A stretch of DNA of 51,299 bases from Candidatus Acidiferrales bacterium (lineage in GTDB: Bacteria > Acidobacteriota > Terriglobia > Acidiferrales > UBA7541). A program made the position numbers and the translations under genes. Shown in pieces: positions 1-51,299 of this stretch (the first letter of the stretch is position 1; every line of letters begins with the position of its first letter). The DNA lies in assembly GCA_049693595.1 (NCBI GenBank), contig JBAVQA010000034.1, positions 1 through 51,299 on the forward strand, in the 5' to 3' direction. Under the pieces are notes generated by a model. It did not search any database. It saw only the letters and a list, made by a program, of their open reading frames with translations, and had not been told where the DNA came from.

Positions 1-281
1 ACGCACGCATTGGCCTTGCGGCTGACGAGGATGGCAACGGGCGTGACAGGTCGTCACTTACCTGACGCGACTGTGTGCTGGCGGAGGCCTAGCGGTAAAA
101 TCGGTCATAAATTCGAGAGTCCGAAAGTGCCAGCCAGTCGCCAGCGCGCGCTCTTCGAAGGCACGCCGTCTGGCTTTGAATCTGTAAAAGCGCGAAAACA
201 AGTTGGCTCAGGTCAGTGAGATTGACCAGAGTCTCCTATAAGATGGAGAAGAATCGAGAATCTAAACCGCTCGCCAGAAAC

Positions 282-809
282 TTACTCTTGAATGTAGCCC
301 AGATTCTTAAGCCGATTGACGAGAGCTTGCGTGCTAACGCCGTACTTGCGGCTCAAATCGGACAGGAAGTCATCACCCAGAAGATCGAAATATTCTTCAG
401 TCTCCAGATCCTCTTCCAAAAAGCGCTTCGGCATCAGCAGGGAAGCCGCAAAAAAATTTGCCTCCCTTTCATCGTCATCCGTGCCCAGGCTAGACACATC
501 GTCTCTAAGACGAACGCGGAACTCGTGATCAATATGGAGCTGCTCTTGCTCGTGAAGTAGGAAGTGGCCAAGTTCGTGCGCCGTGGTGAAATTCTGACGC
601 GCGGGAGCGTGATGTGTATTGACGCCAATAACCGCCTGCGTTTTATCTCGATACAGAAAGCCAGACACATTGTCTTCCAATGACTGGTAGAAGATTCTAG
701 CTCCCTTTGCTTTGGCGATTCTTTCGACCGGCACGGGGGCTTCGGTGATTTCGTAGCCCGCCAGCAATTCTTCAATCATAGATTCAATTCTTCGTCTTCG
801 AATGGCCAT
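282..809 (-). CDS. capP: ImmA/IrrE-family zinc metallopeptidase (CapP-like CBASS regulator)
   Basis: The 175-aa ORF has a HEXXH motif (AHELGHFLLHE). Its 5' end overlaps the upstream XRE gene. The pair sits divergently upstream of a CBASS operon, as in the CapH/CapP arrangement. Confidence 0.75.
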   Translation of the reverse strand: MAIRRRRIESMIEELLAGYEITEAPVPVERIAKAKGARIFYQSLEDNVSGFLYRDKTQAVIGVNTHHAPARQNFTTAHELGHFLLHEQEQLHIDHEFRVRLRDDVSSLGTDDDEREANFFAASLLMPKRFLEEDLETEEYFDLLGDDFLSDLSRKYGVSTQALVNRLKNLGYIQE

Positions 810-1158
810 CGCTATCCTCCTTTTTCGCAGGTTTTATTGCGGCTTCGACGAACTCTCTCACCTCCTTCGAGAACGATGTCAGATCGGGCATCTGCCCAGG
901 CTCCGGCCTCAATCGTTCAGGTAGCAATGCGCTGGGATTTGAATCCAGCGTCTCGGCGATATCGCAAAATGTGTGCAACAAAATGTTTTGTCTCCCTTTC
1001 TCTATGTTGCTCATCGACGGTCTCTTGAGCCCGACAGCCTTCGCGAGGCCCTCCTGCGAAAGCCCGCGATCCTTTCGCTTTGCACGGATATTCTCGCCAA
1101 CCTTCCTGTAAAAGACATCGGGTTTATTCATATTTTCATGACCGCCGTGACTGTACAT
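784..1158 (-). CDS. capH: XRE-family helix-turn-helix repressor (CapH-like)
   Basis: It carries an HTH_3-type motif (LSQEGLAKAVGLKRPSMSNIEKGRQN). It lies directly upstream of, and overlaps, the ImmA/IrrE gene. The real start may be the internal ATG at 1131 (MNKPDVFYRK). Confidence 0.75.
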   Translation of the reverse strand: MYSHGGHENMNKPDVFYRKVGENIRAKRKDRGLSQEGLAKAVGLKRPSMSNIEKGRQNILLHTFCDIAETLDSNPSALLPERLRPEPGQMPDLTSFSKEVREFVEAAIKPAKKEDSDGHSKTKN

Positions 1159-1290
1159 CCACTATGCCCCTACGTCAATAATAATAACACGTCAACATTA
1201 CCGACATCCAAAAATAGATTCCATATCGAACTTTTTGTGGTACCCTGTTTTTGTTTTCATTCTACTTGAACAAAATTGCGAGGACCAACT
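1159..1290. promoter_or_regulatory. Divergent AT-rich control region between capH and the CBASS operon
   Basis: This is a 132-bp AT-rich spacer between divergent genes. ACGTCAA occurs twice, at 1172-1178 and 1189-1195, and reads TTGACGT on the minus strand (a -35-like hexamer). An AGGA lies 7 nt before the ATG at 1291. The exact promoters and operators were not resolved. Confidence 0.4.
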
Positions 1291-1530
1291 ATGGCGAAAG
1301 ACTCAAACCACTGCGATGTCGGACTCGATCAGCGGTGCCGCGATGATGATGGCGAAATCCGCCAGAAACGCGGCGACACACTCATTAAGACCTTGCGCAA
1401 AACGTATGGGCCAGATTTTGCGCCCGGTGTTCGCGGTGATACAAGACTGGATACCTTGCGCGAACGCGAGGAGGGACAATCCCTTTCGAAACTTGTGAAA
1501 GATGCACACCGCCGTGGAGGGAGTCGATGA
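1291..1530 (+). CDS. Small hypothetical protein (79 aa) translationally coupled to the CD-NTase
   Basis: The ATG at 1291 is preceded by GAGGA. The stop overlaps the CD-NTase start (ATGA at 1527-1530). The protein is charged (MAKDSNHCDVGLDQRCRDDDGEIRQKRGDTL...) and belongs to no family I recognise. Confidence 0.55.
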   Translation: MAKDSNHCDVGLDQRCRDDDGEIRQKRGDTLIKTLRKTYGPDFAPGVRGDTRLDTLREREEGQSLSKLVKDAHRRGGSR

Positions 1531-2531
1531 ATACGCTCGAAGCGCGCGCGCTAGAAGGCCCTCTTTCAGCGCCCGCAATTACACACGCCGACATCGCAAA
1601 CTTCGCGTCCGAATCGGTCAACCTGAATCGCGAAGACGCAGAGGAATACCGTGAACAGGTTCGACGACTGCGCGACATACTTGACAAGTATGCCGCCGAC
1701 CATCCCGACTATGGCCTTATCAAAACGCTGCTCTCGGGGAGCCTCGCAAAAGGTACGGCGCTGAAAACGCTTAACGATATCGATGTCGCGTTCTACGTCA
1801 AGGCGGAGAAAACTCCTAGCGCAGAGCCGGAGCTACTCAATTGGTTGGCGCAACGCCTGCGCGACGCCTATCACCAGATGAAGCCCGACCAGATTAAGCC
1901 TAATAACCACTCTGTCTGCATCAAGTATGCCGTCAGCGGATTGAGTGTCGATGTAGTTCCTGTCCAATACAAAGGCGACCAGGATGATCGCGGGTACCTG
2001 TTCGCGGTTGATGGCGGCAAGCCGGTTCTCACCAGTATCCCTCTTCACTTGGCCTTCATTCGAAGGCGCAAAGCACAACAGAAGGATCACTTCGCGCAAG
2101 TGGTTCGGTTGGTGAAGTGGTGGGTCCGATTGCAAAAAATTAGCGACAAAGAGTTCAAACTGAAATCCTTCATGGTCGAGATGATCATTGCGCATTTGGC
2201 GGACAGCGGCGTGAGTCTGGCCGACTATACCGTCGCGTTGGAAAAGGTCTTTAGTTACATCGTGAAGTCCCGGCTCAAGACGCGGATCTCCTTCACGGAC
2301 TACTATCCGGCATCGAAACTGCCGGGACCGACCGGAAAGCCGATGGAAATATTCGATCCCGTCAACCCAACTAACAATGTTGCGGGGATTTATGACGATA
2401 ACCACCGCCAGAAAATTGTGATCGCCGCTCAAGACGCGCTGGAAGCGATTTCAGAAGCACGCTATGCGACAACACGCGGAAGATCAATAGAGTGCTGGCA
2501 AGACGTTCTGGGGCGATCTTTCCAAGGATAA
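1527..2531 (+). CDS. cdnC: CBASS cGAS/DncV-like nucleotidyltransferase (CD-NTase, SMODS family)
   Basis: It has the pol-beta NTase active-site pattern GSLAKGTALKTLNDIDVAFYV (GS...DxD) and a downstream acidic strand (LSVDVVPV). It is the first enzyme of a CD-NTase/HORMA/Trip13/NucC operon. Clade C is inferred only from the operon type. Confidence 0.85.
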   Translation: MNTLEARALEGPLSAPAITHADIANFASESVNLNREDAEEYREQVRRLRDILDKYAADHPDYGLIKTLLSGSLAKGTALKTLNDIDVAFYVKAEKTPSAEPELLNWLAQRLRDAYHQMKPDQIKPNNHSVCIKYAVSGLSVDVVPVQYKGDQDDRGYLFAVDGGKPVLTSIPLHLAFIRRRKAQQKDHFAQVVRLVKWWVRLQKISDKEFKLKSFMVEMIIAHLADSGVSLADYTVALEKVFSYIVKSRLKTRISFTDYYPASKLPGPTGKPMEIFDPVNPTNNVAGIYDDNHRQKIVIAAQDALEAISEARYATTRGRSIECWQDVLGRSFQG

Positions 2532-2535
2532 AGGC

Positions 2536-3051
2536 ATGACGACCAGTTATACAAAAACGGGAACGGCTACATTCACCATTATTCATGCTCGCTACCTGGC
2601 ATCGAAGGTTGCAGCCGACATGCATCTCTGTGCGCAATACTACGGCAGGCCCTCGGAACAGGAAATCCGTGAATACGCGGAAGAGTTGGCGCAGTACCTG
2701 AACGCGGGCTATCTCAAAGAATACGAATTCGGTTTTAAGAAGGATGAAAAGCGCATCGTGAGCTGGCGCTACAAGGTTGATGCGAACGGCAATCTCACGA
2801 CGGATGACCGGCCCGGAAAAGTCGTGGCTTATGTCGAAATAGGTAGCGCAAGGTTCTTTAACTTCTTAACGCAGAATTCCGACTTCTTCGACCTTTCTTC
2901 GGACGAGCGGGCGCGATTTAAGGCCGAGCTTCCGGTGCAAAGGACCAATGGCGAACCGCCAGCCGACGGAGCTGGATACTGGACCTCGGATCGCAACTAC
3001 TACTCGACTGGATGCGCGTTGAACCGCCAGACCTTTCAACCGCTCACATGA
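2536..3051 (+). CDS. cap7: Bacterial HORMA-domain protein (CBASS type III)
   Basis: At 171 aa it is the typical size. It sits between the CD-NTase and the Trip13-like ATPase. The N-terminal region (TFTIIHARYLASKVAADM...YGRPSEQEIREYAEELAQYLNAGYL) resembles the E. coli MS115-1 HORMA as I remember it. Confidence 0.8.
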   Translation: MTTSYTKTGTATFTIIHARYLASKVAADMHLCAQYYGRPSEQEIREYAEELAQYLNAGYLKEYEFGFKKDEKRIVSWRYKVDANGNLTTDDRPGKVVAYVEIGSARFFNFLTQNSDFFDLSSDERARFKAELPVQRTNGEPPADGAGYWTSDRNYYSTGCALNRQTFQPLT

Positions 3052-3992
3052 TGGACAGCAAGGTAGGCATCTTCGAAGAAGTGCGAGAATTCCCGGACCC
3101 GGCTGCGGCGAGGCGATTTGCTGCGCTCGTGGGCCTGGACGAAATGAAGGATCGCCTCCTGAAAGAGGCCCGCCTGTTGCTGGACCCCGAAAGTCTTACT
3201 GCGTGGAGCACGAAGCACCATCACAAGAAGGTCAAGATTATCGAATTGTTTCGCGACCGCCCTCCCCTTTTCATTTTTGCGGGCGATGTCGGAACGGGAA
3301 AGACGATACTGGCCGAAACATTTGGCGACGCCGTCGCGCGGAAAGCGGAAATTGGGGTGATGCTTTATGCGCTGAGCCTCAACGCGCGCGGAACCGGCGC
3401 CGTTGGTGAAATGACCGGTCTTCTCTCCGCCGCATTCGCTGAAGTCAAGCAAGCGGCCAAGAAAGGCGGCGGCCCCGGAGGCAAGCGTCATTCCGGGATT
3501 ATCCTGTTGATTGACGAGGCCGACGCGCTGGCTCAGTCTCGTGAACTTGGGCAGATGCATCACGAAGACCGCGCCGGCGTGAACGCCTTAATTCGCGGTG
3601 TGGACGATCTCGCAACCGGCAACCTCCCTGCTATCGTCGTTATGTGTACCAATAGACTTGATGCCCTTGACCCCGCTGTTCGACGCCGCGCTGCTGTAAC
3701 GTTCACTTTCAATCGCCCAAACGAAGCACAACGAATGGCCTTTCTCAAACCGGTACTGGAAGAATTGGGCTTCAGTTCACAGCAGATTCACTCCCTCGTC
3801 GCCTCGACGGGAGCCACGCATGGACGGTCATACGGGTACACCTATTCGGATCTCGCGCAACGGCTCCTTCCGGGTCTCTTACTCGCGGCCTATCCGTCGA
3901 ATCCAATCACGTTTGATTTAGCTAAAGAGGTCATTGAGCGTCATCCTCCAACTCCGCCTTTCAAGGAATCCGCAAAAGGGACGGCGCGATGA
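3048..3992 (+). CDS. cap6: Trip13/Pch2-like AAA+ ATPase (CBASS type III)
   Basis: It has Walker A (GDVGTGKT) and Walker B (ILLIDEADAL) motifs. The ATG at 3048 overlaps the HORMA stop (ATGA). The ORF track extends to 3012, but that upstream part overlaps the HORMA gene. Confidence 0.85.
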   Translation: MMDSKVGIFEEVREFPDPAAARRFAALVGLDEMKDRLLKEARLLLDPESLTAWSTKHHHKKVKIIELFRDRPPLFIFAGDVGTGKTILAETFGDAVARKAEIGVMLYALSLNARGTGAVGEMTGLLSAAFAEVKQAAKKGGGPGGKRHSGIILLIDEADALAQSRELGQMHHEDRAGVNALIRGVDDLATGNLPAIVVMCTNRLDALDPAVRRRAAVTFTFNRPNEAQRMAFLKPVLEELGFSSQQIHSLVASTGATHGRSYGYTYSDLAQRLLPGLLLAAYPSNPITFDLAKEVIERHPPTPPFKESAKGTAR

Positions 3993-4708
3993 GGGAATGG
4001 TCTCTTTCTCAATTGCTGGCCGGACTTCATGACGACATTGAACAACGTCTGTCCATCGCCCGCAAATCATTCAGCCATCCCGGAACGAAGGGAAATGCCA
4101 GCGAGCATGTCTGGCTTGAACTTCTCCAAAATTACCTGCCCCAACGCTACCAGGCAGCAACCGCTCACGTCGTGGACAGCCTAGGACAATTTAGCGATCA
4201 GATTGACGTGGTTATTTTTGACCGGCAGTATTCGCCATTTATTTTCAAGTTCGAAGGCCAGGTGATCGTACCTGCTGAAAGTGTATATGGAGTCTTCGAA
4301 GCCAAACAGGTTATTGATGCCGAGCAAGTCAAATACGCGCAGGACAAGGCCGAAAGCGTCAGGAAACTGACGAGAACAAGTCTACCGATCCCACATGCGG
4401 GCGGGATATTTCCGCCAAAGCCTCTACCGTATATCCTCGCAGGACTGATGACATTCGAAAGCGGCTGGAATCCGCCGATGGGCCAGCCGTTGTTAAACTC
4501 GCTTATTTCGGAACCCGAATCGCGGCTCGATCTGGGCTGCGTTGCTGCGCATGGAGTTTTCGGATTCGACGAGGTCGGGAGCTACAGTCTGCGGCCAAAG
4601 GGAAAACCCGCTACGGCATTTCTATTGGAGCTGATCGCTCTGCTGCAAAACAGCGGGACCGTGCCGATGATTGATGTCCGAGCCTACGCTCGTTGGTTGG
4701 CGAGTTAA
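3989..4708 (+). CDS. nucC: NucC-type CBASS effector endonuclease
   Basis: The 239-aa ORF has an ATGA overlap with the preceding gene. It contains an exact IDx30EAK spacing (QID-30 residues-EAKQ), the restriction-endonuclease-fold signature described for NucC. Confidence 0.85.
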   Translation: MREWSLSQLLAGLHDDIEQRLSIARKSFSHPGTKGNASEHVWLELLQNYLPQRYQAATAHVVDSLGQFSDQIDVVIFDRQYSPFIFKFEGQVIVPAESVYGVFEAKQVIDAEQVKYAQDKAESVRKLTRTSLPIPHAGGIFPPKPLPYILAGLMTFESGWNPPMGQPLLNSLISEPESRLDLGCVAAHGVFGFDEVGSYSLRPKGKPATAFLLELIALLQNSGTVPMIDVRAYARWLAS

Positions 4709-4802
4709 CTAGGCAATAGTATTCCCTTACCATCTTTCCGCGTAGTTGCCTCCATGTCGCTTGCGTTGGCCTCGGCGGTAGAACGGAAATGACTAGCTTG
4801 AT

Positions 4803-4873
4803 GGCGAGATTGTGGCGAGAATATGATAGAATTGTGGCGAGATTGACGGCGAGACTATGGCGAGAATATATAT
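4803..4873 (+). repeat. Five phased GGCGAGA heptamers forming an imperfect ~22-bp direct repeat across the Fic start codon
   Basis: GGCGAGA occurs at 4803, 4814, 4836, 4848 and 4859, with spacings of 11, 22, 12 and 11 bp. The unit GGCGAGAyTrTGGCGAGAATAT occurs twice, and the second copy contains the Fic ATG. Confidence 0.8.
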
Positions 4874-5981
4874 ACACGAACTTCTTGATTGGCCAAGATT
4901 TACGTGGGATTCGAAGGCGCTTGCCCCTTTGCTCTCCGAAGTCCGACTACATCAGGGATTGTTGGTCGGGAAGATGCGTGGCTACGGGCTGGCTTCTCGA
5001 TGGACCGCGACACTAAAAGTTCTTACGGAAGAAACAATCAAATCGAGCGCAATTGAAGGCGTGGTGCTTGACCCAGAAAACGTCCGGTCGTCCCTCGCTC
5101 GGCGGCTTGGGCTGGAGGTCGGTGGACTCACAACGCACAAGGATCGAAACGTCGATGGCGTTGTTGAAATGATGCTGGACGCGACGCAGAAATTTAGCAA
5201 GCCGCTGACAAGGGAACGGTTGTTCGACTGGCACGCCCATCTTTTTCCGGGCGTCCGCACGACACTCGATAAATTTCGAGTTGGCACGTGGCGTGATGAC
5301 AGCCAGGGGCCGATGCAAGTCGTGTCTGGGCCGGTCGGTCACCACAAGATTCATTACGAAGCACCTGCGGCTGATCGCGTCGAGGGCGAGATGGGAAAGT
5401 TTCTCGCGTGGTTCGACGGCAACGACCAAGAAGATCCGCTCCTAAAGGCGGGAATTGCGCATTTGTGGTTCGTTACGATCCATCCCTTTCAGGATGGCAA
5501 CGGCAGAATCGGAAGAGCAATCGCTGAAATGTGTTTGGCCAGATCGGATGGAAGCGCTCAGCGTTTCTACAGCATGTCGTCGCAAATCCTTGAAGAACGA
5601 AAAGAATATTACGACGTTCTTGAGAAGACGCAGGCCGGATCGCAGGACATCACAAAATGGCTAACGTGGTTTCTCGAATGCCTGGGTAGAGCCATTGAAC
5701 AAGCGAATCAAATCACAAGCAGCGCTCTGGAAAAGGAATTGTTCTGGAAAAGATTGAAGCAACGGAAGGTCTCGCTGAATGATCGGCAAACAAAAGTCCT
5801 GAACAAACTATTCACAGGATTCGAAGGGAAACTGACGAGAGACAAATGGATGAAAATGACGAAAGCTTCCTCCCGCACTGCCCTTCGAGACATCGAAGAG
5901 CTGATCGCCTTGGGGGTCATTGAACAAGAAGAGGCTGGAGGAAGAAGCACCTCCTACAGATTAAAGGAGATTACCGAATAG
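4857..5981 (+). CDS. Fic-family protein (AMPylase-type) with N-terminal DUF4172-like region and C-terminal wHTH
   Basis: It has the canonical Fic motif HPFQDGNGRIGRAIAE. The N-terminus (MARIYIHELLDWPRFTWD) is typical of long Fic proteins. Confidence 0.9.
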   Translation: MARIYIHELLDWPRFTWDSKALAPLLSEVRLHQGLLVGKMRGYGLASRWTATLKVLTEETIKSSAIEGVVLDPENVRSSLARRLGLEVGGLTTHKDRNVDGVVEMMLDATQKFSKPLTRERLFDWHAHLFPGVRTTLDKFRVGTWRDDSQGPMQVVSGPVGHHKIHYEAPAADRVEGEMGKFLAWFDGNDQEDPLLKAGIAHLWFVTIHPFQDGNGRIGRAIAEMCLARSDGSAQRFYSMSSQILEERKEYYDVLEKTQAGSQDITKWLTWFLECLGRAIEQANQITSSALEKELFWKRLKQRKVSLNDRQTKVLNKLFTGFEGKLTRDKWMKMTKASSRTALRDIEELIALGVIEQEEAGGRSTSYRLKEITE

Positions 5982-6475
5982 AAGTCTGGGAAACTTGACT
6001 AAAGCTGTAGCCGATTCTCTTCGCCTTCGCAGCACTCTCGAAAAATACGAGACTTTCCGTTAACGCCACGATAATAAGCCCCTCCGGTTAGACCTGCGAT
6101 ACGGACGAGCCCAAGGAGAGCGAGGAAACACACGAGACGCGCAAACAGGGAGACGGATTCAAGGAATACACCTCCATGAATCGCCAAGAAACAGCGAGTT
6201 TTGAGTGATGCCTGACCGAGGTCTCGCGATTTGTCGCAGTGCCAGTTAGGGCCAATGCGCTTAGTGGCAGTTCCGGCGTATAATTGGGCGGTAGAAGGCT
6301 GCTCCCCCCTTCATCCCAGAAGAATTAGAGACGTTGATGCCGAAAGCGATTGAGAGAAGAATTCTCTAATCGCACCGATATGCCCTTTGTACCGGCAGCC
6401 AGCTTGCGAAGGTGAGATCGGCGAATCGCGATTTGCCGGTCTCACCGAACTGAATTCAGTTCGGATGGAGAGAGA

Positions 6476-7051
6476 ATGATGAATACAAAAAACCGCGCGC
6501 AGGAACATCGAGACAAAATCCGCAAGAAGTTTTTCCATGGTGAGGATGCTTGGACCGGAGAGAACGAAAAGGGTTGGTTCAAAGCGCCTCGGACATTGCC
6601 ATTGGTTCTGGCGCTTATTTCGTCAAAAGGGGTTACTGGAAGATTAGATCCAACCAGAGTTTACTTGGAACTTTGGTCGAGACACATGGGCGAAGGTGTG
6701 ATCGAAATGCGGCACGAAGGTGAGCACGCGTATGCAGCTGGCTATGTCGGCACACGCGGAATTCGAACATGGCAGGAGCGTATGAGGTTGCTTGAAAGTC
6801 TCGGAATTATTAAGACGAAACAGATTGGCGGATTGCGCTATAAGTATGTCTTGCTGGTGCACCCCACAACCGTTGTGGAAAAGCTCAAACAGGCCAATAA
6901 GGTTCCCGGCGATTGGCTGGACACATATCGTGACCGTCAGCTTGAAACGAAGGAACCCACGTTCAACGCAAGGAAGAAGGCCAAGGCAGGTCTGAAAGTA
7001 GTAACCATGAAACCGTCAAAGGTTCCGATCCCCAAATCTAGCGCGTCATAA
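6476..7051 (+). CDS. Hypothetical protein, possible winged-helix DNA binder
   Basis: The 191-aa ORF has a GGAGAG RBS. It has a basic tail and a wHTH-like stretch (IRTWQERMRLLESLGIIKTK). It is the first gene of a tightly packed three-gene cassette. Confidence 0.6.
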   Translation: MMNTKNRAQEHRDKIRKKFFHGEDAWTGENEKGWFKAPRTLPLVLALISSKGVTGRLDPTRVYLELWSRHMGEGVIEMRHEGEHAYAAGYVGTRGIRTWQERMRLLESLGIIKTKQIGGLRYKYVLLVHPTTVVEKLKQANKVPGDWLDTYRDRQLETKEPTFNARKKAKAGLKVVTMKPSKVPIPKSSAS

Positions 7052-7053
7052 CG

Positions 7054-7875
7054 ATGATGCCTATGAAAGCGCTATTGCTAACGCAAGATGAAAAGAAACG
7101 ATTCAGACAATCTCCTGTGAAGTGCAGGCGGTTACCGCAAAAGATCGTGAGCCTCGCCGATTTCCTGGCCGTTATCAGCGACGCTATTCGCACAAATGAT
7201 AGGTTTTGGTTCAGAGGACATGACGACGTTACTTACGACTTAACACCGTCAGCGTTACGTTATTCAGATTTAGCCAACCGCGCTAAGGCATTGGGGCTGA
7301 TGGCGGATTTCAAGCGGATTGCCGAATTGAAACTTCGACGTGTCCCCGAGTCAGGCGAGGAACTCAAGTGGGCACTCATTGCGCAACACTATGGCCTACC
7401 AACCCGTCTGCTTGATTGGACAGAAAGCGCAACTACCGCACTCTATTTTGCGTGCTTGCAAGAAGAACGTGACGGTCTTGTCTTTATTCTCAATCCCGTG
7501 GACTTGAACAGGTTAAGTTATCCGCTCAAACCTCGCGTGTTAGACCCTCAGGAAGACTCTGCCATTATCCTTTCTTATTTGAGGGCGAGTCCGACGCGGT
7601 CGCGTGGAGGTCGGAACCCGGTCGCAATTTATCCGATATGGAATTCAGAGCGACTGATTATACAAAGAGGCGTGTTCACGCTGCATGGAAAAGTGTTTGA
7701 TCTCGATGGCACGAAAATAGCATCCCTGATCGCCATACCGATTTTGAAAGAGTCCAAACCACGCCTGAGGAATGAGCTCCAGCGAATTGGAGTGGATGAG
7801 ATGACCCTTTTCCCGGAACTGGAACATTCTTGTTCGCACTTGAAGCGCCGTGAGGGATTGGAGAATTGTAAATGA
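7054..7875 (+). CDS. FRG-domain protein
   Basis: It carries the motifs WFRGHDDVTYDLTPSALR and AQHYGLPTRLLDWTES, which are characteristic of the FRG domain. It starts 2 nt after the previous stop. Confidence 0.8.
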   Translation: MMPMKALLLTQDEKKRFRQSPVKCRRLPQKIVSLADFLAVISDAIRTNDRFWFRGHDDVTYDLTPSALRYSDLANRAKALGLMADFKRIAELKLRRVPESGEELKWALIAQHYGLPTRLLDWTESATTALYFACLQEERDGLVFILNPVDLNRLSYPLKPRVLDPQEDSAIILSYLRASPTRSRGGRNPVAIYPIWNSERLIIQRGVFTLHGKVFDLDGTKIASLIAIPILKESKPRLRNELQRIGVDEMTLFPELEHSCSHLKRREGLENCK

Positions 7876-9053
7876 CGCAGGCCGATTATATCCCGTTCAT
7901 CAACTCGGAAACCGACTGCATCATTGCGACGCAGTTGTACTCCGACGCCGGTGTGATGCGAGTTTCCTTAGAATCGATCGACAAGATCGGCTCTAACCTT
8001 CCAAGCGGGCCGAAACGGTGGGTAGATGCGGCCATTGATGGCCTTCATCACAAAGATCTACTCAAACTGTCTGGCGGCTATCAAGACCATCTGAAGAAAT
8101 TTACGGGATATGCGAGCATCAACGATCCACAGTTTCAGAAGAGCCCTAGCAAAAACGTCACGGACCAATTTGCGGCCTCGGTGCTTGAACATTGCAAAGC
8201 TCAGGCCGCTGACTGGATCAGCATTCCTCAATTGCCTATGGTCAACGATACGGCGCGAAATAAGATCAACAAATTTCTCGCCGAAGGCGCGCAGAACTGG
8301 AAGAGAAGTACTGGATACCCGGGGAAGCTGATCCTCCCTGTTATTTTTACAGACCAAAGGCAGCTCAACAAAAAGACGGAACGCAACAAGAAGATCATAT
8401 CTATTGCAGCATGCTATGCGGCTGGGGCTGCGGATGGTGTCTGGGCTGCCGACTCAACGCTGAACGACCAGAAGGGCTCCGGCAAATTCGATGAACGGTT
8501 TCCCGCTCTGAGGAAGTTCCATGAAGAATTGAATGAACAGCTCCCGGAGAACGCGATAACGGTCTGTGGGCCCTACTGGGGAATGAACCTGATATGTTGG
8601 GTTCAGAATTGTGTCCGTTTTCCTGCAATCGGACTCGGCGGTTCTTACAAATACAATATACCGGGGCCAATACTCAACAGGAGCAACAAACGTCTGCCGT
8701 TGCGACCGTTGCGTCGGTGGGCCAATGCGAGTCCTCAACTGAAAGTTTGGTTGGCAAGTACCGTCGCTGCTCTTTCGGCGAGCGACCCCGCAAAAGCTGA
8801 TTTCGCTGCTCTTGAGAAAGAGTTCTCAAAATTCCAAGTAGTAAGATATGGGAAGATGCAAATAGCCTCTTTCTACAAGGATTGGTTTGACAGGATCGCG
8901 ACCTTACCGCCTGCGGGCCGTGCTCTCGCTCTTTATCAGGACCTCTCCTCTGCTTATGTCTTGGGCAAGACCCTCGAAGCTCTACCAGCCGAGGAAGAAA
9001 CCGCTAGGAGACCTGAACGCGTCGCTCAGCAACTGATGATGAATTGTCTCTAG
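7872..9053 (+). CDS. Hypothetical protein (393 aa), partner of the FRG gene
   Basis: It has an ATGA start/stop overlap with the FRG gene. I recognise no motif in it. Alternating hydrophobic strand-like segments suggest a globular alpha/beta enzyme fold. Confidence 0.6.
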   Translation: MTQADYIPFINSETDCIIATQLYSDAGVMRVSLESIDKIGSNLPSGPKRWVDAAIDGLHHKDLLKLSGGYQDHLKKFTGYASINDPQFQKSPSKNVTDQFAASVLEHCKAQAADWISIPQLPMVNDTARNKINKFLAEGAQNWKRSTGYPGKLILPVIFTDQRQLNKKTERNKKIISIAACYAAGAADGVWAADSTLNDQKGSGKFDERFPALRKFHEELNEQLPENAITVCGPYWGMNLICWVQNCVRFPAIGLGGSYKYNIPGPILNRSNKRLPLRPLRRWANASPQLKVWLASTVAALSASDPAKADFAALEKEFSKFQVVRYGKMQIASFYKDWFDRIATLPPAGRALALYQDLSSAYVLGKTLEALPAEEETARRPERVAQQLMMNCL

Positions 9054-9717
9054 TCCGCCAGAATCGTTCGACACAGTGCATTTGCAGTGTATCGTCCTGC
9101 GCGTACCGAGCTTGCGCGGGGGAAATCACCTTGCAAGAGGTTCGCGTAACTCCGAGCACACCGATGCCCGCCTCTCTGAACTCCGAGTATCGCGCGTTGT
9201 CTGCAAACCGACTGGCGGTCAGTTTTGGCAAGGCGATATACGATTCCGTCGCGAAGGCACAATTCGACAAGGCTTGAGACAGTGCTTCAGAAATTCGCGA
9301 GAGCTTGAGCTCGACAGCGACGATGCGGTCGTGAATCGGTGCCCAGCCATTCAGTTTTTGCAAAGTTCCATTTTTCTTGGACACAACGAAGCCGTTTGAT
9401 ATCAATATGGCGAGATCGCGGTCAATCGTCGATCCGAACACGGTTTCCCCTGCGGCCTTTTGCAGGCGCTTCAATGTGATCGATTGCCCCGATTCCTGAT
9501 CTGGGATATGGCGTAGCAACTCAACACGCTGAATGGGCCCAATGGGGTGATGTTGGCGGAAGGAAAGGCGTTTCGCCACCTGTGCTTGGTTGAAGGACAG
9601 ACCGACGAGATCACAAATACCCCAAGGGAGGCCAAATTCGACTTTCGTGAGGAGACTCTGACTGTGAAGCCACTTCAACACGGGCTTCGTCATCTCAGAT
9701 TCGCGGGCAAACGGCAC
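9004..9717 (-). CDS. PD-(D/E)xK-like nuclease-fold protein (MmcB-like) with wHTH-like insert
   Basis: The pattern GICDLVG...VAVELKLS fits a D...ExK nuclease core split by an insert (ITLKRLQKAAG...NGFVVSKKNGTL). It is convergent with the cassette, and the 3' ends overlap by 50 nt. Confidence 0.5.
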   Translation of the reverse strand: MPFARESEMTKPVLKWLHSQSLLTKVEFGLPWGICDLVGLSFNQAQVAKRLSFRQHHPIGPIQRVELLRHIPDQESGQSITLKRLQKAAGETVFGSTIDRDLAILISNGFVVSKKNGTLQKLNGWAPIHDRIVAVELKLSRISEALSQALSNCAFATESYIALPKLTASRFADNARYSEFREAGIGVLGVTRTSCKVISPAQARYAQDDTLQMHCVERFWRTRDNSSSVAERRVQVS

Positions 9718-10130
9718 AGGACACCTCGCCCAGATGGGCTACAGCATAGTATAGTCTGCTTCCATTGGATCGTAAATTTGTCCACGACGTATAACAATTG
9801 AGGAAACAGTTCGGGCCCAGCAGGTCGAAGCATAGCGGTATGTTCGGTCTAGCTTCAGTCTAGTTAAAGAGGTTGGTTGCACCGCGTGTTTTCCGCGTAA
9901 GCGACACCAGATGCGGCACTTGTGTGATTGGCCCTGCGTCTTGCAAAGCAGGTGCTCTCCAATTTCTTCGGTGTCATGTAGGTGTCATGCGAATCGTGAT
10001 GATTTACGGCAAAAAGCAAACAAAAGCTGAAAAGAGAAGGTGAATCTGACTTGCCCCGTTTGATCAGAACTTGCTGAATCCCCCCGATTTGTCTCGGCTC
10101 CGGCAACTTGTGATTAATTTGGTTTCAAGG

Positions 10131-10175
10131 CTGTTAACCGAAGGGTTGCTAGTTCGAATCTAGCCCGGGGAGCCA
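10131..10175 (+). repeat. att-type direct repeat, 3' half of tRNA-Asn(GTT) (left copy)
   Basis: This 45 bp is identical to 43715-43759. It reads anticodon loop CTGTTAA, stem CCGAA, variable region, T-arm GCTAG-TTCGAAT-CTAGC, acceptor CCGGGGA, G, CCA. No complementary 5' acceptor or anticodon-stem strand lies upstream. Confidence 0.8.
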
Positions 10176-10185
10176 AACTTCTCAA

Positions 10186-11325
10186 TCAGTTAGCGAGCTG
10201 TCGCGCACGTGGCATTTGAGACTGTGCCCAGTTTTGTGCCCCGTCATCTTGAATTCCCGCTAGGTTTAGCGCATTGACAGCCTGTCGCTGAGCCATCTGT
10301 CCAATGTGGCCGTAGCGCCTCGACATTCGCACTGTTGTGGACGGGCTCCATCCCATGATCGTTGCCACAACCGAAAATGGAACGCCTGCCTCAAGCATCC
10401 GAGTGCAGCCAGTGTGCCTCAGGTCGTGGAATCGACAGGAAACGCCCGCGCGAGTTTTCGCCGACTCCCAAGCTTCCTTCCAGCGGCCAATCGGTTTTGT
10501 CGGATCACTGTCATATACGACCGTCACTCCGTCCCCAGACGCTCCATAGCGTTCCGCAGGGAAAACGAAATGATTTGGCTCACGTGTTGGAAAAAGACTT
10601 GCCCAAAAGCCGAGGATCGCGACTGCACGGTCGTTTAGAGGGAGAAGGCGACCCGTTCCGGATTCAGTCTTGCTGAGGCCCACAGTGAGTGTGCAGGAAT
10701 TGAGGTCAATCTGTTCCCATTTGAGCAAGCGAAGTTCTGAGTAACGCATGCAGGTATTGAGAGCAATCAACACCGCCGGATACAGTGAGCGCGAGCGGCT
10801 TGCACGGCAGGATTCCAGCAGGGCAGTTTCCTCGTTCCGGCTGATGGCCCGCCCGATGTCCTCGCGGACTCGGAGCATACGCACGTCGGGTTGGATTGAT
10901 GCCCAAAGGCGATGCTTCCGCAGAATTGCGCGCAACGTTCCCACTTCGAGGTTGACTGTCTTAGGAGCTGCGCCCTTTTCGAGGCGAGATGCTTGATACA
11001 GCGAGATGTCGTCGGCGACGATGTCGCACAACAGCATTTTTCCGAAGTAGGGATTGATGTGTTTCAGATTTGCGCGTTCAATAATCACGCTACGGGGTGA
11101 CAAGTGAGCGGTCTTGGATCTTAGCCACGTTTCAGCGGCTGGTGAAAAGAGCTGAGCCGCGCGTGCTTTCGAAATACCGTTGAAGGAGCCTTCTAAATCC
11201 CGGTGGCGGGAGCGCTCTGCGTCTTTCGCAACAGTTTTGCTCTCGCTCTTCGTAGACTCGCGGATCGTCTGGCCCGCGAATCGGAATTTGTACCACCAAA
11301 CGTCTCCCCTCTTATAAACGCTCAT
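10186..11325 (-). CDS. int: Tyrosine-type site-specific integrase
   Basis: The 379-aa ORF has the catalytic pattern MRYSELR...HDLRHTGCT...RRYGH. It is adjacent to the tRNA-derived att repeat. Confidence 0.9.
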   Translation of the reverse strand: MSVYKRGDVWWYKFRFAGQTIRESTKSESKTVAKDAERSRHRDLEGSFNGISKARAAQLFSPAAETWLRSKTAHLSPRSVIIERANLKHINPYFGKMLLCDIVADDISLYQASRLEKGAAPKTVNLEVGTLRAILRKHRLWASIQPDVRMLRVREDIGRAISRNEETALLESCRASRSRSLYPAVLIALNTCMRYSELRLLKWEQIDLNSCTLTVGLSKTESGTGRLLPLNDRAVAILGFWASLFPTREPNHFVFPAERYGASGDGVTVVYDSDPTKPIGRWKEAWESAKTRAGVSCRFHDLRHTGCTRMLEAGVPFSVVATIMGWSPSTTVRMSRRYGHIGQMAQRQAVNALNLAGIQDDGAQNWAQSQMPRARQLAN

Positions 11326-11483
11326 CGCGCACCATCCTTTTTCGGCGGTCGTCCGCCCTTCTTGCCATTATCTCTTGCAATTTCTCGAATGCGCTCAATC
11401 CCTAATCTCTCGACGCGCGCCTCGTAGCTACGCTTGCCGAGCCAACTTGTAAACCGTTGAATCTCACTCCGCTTCATATTCAT
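11322..11483 (-). CDS. Small basic protein (53 aa) coupled to the integrase, possible directionality/DNA-binding factor
   Basis: It is below the ORF-track cutoff. The sequence is MNMKRSEIQRFTSWLGKRSYEARVERLGIERIREIARDNGKKGGRPPKKDGAR. Its TGA overlaps the integrase ATG (ATGA). Confidence 0.4.
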   Translation of the reverse strand: MNMKRSEIQRFTSWLGKRSYEARVERLGIERIREIARDNGKKGGRPPKKDGAR

Positions 11484-11627
11484 TATCCTAATCTGTTTAG
11501 GTTATAAAGTCAAGCTTTTCAGATGATAAAATCGGCTCGCGGGTAAGCGGGCAAGCCCAAGAGTAACTGGCATCCCCCACCCTGCCGCGCTCGTTCCAAT
11601 CAACGGGATGGAGCGAGGGAGATTGAT

Positions 11628-12449
11628 ATGGAACCAAAAGTCGAAACGTTGTTCGGCGAGGACCGAGAAGGGGAACGCGCGCTATGCCGCATTGAGCGCA
11701 AAATAGAAAAATGTGGATCTCGTGATTTGAACGTGTTGGTGGCTGCGGGCATGGACAGACGCGTCTTGCTTAGAGTTTTGGCCTTGGCCGCCACCGGTGA
11801 TGATACTTGGGCCGTAGAAACAATGCGGAGTCGTCAGGATTCTCTCAAGAGCATGGCTTCCCGTTTGGAAAGGCTCGCCCGGGACGCTAAGTCGTTGGTA
11901 GACGACCCGCTCTCAAAAATTCAAGTGTGGGCTTACATGCATGGGGGAGGCAGGGCGATAGGGATGCAGTGGCCCATCTTATGGAAAGATGTAATTGGAG
12001 TGCCGCTCATTCCCATTTCAATGAAAGCATTGGGTAAGTACATGAACGAAGAAGCGAAGGCATTCGGCAAATACTTGCGGATGTATGAACGTACCAACCG
12101 AACCGTAGTTATGCTGCTTGTAAATTGCTGGATGGCCTGCCTCCCAAAGCTAGACGCACAAAAGCTTAAGTCGGGTCGTAGGAAACTGTTCTCATTCGAT
12201 TACTTCGAGGAATTAGCCCGATTGTTGACTGACGCTTCTGAAGCCGCGGGTAAGGACAAAATATTCTCTGCTGATGGGCTGCGCCAGACATTTAAACGGC
12301 ACGGAACACGCATGATTCGCCTATGGCTCAAGTTTTCCGGTCCTTCTCCGCAACCGGAACCAGCTCATATGCCCGCCGTCCAGAGAAAAACTCCCCTGGC
12401 CGGTGCCCTGACAATCTCAACCTTGCATCCGGACAGATCGACCCCCTAA
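11628..12449 (+). CDS. Hypothetical protein
   Basis: The 273-aa ORF has a GAGGGAG RBS. I recognise no motif. Confidence 0.5.
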   Translation: MEPKVETLFGEDREGERALCRIERKIEKCGSRDLNVLVAAGMDRRVLLRVLALAATGDDTWAVETMRSRQDSLKSMASRLERLARDAKSLVDDPLSKIQVWAYMHGGGRAIGMQWPILWKDVIGVPLIPISMKALGKYMNEEAKAFGKYLRMYERTNRTVVMLLVNCWMACLPKLDAQKLKSGRRKLFSFDYFEELARLLTDASEAAGKDKIFSADGLRQTFKRHGTRMIRLWLKFSGPSPQPEPAHMPAVQRKTPLAGALTISTLHPDRSTP

Positions 12450-12516
12450 AATTTTCGCGAACCGTTCGTTCGAAATCGTGATTCGTCACTTATCTTCGTA
12501 GTTGGCATTAGATAAT

Positions 12517-13380
12517 ATGAATCAGTCGTTCAGAGGTGTCGTAATGGCTGAAGAACGTGGCCGGGAGAGACAGGAAAGGCAGAGAGCGACGTCCGAATCG
12601 GACCAGTGGCACGATTTCCACGAGAAATTCCAAGCCCTCTCTAACGAGGAACTCAAGGAAGGAGCCTCGCAAAGGGATTGTTTCGTCCGCGCCTATTTCA
12701 CGTACAGGAAAGGCGCTGAAATACTTCACGTCTTGAGGGATGCGCGCTGGGCCTTCGCCTTGTTCAGTGGTAGCGACAAGCCCCCGACAGAGCCGAAGGC
12801 GCCGAATACTGGGTTGACCGCTTACGGGCCTTTTTGTCTACTTGAGACGCCAGAATGTGGGCTATGGTCGCTGAGCGCAGGCGAAAGCGAAAACTTCTCG
12901 GAGCGAGCCCAAACTCTTGGAGCACGGGCCGGAGTCGCTTTGGGTTGTCCGACCGGCACCGATCCTCTCGATTCTTGGCTCCATCGGCTCCTCTGTGATT
13001 TGCGCGAAAACAGAAGCAAACTGCTCTTTGCTGATAATGGCAAAGACGGAATGATCGTTCGCGTTTGCGAGGCTTCAGCCAACTTTTGCTTGCGACTTGA
13101 GAGGAGGGCACTTGGAGCCTCGGTGTCGACTAATCCGCGAGACGGCAAACATCGCAAGCCGGAGCGCGGTGATCCAGAAGTAGCGAAGCGGCGCTCCCTA
13201 GTCCGGTCAAATCCTAACACCCCGGCTGATGAACTGTGTGCAATCCTTGATCGAAAGAGCGTTCGGGTCCCGTTTAAATGGCAGGATGCGGGGTTCAATG
13301 AGTGGACGAAAGCTTACAAGAACCCCGAATATCGGAGCCGAATCGACGTGCTCGTCTCAAAAGACAGGACGAGCGGCTGA
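12517..13380 (+). CDS. Hypothetical protein
   Basis: This is a long ORF, and the track starts it at TTG 12502. The first in-frame ATG is at 12517. It has a charged N-terminus and no motif I recognise. Confidence 0.5.
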   Translation: MNQSFRGVVMAEERGRERQERQRATSESDQWHDFHEKFQALSNEELKEGASQRDCFVRAYFTYRKGAEILHVLRDARWAFALFSGSDKPPTEPKAPNTGLTAYGPFCLLETPECGLWSLSAGESENFSERAQTLGARAGVALGCPTGTDPLDSWLHRLLCDLRENRSKLLFADNGKDGMIVRVCEASANFCLRLERRALGASVSTNPRDGKHRKPERGDPEVAKRRSLVRSNPNTPADELCAILDRKSVRVPFKWQDAGFNEWTKAYKNPEYRSRIDVLVSKDRTSG

Positions 13381-13560
13381 CGCGCACTTTCCTTCTTTCC
13401 TCTGCCTCTTTCCGTCCTTCCGTAAGTCTTTCACAACACGTGTCGCTTCAAGGCATTAGAACCCCGTTTCACTTGCGATAGATATTTTCTTTCCTCTTTG
13501 ATTCTAGTTGTTCATTTCCTGCGATGCTCGCCGGTGAACTGCGATGGAGGAGAGTCGGTG

Positions 13561-13752
13561 ATGCAAGATCGACTGTTGACCGTGAGAGAGGCTGCGACAC
13601 GTACGGGGCACAAAGAATCGACCTGGAGGGCATGGATTTTGCGCCGAGCGGTGCCTTACCACAAGTTCGGGCGCTCCATTCGCATAGCGGAAAGCGATCT
13701 GATTCGCTTGATTGAGGAATCCCGCATTCCGGCGCGGGAGCCGCGTCAATGA
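13561..13752 (+). CDS. Excisionase/AlpA-type helix-turn-helix DNA-binding protein
   Basis: It matches the HTH_17-like pattern LLTVREAATRTGHKESTWRAWILRRAVPYHKFGRSIRIAESDL. Its stop overlaps the primase-helicase start (ATGA at 13749). Confidence 0.75.
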   Translation: MQDRLLTVREAATRTGHKESTWRAWILRRAVPYHKFGRSIRIAESDLIRLIEESRIPAREPRQ

Positions 13753-15563
13753 CCATCACTGAACTTTCGGAGCGGTTCCGTATCACGCGGGTGTTGCTCG
13801 AAGCAGTAGGTGTACGGCACGAAACGGATGCCGAGGTGCGCGAATTACTTGGAGTTCACGGACGCGCGCGTCAGGACTTGGGCGGGATTGTTTTCCCGTA
13901 CCGCGATCCGCGCGATAGTCGTGTCCTGAGCCATCGCGTGCGACTCGACATACCGGTCGCAGATGGGCAGAAATATCTTTCGGAGCAAGACTGCCGCGTT
14001 CTTTTCTTCCCGCCGACTCGTGACAGCGAATTGACTGACATATCGTGTCCGGCTGTGATCGTCGAGTCTGAAAAAGCTGCGCTCGCATTGACGGCGCTCG
14101 CCGCCCGGAACGGCCAAAAGTTGCTGGTCGTGGCAACCGGCGGCGTATATGGGTGGAGGCGAAAGATCGGGATCGAATCGACTGCGGACGGTGAACGCGA
14201 AGTTGTTACCGGCCCGAGCCCGAGTTTCGATTGGGTTGTGTGGGGGGGCCGGAAAGCAATCGTCGCGTTTGATTCAAACGTGGCAGGCCGCCGCGATCTT
14301 GAAAGAGCACGGCTCTCGCTCGCGAAGGAATTGCTAAATCGGGGAGCGCAAGTGTTCATCGCCAGCACCCCGCGGCGGATAGGCGTCAACGGGCCGGATG
14401 ATCTAATCGCCGTTGCTGGTGACGATGCGGCACTTCAAATGCTCGACAGAGCGGCGCCGTTCGCCCATGTCGCAGTGACCCCTCCCACGCAAACAGGCTT
14501 TGTTCTGACGCGACTAAGTGATCTTTTCAACAAACCAGACAAGCCGGTTGATTACGTTCTCGAAAACGTGCTTGTCGCGGGTGGGCTTTCGGGGGTTTTT
14601 GCAAAACCAAAGGTGGGCAAGAGTACGTTTGCCAGGAACCTCTGCTTGGCAGTCTCCCGTGGTGAGGACTTCCTAGGGTTGAAAACGAAAAAGGGCGAGT
14701 GCATATACCTGGCGCTCGAAGAACGCGAGGAAGACATCCGCCAAGATTTTCGCGCTATGGGTGCGGATGGCAGCGAGCCTATCTACGTCCATGCCGCGAG
14801 TGCTCCGGCTGAAGGGATCGTCGCGCTCTGCGACTTGGTCCGGGAGCGGAAACCCGTTCTCGTGGTAATTGATCCTCTGTTTCGACTTGCTCGCATTCGT
14901 GACGAAAAAGCATATGCGGAGACTTACACAGCCCTCGGGCCATTGATTGACGTGGCTCGTGAAATAGGTACGCACGTCATGTTCTCCCATCACGCGGGTA
15001 AGGGTATGAAGGCCGACTCCGTTGACTCGCCTCTTGGGAGCACGGCCATCGGCGGAGCCGTTTCGACATTGGTTGTCCTCAAGCGGACAAGAAACCGCAG
15101 AACCATCGAAACAGTCCAGCGCGTGGGCGCGGACATTCCTGAGACCGTCCTGGAATTCGAGTCCAACACCCGGCGGCTCACTCTGGGCGGAACTCGCTTT
15201 GACTCGGAACGTCAGGAGTGCGAGATGGAAATCCTCGAATTCCTCAAGTCGGCGAGTGATCCACAAACGCAGGAGCAAATCCGCGACGGCGTCGAGGGTC
15301 AAACGAGGGTCATTCGCGCGGCCCTGACCGCGCTCGTGGCCGCCGCAAGAGTAGATCGGACGGGAGACGGGAAGAAGGGGAAACCATTCCTGTACGCATT
15401 CCCGAATTCTGGTTCCGAACATATAGCAGGAACCAGGAAACCAGAATCCGAAGGTCAGGGTGAAGTCACTGAAAAGAATGAGCGAATTCCGGTTCCCGAA
15501 AATTCGCAACCGTCGATGGTGGTTTCAGACGTCGAGCAGGGCGACGACACGGTGCGTCTATGA
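13749..15563 (+). CDS. Primase-helicase-like replication protein (Toprim/DUF3854-like N-terminus plus AAA_25 RecA-fold ATPase)
   Basis: The N-terminal region has a Toprim-like acidic pattern (VIVESEKAALAL...VAFDSNVAG). The C-terminal half has Walker A (FAKPKVGKST) and Walker B (VLVVIDPL) motifs. Confidence 0.75.
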   Translation: MTITELSERFRITRVLLEAVGVRHETDAEVRELLGVHGRARQDLGGIVFPYRDPRDSRVLSHRVRLDIPVADGQKYLSEQDCRVLFFPPTRDSELTDISCPAVIVESEKAALALTALAARNGQKLLVVATGGVYGWRRKIGIESTADGEREVVTGPSPSFDWVVWGGRKAIVAFDSNVAGRRDLERARLSLAKELLNRGAQVFIASTPRRIGVNGPDDLIAVAGDDAALQMLDRAAPFAHVAVTPPTQTGFVLTRLSDLFNKPDKPVDYVLENVLVAGGLSGVFAKPKVGKSTFARNLCLAVSRGEDFLGLKTKKGECIYLALEEREEDIRQDFRAMGADGSEPIYVHAASAPAEGIVALCDLVRERKPVLVVIDPLFRLARIRDEKAYAETYTALGPLIDVAREIGTHVMFSHHAGKGMKADSVDSPLGSTAIGGAVSTLVVLKRTRNRRTIETVQRVGADIPETVLEFESNTRRLTLGGTRFDSERQECEMEILEFLKSASDPQTQEQIRDGVEGQTRVIRAALTALVAAARVDRTGDGKKGKPFLYAFPNSGSEHIAGTRKPESEGQGEVTEKNERIPVPENSQPSMVVSDVEQGDDTVRL

Positions 15564-15895
15564 CTCAAGTTGCTGAAATCTTGACCGAGCTTCGCGGGCG
15601 TGGAGTAAGCGTCACGGTCGAAGGTGACATTCTCTGTCTCAGACCGAGGCGTGCGTTGGACGATGCGTTATTGGCCCGTGTGCGAGACTCGAAGCCTGCC
15701 ATTTTGGAGGTCTTACGAAAACTTACGTCGAATTGTGTGGCGACGCCCGCCCAAATCCAAGCGACCGCGATGTGCTGGCATTGCCGTGGATCGGGGGAAT
15801 GCAATTGCTCGACATGCGGCGTGATGAAACCGTCCACCATATGGGCGGCGGGGGAATGCGTTGCTTGCAAACCTGGGAAGGCTCGGGTTCAGTGA
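15560..15895 (+). CDS. Hypothetical protein with TubC_N-like N-terminus and Cys-rich C-terminus
   Basis: It has an ATGA overlap with the primase-helicase gene. The N-terminus is ILTELRGRGVSVTVEGDILCLRPRRALDDALLARV. The C-terminus is CWHCRGSGECNCSTCG...CVAC. Confidence 0.55.
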   Translation: MTQVAEILTELRGRGVSVTVEGDILCLRPRRALDDALLARVRDSKPAILEVLRKLTSNCVATPAQIQATAMCWHCRGSGECNCSTCGVMKPSTIWAAGECVACKPGKARVQ

Positions 15896-15930
15896 ATGCG
15901 AATGCCGGAGACACCGAAGGGACCTGAATC

Positions 15931-16149
15931 ATGCCGAGGATTTGCAACAGAGAAGGTTGCGGGAAACGAATCCTGGCGAAAGATGGCACCCCGGATTATC
16001 GGAAGCACTTCTGTGGTGCGACGTGCCTGAAGATCGACAAGCGCGAGCGATTGCGAGCGAAGAGGACTCGGCTGGAGGATCGCCGCTGTCCTCATTGCGG
16101 TCGAAAGTCCGCCCTCGGTGCTAACACCGACAATAGCACCGAGGTTTGA
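15931..16149 (+). CDS. Small zinc-ribbon-like protein
   Basis: The 72-aa ORF has CxxxxC...CxxxC...CPHC cysteine pairs. Whether it is coding is uncertain. Confidence 0.4.
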   Translation: MPRICNREGCGKRILAKDGTPDYRKHFCGATCLKIDKRERLRAKRTRLEDRRCPHCGRKSALGANTDNSTEV

Positions 16150-16493
16150 CGAGTTCGGGAGGCATCCTCCAATGGCCGTGTGAAGCTTCACCAAACGCGT
16201 GGCGACGCGCAGTCGTGTGGGCCGGGGCGCGTACGCCGAAACGTGACATTGAGCGTCCCCAAAAGCCCGCCTTGAGAAAGTAGCGCTATTGGATTATGTC
16301 GAAGGGAGAAGTCGAACATGAGGCGCGAGAAAAATACGGCTGCTAAACAGTGGGCGGAAGTCGGATGGACCGAGTTAGCTTTTTCCAGTGAAGGCAGCGG
16401 AAAAAGTGGCAGGGTAGCCAGTGGTCTAGGTCGGACGAGATTGTTAACAAATGCCAGGGTTTTCGCAGAGCGGTAATCACTGAAGGCAGTGAA

Positions 16494-16829
16494 TTGACGG
16501 GCCGTCCAAACAAAATGTTGGCTGCGCTGGCCGCGAGAGTGAGGTTGGGCGTCGCGAAGGAAAGGGAGGATTCCCTTGAGGAAGCGAGGCTTCTCACACC
16601 CGAGGAAGAGCTAGAGCAACGCAGGTTGGAACTGACGAACGGCCTGACGGTCATGCAGCGGCTCTTTCTTTTTGGGAAGCTGAGCGGGTTGAACGACAAA
16701 GACGCGGCGATTGCGGCGGGGTATTCGGTGAGCGTGGCCGAGAACACCAAACAGAGGATTTGGAAACCGCGTGTCCGTGTGGAGTTTGAGCGATTGCAGC
16801 GCGGCCCGCAGAATGCGAATCGGGAATGA
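16494..16829 (+). CDS. Terminase small subunit-like HTH protein, paralog 1
   Basis: The core LSGLNDKDAAIAAGYSVSVAENTKQRIWKPRVRVEFERL resembles the Terminase_2 N-terminal HTH. The start is uncertain, either TTG 16494 or ATG 16515. Confidence 0.6.
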   Translation: MTGRPNKMLAALAARVRLGVAKEREDSLEEARLLTPEEELEQRRLELTNGLTVMQRLFLFGKLSGLNDKDAAIAAGYSVSVAENTKQRIWKPRVRVEFERLQRGPQNANRE

Positions 16830-17074
16830 CGAACCGCAAGAAACCAAAGACTGACACGGCCCCGCCAATCGGGGAAAAACTCCTGACGCTGCGGGAAGCG
16901 GCGGACGTGCTGCGCCTCAGCACGCGAACGGTGCGGGAATACGTTCATCTGGGAAAGATTGAAGGCCGGATCATCGGTGGACGATGGAGACTTAGGCGTG
17001 CAGACCTTGACGCTTTCTTTGAAAACGCGCCGCGTAACTGGGATTTCGTTGGAAAGAATGAACACGGGGATTAG
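16826..17074 (+). CDS. Excisionase-family helix-turn-helix protein
   Basis: It matches the pattern LLTLREAADVLRLSTRTVREYVHLGKIEGRIIGGRWRLRRADLDAFF. It has an ATGA overlap with the preceding gene. Confidence 0.75.
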   Translation: MTNRKKPKTDTAPPIGEKLLTLREAADVLRLSTRTVREYVHLGKIEGRIIGGRWRLRRADLDAFFENAPRNWDFVGKNEHGD

Positions 17075-17674
17075 ATGGTGAACGGACGCACATATCCGCG
17101 ATACAGGTACGAAGGACGTTTCTACGGACGCAGAGTGAACTGCGAATGTGTTCCAGCGTTGCCTGCGTGGGCCGTGCGCGAAGTCTTGGACGATCCGCGA
17201 AAGATTCGTTATCTCTTAGTCTGGAAGAGTTCGTGGGATGGCGAAGTCAAAGAGGCCGTACGCGTGGCATATCTCGGTCGCACGCCGTACCTCCCCGAAG
17301 GTGATTCGATAGAGGTCAAGCGCACCGACGGAAGCGTCGTACATCTCCGAGCTTTCAAGCGGCCCGTTCCCAGAAATGGTGGACGGGTTCTCTTGCTTGC
17401 ATGCCCCTGGTGTTGCACTCTCAGGCGTGCCTTGTACGGTTGGGAGCCAAGTGAAAACCATACTAGCAGCGCTCGGAGGGCGCAGTGGCAGTGCCGACTC
17501 TGCGCTGGTTTGAGGTACGCCTCGGAAGGTGGTGCGCTGGTACTTCGGTCGCGTTGCGCGATGCTTCGCCCATTGTCGGGCCTATCTAGCCCGCGTCCTG
17601 AACCCTGGTTCCCCTACATCTTTTCCTCTCCGGCTGACGCAGCGGCTGCTGGATTCGTCACATTAACGCCATAG
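17075..17674 (+). CDS. Hypothetical protein with paired-Cys (zinc-ribbon-like) motifs
   Basis: The 199-aa ORF starts immediately after the previous stop. It contains CPWCC...CRLC. Confidence 0.5.
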   Translation: MVNGRTYPRYRYEGRFYGRRVNCECVPALPAWAVREVLDDPRKIRYLLVWKSSWDGEVKEAVRVAYLGRTPYLPEGDSIEVKRTDGSVVHLRAFKRPVPRNGGRVLLLACPWCCTLRRALYGWEPSENHTSSARRAQWQCRLCAGLRYASEGGALVLRSRCAMLRPLSGLSSPRPEPWFPYIFSSPADAAAAGFVTLTP

Positions 17675-17780
17675 AGCGGAGTGCAGTTCAGAAGTAATGA
17701 ATAGGTCGGACGAAAGCTGTTAACAAAAGCTAAGGTTGCCGAGGGTTCGCGGAAAGAAGTCAAGCACGTCAGGAGGTCGG

Positions 17781-18098
17781 ATGAAGCTATCGCTGCTAAC
17801 AACGACACAACACCCAACTTTCCAAGATTCAGAGTCGGACGAAAATACTGCCTCAGAACAGGCAAACATGCAGGAATTCGTGGAGGCCGAAAGGTCGGAC
17901 CTGCGAAACGGTCTTACTCGCCGACAACGCACATTCATCCTGGAGAAGCTGGTCGGACTTAATGACAAAGACGCCGCACTTTCTGCTGGGTATTCCTTAA
18001 GCGTAGCGGAAAACACGAAGCAGAGGATATGGAAGCCGCGAGTGCGCGCTGAGTGGGAGCGGTTGCGATGCGAGATTGCCGCCAGACTGTTCCGCTAG
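17781..18098 (+). CDS. Terminase small subunit-like HTH protein, paralog 2
   Basis: The ATG at 17781 is preceded by AGGAGG. The core LVGLNDKDAALSAGYSLSVAENTKQRIWKPRVRAEWERL is nearly identical in protein to paralog 1 but diverged at synonymous sites. Confidence 0.65.
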   Translation: MKLSLLTTTQHPTFQDSESDENTASEQANMQEFVEAERSDLRNGLTRRQRTFILEKLVGLNDKDAALSAGYSLSVAENTKQRIWKPRVRAEWERLRCEIAARLFR

Positions 18099-18601
18099 GA
18101 AGGGCCAACAATTGCAGAACTTCAAGTTGACGCGGCTGGGGAATTCAGAGCGATTTTCCGGTTTGGGTGGGTTGGACTGTGACTTGGCCATGAATGTCTC
18201 CGCATTCTATTAAATCACAGGTCGCGACACCGCTAGTTTCATCTCTGACTCACGATTCAGGTAAGCCACCACATTCCTACAGGGATCGCACGCAGGCAGG
18301 TGCGCGATAAACTTCCCGTTCAAAACCATCTTTGCATATCGCTTGCAGGGCTGAGGTTCGGATTGATCGGCGTTAGCCGAGAACGTTGTGGGCTTACGAG
18401 GCTTTCTTGTCCGCTCTCGAAACATCATCGGCGTCCGCCGAAGCTGACCTCCGGCACTCCTATAGCCTTTGTTGGCGAAGAGATTGTGTATATGGATGCT
18501 TAATTGTCCTACAGAGCCCTTATCACTCTACGTAAATTAACTTGACAGCAAACACATGACTCTGTCATACCGCAGGCACACTTGATCTGCGCGGAGGTCC
18601 T

Positions 18602-19381
18602 ATGGCTCTGAAGCGGCTTGCCCTTCTGCCCTGCGTTCTCTTTGTCTTCCTTTCGGCCTACGCTCAGCAGCCTTCGACAACCCCGTCGCAGGATCCTCAA
18701 GCCATCTCGATTTTGCAACAAAGCGTCAGCACTATGGCGACTACTACTCCTTCGGATTCCATCGCAACCGGAAATGTTCAGATCCAAGCGGGAGGAGCGC
18801 AGAGCACGGGAACCGTCCGCATTTTGACAAAGGGAACCGCTGAAAGCCTATGGCAGTTAACTCTTCCGAATAGCGCGAAAACGATCATTTTCTCCAATGG
18901 ACAGGCCAGCGAATCGGATGGCAGCGCTGCCCAGACTTTGCAACTGGAACTTGCCGTGACTTCCCAAGTCACCGAGTTTCCGCTACCGCTGCTCATCTCC
19001 ATTCTGAATAACCCTGACTCCTCGTCTCAATATGTCGGGCTGGAGACATCCGGTTCTACGTCTTTGCAACATGTTAGGGTCTGGGATTCGTTTGCGTCGT
19101 CGCCGAATCTCGCAGCTCTGTCCACGTTTTCAACAAAAGACATTTGGATTGATGCTTCCTCTGGCCTGGTTCAGAGAATTTCGTTCACCGTACGTTCCGC
19201 GCAAGGCGCTTCGCCCGGTGTGGCAATGGATGTCTATTACTCGGGCTACCAAGTGGCATCCGGTGTCGCATATCCTTACAACATCCAAGAATCAATGAAC
19301 GGCACTCCCTGGGCCTCGATCACGATTCAAACCGTTTCCTTCAACAACGGGCTTACCGATTCACAGTTTGCCGTTCAATAG
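18602..19381 (+). CDS. Secreted hypothetical protein (LolA-like size and composition)
   Basis: It has a signal peptide (MALKRLALLPCVLFVFLSAYAQQ) and a GGAGG RBS. It lies 9 bp upstream of the RHS gene. Confidence 0.65.
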   Translation: MALKRLALLPCVLFVFLSAYAQQPSTTPSQDPQAISILQQSVSTMATTTPSDSIATGNVQIQAGGAQSTGTVRILTKGTAESLWQLTLPNSAKTIIFSNGQASESDGSAAQTLQLELAVTSQVTEFPLPLLISILNNPDSSSQYVGLETSGSTSLQHVRVWDSFASSPNLAALSTFSTKDIWIDASSGLVQRISFTVRSAQGASPGVAMDVYYSGYQVASGVAYPYNIQESMNGTPWASITIQTVSFNNGLTDSQFAVQ

Positions 19382-19389
19382 GAGCGACC

Positions 19390-22300
19390 ATGAGGAAGCT
19401 AATCATTCTGATGGGCCTCGTCCTTTTGACTCCGCGTGTCCAGGCTCAGTCTCAAATTACCGGGTTTCCTATGTACGGTTCTTTTGAAGTCGGAGATGCG
19501 GACGCTGTGAACCGCCAGAATCTGAACACGAATTTGACTGTGCCGATTTCTTCCGGAACAAGCCGCGGGACTAATCTAAGCTCTAGCATTGCTTACAATT
19601 CATTGATTTGGCAGAACACTGGCACCAACTGGGTCCCTGCCGTGGGTGATGGTGGGCAACCGACGTGGGGCTGGAGTCTGACGTCGCCTCTCGGGACGAT
19701 TCCGTACGAGCTCGTCACGGGCCAATGCATGGTGATGGAAGGCCCAAACCGTTATGCATACTATCCAACCTCAAATTACAGTCAATATTCCTATGTCGAA
19801 CCGAACGGCACAACTCATCCATTTGGTGTGGCCTACGCTTACATCCCCTCCCCCTGTACGGGTGCTGGAACACGCATCACCGGTGGGGCATACGCTGGTG
19901 ACGGCAGTGGTTATTCTATAAGTATAACGAACCCCAGTAACCCAGTGGTGTACAGCCCCTCGGGTGTGCAAATTATGAATGCCAGCCTGACTGACAATAA
20001 CGGAAATTTGATTACCAGCACTGTCGTAAGTTCTTCGGAGACGGACTGGACCGATACGGCAGGTCGAACAGCATTGAAGATCATCACGGGGACAACGTCA
20101 AATCTATACGAATATCAGGATACCACCGGAACATACCAGACCATCACGGTTGCTCTTCAGAGCTTCCACGTCAAAACGAATTTTGGCTGCTCCGGAGTAG
20201 TGGAGTACTCAGCTAATGCTAGTTTGCCGGTCTCGGTCTCCTACCCCAATGGTCTCAAGTACACGTTTGCCTATGAGGCCACACCCGGAAACTCGGGGTA
20301 CGTGACGGGGCGGGTCTCGGAGGTCACGCTTCCGAACGGCGGTTACGTCCAATATCAATACGGCTCGACGAACGACGGAATCAACTGCTCGGACGGAACG
20401 ATCACCAGCCTCACGCGCACCATATATGACGGAGCGAATACGCACGTATGGCAGTTTAGCCGGGCACTGTCCGGTTCGAATTGGCTAACGACTGTAACCG
20501 CTCCACAGATGCCCTACGACACCGCCGCGAACCAAAGCACTTTCCTTTTTAATACCAGCGGCCAAGAGTTAACCGAGAAACTTTACCAAGGTTCAACCAG
20601 CGGAACGTTACTGCGGACAATCAACACGACGTGGGCGAGTAACGGCACACCGGCAACAAAAATCACAATTCTTGAAGACAACAGCACTCAGTCTGAGGTG
20701 GAGACGACCTACGACACATATGGAAACCTCGATGTTTTGAAAGAACACGATTACGGCACGGGCGCTCCAGGGTCGATCCTTCGCACGACGACATACACGT
20801 ATCTCAGCACCAGCGCCTACATCACATCGAATATTCTAAATCGTGTAACCGAGAAATCCATCGCCGACTCAACCGGAACAGTCCAATACGTCGAGGACAC
20901 CGCGTACGACGGGTCGGCCTTGAGCCCTTGCCCAACGGGCGTGGTTCAACACAACGATACGAACTATGGATGCAGCTTCCTGACCCGCGGCAACCCCACT
21001 TCTGTCACAACCTACACGAACGCCTCGACCAAGGCCGGAGCCGAAGTAAAAAATCAGTCTTACGACATCTTTGGAAATTTAGTGCAAGCAACCTTGGACT
21101 GTTGCAATTCGAAGACGTGGACATACTCGGCCACAACTGAATACAGTTACCCCGATTCAGATACTTGCGGCGCGACGGGCGGACCACAATTGACGACGCG
21201 CTACACGTACAACGCCTATACAGGCCAGCTCGCATCTTCGACGGACCCAAACAGCCAAACAACATCGTTTGCGTATGATTCCATGCTCCGGCCAACGACT
21301 ACGATCAGGCCCGACTCCGCCCAAATTGTTCAGTCCTACAACGACACGTCACACACCACCAGCATCTCTAATCCAATTCAGGGAACCGCTGTCATCACGA
21401 ACACAACTTACCTGGACGGCCTAGGCAGAACCTCGCAGAGAAGTATCTTTGACGCGTCGAGCAACTTGTATTCGACCACACAAACGGAATACGACGGGCT
21501 GGATCGCCCCTATAACGTCAGCAATCCGTTCACCTCGTCCGCGCAATACTGGACCGAGACCACCTACGATGCGCTGGGCAGAAAATTGAAAATCATCTTG
21601 CCTGATAGTTCCCAACTTACACATGCTTACGCGGAGGCCTCGACCACGGTCACGGATCCGGCGGGCCACCAAAGAAAATACCAGGCGGACGGCTTGAATC
21701 GCCTTTCCATTACCTACGAGCCGGACCCTAGTAATGGGAATTCGCTCACGCTCCAAACCAATTACTCCTACACTGTTCTCGGTCAACTGGCCTCGCTTAC
21801 CCAAGGTTCTCAAACCCGTACCTACTCTTACGACGGAATGGGGCGCCTCACCAGTCACGTATTGCCCGAATCCGGAACTACATCTTTTGAATACAATAGC
21901 TTCGACAAACTTACTCAGCGAACTGACAATCGCGGTGTGATCACCACATATTCGTATGACACAGTCAACCGCCCGTACCAGATAATCTACAACGTGGGGA
22001 CAACCGGAGTCGCGGCAACGCCTACTGTAACCTACGCGTTCGGGACGAGTGCATCGCAATTAAACAACGGCAGACTCCTTACCTTAACTGATGGCCTCGG
22101 AACAATAACGAACACGTATGACAATCTTGCCCGCACAACGCAAGTCCAGCACGTCATAAACGGCAGCACCTACACGATTGGTTATGCATATAATCTGGCC
22201 GGTGCTGTGACGTCATTGACCTATCCCTCGGGCCGTGTGGTCCAGGCCTCGTACGATGCGATAGGCCGCCTTTCCTCCCTATTGAATGGCACCACCACCT

Positions 22301-23760
22301 ACGCCAGCAGCTTTTCTTATAATTCCGCTTTCCAGCCCACAAATTTTACGATGGGAAACGGCGTAGCGTTCACGGCCGGATATTCCGCCAATCGTCTCCA
22401 ATTGCAGTCCCTTAACTACACCGGCGGATCGACAGTTTTCAGCACGACATATGGCTACACGCAGAACGGCGGCAACAATGGGCAGATTACAAGCATTGCG
22501 GACAGCGTCGATTCCGGCCGCACCATTGCTTACACTTATGATGCCTTGGGCCGCATTTCCACCGCTGTCACCACGGGTTCAGCCAACTATGCAAAGTGGG
22601 GTCTATCCTGGAGCTACGACCGCTATGGCAATAGGCTGTCGCAGAGCGTGACGGCAGGCACGGCTCCTTCTAATTCCGTCGTCGTGAATACGGCCAACAA
22701 CCGAATCACCACGACGGGTTATTCCTACGACGCAAATGGAAATCTTACCAACGACGGGGTCAACACCCTGGCCTACGATGCAGAAAACCGGATGGTCAGC
22801 TCTATCGACGGTTCCGCTTCAGGCACTTACTCTTATCGCGCTTCCGGCCTACGAACCGTGAAAGTTTCCGGAGGAACGACGACTGTCTATCTGTTTGACG
22901 GCAACCGCGACATCGCCGAATACACCAACGGGACTCTTGCCAATGAGTACGTTTATCTGGGAAGCAAGATGATCGCCTCCTACTTGAGCGGGACCTTGTA
23001 CTACGAGGCCTCCGACCATCAATCGATTCGCGTCAATTTGAACACTAGCGGAGGTATTGCGGGACAAAAAGGCCAATACGCTTTTGGCGAGGATTGGTAC
23101 CCCAGCTCTCTCACGAACCGTCATTTCACGACCTACGAGAGGGATTCGGAGTCGTCGAATGACAATGCTTTGCATCGCTTCTTTGTGAACCGGCTGGGCC
23201 GCTTTTCTAGCACCGACCCGATACCCGGCGGAGGTCAAAACCCCCAGAAGTTTAACCTCTTCAATTACGTTCGGAATGACCCGGTCAAGAACACGGACCC
23301 GGACGGTCGATTTGACTTTCCTTCCCCTATTTATTGTCCCGGTAGTATTATTCCGTGCGGTTGCGACGATATTGATTGCCTCGGTGGAAGCGACGGAGGT
23401 TGTAATCCCGACTCGGTCGGAGAAGCGAGCTCATGCCCGCCTCAAGAGCCTGCTCCTCCGCCGCCCGCAGATCAAACGCTTTCCCTACAAAAGGGTAGTT
23501 GCCAACGTAGCCCGGTGCGCGGCGAATTCGTCCTAAGTTGTCGGTGGAGCAACGGTAGCTGCACGAAAAACTATAGCTCTTACGGGTTCGAAGGTTGCTT
23601 GGACGACCAGACTGCTTTCGAACACGATCAAGGACAGATTGTAGCCTATCGCTGTTGTCAGACCATTACAGTTGACGCCTCTTGTGACACTATTACGAGT
23701 CCACATTTTTGCACAAGCAGGACCATTTTTCCGCCCATGCCACAGAACGCTCGGAGGTGA
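19390..23760 (+). CDS. RHS/YD-repeat polymorphic toxin with Sec signal peptide and variable C-terminal domain
   Basis: The 1456-aa ORF has the signal peptide MRKLIILMGLVLLTPRVQAQ. It contains many YD-type repeats (YDxxGR/N). The RHS core ends with NYVRNDPVKNTDPDG and is followed by a 150-aa Cys-rich tail. Confidence 0.9.
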   Translation: MRKLIILMGLVLLTPRVQAQSQITGFPMYGSFEVGDADAVNRQNLNTNLTVPISSGTSRGTNLSSSIAYNSLIWQNTGTNWVPAVGDGGQPTWGWSLTSPLGTIPYELVTGQCMVMEGPNRYAYYPTSNYSQYSYVEPNGTTHPFGVAYAYIPSPCTGAGTRITGGAYAGDGSGYSISITNPSNPVVYSPSGVQIMNASLTDNNGNLITSTVVSSSETDWTDTAGRTALKIITGTTSNLYEYQDTTGTYQTITVALQSFHVKTNFGCSGVVEYSANASLPVSVSYPNGLKYTFAYEATPGNSGYVTGRVSEVTLPNGGYVQYQYGSTNDGINCSDGTITSLTRTIYDGANTHVWQFSRALSGSNWLTTVTAPQMPYDTAANQSTFLFNTSGQELTEKLYQGSTSGTLLRTINTTWASNGTPATKITILEDNSTQSEVETTYDTYGNLDVLKEHDYGTGAPGSILRTTTYTYLSTSAYITSNILNRVTEKSIADSTGTVQYVEDTAYDGSALSPCPTGVVQHNDTNYGCSFLTRGNPTSVTTYTNASTKAGAEVKNQSYDIFGNLVQATLDCCNSKTWTYSATTEYSYPDSDTCGATGGPQLTTRYTYNAYTGQLASSTDPNSQTTSFAYDSMLRPTTTIRPDSAQIVQSYNDTSHTTSISNPIQGTAVITNTTYLDGLGRTSQRSIFDASSNLYSTTQTEYDGLDRPYNVSNPFTSSAQYWTETTYDALGRKLKIILPDSSQLTHAYAEASTTVTDPAGHQRKYQADGLNRLSITYEPDPSNGNSLTLQTNYSYTVLGQLASLTQGSQTRTYSYDGMGRLTSHVLPESGTTSFEYNSFDKLTQRTDNRGVITTYSYDTVNRPYQIIYNVGTTGVAATPTVTYAFGTSASQLNNGRLLTLTDGLGTITNTYDNLARTTQVQHVINGSTYTIGYAYNLAGAVTSLTYPSGRVVQASYDAIGRLSSLLNGTTTYASSFSYNSAFQPTNFTMGNGVAFTAGYSANRLQLQSLNYTGGSTVFSTTYGYTQNGGNNGQITSIADSVDSGRTIAYTYDALGRISTAVTTGSANYAKWGLSWSYDRYGNRLSQSVTAGTAPSNSVVVNTANNRITTTGYSYDANGNLTNDGVNTLAYDAENRMVSSIDGSASGTYSYRASGLRTVKVSGGTTTVYLFDGNRDIAEYTNGTLANEYVYLGSKMIASYLSGTLYYEASDHQSIRVNLNTSGGIAGQKGQYAFGEDWYPSSLTNRHFTTYERDSESSNDNALHRFFVNRLGRFSSTDPIPGGGQNPQKFNLFNYVRNDPVKNTDPDGRFDFPSPIYCPGSIIPCGCDDIDCLGGSDGGCNPDSVGEASSCPPQEPAPPPPADQTLSLQKGSCQRSPVRGEFVLSCRWSNGSCTKNYSSYGFEGCLDDQTAFEHDQGQIVAYRCCQTITVDASCDTITSPHFCTSRTIFPPMPQNARR

Positions 23761-23776
23761 AGAGGAGAAGAGGAAT

Positions 23777-24508
23777 ATGTTTGGCAAAGTGGCCCTGATT
23801 CTTACGTCTGTGATTTCAATTGCTTCGTGCTCGGCGGCATACGCCGAAACTCACGATTTTTCGATACAGCTGAGCGACTTAAGCCCTGCAAGCAGTCCAT
23901 TGCAGGCCTCCGGGCAGGCGTCATTTCATGTGGATGTGACAACAGGCACCGTTTTCGAGAGTTGCGCCCTCGACGGAAGACTCAGAAATGCATCGTCCAA
24001 GGCAATCCTCGCGTTCGAGGCCTCCTTAGATTTGCTCCCCGGCTATAGCGGTGGTGTTCACCAGGACTATGACATTGATTATATTTTTGACGACCATTTG
24101 CTTGAGCCAGGGTCTCAGATTCCGATACAGGAAAGACCGCAGCCGTGGCAAATGCCTACTAACGGACAGATTTCCCCACGGAAAGCCCGGGCCGAGTTTC
24201 GCGTAACATTTGTGCAATTCGCTGATGGATCAACTTTTGGCAAAAGCAGCTGGGGAGACGCATTAAGCGGTGAGCGTAAGACCAAGATAGGCATCATGAC
24301 TGCGCTCTTGCAGGCGTACCAATCAAGAAAAGAGGTTGGCCTGTCTTCCGCCATTGCTGACGGCCTCGCCAAGAGCGACAACTCAATATCCGTGAAAATC
24401 TGGTACCGCGAACTCAAAGACATTATGGATGCGAAGGGGGCCAAGGCCTGCGTGACAGAGATTGAGAGCCGTCTAGCCAACGCGAAGTCGCGCATGGATG
24501 TTCTGTGA
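23777..24508 (+). CDS. Secreted hypothetical protein, candidate cognate immunity protein
   Basis: The ATG at 23777 follows a GAGGAGAAGAGG RBS, 17 nt after the RHS stop. It has the signal peptide MFGKVALILTSVISIASCSAAYA. The ORF-track start at 23672 overlaps the RHS gene and is unlikely to be real. Confidence 0.6.
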   Translation: MFGKVALILTSVISIASCSAAYAETHDFSIQLSDLSPASSPLQASGQASFHVDVTTGTVFESCALDGRLRNASSKAILAFEASLDLLPGYSGGVHQDYDIDYIFDDHLLEPGSQIPIQERPQPWQMPTNGQISPRKARAEFRVTFVQFADGSTFGKSSWGDALSGERKTKIGIMTALLQAYQSRKEVGLSSAIADGLAKSDNSISVKIWYRELKDIMDAKGAKACVTEIESRLANAKSRMDVL

Positions 24509-25000
24509 GCTACAGCAGGCGAGGCCGGGCCGAGCCCGCCGCGGCGGGATGATTATAGGCTGTGATTTTCACGCCCGCGTTGACGTTACGCTTTCATCAC
24601 TACACCTTTTGCGCAGCTTCACCCGCGCAATGTCGTTGCCTTAGCGAGTCTTTCAAGGATTTGCGGCTATTTGGGGCTGGATTTCGACCGCGTCTTCGGC
24701 CGACCGCCAAGCTTTCCGTTCTCTCTGGCGGCCTTTGCCTTCGCTTTCGATTTGACTGAGCCCCCGAGCTTCCCTAGCTGGCGGGCGATTTTGCTAACAT
24801 CCATTCACGCAGCCTAAACCGGCCCAGTTTGGCTGTCAACGCCAGGGTTTCGTGCAGCTGCTTTACCCATACGCTTGGGTTTAGTGTTGTGGGACATTTT
24901 GTGGTCTGGCCGTTTCCGATCTACTCTTCTCGCAAACAAAACGAATGACTTAGGAACCATTCGCCAGTGCACAGAACACCTCTACTGTGCATCTCTATTG

Positions 25001-25024
25001 TATAACCCAAGCGCTTGGGTTATA
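25001..25024. repeat. 24-bp perfect palindrome TATAACCCAAGCGCTTGGGTTATA
   Basis: It is exactly self-complementary. It lies in the spacer of a putative promoter (TTGTAT 24998-25003, 17 bp, TATACT 25021-25026) 27 bp upstream of the recombinase ATG. The half-site CGCTTGGGTT recurs at 24872-24881. Confidence 0.85.
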
Positions 25025-25050
25025 CTGTTCCTTAATAGTGGAGGGGTGTT

Positions 25051-25704
25051 ATGGACTCTAACGAGCGACAGGCTGCAACTTCAGCAAATCAACGCACACA
25101 CCTGACTGAATCGGAGATGTTTGAGATTCTCGAACTGGCGCGACAGACCGACGCTCGCGCGTGGGCGATCTTCGCCCTGGCCTTCAATCACGGTATGCGC
25201 GTCACCGAATGTCTTCAACTTCGCTTCGAAGGTGACATCAATTGGAGAGATCGGACAATTACCGTTCGAAGACTCAAAGGGTCGCTCACCACGACTCAGC
25301 CGCTCATGGAGATGCGCGGTAAGCCTGCTTTGTCCGAACTGGCCGCGCTGAAAGCCTATCTGAAGATTCGTATCGAGGATGGCTCAGGGATGTTGTTCAC
25401 CGGTCAGAAGGGCGCTTTGAAGCGCTGGACTCTCACTCGGATGTTTCGCTCCTACTGTGAGCAGGTTTCAAAGGCTCGGGTTGAACGTGGACTCGCCCCT
25501 ATCGCTAGAAATGCGATGCACTTTCATTCCATCAAACATACGATCGCCACGATTTTGGCATCAAGGGTTGATAACATTTTCATCGTCAAGACGCTGTTGG
25601 GCCACTCTGCGATTTCCAGCACCATGCAATATTGCCATCCAGACCAGAAAGCCGCGTCCGCCAAATCGAAGGAAGTCTTGGCCCAAGTTTTCTCGGAAGT
25701 TTAG
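25051..25704 (+). CDS. Short tyrosine recombinase (catalytic domain only)
   Basis: The 217-aa ORF has a GGAGGGG RBS. Motifs are NHGMRVTECLQL, HFHSIKHTIAT and LLGHSAISSTMQYCH. The box II position normally occupied by Arg (HxxR) reads Lys here. Confidence 0.8.
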   Translation: MDSNERQAATSANQRTHLTESEMFEILELARQTDARAWAIFALAFNHGMRVTECLQLRFEGDINWRDRTITVRRLKGSLTTTQPLMEMRGKPALSELAALKAYLKIRIEDGSGMLFTGQKGALKRWTLTRMFRSYCEQVSKARVERGLAPIARNAMHFHSIKHTIATILASRVDNIFIVKTLLGHSAISSTMQYCHPDQKAASAKSKEVLAQVFSEV

Positions 25705-25735
25705 TGTACCGACTTCTGGAAGCTAACAATCAAGA

Positions 25736-26002
25736 TTAGAATTGGCTGATAATTTCCTTTATAAGCGGATATCCAAATGCGAGCACCGCATCCGCAAGTG
25801 ACCCCATGATGTTCCAAGAGCCGAGTAGCGATCCGCGTTCAATCATTCTGCGCGGTTGCGTCTGGTCCGCCCGGAGTTTATAGCGCATGTTCCACTGATA
25901 CCATGTCCAGATCAGAGGTAGCGAGATGAGGATCCAACTGACGCCCCAAAGTCCATGCATAATGAGGGCGTGCGCTAGATTAGCGTTTGTCCTCAACTTC
26001 AC
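25736..26002 (-). CDS. Small membrane protein
   Basis: The 88-aa ORF has hydrophobic, Trp-rich segments (LWGVSWILISLPLIWTWYQW). Whether it is coding is uncertain. Confidence 0.4.
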   Translation of the reverse strand: MKLRTNANLAHALIMHGLWGVSWILISLPLIWTWYQWNMRYKLRADQTQPRRMIERGSLLGSWNIMGSLADAVLAFGYPLIKEIISQF

Positions 26003-26136
26003 TCACATAATTCCCAAGAACGTATATGGAAGATAAGCTCCAGCAAGTACGAGTGAACACACCTGCCATTCCAAGAACAACTTTACGAAGCTATATCCCA
26101 AGTGGAGCCAGCTCTTAAAAGATATCAAGTATTCAT

Positions 26137-26165
26137 TTGACATGGACGGACTTAGGGCGTATACA
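26137..26165 (+). promoter_or_regulatory. Putative sigma70-type promoter of the RiPP-like cluster
   Basis: It reads TTGACA (26137-26142), a 17-bp spacer, then TATACA (26160-26165). It lies about 72 bp upstream of the small-ORF ATG. Confidence 0.4.
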
Positions 26166-26237
26166 GCCTCCACATAATATTCGGAGTGTATTAGCTAATG
26201 TGTTTAGTGAAGTTTTCGATCTGAGCGGAGAGGCATC

Positions 26238-26390
26238 ATGAAAAAAAAGAAGAAAACACGTTCGACGCCCATCAAGTCCCGAATTCTTCGGCAAATTGCG
26301 TCGGAGGTGAAAGCCGGGAAAAAGGATCTGCTCGCTGGAGTCGGCCATTCGAAGGGCGATCACCTTAGCAGTGCATTTGTTAAGGAATAA
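26238..26390 (+). CDS. Candidate RiPP precursor peptide (50 aa)
   Basis: It is not in the ORF track because it is under 60 aa. A GGAGAGG RBS lies 6 nt before the ATG. The sequence is MKKKKKTRSTPIKSRILRQIASEVKAGKKDLLAGVGHSKGDHLSSAFVKE. It lies directly upstream of the HExxH and radical SAM/SPASM genes. The C-terminal region has aromatic-x-x triplets (HSK, HLS, FVK). Confidence 0.5.
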   Translation: MKKKKKTRSTPIKSRILRQIASEVKAGKKDLLAGVGHSKGDHLSSAFVKE

Positions 26391-26429
26391 TGAAATAGGT
26401 CATCGTAAAAATACCCGAATTTTGATTAC

Positions 26430-27602
26430 TTGGAGTTCACCAGGTCTAAGGTGCCCGCAAAGGATGCCATCTATCGCGGCTTTTCCTCCCCATATGAGTT
26501 TCTCGACGACATGTTTCTTGAAACGGTCGCCGTAGAGTATGCGCGTGGCTTTGCGGAGCGATTTGTGTGCCGTTGTCGCAGAAATTGGGATTCCCAGAGC
26601 CGTGAACTCCTGCACTTCCTCCAGCAGTGCCTTGAGGAACGATGGAGCTTCGATACCGTATGGGACGATTCTTTCGGACTAGTTCGACGTGCAGTCCGGG
26701 ACCTGCCCACATTTGGACTCATGCGAACGGCCGCAACCCTCGGTATGCGAATGTTGGAGTGCGGACAGCAGGGTGAGTGGGAGATTGAACTGGAGACACC
26801 TGTTCGGTTGCGTTGGGATAATGTCCTCTTGCCAAGAGCCTCTTGGATCAGGGTTACGGGCGCGCGTGCGGGGGCTACGATCCTCTACAGAAACCGTGCG
26901 TGCAAGCAGAGGATTAAAATACGTCGGTCGAAAGGCGGCTGGCAATCGGATGGCCTAGACGCGCTGTCCACGATCGATAAGGATGGTCACCGGTACATTC
27001 TTGCTTTTGGCGAAGCGGTCGATGCACTTACGCTCCATAGTGTCCCGAAACTGAAGTCTACTTCTATGGATCTCGCCCAGCACAAACTTCTGCGCGCGCT
27101 TGACCTGCTTACGCAATTCGCTCCGATTTACTCGCCATGGGTGGGCCGTGTGCTCCGAATGATCATTCCGGTTAAATCAAGACGAAATACAATTGTCAGT
27201 GGCAGCGATCAAGATCACCCCGGAACTGTCTACCTCTCGATTCATTGCTCGCCCGTCGCAATAGCGGAGATGTTGATTCATGAAGCTACGCACCAATATT
27301 TCTATCTTCTTTCCCGTTGCGGTGCCTTGGATGATGGATCCTCAAAATTATTTTACTCGCCAATCAAAAGAACGAAGCGTCCTATTCGCATGATTCTCCT
27401 CGCCCACCATGCTTTTGGAAACGTTCTTCTCTTTTACAGGTTGTGTCGCCAGAAGGGGCTCAGTGACGCCGGATACTGCGAAAGACACGAAGCCCAGTTA
27501 GCGCCGCAGGTTCAACGACTCCAGGACACGCTGGCCAGTGCGAACAGACTGACACCACTAGGTGATGCGCTGTGGCAGCCCCTTGCATCGAGGCTCGATT
27601 AA
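26430..27602 (+). CDS. HExxH-motif peptide-modification protein (aKG-HExxH hydroxylase-like / FxsC-like)
   Basis: It has the HExxH motif in MLIHEATHQYFY. It lies next to an FxsB-like radical SAM maturase. The start is ambiguous (TTG 26430, GTG 26451 or ATG 26511). Confidence 0.65.
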   Translation: MEFTRSKVPAKDAIYRGFSSPYEFLDDMFLETVAVEYARGFAERFVCRCRRNWDSQSRELLHFLQQCLEERWSFDTVWDDSFGLVRRAVRDLPTFGLMRTAATLGMRMLECGQQGEWEIELETPVRLRWDNVLLPRASWIRVTGARAGATILYRNRACKQRIKIRRSKGGWQSDGLDALSTIDKDGHRYILAFGEAVDALTLHSVPKLKSTSMDLAQHKLLRALDLLTQFAPIYSPWVGRVLRMIIPVKSRRNTIVSGSDQDHPGTVYLSIHCSPVAIAEMLIHEATHQYFYLLSRCGALDDGSSKLFYSPIKRTKRPIRMILLAHHAFGNVLLFYRLCRQKGLSDAGYCERHEAQLAPQVQRLQDTLASANRLTPLGDALWQPLASRLD

Positions 27603-27605
27603 TGT

Positions 27606-28706
27606 ATGGCCGGCCGTATCGATAACATCGTCATTAAGCTCGCCGCCCGCTGCAACCTGAACTGCAGCTACTGTTACGTCTACAAACACGAGGATCAAAG
27701 TTTTCGAAATAAACCAAGATTCATAAGCGATGAAACGTATCACCACGCGCTCTTGGCGGTCCGCCACTATTGCGCACGACGCGACCAACACCGCATGGGT
27801 ATCACGTTTCACGGAGGCGAGCCGACACTTGTTGGGCCGCAACGGTTTGATCAGTTGGCGCATCGCGCGAAGACTATTTTGGGGGGATATCTCAAAAGGC
27901 TTTCCATTCAGACGAATGCAGTTCTAATCGACGACACTTGGACCGAAGTGCTTATACGCCACAAGGTTCACGTCGGAATTAGCCTAGACGGTCCAGCTGA
28001 CGTTCACGATTTAGTCAGGGTCGACCACGGTGGGAAGGGTTCGCATCGCGCGACACTTGGTGGGTTGCTAAAGTTGCAGCAGGCCGGCCTTCGGGTCTTT
28101 GTCCTATGCGTGATCAGCCCGGGACAGTCGGGCCTCCGCGTATACAGATTCTTTCGTGATCTTGGTATCACCGACATGGACTTTCTCTTACCAGATGTGT
28201 CGCACGATAATAAGGCGAAGTGGTATGGCCAGCACGGGCCGACACCGATCGCAGACTATCTGCTGCCAATTTTTGACGAATGGATGAGGGAAGATGATCC
28301 AAAAGTCAGGATTCGAGCCTTTAACGATCTATTGCGGACAATGATGGGGGGCCGCGGTGTTACTGACGCTTTTGGGAACCCGCAAATGGGATACTTGATC
28401 ATCGAGACAGACGGCTCGATCGAAGCTCTGGACGCCCTTCGCGTATGCGAAGGCGGAATACAGCTGAGCGGCTTAAACATCGAGCATGATGGATTCGATG
28501 ATCTAGAGCGTGGCCTACCGCTGGTTCATAACTTGGTTCATCACGGCATCCCAGTCTCTCCAATCTGCGAACAATGTCCCGAACGGAAAGTCTGCGGCGG
28601 TGGATATCTGCCGCACCGGTATTCTCGAGCGACGGGATTCAATAATCCCTCAGTTTGGTGCGCCGACATCCTCAAGCTTCTTGCTCACATGCAGCACTAT
28701 GTCTGA
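27606..28706 (+). CDS. Radical SAM/SPASM peptide maturase (FxsB-like, cyclophane-forming type)
   Basis: It has the CxxxCxxC motif in KLAARCNLNCSYCYVYKHEDQSFRNKP, which resembles the FxsB N-terminus. A C-terminal Cys cluster (CEQCPERKVCGGGYLPHRY...WC) is consistent with a SPASM domain. Confidence 0.8.
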   Translation: MAGRIDNIVIKLAARCNLNCSYCYVYKHEDQSFRNKPRFISDETYHHALLAVRHYCARRDQHRMGITFHGGEPTLVGPQRFDQLAHRAKTILGGYLKRLSIQTNAVLIDDTWTEVLIRHKVHVGISLDGPADVHDLVRVDHGGKGSHRATLGGLLKLQQAGLRVFVLCVISPGQSGLRVYRFFRDLGITDMDFLLPDVSHDNKAKWYGQHGPTPIADYLLPIFDEWMREDDPKVRIRAFNDLLRTMMGGRGVTDAFGNPQMGYLIIETDGSIEALDALRVCEGGIQLSGLNIEHDGFDDLERGLPLVHNLVHHGIPVSPICEQCPERKVCGGGYLPHRYSRATGFNNPSVWCADILKLLAHMQHYV

Positions 28707-29706
28707 GCAGCCCGCATTACTTCACGCACGCTTTCCGGCGCTACTGTTTTCGAATGGATTTGGGGATCACTTCCTGAACTTACCCGCAGTGCGGGCTGTC
28801 GCCGATCTATTTCCCGGACGCCTGACACTCATATGCCAGCGTGGGTTCGGTCGGATTTTCTTTCACGGGATTCAGTTCAAAATGATCTGTGAAGTGCCTA
28901 TGACGACGATTAGGGGAAGGAGGCAGTTTGATGCGGATTGGGTCGCCGAAAAAGTAGGACCGTGCGATCTGCTGATCTCTCTGAATCCGTGGCATTCCTC
29001 TTCCGTGGACCGGCTCTTGCAATGCTTGTCCCCTAACCTTTCCGTGGGCTTCTTCCAAGAGTTTGGGCGGCAAGTTAGACTGAATTGCAGAAAGCACTCT
29101 GCCGATCTCGGATTCGACGTCGTTCGGGCGTTAGATCGGGGTCTCAGACTTGATGAGTTCTCTGAGGCGCCGGTTTTCCCGCTTCATTTTGTTAAACAAG
29201 CGCGGCGCGTGTGGCGGGCATTTCCATCGGGATTTCGAGTGCTCGCTGTTCATGCAGACACCAAAGTGCAGAAGATGTGGCCGGCCCGACGTTTTGTAAA
29301 ATTACTCGATATGTTTCTGCAGCGACAGCCGGATTTTCTGGTTGTCGTTGTCGGAACAGTTGACATGGAACTCGACCGGGGTCATCACGGAGGCCGTGTC
29401 ATTCCCGCTTACGGGTTACCGCTCGCGACGTCAGCTCTGTTGATCGCATCGTCGGATCTATTTATCGGAATTGATTCAGTGATGCTTCATGCCGCCGATC
29501 TTTTCCGTGTGCCAGGAGTGGGCATTTTCGGGCCAACAAGTCCTGACGAGTGGGGATTCAGATGGTCACCGCATCGCCATGTATGTTCGGGAGGGCGGAT
29601 GTCAACATTATCCGAAACTAAGGTGTTTGAAGCTCTTGAACGATTGGTTGCTGCGACGCCTCGGCCAGCACTCTCACGGAGAAGACAACTGAGGATTCGC
29701 CAATGA
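28699..29706 (+). CDS. Glycosyltransferase family 9 (heptosyltransferase-like)
   Basis: The ATG at 28699 overlaps the rSAM stop by 8 nt. GT9-like C-terminal motifs are present (LAVHADTKVQKMWPARRF, LIASSDLFIGIDSVMLHAADLFRVPGVGIFGPT). The ORF-track start at 28510 lies inside the rSAM gene. Confidence 0.7.
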   Translation: MSEQPALLHARFPALLFSNGFGDHFLNLPAVRAVADLFPGRLTLICQRGFGRIFFHGIQFKMICEVPMTTIRGRRQFDADWVAEKVGPCDLLISLNPWHSSSVDRLLQCLSPNLSVGFFQEFGRQVRLNCRKHSADLGFDVVRALDRGLRLDEFSEAPVFPLHFVKQARRVWRAFPSGFRVLAVHADTKVQKMWPARRFVKLLDMFLQRQPDFLVVVVGTVDMELDRGHHGGRVIPAYGLPLATSALLIASSDLFIGIDSVMLHAADLFRVPGVGIFGPTSPDEWGFRWSPHRHVCSGGRMSTLSETKVFEALERLVAATPRPALSRRRQLRIRQ

Positions 29707-29951
29707 GAATCGCCGCTAGCCGGCGGCCGCAGGATTTTGCACAGTTATCGGTGCAGATAATGACACCCCGCTCGGTTCGTTCAGTTTTGTAACCCGCTGG
29801 GACTGCCGATCCCTTCCAGGTATAGAAGCTGATTCCGTGCACCGTCGAGGAAAGGTACCCGAGCATAGGAGCAATTTTGCACCGGTAAAATCTCATTGAA
29901 ACTGTACCAACAATTTAGCCGGTTTAGCCAGCTTCTCAGGTATACTCTCAC

Positions 29952-30623
29952 ATGGAGGCCGATATGCGTATGGTTTGCATTTTCGTGATCATCGGTCTAA
30001 GTGTTGGCATTGCGCTGGGCCAAACACAACCCCGAAAAATGGGGGTCTCTCAGATTCTCGCGGAGAAAGATCTTTGGGGTAAGGATTTCGGTCAGGCACT
30101 GGTTCGTGTCCAGAGCCTCAACGAAATCGGTCAAAAGGAGGCGACGATATTCGAAGTAAATGAAGTTGTTGGGGGAACCACATATTCAACCCGCACAGAA
30201 GCTGAAGCAGCCAGCGCGAAGCTTACCACAGCCGGAACGACTGCACGCCAAAGTGTAGATCAGGCACTTCGACACCTCTGGAGGACCTCCTCCGTCTCCT
30301 TGGGGGAACGGTCGCCAAATGTCGAAATTGTATCGCAGGCTGGAGGCGACCAAGTAGCGACAAGAAGTGCCAAGCCTACCCAATTCTTAGCGCCGGGAAC
30401 GACAATATCCACAATCCAACAGAAGCTCGGTCCTCCAGAAAAGGTTTCTGAGCAACTTATCCAAACTGAATACGAGCGCCGACCAGTTGTCTTGACCTTG
30501 TATGCCTATGGGGATGGCGCGATTAAGTTTGCTGAATCCAATATGGAGCCAAAGGGAAAAATTGATCGCGTTATAGTTGACACCTCGAAAATCGCGGATT
30601 CGATAAACGCAGCGAATCGTTGA
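29952..30623 (+). CDS. Secreted hypothetical protein
   Basis: The 223-aa ORF has a signal-peptide-like N-terminus (MRMVCIFVIIGLSVGIALGQ). Confidence 0.55.
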   Translation: MEADMRMVCIFVIIGLSVGIALGQTQPRKMGVSQILAEKDLWGKDFGQALVRVQSLNEIGQKEATIFEVNEVVGGTTYSTRTEAEAASAKLTTAGTTARQSVDQALRHLWRTSSVSLGERSPNVEIVSQAGGDQVATRSAKPTQFLAPGTTISTIQQKLGPPEKVSEQLIQTEYERRPVVLTLYAYGDGAIKFAESNMEPKGKIDRVIVDTSKIADSINAANR

Positions 30624-30641
30624 TCGACCAGGACGTGATTT

Positions 30642-32090
30642 TCACTTGGTAGCTGGTGCCTTGAAGAAGATCGGATCCAGTTGGAGTGTCGTTCGGTTTA
30701 CCGACGCACCTGCGAACACCCCGTAAAATGAATTCCCTGCCGAAGTGAGTCCTTCATAATCACCCCATAAGAATCCTGATTTTGCGTTGCCAATCGGGTT
30801 CACGTCCATACTCTGAACGATCTGGTCGTCCCATGTTTTCCCGTAATCGAATGAGCGGGCGAAGTGATGACGAAACAGGGTGTTCTTACCCGAATCGTCA
30901 TAGTCGATGTAAAGCAATCCCACTGCGCCATTAGGTGAAACGCTAATCTCCGGATATCCGGCGTGGTGTTTGCCGTCTGTCAATCTCTTCCATGTCCATG
31001 ACTTTCCCTGATCCGTCGAGCGAGAGACATAAATTTGGCTGAACTTCGAGTCGTCTCGATTCACATAACACGCGTAGATGTCCGTTGAACTAGGTGCGAC
31101 TGCAATCCATGCGTCACTACTACGCGCACGTGCAACTTTTTGCTCCGCTCCGAACTTGCCGGACAGGTTTCCGAATCGGTCGGTGAACAGAGTCTGCGCT
31201 TGGTCGTTACCGTGAATTGATATGCCCGAATCAGTGCCTAATGCATCCCATGTCGTACCGCAATTGTCTGAACGTTTGACTCGAAAATGAACTCGTTCGA
31301 AATCCGCGTCAATCATCCCTTCTCTTGTTTTGTAAACAATATAGCCCTTTCCGTCCGGACCAATCGCGACTCTTGTTGTACGATTAGGAAACGCGCGATT
31401 ATCACCCACGACCACGTCGGCAAGACTCGTTCCGCGATCTTTCGACCAGGAGTCCATGGACCTGTCCCGTTCTGAACTGTCCGGCCTCCTCGTCTTTAAC
31501 CAAGCGGTGTAAAGAACATCGCGACAGGCTCCAGTACTGCTCGTATCACTTTCAAGATGTGGCTGATCATCGCCGTAAGTCGATACCGCGGTTAGCGGCT
31601 GGTCTGGAGCCCCGGTTTGGCGGTAGACGAAGTCTTTCGCCGGGTCGAAGCCAAGCTCCACAACAAACAGGCGGCCTGTGGAATCGAAAGCTATCTTTTG
31701 GTCTCCCGGACCTTCCAACTCTGAATCAGGGGAAGGAGGGGCAGGAATCTGGGGAATCTTCTTCCAACTACTGCCACCGTCCCGGCTTTTCCAAACTGGT
31801 GCCATGCGATCAGGTCCCCACGGTTCTGAGAAAGCAACGATCGCAATCTCATCGATACTTGCAGGATTAACTGCAATACTGGGCTCCGTATCGCCGAGGT
31901 TGGATTGATCGATGGCGTCATTCGCAATATCTTTAATCTGAATAGCAGAACTATTGACAGCAATTATATGATCTGCCCCTTCTACTGGACCAACCTCGTT
32001 GGCGTGTCTGTTGCAGCCAGCACTCATGGCCAGGAGGGAACCCACTGCTGAGCAGATAATCACTCTATTTCGCATTAGATATCCCCTCAC
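30642..32090 (-). CDS. BNR/Asp-box repeat beta-propeller lipoprotein (sialidase-like fold)
   Basis: It has a lipobox-like LLAMSAGC and four Asp-boxes (SRDGGSSW, SDNCGTTW, STDQGKSW, SFDYGKTW). Confidence 0.75.
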   Translation of the reverse strand: MRGYLMRNRVIICSAVGSLLAMSAGCNRHANEVGPVEGADHIIAVNSSAIQIKDIANDAIDQSNLGDTEPSIAVNPASIDEIAIVAFSEPWGPDRMAPVWKSRDGGSSWKKIPQIPAPPSPDSELEGPGDQKIAFDSTGRLFVVELGFDPAKDFVYRQTGAPDQPLTAVSTYGDDQPHLESDTSSTGACRDVLYTAWLKTRRPDSSERDRSMDSWSKDRGTSLADVVVGDNRAFPNRTTRVAIGPDGKGYIVYKTREGMIDADFERVHFRVKRSDNCGTTWDALGTDSGISIHGNDQAQTLFTDRFGNLSGKFGAEQKVARARSSDAWIAVAPSSTDIYACYVNRDDSKFSQIYVSRSTDQGKSWTWKRLTDGKHHAGYPEISVSPNGAVGLLYIDYDDSGKNTLFRHHFARSFDYGKTWDDQIVQSMDVNPIGNAKSGFLWGDYEGLTSAGNSFYGVFAGASVNRTTLQLDPIFFKAPATK

Positions 32091-32166
32091 CCGCTATAAC
32101 AGCGTCAACGCGAAACGGTCTAGCTCCTATTTGTTTTCGCAATGGACCTGCTACGGCTACCATCTT

Positions 32167-32568
32167 TCATTTTCGATGGGCCGCGACCAAGCTGCTGGCT
32201 TGCTTACCGGAGATCCCAGTATCCTTAAGAGCCCGCACAATATCGCCATCGCGTTCACGCAGCGCAGTAGCAAGCTTGACAACGGACACTTCTTTACCGA
32301 GTCCATGTAGCTCACGGCTGTACCTTTGAAGCTCACGAAAATCGCTTTCAGTAAGGTCGGGCCACACATTCTTTACGTTCTGAAAATCCTTGAGCTCGTC
32401 AGCTGTCATTGGCGCGAATCCGCTTGGAACAGCGGGCGTCGGACTTCTGCCCAGACGGTCGGCCTGAGCATTATTGATACTGCCTGCCACGCGCCCGGGC
32501 GTATGTTGGGCGAAACTGTTTATTGGGCAGATCGAAAAAATCAAAAGTGAGAGCCATACTAATTTCAT
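32167..32568 (-). CDS. Small secreted hypothetical protein
   Basis: The internal ATG at 32568 has a GAGGAGGATG RBS and overlaps the upstream stop (ATGA). It has the signal peptide MKLVWLSLLIFSICPINSFAQ. Confidence 0.6.
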   Translation of the reverse strand: MKLVWLSLLIFSICPINSFAQHTPGRVAGSINNAQADRLGRSPTPAVPSGFAPMTADELKDFQNVKNVWPDLTESDFRELQRYSRELHGLGKEVSVVKLATALRERDGDIVRALKDTGISGKQASSLVAAHRK

Positions 32569-33449
32569 CGCATCCTCCTCATCATCGGCATGGAGCTTAG
32601 CATCGCTACGGGGCCACCCCCTTTTTTGGGTTTTGGAGCCAGATTGGTCGAGAAGGTGATTTGGACGAAAGGGCTTACCTTGGGAGCGTACGGTGTGACT
32701 CCGAAAGAGGTGCCGAAGCGAATTAACCACGTCTGTGATTTATTCAGGGCACCGTCTATCGCGACAAGGGCAACAACTGACGAGGGCCCCAGCTTATCCG
32801 CAGAAGCAAAGTCCACCTCACCTTCATAAGCCCAGGCCCCATCCGGATGAAAATTTCGATAATAATTAGCGCTCGCGACCCCGTTGGCTGTTGTACCGCC
32901 CGAAGAGACACCACTGACATTTGAGCCTCCGCTGACTGTTAATATGGCCAGTTGTTGAGCCAGCGGATTAAGGAACGGACGCAGCAATGTCAGCTTTAAC
33001 TGATCCACGACTTCGGTGGATTCCAGCGTTCCGGACACGGGAACAGTCAGGATATCGTCAAATCGCAGCGAAGTGCGGGTGCTTTCGACGCATTTATCAT
33101 GAAGCCCGAGGCCTCCACGCCAAAGCGTAACATGCCCCTCGAGACCCACGTCGCCCGTACCAGAATCGTAACCCGAAGTCGTCTTGTTCGAAATGAAAGT
33201 ATCGTCGTCCAGCCCAAACATGAAGCGGCAGTTTGCCCTGTAGAGTATCGAAGCCGGGCCGATGAACCCGGGCTGCACAGTTTGCTTGCGATCCGCCGAA
33301 GAGTAATTTGTCCCGTAGGTAATCGAGAAATCGCCGGGACTCTGTCCTTTGGCAACAGCACTCAAAATGAAAACAGTCGCAGACCACACAAAAATCCATC
33401 TGCAACCTCTCTTAGGCCATTGTCTGTTATCGGGATGATATTTTACCAT
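32565..33449 (-). CDS. Secreted hypothetical protein, possibly an outer-membrane beta-barrel
   Basis: The 294-aa ORF has an N-terminal hydrophobic segment ending AVAKGQ. Its Gly/Ser/Thr/aromatic-rich alternating composition suggests a beta-barrel. It ends in F-containing beta-strand-like segments before a basic tail. Confidence 0.5.
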   Translation of the reverse strand: MVKYHPDNRQWPKRGCRWIFVWSATVFILSAVAKGQSPGDFSITYGTNYSSADRKQTVQPGFIGPASILYRANCRFMFGLDDDTFISNKTTSGYDSGTGDVGLEGHVTLWRGGLGLHDKCVESTRTSLRFDDILTVPVSGTLESTEVVDQLKLTLLRPFLNPLAQQLAILTVSGGSNVSGVSSGGTTANGVASANYYRNFHPDGAWAYEGEVDFASADKLGPSSVVALVAIDGALNKSQTWLIRFGTSFGVTPYAPKVSPFVQITFSTNLAPKPKKGGGPVAMLSSMPMMRRMR

Positions 33450-33499
33450 TGCAGGATCCTCTGAACATCAATCAATGGAGGGTATCTCTAGTGCTCATC

Positions 33500-35146
33500 T
33501 TACTGGCATGAAGCTATCTTCACTTTGTTCACACTCGTACTCCAGTTTCTATCGCCGGTGGCTTCTTGGTATTGCGAAGTAAACCAAAACGTGCAATCGT
33601 CCACAGGGTCTACGCTCATGCTGCTGTAGTCACCCCATCGGTTAATCACTTGGGAGCCGATGCCTTTTTGGAATTCTGCCTCGAGGGACATGGCGCCTAA
33701 GGGATCGCTGCTATCTCTGCCCACGAATTTCATGGAAGGAAACGTCTTATTGTCTGAGATTGTGTAACCAAGCAGAATATTACCTGCCTTGTCCATCGCG
33801 ATGCTGCCCATCCAACGGAAACTATTATCTATATTTAATGTACCTGACTGATAAATTGTGGCGTCGCTGCCCGGATTCCGGATTTCGTACCAGCGGATCC
33901 CTGAATGATTTCCCGCCTTAACTGTGTGGTTTACAACCAGCGACTCATGGTCGGCAAACTTTCGATACGCCAGCCTGTACATTAACCTGTCTGACAGCGA
34001 ATCCAATCTCTGGCCCGTGTTAGGCTGCACCACACAGGGCTTAGGTATTTTGGACGTCTCGCTGGGGCAAAAATAATCGAAAGGTTCGACGCTAATCAGC
34101 CTTGGTCCGGTTAGCGTGGAATTGTTTTCTGAGTTCCAGTCAACATGCATCTGCCACAATCGTAGCACGTCGTCTCCAAAGCTCAGGAAATAGCCAGGCG
34201 ATTGCGCTGGAGGGGGCGCGGATCCATCGATGTCTGCCGGCAGAACGCCACCGATGGTATTTGGCAGTTGAGCGCATTGCATGGTTGCTTTCTGTCCAAG
34301 CAACATCTTCGTCCGGTCGAAGGCACAGAGTCGAGCGCCGAAGAAACTCCCACCGTCCGGATTCTCGAACATGTTAAAAGTTGCATAATATGCATCCAAC
34401 CAGACTCCAAACTTCGGATAATCGTTAAACGACGGCGCAGAAACACCGGCATCTTTCTTGAACTGAAATTCGTAGCGATAATAGCTGCTCGATGCATCGG
34501 GGGAAGTCGATATCGCGATGCATTCTGAATACGGCCCGCCCTGGGGCATTCCCAGTTGGCTTACCAGCCATCGATCTGCGCGCTTATCGTAGAGCACTAT
34601 CGGATCCCCGCCGTTTGCAGACTCGCAACCGCCTCCGAACCCAGCCCATAGGGATCTGGCATCAACCGGCGACGGTGTAAATACGCCGTTCTCGGTATGT
34701 CCGGACAGAATTGTCCCATCTTCCTTGTTGAAAACCGCGAATGCGTCATTTACTGTTTGGACGTACATAGTCTGTGATACCGACCCATTGGTGTCGGGGG
34801 GTACCACTCTGATACCCGCTTGATTGATGTCGATTCCTGGGAAAGATTTTAATCCTGTTATTTCCAAGTGCTTTGGTGCCTGCGGTGGCGCGTGTTCACT
34901 GGCTTTCGCAGCGTTTCTCCGCTCCTCACTGCTCTTCTTTGGTAGCGGAACCGGGAGGACGCGGTGCATTTCGCGGTTTTCATGCGCCTCACTCACGGGC
35001 CGCGGTGACAGCGTCTTTAGATCAGGAGACGTGTCGCTCTTCGTCGGAGGTGTCGTCTGGAGCTTCATCGGTGGCATCGTTTCCTGACTGAATAACATGG
35101 TAGAGGAATATAAAATCGTCACGAAACATATAACAAGAAAGCGCAT
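33500..35146 (-). CDS. Secreted hypothetical protein with Pro/Lys-rich linker and beta-propeller-like domain
   Basis: It has the signal peptide MRFLVICFVTILYSSTMLFSQ. It shares a C-terminal WGDY motif with the Asp-box protein at 30642-32090. Confidence 0.6.
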   Translation of the reverse strand: MRFLVICFVTILYSSTMLFSQETMPPMKLQTTPPTKSDTSPDLKTLSPRPVSEAHENREMHRVLPVPLPKKSSEERRNAAKASEHAPPQAPKHLEITGLKSFPGIDINQAGIRVVPPDTNGSVSQTMYVQTVNDAFAVFNKEDGTILSGHTENGVFTPSPVDARSLWAGFGGGCESANGGDPIVLYDKRADRWLVSQLGMPQGGPYSECIAISTSPDASSSYYRYEFQFKKDAGVSAPSFNDYPKFGVWLDAYYATFNMFENPDGGSFFGARLCAFDRTKMLLGQKATMQCAQLPNTIGGVLPADIDGSAPPPAQSPGYFLSFGDDVLRLWQMHVDWNSENNSTLTGPRLISVEPFDYFCPSETSKIPKPCVVQPNTGQRLDSLSDRLMYRLAYRKFADHESLVVNHTVKAGNHSGIRWYEIRNPGSDATIYQSGTLNIDNSFRWMGSIAMDKAGNILLGYTISDNKTFPSMKFVGRDSSDPLGAMSLEAEFQKGIGSQVINRWGDYSSMSVDPVDDCTFWFTSQYQEATGDRNWSTSVNKVKIASCQ

Positions 35147-35676
35147 CGCACTCCTCTCGCTTAAGTCAAAATGAATCGCTTGTAAATCCTGGTAGGGACC
35201 GCCGTCACTAATAGCATTACATTCTCGTTACGTCAAGTTAAACGTTGAAGACACGAGTTTCCTTGCTCGCGCCGTTCCTTGCGGTCCGCTCTGCCCGCAA
35301 AATCTCACGGAGTTAGGTAAGAGACCTTTTTCTGCCGCTCATTTTCCTGGTCGCTGCTTCGGGCCAAATTCCTGCGCCCGGCTGCTTCGCGTGTCTATCG
35401 GCGCGAGATCGAAAGCAATGCGTGGGTCATCTCGAATCCACGCTAATCGGGCCGCACTTCTCGGCGAGAGCAGCGGTTCCCGCAGCGAGTATTCGGTAAC
35501 AGCCGAGGTGGCCAAAAATCTAAGCTTGCTGACTGAACCATGCCCTCCTATGTCGGTAGGCGAGGCCACCAAGAGGGAACGAAAAAACATGACAAGTGGA
35601 AAGAACTATGCACAGAAAATCAGTCTTGGCCTCTAATAGACTCGTATATCCCAACCTTCCTCTCGAAAGAATCTAA

Positions 35677-35706
35677 TTGTCTTTCTAATATCGGCAGATT
35701 TATAAT
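35677..35706 (+). promoter_or_regulatory. Putative sigma70-type promoter
   Basis: It reads TTGTCT (35677-35682), an 18-bp spacer, then consensus TATAAT (35701-35706). It lies 42 bp upstream of the ATG at 35749, which has a GGAGG RBS. Confidence 0.4.
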
Positions 35707-35748
35707 CCTTTCGGTTTTCAAACTTAAAAGCACGGAGGCGAATCGCAA

Positions 35749-36162
35749 ATGAGCAGCGCACCCGGCAAGAGTCCAGCGGACGTCAATATAAAGTCAAAAA
35801 CACTTCAAGGGACAGTCCCGGGCAGCTGGGGACTTCAACAGCCGAACACGATTTATTCTCTCAAAGGTCTCGACGATGACGGCGCTCAGGCTTTATATGC
35901 CTCGGTGTATGTTCGTAAGCTGAACGCGACCGGGGGTTCCAACACTCCTGCGTACAACGTGAACATTGCCGATGTCTGCCACTATTCCGGTGGTGACATC
36001 CATGACAACAACGGCGTTACTTGTGTTAAAAACGGCCCTCTTGAGACGCAGTTGGAGAAGGAGCTGAAGATACTTCCCGGCGACGCAGTATCGTATCAAA
36101 TCGCAAACGGCGGCGGAAACTTTGAATACGACATCTTCGTCGAGGCTTACTACCAAAAATAG
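35749..36162 (+). CDS. Hypothetical protein
   Basis: The 137-aa ORF has a GGAGG RBS. It has no signal peptide and no motif I recognise. Confidence 0.5.
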   Translation: MSSAPGKSPADVNIKSKTLQGTVPGSWGLQQPNTIYSLKGLDDDGAQALYASVYVRKLNATGGSNTPAYNVNIADVCHYSGGDIHDNNGVTCVKNGPLETQLEKELKILPGDAVSYQIANGGGNFEYDIFVEAYYQK

Positions 36163-36210
36163 GGGAACACTTGAGGATCGCCGAGGATCGATCCGCAGGC
36201 GTTCGCCGCT

Positions 36211-39284
<3,074 letters not shown>

Positions 39285-39288
<4 letters not shown>

Positions 39289-40403
39289 GCCGCTGGTGCC
39301 GATTCCGTGAGAGTGGCTGCGTTCTTCTTGAACCAAGCTACTAATCTTTCCGCTGTCTGTTCCGCGCGGGCGGCCTCGATTCCGAACTTGATCAACGTCC
39401 GGCGAAGCGCAACTTTCATGGCCGCTCGCAGGGGCTCACGTGATACCCAGTCCAGCCCCATACTCGGTTCGGCGGTCGCCAAGATCGAGTCGCGCAGGTT
39501 GGTGCCGGTGGAAGCGACCGCTGTTTCTAGTCCGCCGAGTGTCTGCAGGAACTCTTGGAGAGGCATCTTCAAGTTTGAGAGCGCGCCTTCGTAGGTCGGT
39601 ACGACTTCTCCCCCTGTCGTCACAGGGGTCGCGGCCCGAAGCGGCGTTCCTTCGACCGGCATCGGTGGGTTGCTTTCAGCCTGAACCAGAGGTTGTGGCC
39701 CGCCTAACGCTGACGCCAATAGTTGGACGTACATTTCGCGGTCAATGGCATACAACAGTTTGCTCGGTTCCAGCCTAATCTCGAAGCCGTCAGGCAAAGT
39801 TGACGTCCGAAGTCTGACAACCAAGGTTTCCACGTCACCGTCGGCGTCTACATCAGCATCAATCGAGGTCGCCTGATCCACGCGGTCATGAAATCGCGCA
39901 AACCGATCATAAGGTTCCCGCGTGAACCTAAGGTCAGGCTCGGTTCCCTCGTAGGCCGCCAGAATTAAAGCAAGGATGGTATCGGCAGTGACCAAAAACG
40001 CCCGGCATTCGTTTGTGGTGAGCGTATCGAGGAAACCATCCTTGCCGTGCGCTACCGGGTCATGTTCATTGCGCATCTCGTTCAGCGCATCAGCCATCTT
40101 GTTGTGGGCGGAAAGCAGCTTACTGAGCTTGCTGGCACCTCGTCCGCCATCGAGTCCCAGAATTTTCAACGTCTCCACAAGGAAAAGCGTCGTCGTGGCA
40201 TCTGACGGTGAACTCTTTCCAAACTCGCCAAGGATAGTGATGCAGACGCACTCGACGAACGACTTGACGCTGGCGATGATCCCGTAGGCGCTGCTCTCGT
40301 AGCTTGCGACCACCGAATCATAATGCGTGGCGAGTGTTGGAGCTTCCGGCCAACGTTCTTTGGCGCGGCGGAACTGTGGCACGAAGGCATCGAAGGCCTC
40401 CAT
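39285..40403 (-). CDS. Abortive-infection-family protein (Abi_C-like) embedded in the type I R-M operon
   Basis: The N-terminal half contains [18 protein letters not shown], matching the Abi_C RN..G.GHG-type signature. I cannot recognise the C-terminal ~200 aa. It is coupled to hsdS (TAATG) and hsdR (ATGA). Confidence 0.6.
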
Positions 40404-41753
40404 TACGTCTGCCCTCCCATGGTTCGTTCGACATCCGGCAGCCTAATCTCTCCGGAGATGAGTTTCGGCAACAGCGTATCCCTAAGCTGAACCAGTGCTC
40501 TGGAGGATAATTCGTTGGCCACAATTCTGGAGTACATCGGTCGAGCCAAATGATCAAATTCGTTCATCAGTAGGTCGGGAGGAGTGGTCACAGGGATCGG
40601 ACGAAAGTTGAACTTGCTGATTTCAAGAAAGGTCGAACCGTTCGCCCTGCTGACGATCAGGTCCTTAGCCCATTCAGCCCACCTTAGGAGGAAATTGTTT
40701 GAGACGCCTTCAGCAGCCTTCATCGCAATGAACCCTTGATTGATCGCAACTGGGATTTCTGCGATGGCGAGATAACCGATGGGCGCACGCGACGACATGA
40801 GCACTGTGCCCGGCGAGAGTAGCCCCGAGCCGATTTGAGTCAGTCCTGCGTCGGTGATCCTGCGCTCAGTGTCGAGTAATACAGGTGTCCTAAGCGCGGA
40901 CAGGTCTTTGGGAGTCACGAAGCAATGTGTGCCACCTTCCCAATAAGAGGGCTCTTTCGTGCTCGGGGTGCTACCGCCGTTTATGGTCGCAAGCTCTTCC
41001 ATCGGTCGCACTCGCCAGCCTTCTGGAATGTCACCGTTCTCAGAGGCTACAAAGGAGTTGGGGAACAAATTGGCTACCTTATGCGGCAGAGCCGTGTCTC
41101 GGCCCTCGGCTTTAGCGCGAACTGGATCGAAGCCCACAAACCACGACTTAAACAACGCCCGAGCTATGCCCTCTAGCGTCTCGTTCATTCGCCGATTCAA
41201 GTCGATTGCGTCGTCGAATGTACCGAGGATTCGGCCAATATTTTGCTGTTCCTCCGGTGGCGGAACTACGAAGGGGAGTTCTGAAAGGATGCTGGTATTT
41301 AGGTTGGGCATCGTTGCGCCGTGAGCGTGCCGAACTATCCACTCGCGTACTCTTGCATCTCCCAAGTAATATGAAGCGTAGACAGGGCTAATCTGGCTAC
41401 GACCGAACCTCACTCGTAGGCACCCAGTTCCGCAAAGCCAGCCATCCTCCGATGGTCGAATCAGAGCGCGTCTTTCAACATCTCCACGTCGGCTGTACAC
41501 AATGTCCGAAGGGCGCACACGGTAGCGATTCAGGCGTTCTGCATCCCGCTTTGTGATCCGTGCGATGCCATCAGGAACTACCCGGTTATCGCCGATGTTC
41601 TGTGGCATGATGGAAGGAATTCCGTTCGGCACATAATCCGAAGCATGGAGTTGACTTCCAAAAGGCCCGGTCTGAATGTCCCCGCCGCCTCTGGAACAGG
41701 CTTCACCAAGTGTCGTGTACTCCCAGTTTTCGGGAACCTTCCCGACGAGAGCT

Positions 41754-41764
<11 letters not shown>
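40403..41764 (-). CDS. hsdS: Type I R-M specificity subunit
   Basis: It has a two-TRD architecture with conserved spacer helices. The N-terminus [14 protein letters not shown] is typical. It sits between hsdM and the hsdR side of the operon. Confidence 0.85.
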
Positions 41765-43283
<1,519 letters not shown>

Positions 43284-43714
43284 GTGGTCCCGCCTTTCCT
43301 ATTTGATTAAGGAATCGTACGGTACCCTTCTACGTCTAACTGTGGGAATATTCAAGCTGCTTGCAAAAACGTTGAGCCCCATGCAGATGCTGCTACAGGG
43401 CTTTGGTGTTCACAAGAGAAAAACCCCCGCGGTACCGCGAGCTTGTGCAGTCAATAGCAAGGGATTGTGCGACCTTGGATTGGACCCACTGTACAGAAGA
43501 ATCGCGTAAGGCATTGGTGAGAAATCGGCGTAAGCAGGTGCTAAGAAAAGCTAAGATCACCGGCTCCGGCAAGTGTGCCCAATTTTGTGCCCACCCTAGG
43601 TAGGAAACCGTCGCAAACGTTAGTAAAGGGCGATGGCGCGAAAAGCCTCTAATGCCACGAAAACTCAACGTGATAGCAAACTATCGCACTCAGTCGCAAA
43701 CCCGTGCGCCGCAA

Positions 43715-43759
43715 CTGTTAACCGAAGGGTTGCTAGTTCGAATCTAGCCCGGGGAGCCA
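43715..43759 (+). repeat. att-type direct repeat, 3' half of tRNA-Asn(GTT) (right copy)
   Basis: It is identical to 10131-10175. No tRNA 5' half lies upstream. Confidence 0.8.
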
Positions 43760-43775
43760 TCTTCAGATTTCTCAA

Positions 43776-43967
43776 TCAATTGGCTGCTGCTGCGTAGATG
43801 GGGCCCAAGTCGCTGCGCTTTATAACGCTATCGCTCCCCGCGTCCTTTTTAATGTCGTCAAGGATACGGCGCGCGTCCGCAAAATGGCTGGGCTGATTCC
43901 TTTGCACTACCGGAGAGCTGCAAAGGTCTTTCCTGATTCCCAAACCAAATCTCCACGAATTGGCATA
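43776..43967 (-). pseudogene. Decayed 3' remnant of a tyrosine integrase
   Basis: A minus-strand open frame with no start codon reads ...GIRKDLCSSPVVQRNQPSHFADARRILDDIKKD...AAAAN*. This resembles the LGHSS..T.RY.H.. integrase C-terminus with the His and Tyr lost. It occupies the same position and orientation relative to the att repeat as the intact integrase at 10186. Confidence 0.45.
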
Positions 43968-44002
43968 CTATTACCCGGCTATTTGTACTGGAGGCTGAAG
44001 AG

Positions 44003-47000
44003 ATGCGCCTGCTTCGTCTAATTCTCGCCGTGATTTTCGCCGCGCTTTGCCCGCTCGCCGCCGCCGCTCAGGCTTCGCACCCCTTGCTGCAGCGCCCAAC
44101 GTTTAACGGCACTCTAATTGTCTTTTCTTACGCCGGCGATTTGTGGACCGTGGACCGCACCGGCGGCCACGCCTCTCGCCTCACAACCGGGACCGGCATC
44201 GAGACCGACCCAATCTTCTCGCCCGATGGCAGCATGATCGCCTTCACCGGAGAATACGACGGCAATACGGACGTCTTTATCGTCCCGGCAAGCGGTGGAG
44301 TTCCGAGGCGCCTCACCTATCACCCGGGGGCGGATTTTGCCGTGGGCTGGACGCCCGACGGAAAGTACGTGATCTTCCGTTCGAACCGCGAAAGCGGCAG
44401 CCCGCGCTATACCAAACTATTTAAGGTCTCGGTGAATGGTGGTCTTCCCGCCGCGCTCCCGCTGCCGATGGCTTTTTCCGGCAAGTTTTCCGCCGACGGA
44501 AAATATTTTGCATACTCGCCCGTGGGCGGCGCATCGCCCTTCAATTATGCCTCCTATGTTGCGTGGAGAAACTACCGCGGCGGGCTGGCAAGCTCGGTAT
44601 GGATTGCCGACATGGGAACGCTCGATGTAGTAAAAGTCCCGCGTGAACGGTCGAATGATTTCAGTCCTGCCTGGGTGGACAAGCAAGTCTATTTTCTTTC
44701 CGACCGCAATGGCCCTGTTTCGCTGTTTCGCTTTGACCCCGCGACGAAATCTGTAACACAAGTGGTGAAGAATGACGGCGCCGATATTCGTTCCGCGAGC
44801 GCAGGCCCCGGCGGCATCGTTTACGACCGATTCGGCGAACTTTTCCTCTACGACACGGCGAGCGGCAAGACAAACCAGATCAACGTGGATGTGAGCGCGG
44901 ACCTGCCGGACGTGCGCTCGCGCATTTCGCCGGCCGATCGCGACATCCAGAACTATGGCATCTCGCCCACCGGAGTGCGCGCGGTCTTTGAAGCTCATGG
45001 CGACATCCTCACCGTCCCGGCGAAAGAAAGCACGACGCGGGATATCACCAATACTCCCGGCGTGATGGAGCGCGATCCGGCGTGGTCCCCGGATGGGCAG
45101 AGCATTGCGTATTTCTCCGACGAGTCGGGCCAGTATGCTCTGCACATCAGCAGCCAGAGCGGCGCGGGCGAAGTGAAAAAGTTTCCGCTGGCCAACGATG
45201 CAACATTCTATTTCGAGCCGGCATGGTCGCCCGATTCAAAGCTGATCGCCTTTCACGATAACAAGACGGAAATCTGGCTGCTGGACACGGTCACGGCGAA
45301 AGCCACGGTGATCGGCAAAGCCGTAGTGGACGACGGAGATTACTCCGCATCCTGGTCGCCCGATTCCAAATGGCTCGCCTACACTCAGACGGTCGCGAAC
45401 CGCTTCCATGCGCTGTTTCTTTATTCCGTTGAGTCCGGCAAGAGCACGCAAGTCACCGACGGCATGAGTGATGTCCGCTTTCCCGCGTTCGACCGCGGCG
45501 GGAAGTATCTCTACTTCACCGAAAGCACGAATTACGGCACCACCTCGAGCGGGCTGGACATGAGCAGCGACGCCTTCAACGTGACCCGCAGTGTTTACGG
45601 TCTCGCGCTCGCGGCGGACACCGCTTCTCCCGTTGCGCCCCAAGCTGAAGACGAAAAGAAGCCCGACGCAAAGGACAAGAAGGACTCCAGCGACGAGCAC
45701 GCCGATAAAGATAAAGACAAATCCGACACCGCGAAGAAATCAGACGAGACAGCCAAATCGGAAAAAGCAGAAAAGCCTGCTGAGAAACCGAAGCCTGTGA
45801 AAATCGATCTCGAAGGTCTGGAAAATCGCGCCGTCGCGCTTCCACTGCCTCCAGCCGGTTACTCGGATCTGGCCACGGGCAAGGAAGGCATTCTTTATCT
45901 GCTTGAAGACGGCGGAAGATTTGACTCAGCCGGCGGCCAGACGCTCACCCGCTTCGATCTGAAAACAAAAAAGCCTGAGAAGCTGGCCGAACACATCGCC
46001 GGATTCGATCTTTCATTTGACGGGAACAAAATGCTTCTGGAAATGGCCCAAGGCGATTCCGCAGGCGCTCAGGCTGCCGGTCCCGCACGCGTTTTTGTCA
46101 TCGTTCCCGCCGATGCTCCTGTCAAACCCGGTGAAGGCAGACTCGATCTTTCCAAAATGGAAGTCCGCGTGGATCCGCGCGCCGAGTGGCGGCAGATGTT
46201 TCACGAGATATGGCAGATCGAGCGCAGCTTTTTCTACGATCCGCACTATCACGGCGTGAACACCGTCGCGGACGAAGCAAAGTTCAAGCCCTATCTCGAC
46301 GAAGTTGGCTCCCGCAGCGATCTGAATTATCTCTTTCAAGAAATGCTCGGCGCTTTCTCGATCGGCCATCTGCGCGGCTTTGGTGGAACAATCCCCCGCC
46401 CGAACCGCGTGCCGGGCGGTTTGCTGGGAGCCGACTACGAAATCGTCAACGGCCGCTACCGTATAAAACGCATCTATACAGGCGAGCATTGGAACCCGCA
46501 AGCGCACGCACCGCTAGCCGAGCCGGGCGTGAAAGTCGCAGAGGGAAATTTCATCCTCGCCGTCGGCGGCCAGGACTTGAGCGGATCCGATGACATTCAG
46601 CGTTTGCTGGAAGGCACCGCCGGAACGCAAGTGGTGCTTAAACTCGCCGCGGACGCGAACGGCAAAGATGCCCACGATGTCACGGTGACTCCGATCGGCG
46701 ACGATCTTGGTTTGCGGAACTTGGCGTGGATCGAGGCCAATCGTCGCAAGGTGCAGGACCTGAGCGGAGGAAAGCTGGCCTATGTGTATCTGCCCGACAC
46801 AGGTTTGGGCGGCCTCACGAACTTCAACCGCTACTACTTCGCGCAGCTCGACAAGCAGGGAGCCGTCATCGACGAGCGTTTCAACGGCGGCGGCCAGGCG
46901 GCGGACTACATCATCCACGCGATGCAGCGCACGCTGATGAGTTGGTGGGCTCCGCGCTACGGCGCGATCTACCGCACTCCGCAAGCCGCAATCCTGGGCC

Positions 47001-47386
47001 CGAAAGTGATGATCATCAACGAATACGCCGGCTCAGGTGGCGACGCGATGCCCTGGTACTTCCGCGAAGCAAAACTGGGCCCCTTGGTCGGCAAGCGCAC
47101 CTGGGGCGGACTCGTCGGAATCGGCGGCATCCCAACGTTAATGGACGGCGGCCAAGTCACTTCGCCTAGCTTTGGATTCTTCAATCCGCAGGGTCAGTGG
47201 GACGTAGAGAACCACGGAGTGCCGCCGGACTACGAAGTGGACATGGAACCGAAGCCGGTCAGCGAGGGCCACGATCCGCAGCTTGAAAAAGCTGTCAGCC
47301 TCGCTCTCGAAGAGCTTGCAAAGAACCCTGTGCCTGAACCGCATAAGCCGGAGTACCCAAACTACAACCGCCCCGCAGCGCAATAG
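44003..47386 (+). CDS. Tricorn-like protease (beta-propellers, PDZ and S41 peptidase domain)
   Basis: The 1127-aa ORF has a signal peptide. The N-terminus (IVFSYAGDLWTVDRTGGHASRLTTGTGIETDPIFSPDGSMIAFTGEYDGNTDVFIV) matches the tricorn-family pattern. It has repeated WSPDG/PD40-like blades. A K/D/E-rich linker lies at about 45646-45795. Confidence 0.8.
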   Translation: MRLLRLILAVIFAALCPLAAAAQASHPLLQRPTFNGTLIVFSYAGDLWTVDRTGGHASRLTTGTGIETDPIFSPDGSMIAFTGEYDGNTDVFIVPASGGVPRRLTYHPGADFAVGWTPDGKYVIFRSNRESGSPRYTKLFKVSVNGGLPAALPLPMAFSGKFSADGKYFAYSPVGGASPFNYASYVAWRNYRGGLASSVWIADMGTLDVVKVPRERSNDFSPAWVDKQVYFLSDRNGPVSLFRFDPATKSVTQVVKNDGADIRSASAGPGGIVYDRFGELFLYDTASGKTNQINVDVSADLPDVRSRISPADRDIQNYGISPTGVRAVFEAHGDILTVPAKESTTRDITNTPGVMERDPAWSPDGQSIAYFSDESGQYALHISSQSGAGEVKKFPLANDATFYFEPAWSPDSKLIAFHDNKTEIWLLDTVTAKATVIGKAVVDDGDYSASWSPDSKWLAYTQTVANRFHALFLYSVESGKSTQVTDGMSDVRFPAFDRGGKYLYFTESTNYGTTSSGLDMSSDAFNVTRSVYGLALAADTASPVAPQAEDEKKPDAKDKKDSSDEHADKDKDKSDTAKKSDETAKSEKAEKPAEKPKPVKIDLEGLENRAVALPLPPAGYSDLATGKEGILYLLEDGGRFDSAGGQTLTRFDLKTKKPEKLAEHIAGFDLSFDGNKMLLEMAQGDSAGAQAAGPARVFVIVPADAPVKPGEGRLDLSKMEVRVDPRAEWRQMFHEIWQIERSFFYDPHYHGVNTVADEAKFKPYLDEVGSRSDLNYLFQEMLGAFSIGHLRGFGGTIPRPNRVPGGLLGADYEIVNGRYRIKRIYTGEHWNPQAHAPLAEPGVKVAEGNFILAVGGQDLSGSDDIQRLLEGTAGTQVVLKLAADANGKDAHDVTVTPIGDDLGLRNLAWIEANRRKVQDLSGGKLAYVYLPDTGLGGLTNFNRYYFAQLDKQGAVIDERFNGGGQAADYIIHAMQRTLMSWWAPRYGAIYRTPQAAILGPKVMIINEYAGSGGDAMPWYFREAKLGPLVGKRTWGGLVGIGGIPTLMDGGQVTSPSFGFFNPQGQWDVENHGVPPDYEVDMEPKPVSEGHDPQLEKAVSLALEELAKNPVPEPHKPEYPNYNRPAAQ

Positions 47387-47445
47387 TCCGAGGGCTGCGC
47401 CTGAACACTCGGAGGGTCACGGGCTGCTTACTTGACCTTCCGCGG

Positions 47446-47664
47446 CTATTCTTTTCTTCCCGCCATCAGAAGAACGATGCCGCCAACGAGCGCGATCCCT
47501 CCGAGAACCGGAGGCAGCGGAATAGTCTTGTGCTCGGTGGTGCTTGCTTGAATCGGGCCGATGTCCACTATCTTCTTGTGCGTTGTGTAATTGATTCCTT
47601 GGTAGGCGAAGGAAATTATCCCAAGGACGATCAAGATCAGCCCAACAACGGGCAGAGTCTTCAT
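47446..47664 (-). CDS. Small two-TM membrane protein
   Basis: The 72-aa ORF has two hydrophobic helices (VVGLILIVLGIISFAY and VLGGIALVGGIVLLMAG). Confidence 0.6.
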   Translation of the reverse strand: MKTLPVVGLILIVLGIISFAYQGINYTTHKKIVDIGPIQASTTEHKTIPLPPVLGGIALVGGIVLLMAGRKE

Positions 47665-47706
47665 TAATGCTCCTCGACGTGCACTGAGACAACTTTCAGC
47701 CCTGGA

Positions 47707-47871
47707 TCAGGCTCTCCGCAGAAGTCCGCCCACCAGAGAGACCAGGAACAACACCAGGAAAATAAAAAACAGAATTCTGGCAATCCCCACCGCCGCGGCT
47801 GCGATCCCGAGGAATCCAAACACCGCCGCGATCAGAGCTACCACGAAAAATATCAGCGCCCAACGTAACAT
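47707..47871 (-). CDS. UPF0391/DUF1328-family small membrane protein (54 aa)
   Basis: It is below the ORF-track cutoff. An AAGGAGG RBS is present. The sequence [54 protein letters not shown] matches the familiar UPF0391 pattern. Confidence 0.75.
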
Positions 47872-48509
47872 ATCGCCTCCTTAAGGTCGAAGTTCACCGT
47901 TCAACAGACTCACCGCTCGACCACTGGGTTCTAAGCGCAGTAGCCCAAGATCACAATACACACATTAACGTATGAATTCCTTTGGTTCGCTGTAAGCCCT
48001 AAGGCCCTTGTTTGAAGGCAGTTAGCGTTGCTCCAATACATCCAATACAAGGGTCGGAGGCCACTTTGACCGCTACAGTGAATTCCTAGCTTCATTTACA
48101 CGTCATAGCCGATGGTAAGCATTTGCGGATTTAGCTAAGTTGGCTTCCAAGCTCGATGCTTTCAGATCTTACCCCTGGAGGGGCCATTCGAGTCTACCCC
48201 TGATGTTGAGAGTGGCCCCTCTCCTCTCTCCTTAGGTCGTAAGTTCGAGAGTTGGCTTCCCCGTCGCGATTATGTTGCTATATACAATACTTCCAAACCT
48301 TACAGTGTCTGCCGGATAGCAGGAAGTTCGGGACATATCCGCTTTCGACCCGAAATGATTTCGCAGTTTTCAGAACGCAAGACCAGAGCTATCGGCATCT
48401 AAGCCTGAGGAGCGGCTGGCTCTTCGTACCCGAGCTGAAGTCTCACTGGGATGGAAATAGAGCTGGCCGCCGGTTTTCTTCCGCCTTCAATTCTGTCTAA
48501 AATTAAACT

Positions 48510-49946
48510 GTGGACCGTTTTCACATCGGTGGGGGCCTTTCGCGTCGAGAGCTGTTACGCCGGCTCGCGAGCGTAGCTGCGTGTGTCCCAGCGACGGCTT
48601 TGAGATCCATTCCGGCCACCGGCATAGTCGCAACTCAGAAACCCACCGTCGTCCCAAGCGTTGCCCCAATCGTCCAGCTATCCGATCTTCCGCCCGCCAC
48701 GCATTTATCCCCCGGAGATGACACCTTCCTGGAGCAGATGGAAAATGCCAATTTCCTGTATTTCTGGGAACAGTGCGATCCAAAGACGGGCATCGTTAAA
48801 GACAGGTGCAATGTTCGCGCCTCGGACAAAAGCGTCCTGGGCAGCATCGCAGCCACCGGCTTCGGACTGACCGCTCTTTGTATCGGCGAAAAACGCGGCT
48901 ACATTTCTTACGCTCAAGCCCGCGACCGCGCTCTGACCGCTTTGCGTTTTTTTTGGAAGAAAATGCCGAACGAGCGAGGTTTTTACTACCATTGGGTCAA
49001 CATCAGCACCGGTGAAAGATTGTGGCAATCGGAAGTGTCTTCCGTTGATACTTCCATTCTGCTTTGCGGAATTCTCACCTGCCGCCAATATTTCCAGCAT
49101 TCCGAGATCAGCCAGCTGGCGCAGGAAATTTTCAATCGCGTCGATTGGAATTGGCTCTCCGAAGACACTCGCATTCTGCCTCACGGTTGGACTCCCGAAG
49201 GCGGATTCCTGCAGTATCGCTGGGACACCTACAGCGAAATGATGATGATGTACCTTCTGGGCCTGGGTTCCTCTTCCCATGCGCTCTCGGCACAAGCCTG
49301 GGACGCGTGGAAGAGAACCACCTTCGAATTCGACGGCATTCATTACATCGGTTCCTACGCGCCGCTCTTCGTTCATCAATATTCACAGGCCTGGTTTGAC
49401 TTTCGAGCCAAGCGTGACAAGTACGTCGATTATTTTCAGAATTCCATTCTTGCTACGGACGTACACCGCCGCTTTTGTCTAAGCTTGGCGAAAAAATTCC
49501 CCGATTACAGCGACAATCTCTGGGGCATTTCCGCTTCGGACTCCGAACACGGGTACGAAGTCTGGGGCGGGCCTCCCTCCACCGGGCCTATCGACGGAAC
49601 CGTGGTCCCCTGTGCTTCCGCAGGCTCGCTCCCGTTTCTGCCCGGACCAGTCATGCGCGTGCTACGCAACATTCAATACCGCTACAGCGCGGGCACCTGG
49701 AGCCGATACGGTTTCGTGGATGCTTTCAACCCGCGCACAAACTGGTATGACAGCGATATCGTCGGCATCGACTCAGGGATCAGCATGGTAATGGCGGAGA
49801 ATGCGCGGACTGCTTTCGTCTGGGATACTTTTATGAAGAATCCGGAAGCGCAACGTGGCATGGAACGGGCCGGATTTAAATCCTACAAGCCCTCATCGCC
49901 TCAGGAACTGGTGGAAATGCACTCTCGCCCGGTCCGACGCGAGTGA
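48510..49946 (+). CDS. TAT-exported glucoamylase-family / GH144-like beta-1,2-glucanase-like protein
   Basis: It has a twin-arginine signal (GLSRRELLRRLASVAA). The (alpha/alpha)6-like motifs FLYFWEQCDPKTGIVKDR and GSIAATGFGLTAL are recalled from glucoamylase-family (DUF3131-type) proteins. Confidence 0.55.
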   Translation: MDRFHIGGGLSRRELLRRLASVAACVPATALRSIPATGIVATQKPTVVPSVAPIVQLSDLPPATHLSPGDDTFLEQMENANFLYFWEQCDPKTGIVKDRCNVRASDKSVLGSIAATGFGLTALCIGEKRGYISYAQARDRALTALRFFWKKMPNERGFYYHWVNISTGERLWQSEVSSVDTSILLCGILTCRQYFQHSEISQLAQEIFNRVDWNWLSEDTRILPHGWTPEGGFLQYRWDTYSEMMMMYLLGLGSSSHALSAQAWDAWKRTTFEFDGIHYIGSYAPLFVHQYSQAWFDFRAKRDKYVDYFQNSILATDVHRRFCLSLAKKFPDYSDNLWGISASDSEHGYEVWGGPPSTGPIDGTVVPCASAGSLPFLPGPVMRVLRNIQYRYSAGTWSRYGFVDAFNPRTNWYDSDIVGIDSGISMVMAENARTAFVWDTFMKNPEAQRGMERAGFKSYKPSSPQELVEMHSRPVRRE

Positions 49947-49978
49947 AACAGTTTTAGGGCGCGGGACAAGCTTCGCGC

Positions 49979-51299
49979 TCAACGGTAATTCGCGGCTTGC
50001 AACTCGAACATCTCCGCGTACTGCCCGCCGTCTTTCAGCAGTTGTTCGTGGCGTCCCTCTTCCGCAATCTCGCCATTGGCTAGCACCAAAACGCGATCCG
50101 CCATTCGAACCGTTGAAAATCGGTGGGAAATCAGCAACGACATTTTCCCCTTGGTCAGCTCGGCGAATCGCTGAAATATCTCGCTCTCGGCACGAGCGTC
50201 CAGTGCCGCGGTCGGTTCATCCAAGATCAAAAGTTGCGCGTCCCGCAGGTAGGCTCGGGCCAGGGCTATCTTTTGCCACTCGCCACCTGAAAGATCCACG
50301 CCGCCCTCGAACCGGCTGCCGAGCACTTGGTCAAACCCGTTTGGCAGTCTGCGTATGGCTTGTTCCGCCAGACTCTTGTTGGCCGCGGCCCGTATCAAAA
50401 ATTGATTATCGAGATCTTCGATACGTCCCACCGCTATGTTCTCAGCGGCGGTCATCTCGTAACGCATGAAATCCTGAAAGATTACGCCGATTTCTTTCCA
50501 CAGGCTCTCGAGGTTATATTCGCGCAGGTCTTTTCCATCCAGCAGAATCTGTCCTTCGGTTGGATCGTACAAACGCGTAAGCAATTTCACGATGGTGGTC
50601 TTGCCCTGGCCGTTCTCTCCTACAATCGCTATGCTCTCCGAAGGCCCCAGCTTGAAGCTGACGTTCTTCAGAACCATTCGGGAGTTTCCAGGGTACTTGA
50701 ACGAAACATTCTTGAATTCGAATCCCGTGCGGATCGGTTTGGGAGCCGCCAATGCCGAATCTTTCGACATAATCTTCGGCTTCACCGAGAAAAATTCCAG
50801 CAGGTCCGTCATAAACAGCGCTTGGTTGGTGATCCCGGAGAAAGTCGTAAAGAGCGACTGCAGATTTCCGCTCGCACCGGCGATGGCGCCGGAAAGATAA
50901 ACCATTCTTCCTACGGTTAGCATGCCGATTACGGTCGCGTAGATGACGTACGTATAGCTCCCGTAGTATCCCGCCAAGCCTATAAGCGATAACAAAGATC
51001 CGAAAATGAGCCGGCGTTTCGATAGCCCCAAAGTCTGGTGGTACAGCACGTCGGATAAATCCGAATAACGGTCTACGAGAAACGGAGCCAATCCAAATAA
51101 CTTTAGTTCCTTCGCGCTTTCCTTGGTCCCACCTAAAACCCGCAGGTATTCCAGTTCACGCCGGTCGGGAGTCTGTTGAAAGCTAAGCGAGTAATTCATG
51201 AAAGCAAAATGAGTTTCGCCGAGAAATACCGGAATGATGCAAACCACCAGCGCCAGCAATAGTAATTTTGAAAATAGAAAAATCGCCGCCGCCAAAGTG
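49979..51299 (-). CDS. ABC exporter, fused permease/ATPase (MsbA-like), 5' end outside the window
   Basis: It has Walker A (GENGQGKTT), the ABC signature (LSGGEWQKIALARA) and Walker B (LLILDEPTAALD). The N-terminal TM region runs off the window edge. Confidence 0.85.
   Translation of the reverse strand, partial: TLAAAIFLFSKLLLLALVVCIIPVFLGETHFAFMNYSLSFQQTPDRRELEYLRVLGGTKESAKELKLFGLAPFLVDRYSDLSDVLYHQTLGLSKRRLIFGSLLSLIGLAGYYGSYTYVIYATVIGMLTVGRMVYLSGAIAGASGNLQSLFTTFSGITNQALFMTDLLEFFSVKPKIMSKDSALAAPKPIRTGFEFKNVSFKYPGNSRMVLKNVSFKLGPSESIAIVGENGQGKTTIVKLLTRLYDPTEGQILLDGKDLREYNLESLWKEIGVIFQDFMRYEMTAAENIAVGRIEDLDNQFLIRAAANKSLAEQAIRRLPNGFDQVLGSRFEGGVDLSGGEWQKIALARAYLRDAQLLILDEPTAALDARAESEIFQRFAELTKGKMSLLISHRFSTVRMADRVLVLANGEIAEEGRHEQLLKDGGQYAEMFELQAANYR

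Follow-up and report, generated by a model that had tools for sequence, protein, structure and literature searches.

Which of the genes packed around an FRG-domain gene in an acidobacterial defence island belong together, and what might they do? The question is raised by four open reading frames, referred to here as genes A to D, in a 51,299-nt stretch of DNA from a Candidatus Acidiferrales bacterium, the whole of which is called the window (Table 1). The initial annotation had treated genes A, B, and C, which lie on the same strand, as a cassette forming a unit, and the convergent nuclease gene D as an optional extra.

Table 1. The four genes and the overlap of C and D, with positions in the window, strand, and remark or basis
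Gene A, 191-aa wHTH-like ORF	6476-7051	+	Adjacent; outside the conserved module
Gene B, FRG-domain protein, 273 aa	7054-7875	+	Pfam FRG and PADLOC PDC-S15 matches
Gene C, 393-aa predicted TIM-barrel protein with a helical C-terminal domain	7872-9053	+	AlphaFold, Foldseek
Gene D, 237-aa predicted PD-(D/E)xK nuclease with a winged-helix insert, GTG start	9004-9717	-	AlphaFold, Foldseek, conservation
Convergent 3'-end overlap of C and D, 50 nt	9004-9053	.	ORF coordinates

The packing of the four frames is as first described, with the 2-nt gap between A and B (TAA-cg-ATG), the ATGA overlap between B and C, and the 50-nt convergent overlap all confirmed by coordinates and junction sequence. Because of the ATGA overlap, B and C are probably translationally coupled. 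The stop codon of D lies within the codons for the conserved C-terminus of C (...LM[LM]NCL). Each of the four frames has hundreds of homologs at E < 1e-60, indicating that all four are real genes.

Comparison across genomes showed that the conserved module consists of the FRG protein, the 393-aa protein, and the convergent nuclease D. Gene D adjoins C in all 62 related loci, and an FRG gene lies directly upstream of C in 54 of the 59 loci with upstream sequence. Far from being an optional extra, D is the most constant member; of the cassette first proposed, B and C keep their place and A, present only in the closest relatives, does not. It is thus B-C-D, and not A-B-C, that is conserved as a unit across genomes. 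The B-C-D loci are spread over at least five bacterial phyla, occurring in Acidobacteriota, Planctomycetota, Verrucomicrobiota, Desulfobacterota, Binatia, and Ignavibacteriales, and are rare and patchy (at least ~60 of 185,579 species representatives), with flanking genes that are unrelated from one locus to the next. Across the loci, the gap between B and C is mostly 17 nt or less in either direction, and C and D mostly share 14 or 20 nt at their 3' ends in the loci outside the window, without an intergenic spacer. The distance matrices of B, C, and D are correlated (Mantel r 0.78-0.85; observed value reached in none of 999 permutations), and the three genes share a history and co-evolve. Furthermore, B, C, and D are all basic proteins (median pI 9.3-9.7), in keeping with nucleic-acid substrates. 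No relatives were found in 50,697 phage records or 72,556 plasmid records, so these records provide no direct link to phage biology.

Five loci, all in metagenome-assembled genomes in which assembly errors are possible, form a decay series: B is gone first (L039, L045, and L046), C is broken next (L053 and L064), and D is intact throughout. In the last two loci, D keeps its catalytic residues, with B gone and C truncated or frameshifted. Loss in this order would be expected if B were costly or toxic and D harmless alone.

Gene A is a lineage-specific, unrelated neighbour. It is found alongside B-C-D, and then with Fic too, solely in the closest relatives (acidobacterial wherever named), where it lies 2-8 nt upstream of the FRG gene as in the window, and it is absent from every B-C-D locus beyond them. 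With the 2-nt gap, A is possibly co-transcribed with B in the window. The A family comprises 375 clusters of its own, its homologs elsewhere standing alone in unrelated neighbourhoods without FRG, C, or D, and A matched nothing in Pfam, PADLOC, and the other profile libraries searched. The segment made up of Fic, the spacer, and A is 84-92% identical to that of relatives, as against 73% for B-C-D, indicative of separate histories. A palindrome lies immediately before the start codon of A. That A, the FRG protein, and the 393-aa protein form the functional unit with D dispensable is highly improbable despite the close spacing of A and B and the palindrome ahead of A, given that beyond the closest relatives D is in all loci and A in none, that homologs of A occur without the trio, and that the two segments differ in their history; as a general statement, this grouping is already refuted.

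The FRG call on gene B was upheld by Pfam (PF08867, residues 50-139; 74.6 bits against a cut-off of 25; E 1.2e-20). Over nearly its whole length (residues 29-266), B also matches the PADLOC candidate PDC-S15 (profile PDLC04938, E 1.1e-46); no sequence relatives were found in the PDB. Across 51 trio-linked B sequences, the FRG and GLPTRLLD motifs and residues R200, Q204, G206, and F208-T209 show conservation of at least 98%, as does the QHYG.PTRLLDWT motif, and the conserved residues include the R of FRG, the T/S of GLPT, and the Q/E of ER...Q.G. Frg was reportedly introduced as ADP-ribosyltransferase (ART)-like by Burroughs and Aravind (2020, J Bacteriol). The statement that FRG lacks assigned biochemistry needs correction: in addition to its PADLOC candidacy, FRG has been assigned by the Aravind laboratory to the ADP-ribosyltransferase superfamily, possibly acting as an NADase or generating a signal (PMC9503650; PMC12522546). 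B is predicted in the literature to be an ART-fold enzyme, and we propose that it is the NAD+-using toxic effector.

In gene C, the initial annotation had recognised no motif, and profile searches agreed: there was no Pfam match in any of 40 members (E up to 0.05), no NCBIfam or PHROGs match, only a chance-level PADLOC match (E 0.03), and nothing relevant in a PDB profile search. The AlphaFold model (pLDDT 93, pTM 0.91) nevertheless reveals a predicted TIM barrel with an acidic/polar centre, of a family previously uncatalogued in Pfam, NCBIfam, PADLOC, and PHROGs. Among 1.84 billion proteins, this family has 313 representatives (clusters at 50% identity), most of the 150 matches listed being ~390 aa long. 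In Foldseek, the best full-length matches were tRNA-guanine transglycosylase (TGT) structures (2pot, 6rkq, and 2ash), with modest similarity (TM 0.48-0.52 over ~410 columns, E 1.2e-5 to 8e-4). The best full-length matches also include 7owz and DpdA (7ui4, E 1.5e-3), with generic TIM barrels close behind; TIM-barrel AP endonucleases are among the weaker matches. In the predicted fold, C is thus nearest to enzymes acting on N-glycosidic bonds (TGT and DpdA), to which it is unrelated in sequence; indeed, comparison with E. coli Tgt by hhalign gave a probability of 0.2%. In a 40-sequence alignment, D52, Q120, N130, N133, Q164, G233-P234, W236-G237, N239, and R282 are invariant, and D199 is conserved in at least 90% of these sequences and in at least 98% of 59 sequences. 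D52 and D199 lie at or after strand ends in the predicted model, and Gly-rich loops follow strand 7 (GPYWG) and strand 8. A CxCxxC...H zinc site was not found in the 40 sequences, and C lacks such a site because C392, at the C-terminus, is the only invariant cysteine.

For gene D, the split D...ExK nuclease signature with a winged-helix insert, noted from the first, was corroborated by model and conservation. The AlphaFold model (pLDDT 88) has a PD-(D/E)xK core (alpha-beta-beta-beta-alpha-beta), with the winged-helix insert at about residues 44-125, between the strands carrying D and ExK. D also has a C-terminal motif HCVERFWR, and its last 15 residues are unstructured (pLDDT < 50) and unconserved. 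E27, D36, E136, and K138 each reach at least 98% conservation across 65 sequences, and Q148 does not vary in a 37-sequence alignment. The top Foldseek match was 3dnx (E 3.2e-4, probability 1.0), the others being winged-helix domains; 3dnx is a DUF1052 protein of the PD-(D/E)XK superfamily (PMC3424549). No match was found in Pfam, NCBIfam, PADLOC, PHROGs, or any nuclease family model, nor was a recognisable sensor domain (SAVED, CARF, SLOG, Macro, or STING). By its model and sequence, D is a predicted PD-(D/E)xK nuclease whose catalytic residues are all in place.

The setting in a defence island, with a type III CBASS/Fic region upstream, was confirmed by identification of the operon genes (CapP, cyclase, HORMA, TRIP13, and NucC) followed by SoFic. 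Among contigs whose C protein is identical, what lies upstream of the block differs, being CBASS in the window and Gabija (GajA 5e-190 and GajB 1e-161) or AbiEi in others; the difference in neighbours between strains (CBASS, Gabija, and AbiE) marks a defence hotspot. Across the loci, type III and IIG restriction-modification (R-M), BREX, Avs2, Hma (twice), Shango, Shosta, PsyrTA, SoFic, PDC-S05, and PDC-S31 occur within three ORFs of B-C-D. By raw count, strong defence neighbours are present at about a quarter of ~56 B-C-D loci; many loci have housekeeping neighbours only, and several lie on integrative or conjugative elements with primase, ArdC, and integrase. The tRNA-derived att site proposed to border the block is real—a perfect 45-nt repeat (10131-10175 and 43715-43759) comprising the T-arm, the acceptor 3' strand, and CCA, with no intact tRNA found in the window—but what it delimits is the adjacent 33.6-kb integrase element and not the FRG block.

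Overall, B-C-D makes a good candidate for a defence module not yet described. Our leading reading, held tentatively, is that it is a self-contained, horizontally mobile conflict module, most likely anti-phage, abortive-infection, or toxin-antitoxin-like; an anti-phage or abortive-infection role is strengthened by the co-conservation of the three genes and the swapping of cassettes around the locus. For every biochemical activity, the identity of the toxin, and the action against phage, what follows is what we infer. As the ART-fold toxic effector, the FRG protein would spend NAD+, either ADP-ribosylating a nucleic-acid target or depleting NAD+. C, made in fixed proportion to the FRG protein via the ATGA overlap, might carry out glycosidic-bond chemistry at the acidic/polar centre of its barrel, and would either restrain or reverse FRG activity, in the manner of DarG, or act jointly on the substrate of FRG. 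D would bind DNA by its winged helix and cut it, destroying marked invader DNA or serving as a DNA-sensing arm, and the obligatory overlap of the C and D transcripts may couple expression of D to that of B and C.

Among the alternatives, a second-messenger system resembling Thoeris or CBASS is unlikely. Here, infection would lead FRG (with C) to make an ADP-ribose-derived signal from NAD+, which the insert of D would sense, with D then degrading DNA. Frg appears in the Aravind group's list of NAD+-derived signal generators (PMC9503650), and a D that is inert alone would fit its retention in loci in which B and C were lost. In addition, the Gly-rich loops of C after strands 7 and 8 could bind a phospho-ribose ligand, and PD-(D/E)xK nucleases, NucC for one, also serve as CBASS effectors. 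However, D has neither a recognisable sensor domain nor a Pfam or PADLOC match, and its insert resembles DNA-binding winged helices. The basic nature of all three proteins suggests nucleic acid, not a small molecule, and signal-effector pairs are seldom encoded convergently.

A role outside defence, which we regard as decidedly unlikely, would be accessory DNA repair or maintenance of a mobile element—for example, removal of damaged or ADP-ribosylated bases by a TIM-barrel glycosylase and a nuclease, or a pure addiction cassette. Such a role would suit the closest structure to D, from the DUF1052 family, which we take to be linked to DNA-damage repair (MmcB), as well as the AP endonucleases among the weaker matches of C, the many loci amid housekeeping genes, and those on integrative or conjugative elements. 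The rarity and patchiness of the module (at least ~60 species representatives; 313 clusters at 50% identity) nevertheless argue against it, as do its recurrence beside many different defence systems, the swapping of cassettes at the same locus, and the standing of FRG as a defence-associated PADLOC candidate.

An R-M-like arrangement, in which B and C would put an ADP-ribose-derived or DpdA-type base-exchange mark on the host genome and D would restrict unmarked DNA, also seems quite improbable. Convergent, tightly packed gene pairs are common among type II R-M systems; D itself resembles a type II enzyme in combining a PD-(D/E)xK core with a DNA-binding domain. TGT and DpdA, a DNA preQ0 insertase, are among the structures closest to C, and the basic proteins and mobile, patchy distribution would likewise suit such a system. 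Nevertheless, D is intact at L053 and L064 without B and with a broken C, which a cell should not survive if D were a true restriction enzyme. Neither a methyltransferase domain nor a known modification enzyme was found in B, C, or D; 7-deazaguanine synthesis genes are absent nearby, and C has no sequence relation to TGT or DpdA. A slim prospect is that the trio is an NAD+-dependent nucleic-acid marking system, in which the ART-fold FRG protein and the TGT-like C would together write, swap, or remove a DNA mark, either ADP-ribose-derived or an exchanged base, and D would read the mark and decide on cutting; to our knowledge, such chemistry and division of labour are found in no restriction or defence system.

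FRG is a widespread accessory domain without a measured activity, to which the trio gives a defined genetic context. Two new families are named, namely a predicted TIM barrel whose closest structures are base-exchange enzymes and a putative nuclease bearing an insert, and the trio offers clear targets for mutation. If the module is anti-phage, the single-gene candidate PDC-S15 would become a three-component system, and novel nucleic-acid chemistry involving NAD+ or glycosidic bonds might come to light. The existence of a cultured carrier of B-C-D, Solidesulfovibrio alcoholivorans DSM 5433 (locus L041), makes the idea directly testable.

With respect to known systems, the B-C-D set corresponds to no named multi-gene system in PADLOC v2 and the literature searched, in line with the original impression of the gene composition, although Burroughs and Aravind (2020) may already describe these partners of FRG. 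A close catalogued counterpart is PDC-S15, whose profile B matches and which, like B, is an accessory gene of defence islands; no record of its experimental validation was found. PDC-S15 is a single gene, whereas the FRG gene of the trio has two fixed partners (54 of 59 loci) from uncatalogued families, and C and D outlast FRG in decayed loci. Like Thoeris and CBASS, the trio is possibly NAD+-dependent with a nuclease as a possible effector, and a CBASS operon adjoins it in the window, but it contains no TIR, CD-NTase, SAVED, SLOG, or Macro domain according to Pfam and PADLOC. It also differs from type II R-M systems in the absence of a methyltransferase from B, C, and D and in the persistence of D without intact B and C. 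D shares with other PD-(D/E)xK enzymes (type II restriction enzymes, Mrr-like proteins, and DUF1052/3dnx) the predicted core fold, the E...D...ExK...Q pattern, and an attached winged helix; unlike in those enzymes, the winged helix is inserted rather than appended, an HCVERFWR motif is present, and the gene is always convergent with gene C. In the case of TGT and DpdA (PF01702), C resembles them in its predicted TIM barrel with additional helices, and the conserved D52 and D199 of C lie at or after strand ends, but C has no sequence similarity to them, no zinc site, a TM of only ~0.5, and no queuosine or 7-deazaguanine genes nearby.

DarTG comprises the ART-fold DNA ADP-ribosyltransferase DarT and the macrodomain eraser DarG, with darT first and the larger enzyme after it. 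B and C have no DarT (PF14487) or macrodomain match in Pfam, the predicted partner C is a TIM barrel, and the convergent nuclease D has no DarTG counterpart; the likeness is thus in logic only, with an ART-like gene first, a larger enzyme possibly acting on an N-glycosidic linkage close behind, and basic proteins in a mobile, defence-associated module. By this analogy, our best guess is that B-C-D would be a DarTG-like pair of NAD+-dependent toxin and partner, plus a nuclease.

Comparison of related loci showed the conserved unit of this region to be a three-gene module made up of B (an FRG-domain protein), C (a TIM-barrel protein), and D (a convergent nuclease). Scanning 185,579 species-representative genomes with an alignment of C gave 63 loci encoding a C relative—the alignment being required, as a scan with a single C sequence as query returned no loci—and all window proteins were run over these loci by tblastn. 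D was found convergent with and adjoining C in 62 of the 62 loci with a usable C, and B immediately before C in 54 of the 59 whose sequence extends upstream, with A (a wHTH-like ORF) and Fic confined to the closest relatives, acidobacterial wherever named. Furthermore, DNA identity between the window and its relatives is 84–92% in the Fic–spacer–A segment versus 69–73% in B–C–D, indicative of separate histories for the two segments. Thus, with B and D keeping with C, and A restricted and of separate history, the module is B, C, and D. This reverses the membership proposed in the initial annotation, namely a trio of A, B, and C with the nuclease as an optional extra; co-conservation across genomes is found for B, C, and D, and in at least five phyla.

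Carriers of C include Acidobacteriota, Planctomycetota (Pirellulales, Phycisphaerae, and Brocadiaceae), Verrucomicrobiota, Desulfobacterota (with Solidesulfovibrio alcoholivorans DSM 5433 as a cultured carrier), Binatia, and Ignavibacteriales. Nearly all carriers of the module are metagenome-assembled genomes, and ORFs in the related loci were called mechanically. Homologs of A form a separate family of 375 clusters, the source names shown being all acidobacterial, and three distant homologs are solitary in unrelated neighborhoods, none of them having an FRG, C, or D gene called in its vicinity. A was therefore ruled out as a module component. One distant A homolog (locus L076) adjoins an AAA_15 ATPase and a DUF6602 (NucC-like) protein, and the A family itself may tend towards defense-gene neighborhoods.

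Positions of features in the window and in related loci (L numbers are handles for loci or contigs in other genomes)
Feature	Sequence	Positions	Strand	Remarks
Type III CBASS operon plus Fic	window	282–5981		complete operon; PADLOC match
CapP	window	282–809	-	type III CBASS
CD-NTase	window	1527–2531		type III CBASS
HORMA	window	2536–3051		type III CBASS
TRIP13	window	3012–3992		type III CBASS
NucC	window	3989–4708		type III CBASS
SoFic-type Fic protein	window	4857–5981		after NucC
Spacer, Fic to A (494 nt)	window	5982–6475		
36-nt palindrome	window	6411–6446		in spacer
20-nt palindrome	window	6445–6464		in spacer
A, 191 aa	window	6476–7051	+	ORF call
B, 273 aa, FRG domain	window	7054–7875	+	ORF call and Pfam FRG
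C, 393 aa	window	7872–9053	+	ORF call
D, 237 aa, GTG start	window	9004–9717	-	ORF call
45-nt direct repeat	window	10131–10175 and 43715–43759		
Tyrosine integrase	window	10186–11325		left end of 33.6-kb element
Gabija replacing CBASS	L079	2469–6050		GajA 5e-190, GajB 1e-161
AbiEi, UvrD/DUF2290 pair, and ArdC replacing CBASS	L078	1–1631 and 4952–5629		
Distant A homolog with neighbors	L076	2470–5386		
131-aa ORF between C and D	L045	7331–7726		B absent; Sedimentisphaerales chromosome
IS256-type transposase abutting C	L046			B absent
Transposase and truncated BrxC fragments upstream	L039			B absent
C truncated at N-terminus	L053			B absent
C frameshifted	L064			B absent

The ORF calls in the window matched the four ORFs and the positions first annotated, and hundreds of metagenome homologs for each, at very low E-values, show that A, B, C, and D are real genes. 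The A/B junction reads TAA-cg-ATG, with a gap of 2 nt; B and C overlap by 4 nt (aaATGAcg); and D terminates (cta on the + strand, 9004–9006) 50 nt within C. Scanning of 5900–10300 for promoters and terminators was uninformative, because the counts were the same as in shuffled sequence.

Across loci, B and C as a rule either overlap or lie no more than 17 nt apart, and C and D share 14 or 20 nt at their 3′ ends in most loci, the figure for the window's lineage being 50 nt. The D stop codon sits in codons for the conserved C-terminus of C (...LM[LM]NCL), and the D tail beyond about residue 222 is unstructured in the model and unconserved in the alignment. With the intergenic spacer absent, the C and D transcripts must overlap. 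In addition, across 50 complete loci the matrices of pairwise identity for B, C, and D correlate with r = 0.78–0.85, a value reached by none of 999 permutations. The genes around the module vary between loci; thus, the module travels as a unit. Between the window (7054–9717) and the related loci L001/L008, protein identity is 82% for B and 84% for D but only 68% for C, and this divergence of C beyond that of B and D suggests, from sequence comparison, either that the TIM-barrel gene evolves faster or that it has recombined internally.

The five loci lacking B are all decayed, and D is an intact ORF in every one of them, with both catalytic motifs retained in L053, the locus in which the motif check was made. 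The order of loss in these loci is B, then C, then D. Among loci with both genes intact, L045 is the only one without the C/D overlap.

The FRG-domain call for B was upheld by Pfam, at 74.6 bits versus a cut-off of 25, and B also matches PDC-S15, a single-gene FRG defense candidate of PADLOC (E = 1.1e-46). Frg has been placed in the ADP-ribosyltransferase (ART) superfamily by the Aravind laboratory, as a candidate NADase effector or generator of a signal (PMC9503650), a placement restated in a later survey (PMC12522546). B is possibly, on this placement, an ART-like enzyme. For A, C, and D, significant matches were absent from Pfam, NCBIfam, PHROGs, and PADLOC, and a profile-library scan with aligned family members (37 and 40 sequences) at a relaxed threshold was likewise empty; sequence searches of the PDB with all four proteins gave nothing usable.

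The AlphaFold model of C, made from 40 homologs (pLDDT 93, pTM 0.91), is a (β/α)8 barrel, with helices inserted at about residues 56–109 and a helical C-terminal domain. Foldseek ranked tRNA-guanine transglycosylases (TGTs) top among PDB entries (2pot, E = 1.2e-5; 6rkq, E = 4.7e-5; 2ash, E = 8e-4; TM 0.48–0.52 over about 410 columns), with the DNA preQ0 insertase DpdA (E = 1.5e-3) and then generic TIM barrels (TM 0.3–0.4) following; a viral library gave weak matches to phage TGT-like proteins. Membership of C in the TGT family was ruled out, since hhalign found no relation between the C profile and E. coli Tgt (probability 0.2%), none of 40 family members matched Pfam, and the zinc-site cysteines of TGT are missing from the 40-sequence alignment. 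The residues invariant in that alignment—D52, Q120, N130, N133, Q164, G233-P234, W236-G237, N239, and R282—map to strand ends or directly past them in the model; at least 90% of the sequences also keep D199, S117, Y235, and Y261 (for D199, at least 98% of 59 sequences in a wider set). Such a predicted placement would be expected if the TIM barrel had an active site with a pair of acidic residues. A deep profile search covering 1.84 billion proteins showed a compact and rare family (313 representatives when clustered at 50% identity). Of the 150 matches listed, most are about 390 aa long and stand alone as proteins, and none bridges to a named family; tblastn of phage and plasmid collections gave no match. 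We conclude that C represents a new family of predicted TIM-barrel enzymes, TGT-like in fold only.

In the model of D (pLDDT 88), a winged-helix insert divides a PD-(D/E)xK core. The best PDB match of D by Foldseek is 3dnx (E = 3.2e-4), a DUF1052 structure classed in the PD-(D/E)XK superfamily (PMC3424549), and other structural matches are to the winged helices of MarR, DtxR, IclR, and Rpa2. Each of E27, D36, E136, and K138 is retained in at least 98% of 65 sequences, and Q148 does not vary among the 37 aligned sequences. D is a predicted PD-(D/E)xK nuclease, the split D...ExK motif with a wHTH-like insert read initially from the sequence being borne out by the model, the 3dnx match, and the conserved residues. 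A metal cluster of C35, C195, H214, and C215 was ruled out, these residues being less than 98% conserved in the wider set. Residues 209–222 form a conserved C-terminal motif (QMHCVERFWR in the window; Q212, H214, C215, E217, R218, F219, W220, and R221), with E217, F219, and W220 invariant, lying outside the nuclease core and having no known counterpart.

With respect to the neighborhood, the CBASS/Fic region noted beside the block was confirmed as a complete type III CBASS operon followed by SoFic, upstream of the block. On contigs with an identical C protein, the Fic–A–B–C–D block is kept and the upstream systems differ, CBASS standing there in the window; such cassette swapping is typical of a defense hotspot. 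When up to three ORFs flanking the module on either side were scanned against PADLOC in about 56 distinct loci, strong hits included restriction-modification of types III and IIG, BREX (PglZ, BrxC, BrxHI, and BrxD), Avs2, Hma (twice), Shango, Shosta, PsyrTA, SoFic, PDC-S05, and PDC-S31; housekeeping genes were also plentiful. Defense neighbors look enriched, as judged on the raw share of loci with a strong one, roughly a quarter.

The Fic–A spacer contains no database-supported ORF and has no Rfam match, and is 81–84% identical to related genomes, above the B–C–D coding block (69–73%). Two palindromes lie in it, one of 36 nt and the other perfect, 20 nt long (CCGAACTGAATTCAGTTCGG), and 11 nt 5′ of the A ATG; the spacer could be an operator for A or an uncharacterized RNA.

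The tRNA-derived att site is real, but brackets a neighboring 33.6-kb element and not the FRG block, which lies just outside, with the integrase downstream of it. The perfect 45-nt repeat is a tRNA 3′ half, comprising the TΨC arm (GCTAG-TTCGAAT-CTAGC), acceptor strand, and CCA. No intact tRNA was found in the window, including around the att site, by tRNA and Rfam searches; the att copies outside any intact tRNA suggest that integrations occurred in tandem or nested within one another, and that the true tRNA is beyond the window.

The best-fitting picture, favored tentatively, is that B–C–D forms a conflict module dependent on NAD+, DarTG-like in its logic and with a nuclease added. The FRG protein B would be a toxic ART-fold effector; the TIM barrel C, probably coupled to B in translation, would restrain or reverse it, or cooperate with it, by glycosidic-bond chemistry; and the winged-helix nuclease D would act on DNA. 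This picture draws on gene order and coupling, on all three proteins being basic (median pI 9.3–9.7), on N-glycosidic-bond enzymes being the nearest structural relatives of C, and on the decay order, with the presumed toxin B lost first and D presumably harmless alone. Signaling, in which B and C produce an NAD+-derived messenger that activates D, is unlikely. A non-defense role, in repair or addiction, is about as unlikely. Marginally less probable is a restriction-modification-like system with an unusual mark, a reading weakened by the survival of D without B and C.

Overall, B–C–D is a real, well-supported three-gene module. FRG is already known in the literature as a defense candidate and ART-like domain, reportedly introduced as ART-like by Burroughs and Aravind in 2020. 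The trio and the C and D families are absent from Pfam, NCBIfam, PHROGs, and PADLOC and were not found in the searchable literature; the 2020 work on Frg may describe the partners as well. C is like TGT in fold, but lacks a detectable sequence relation and the zinc-site cysteines, and the module is best seen as a new multi-gene arrangement around the already known candidate domain FRG.
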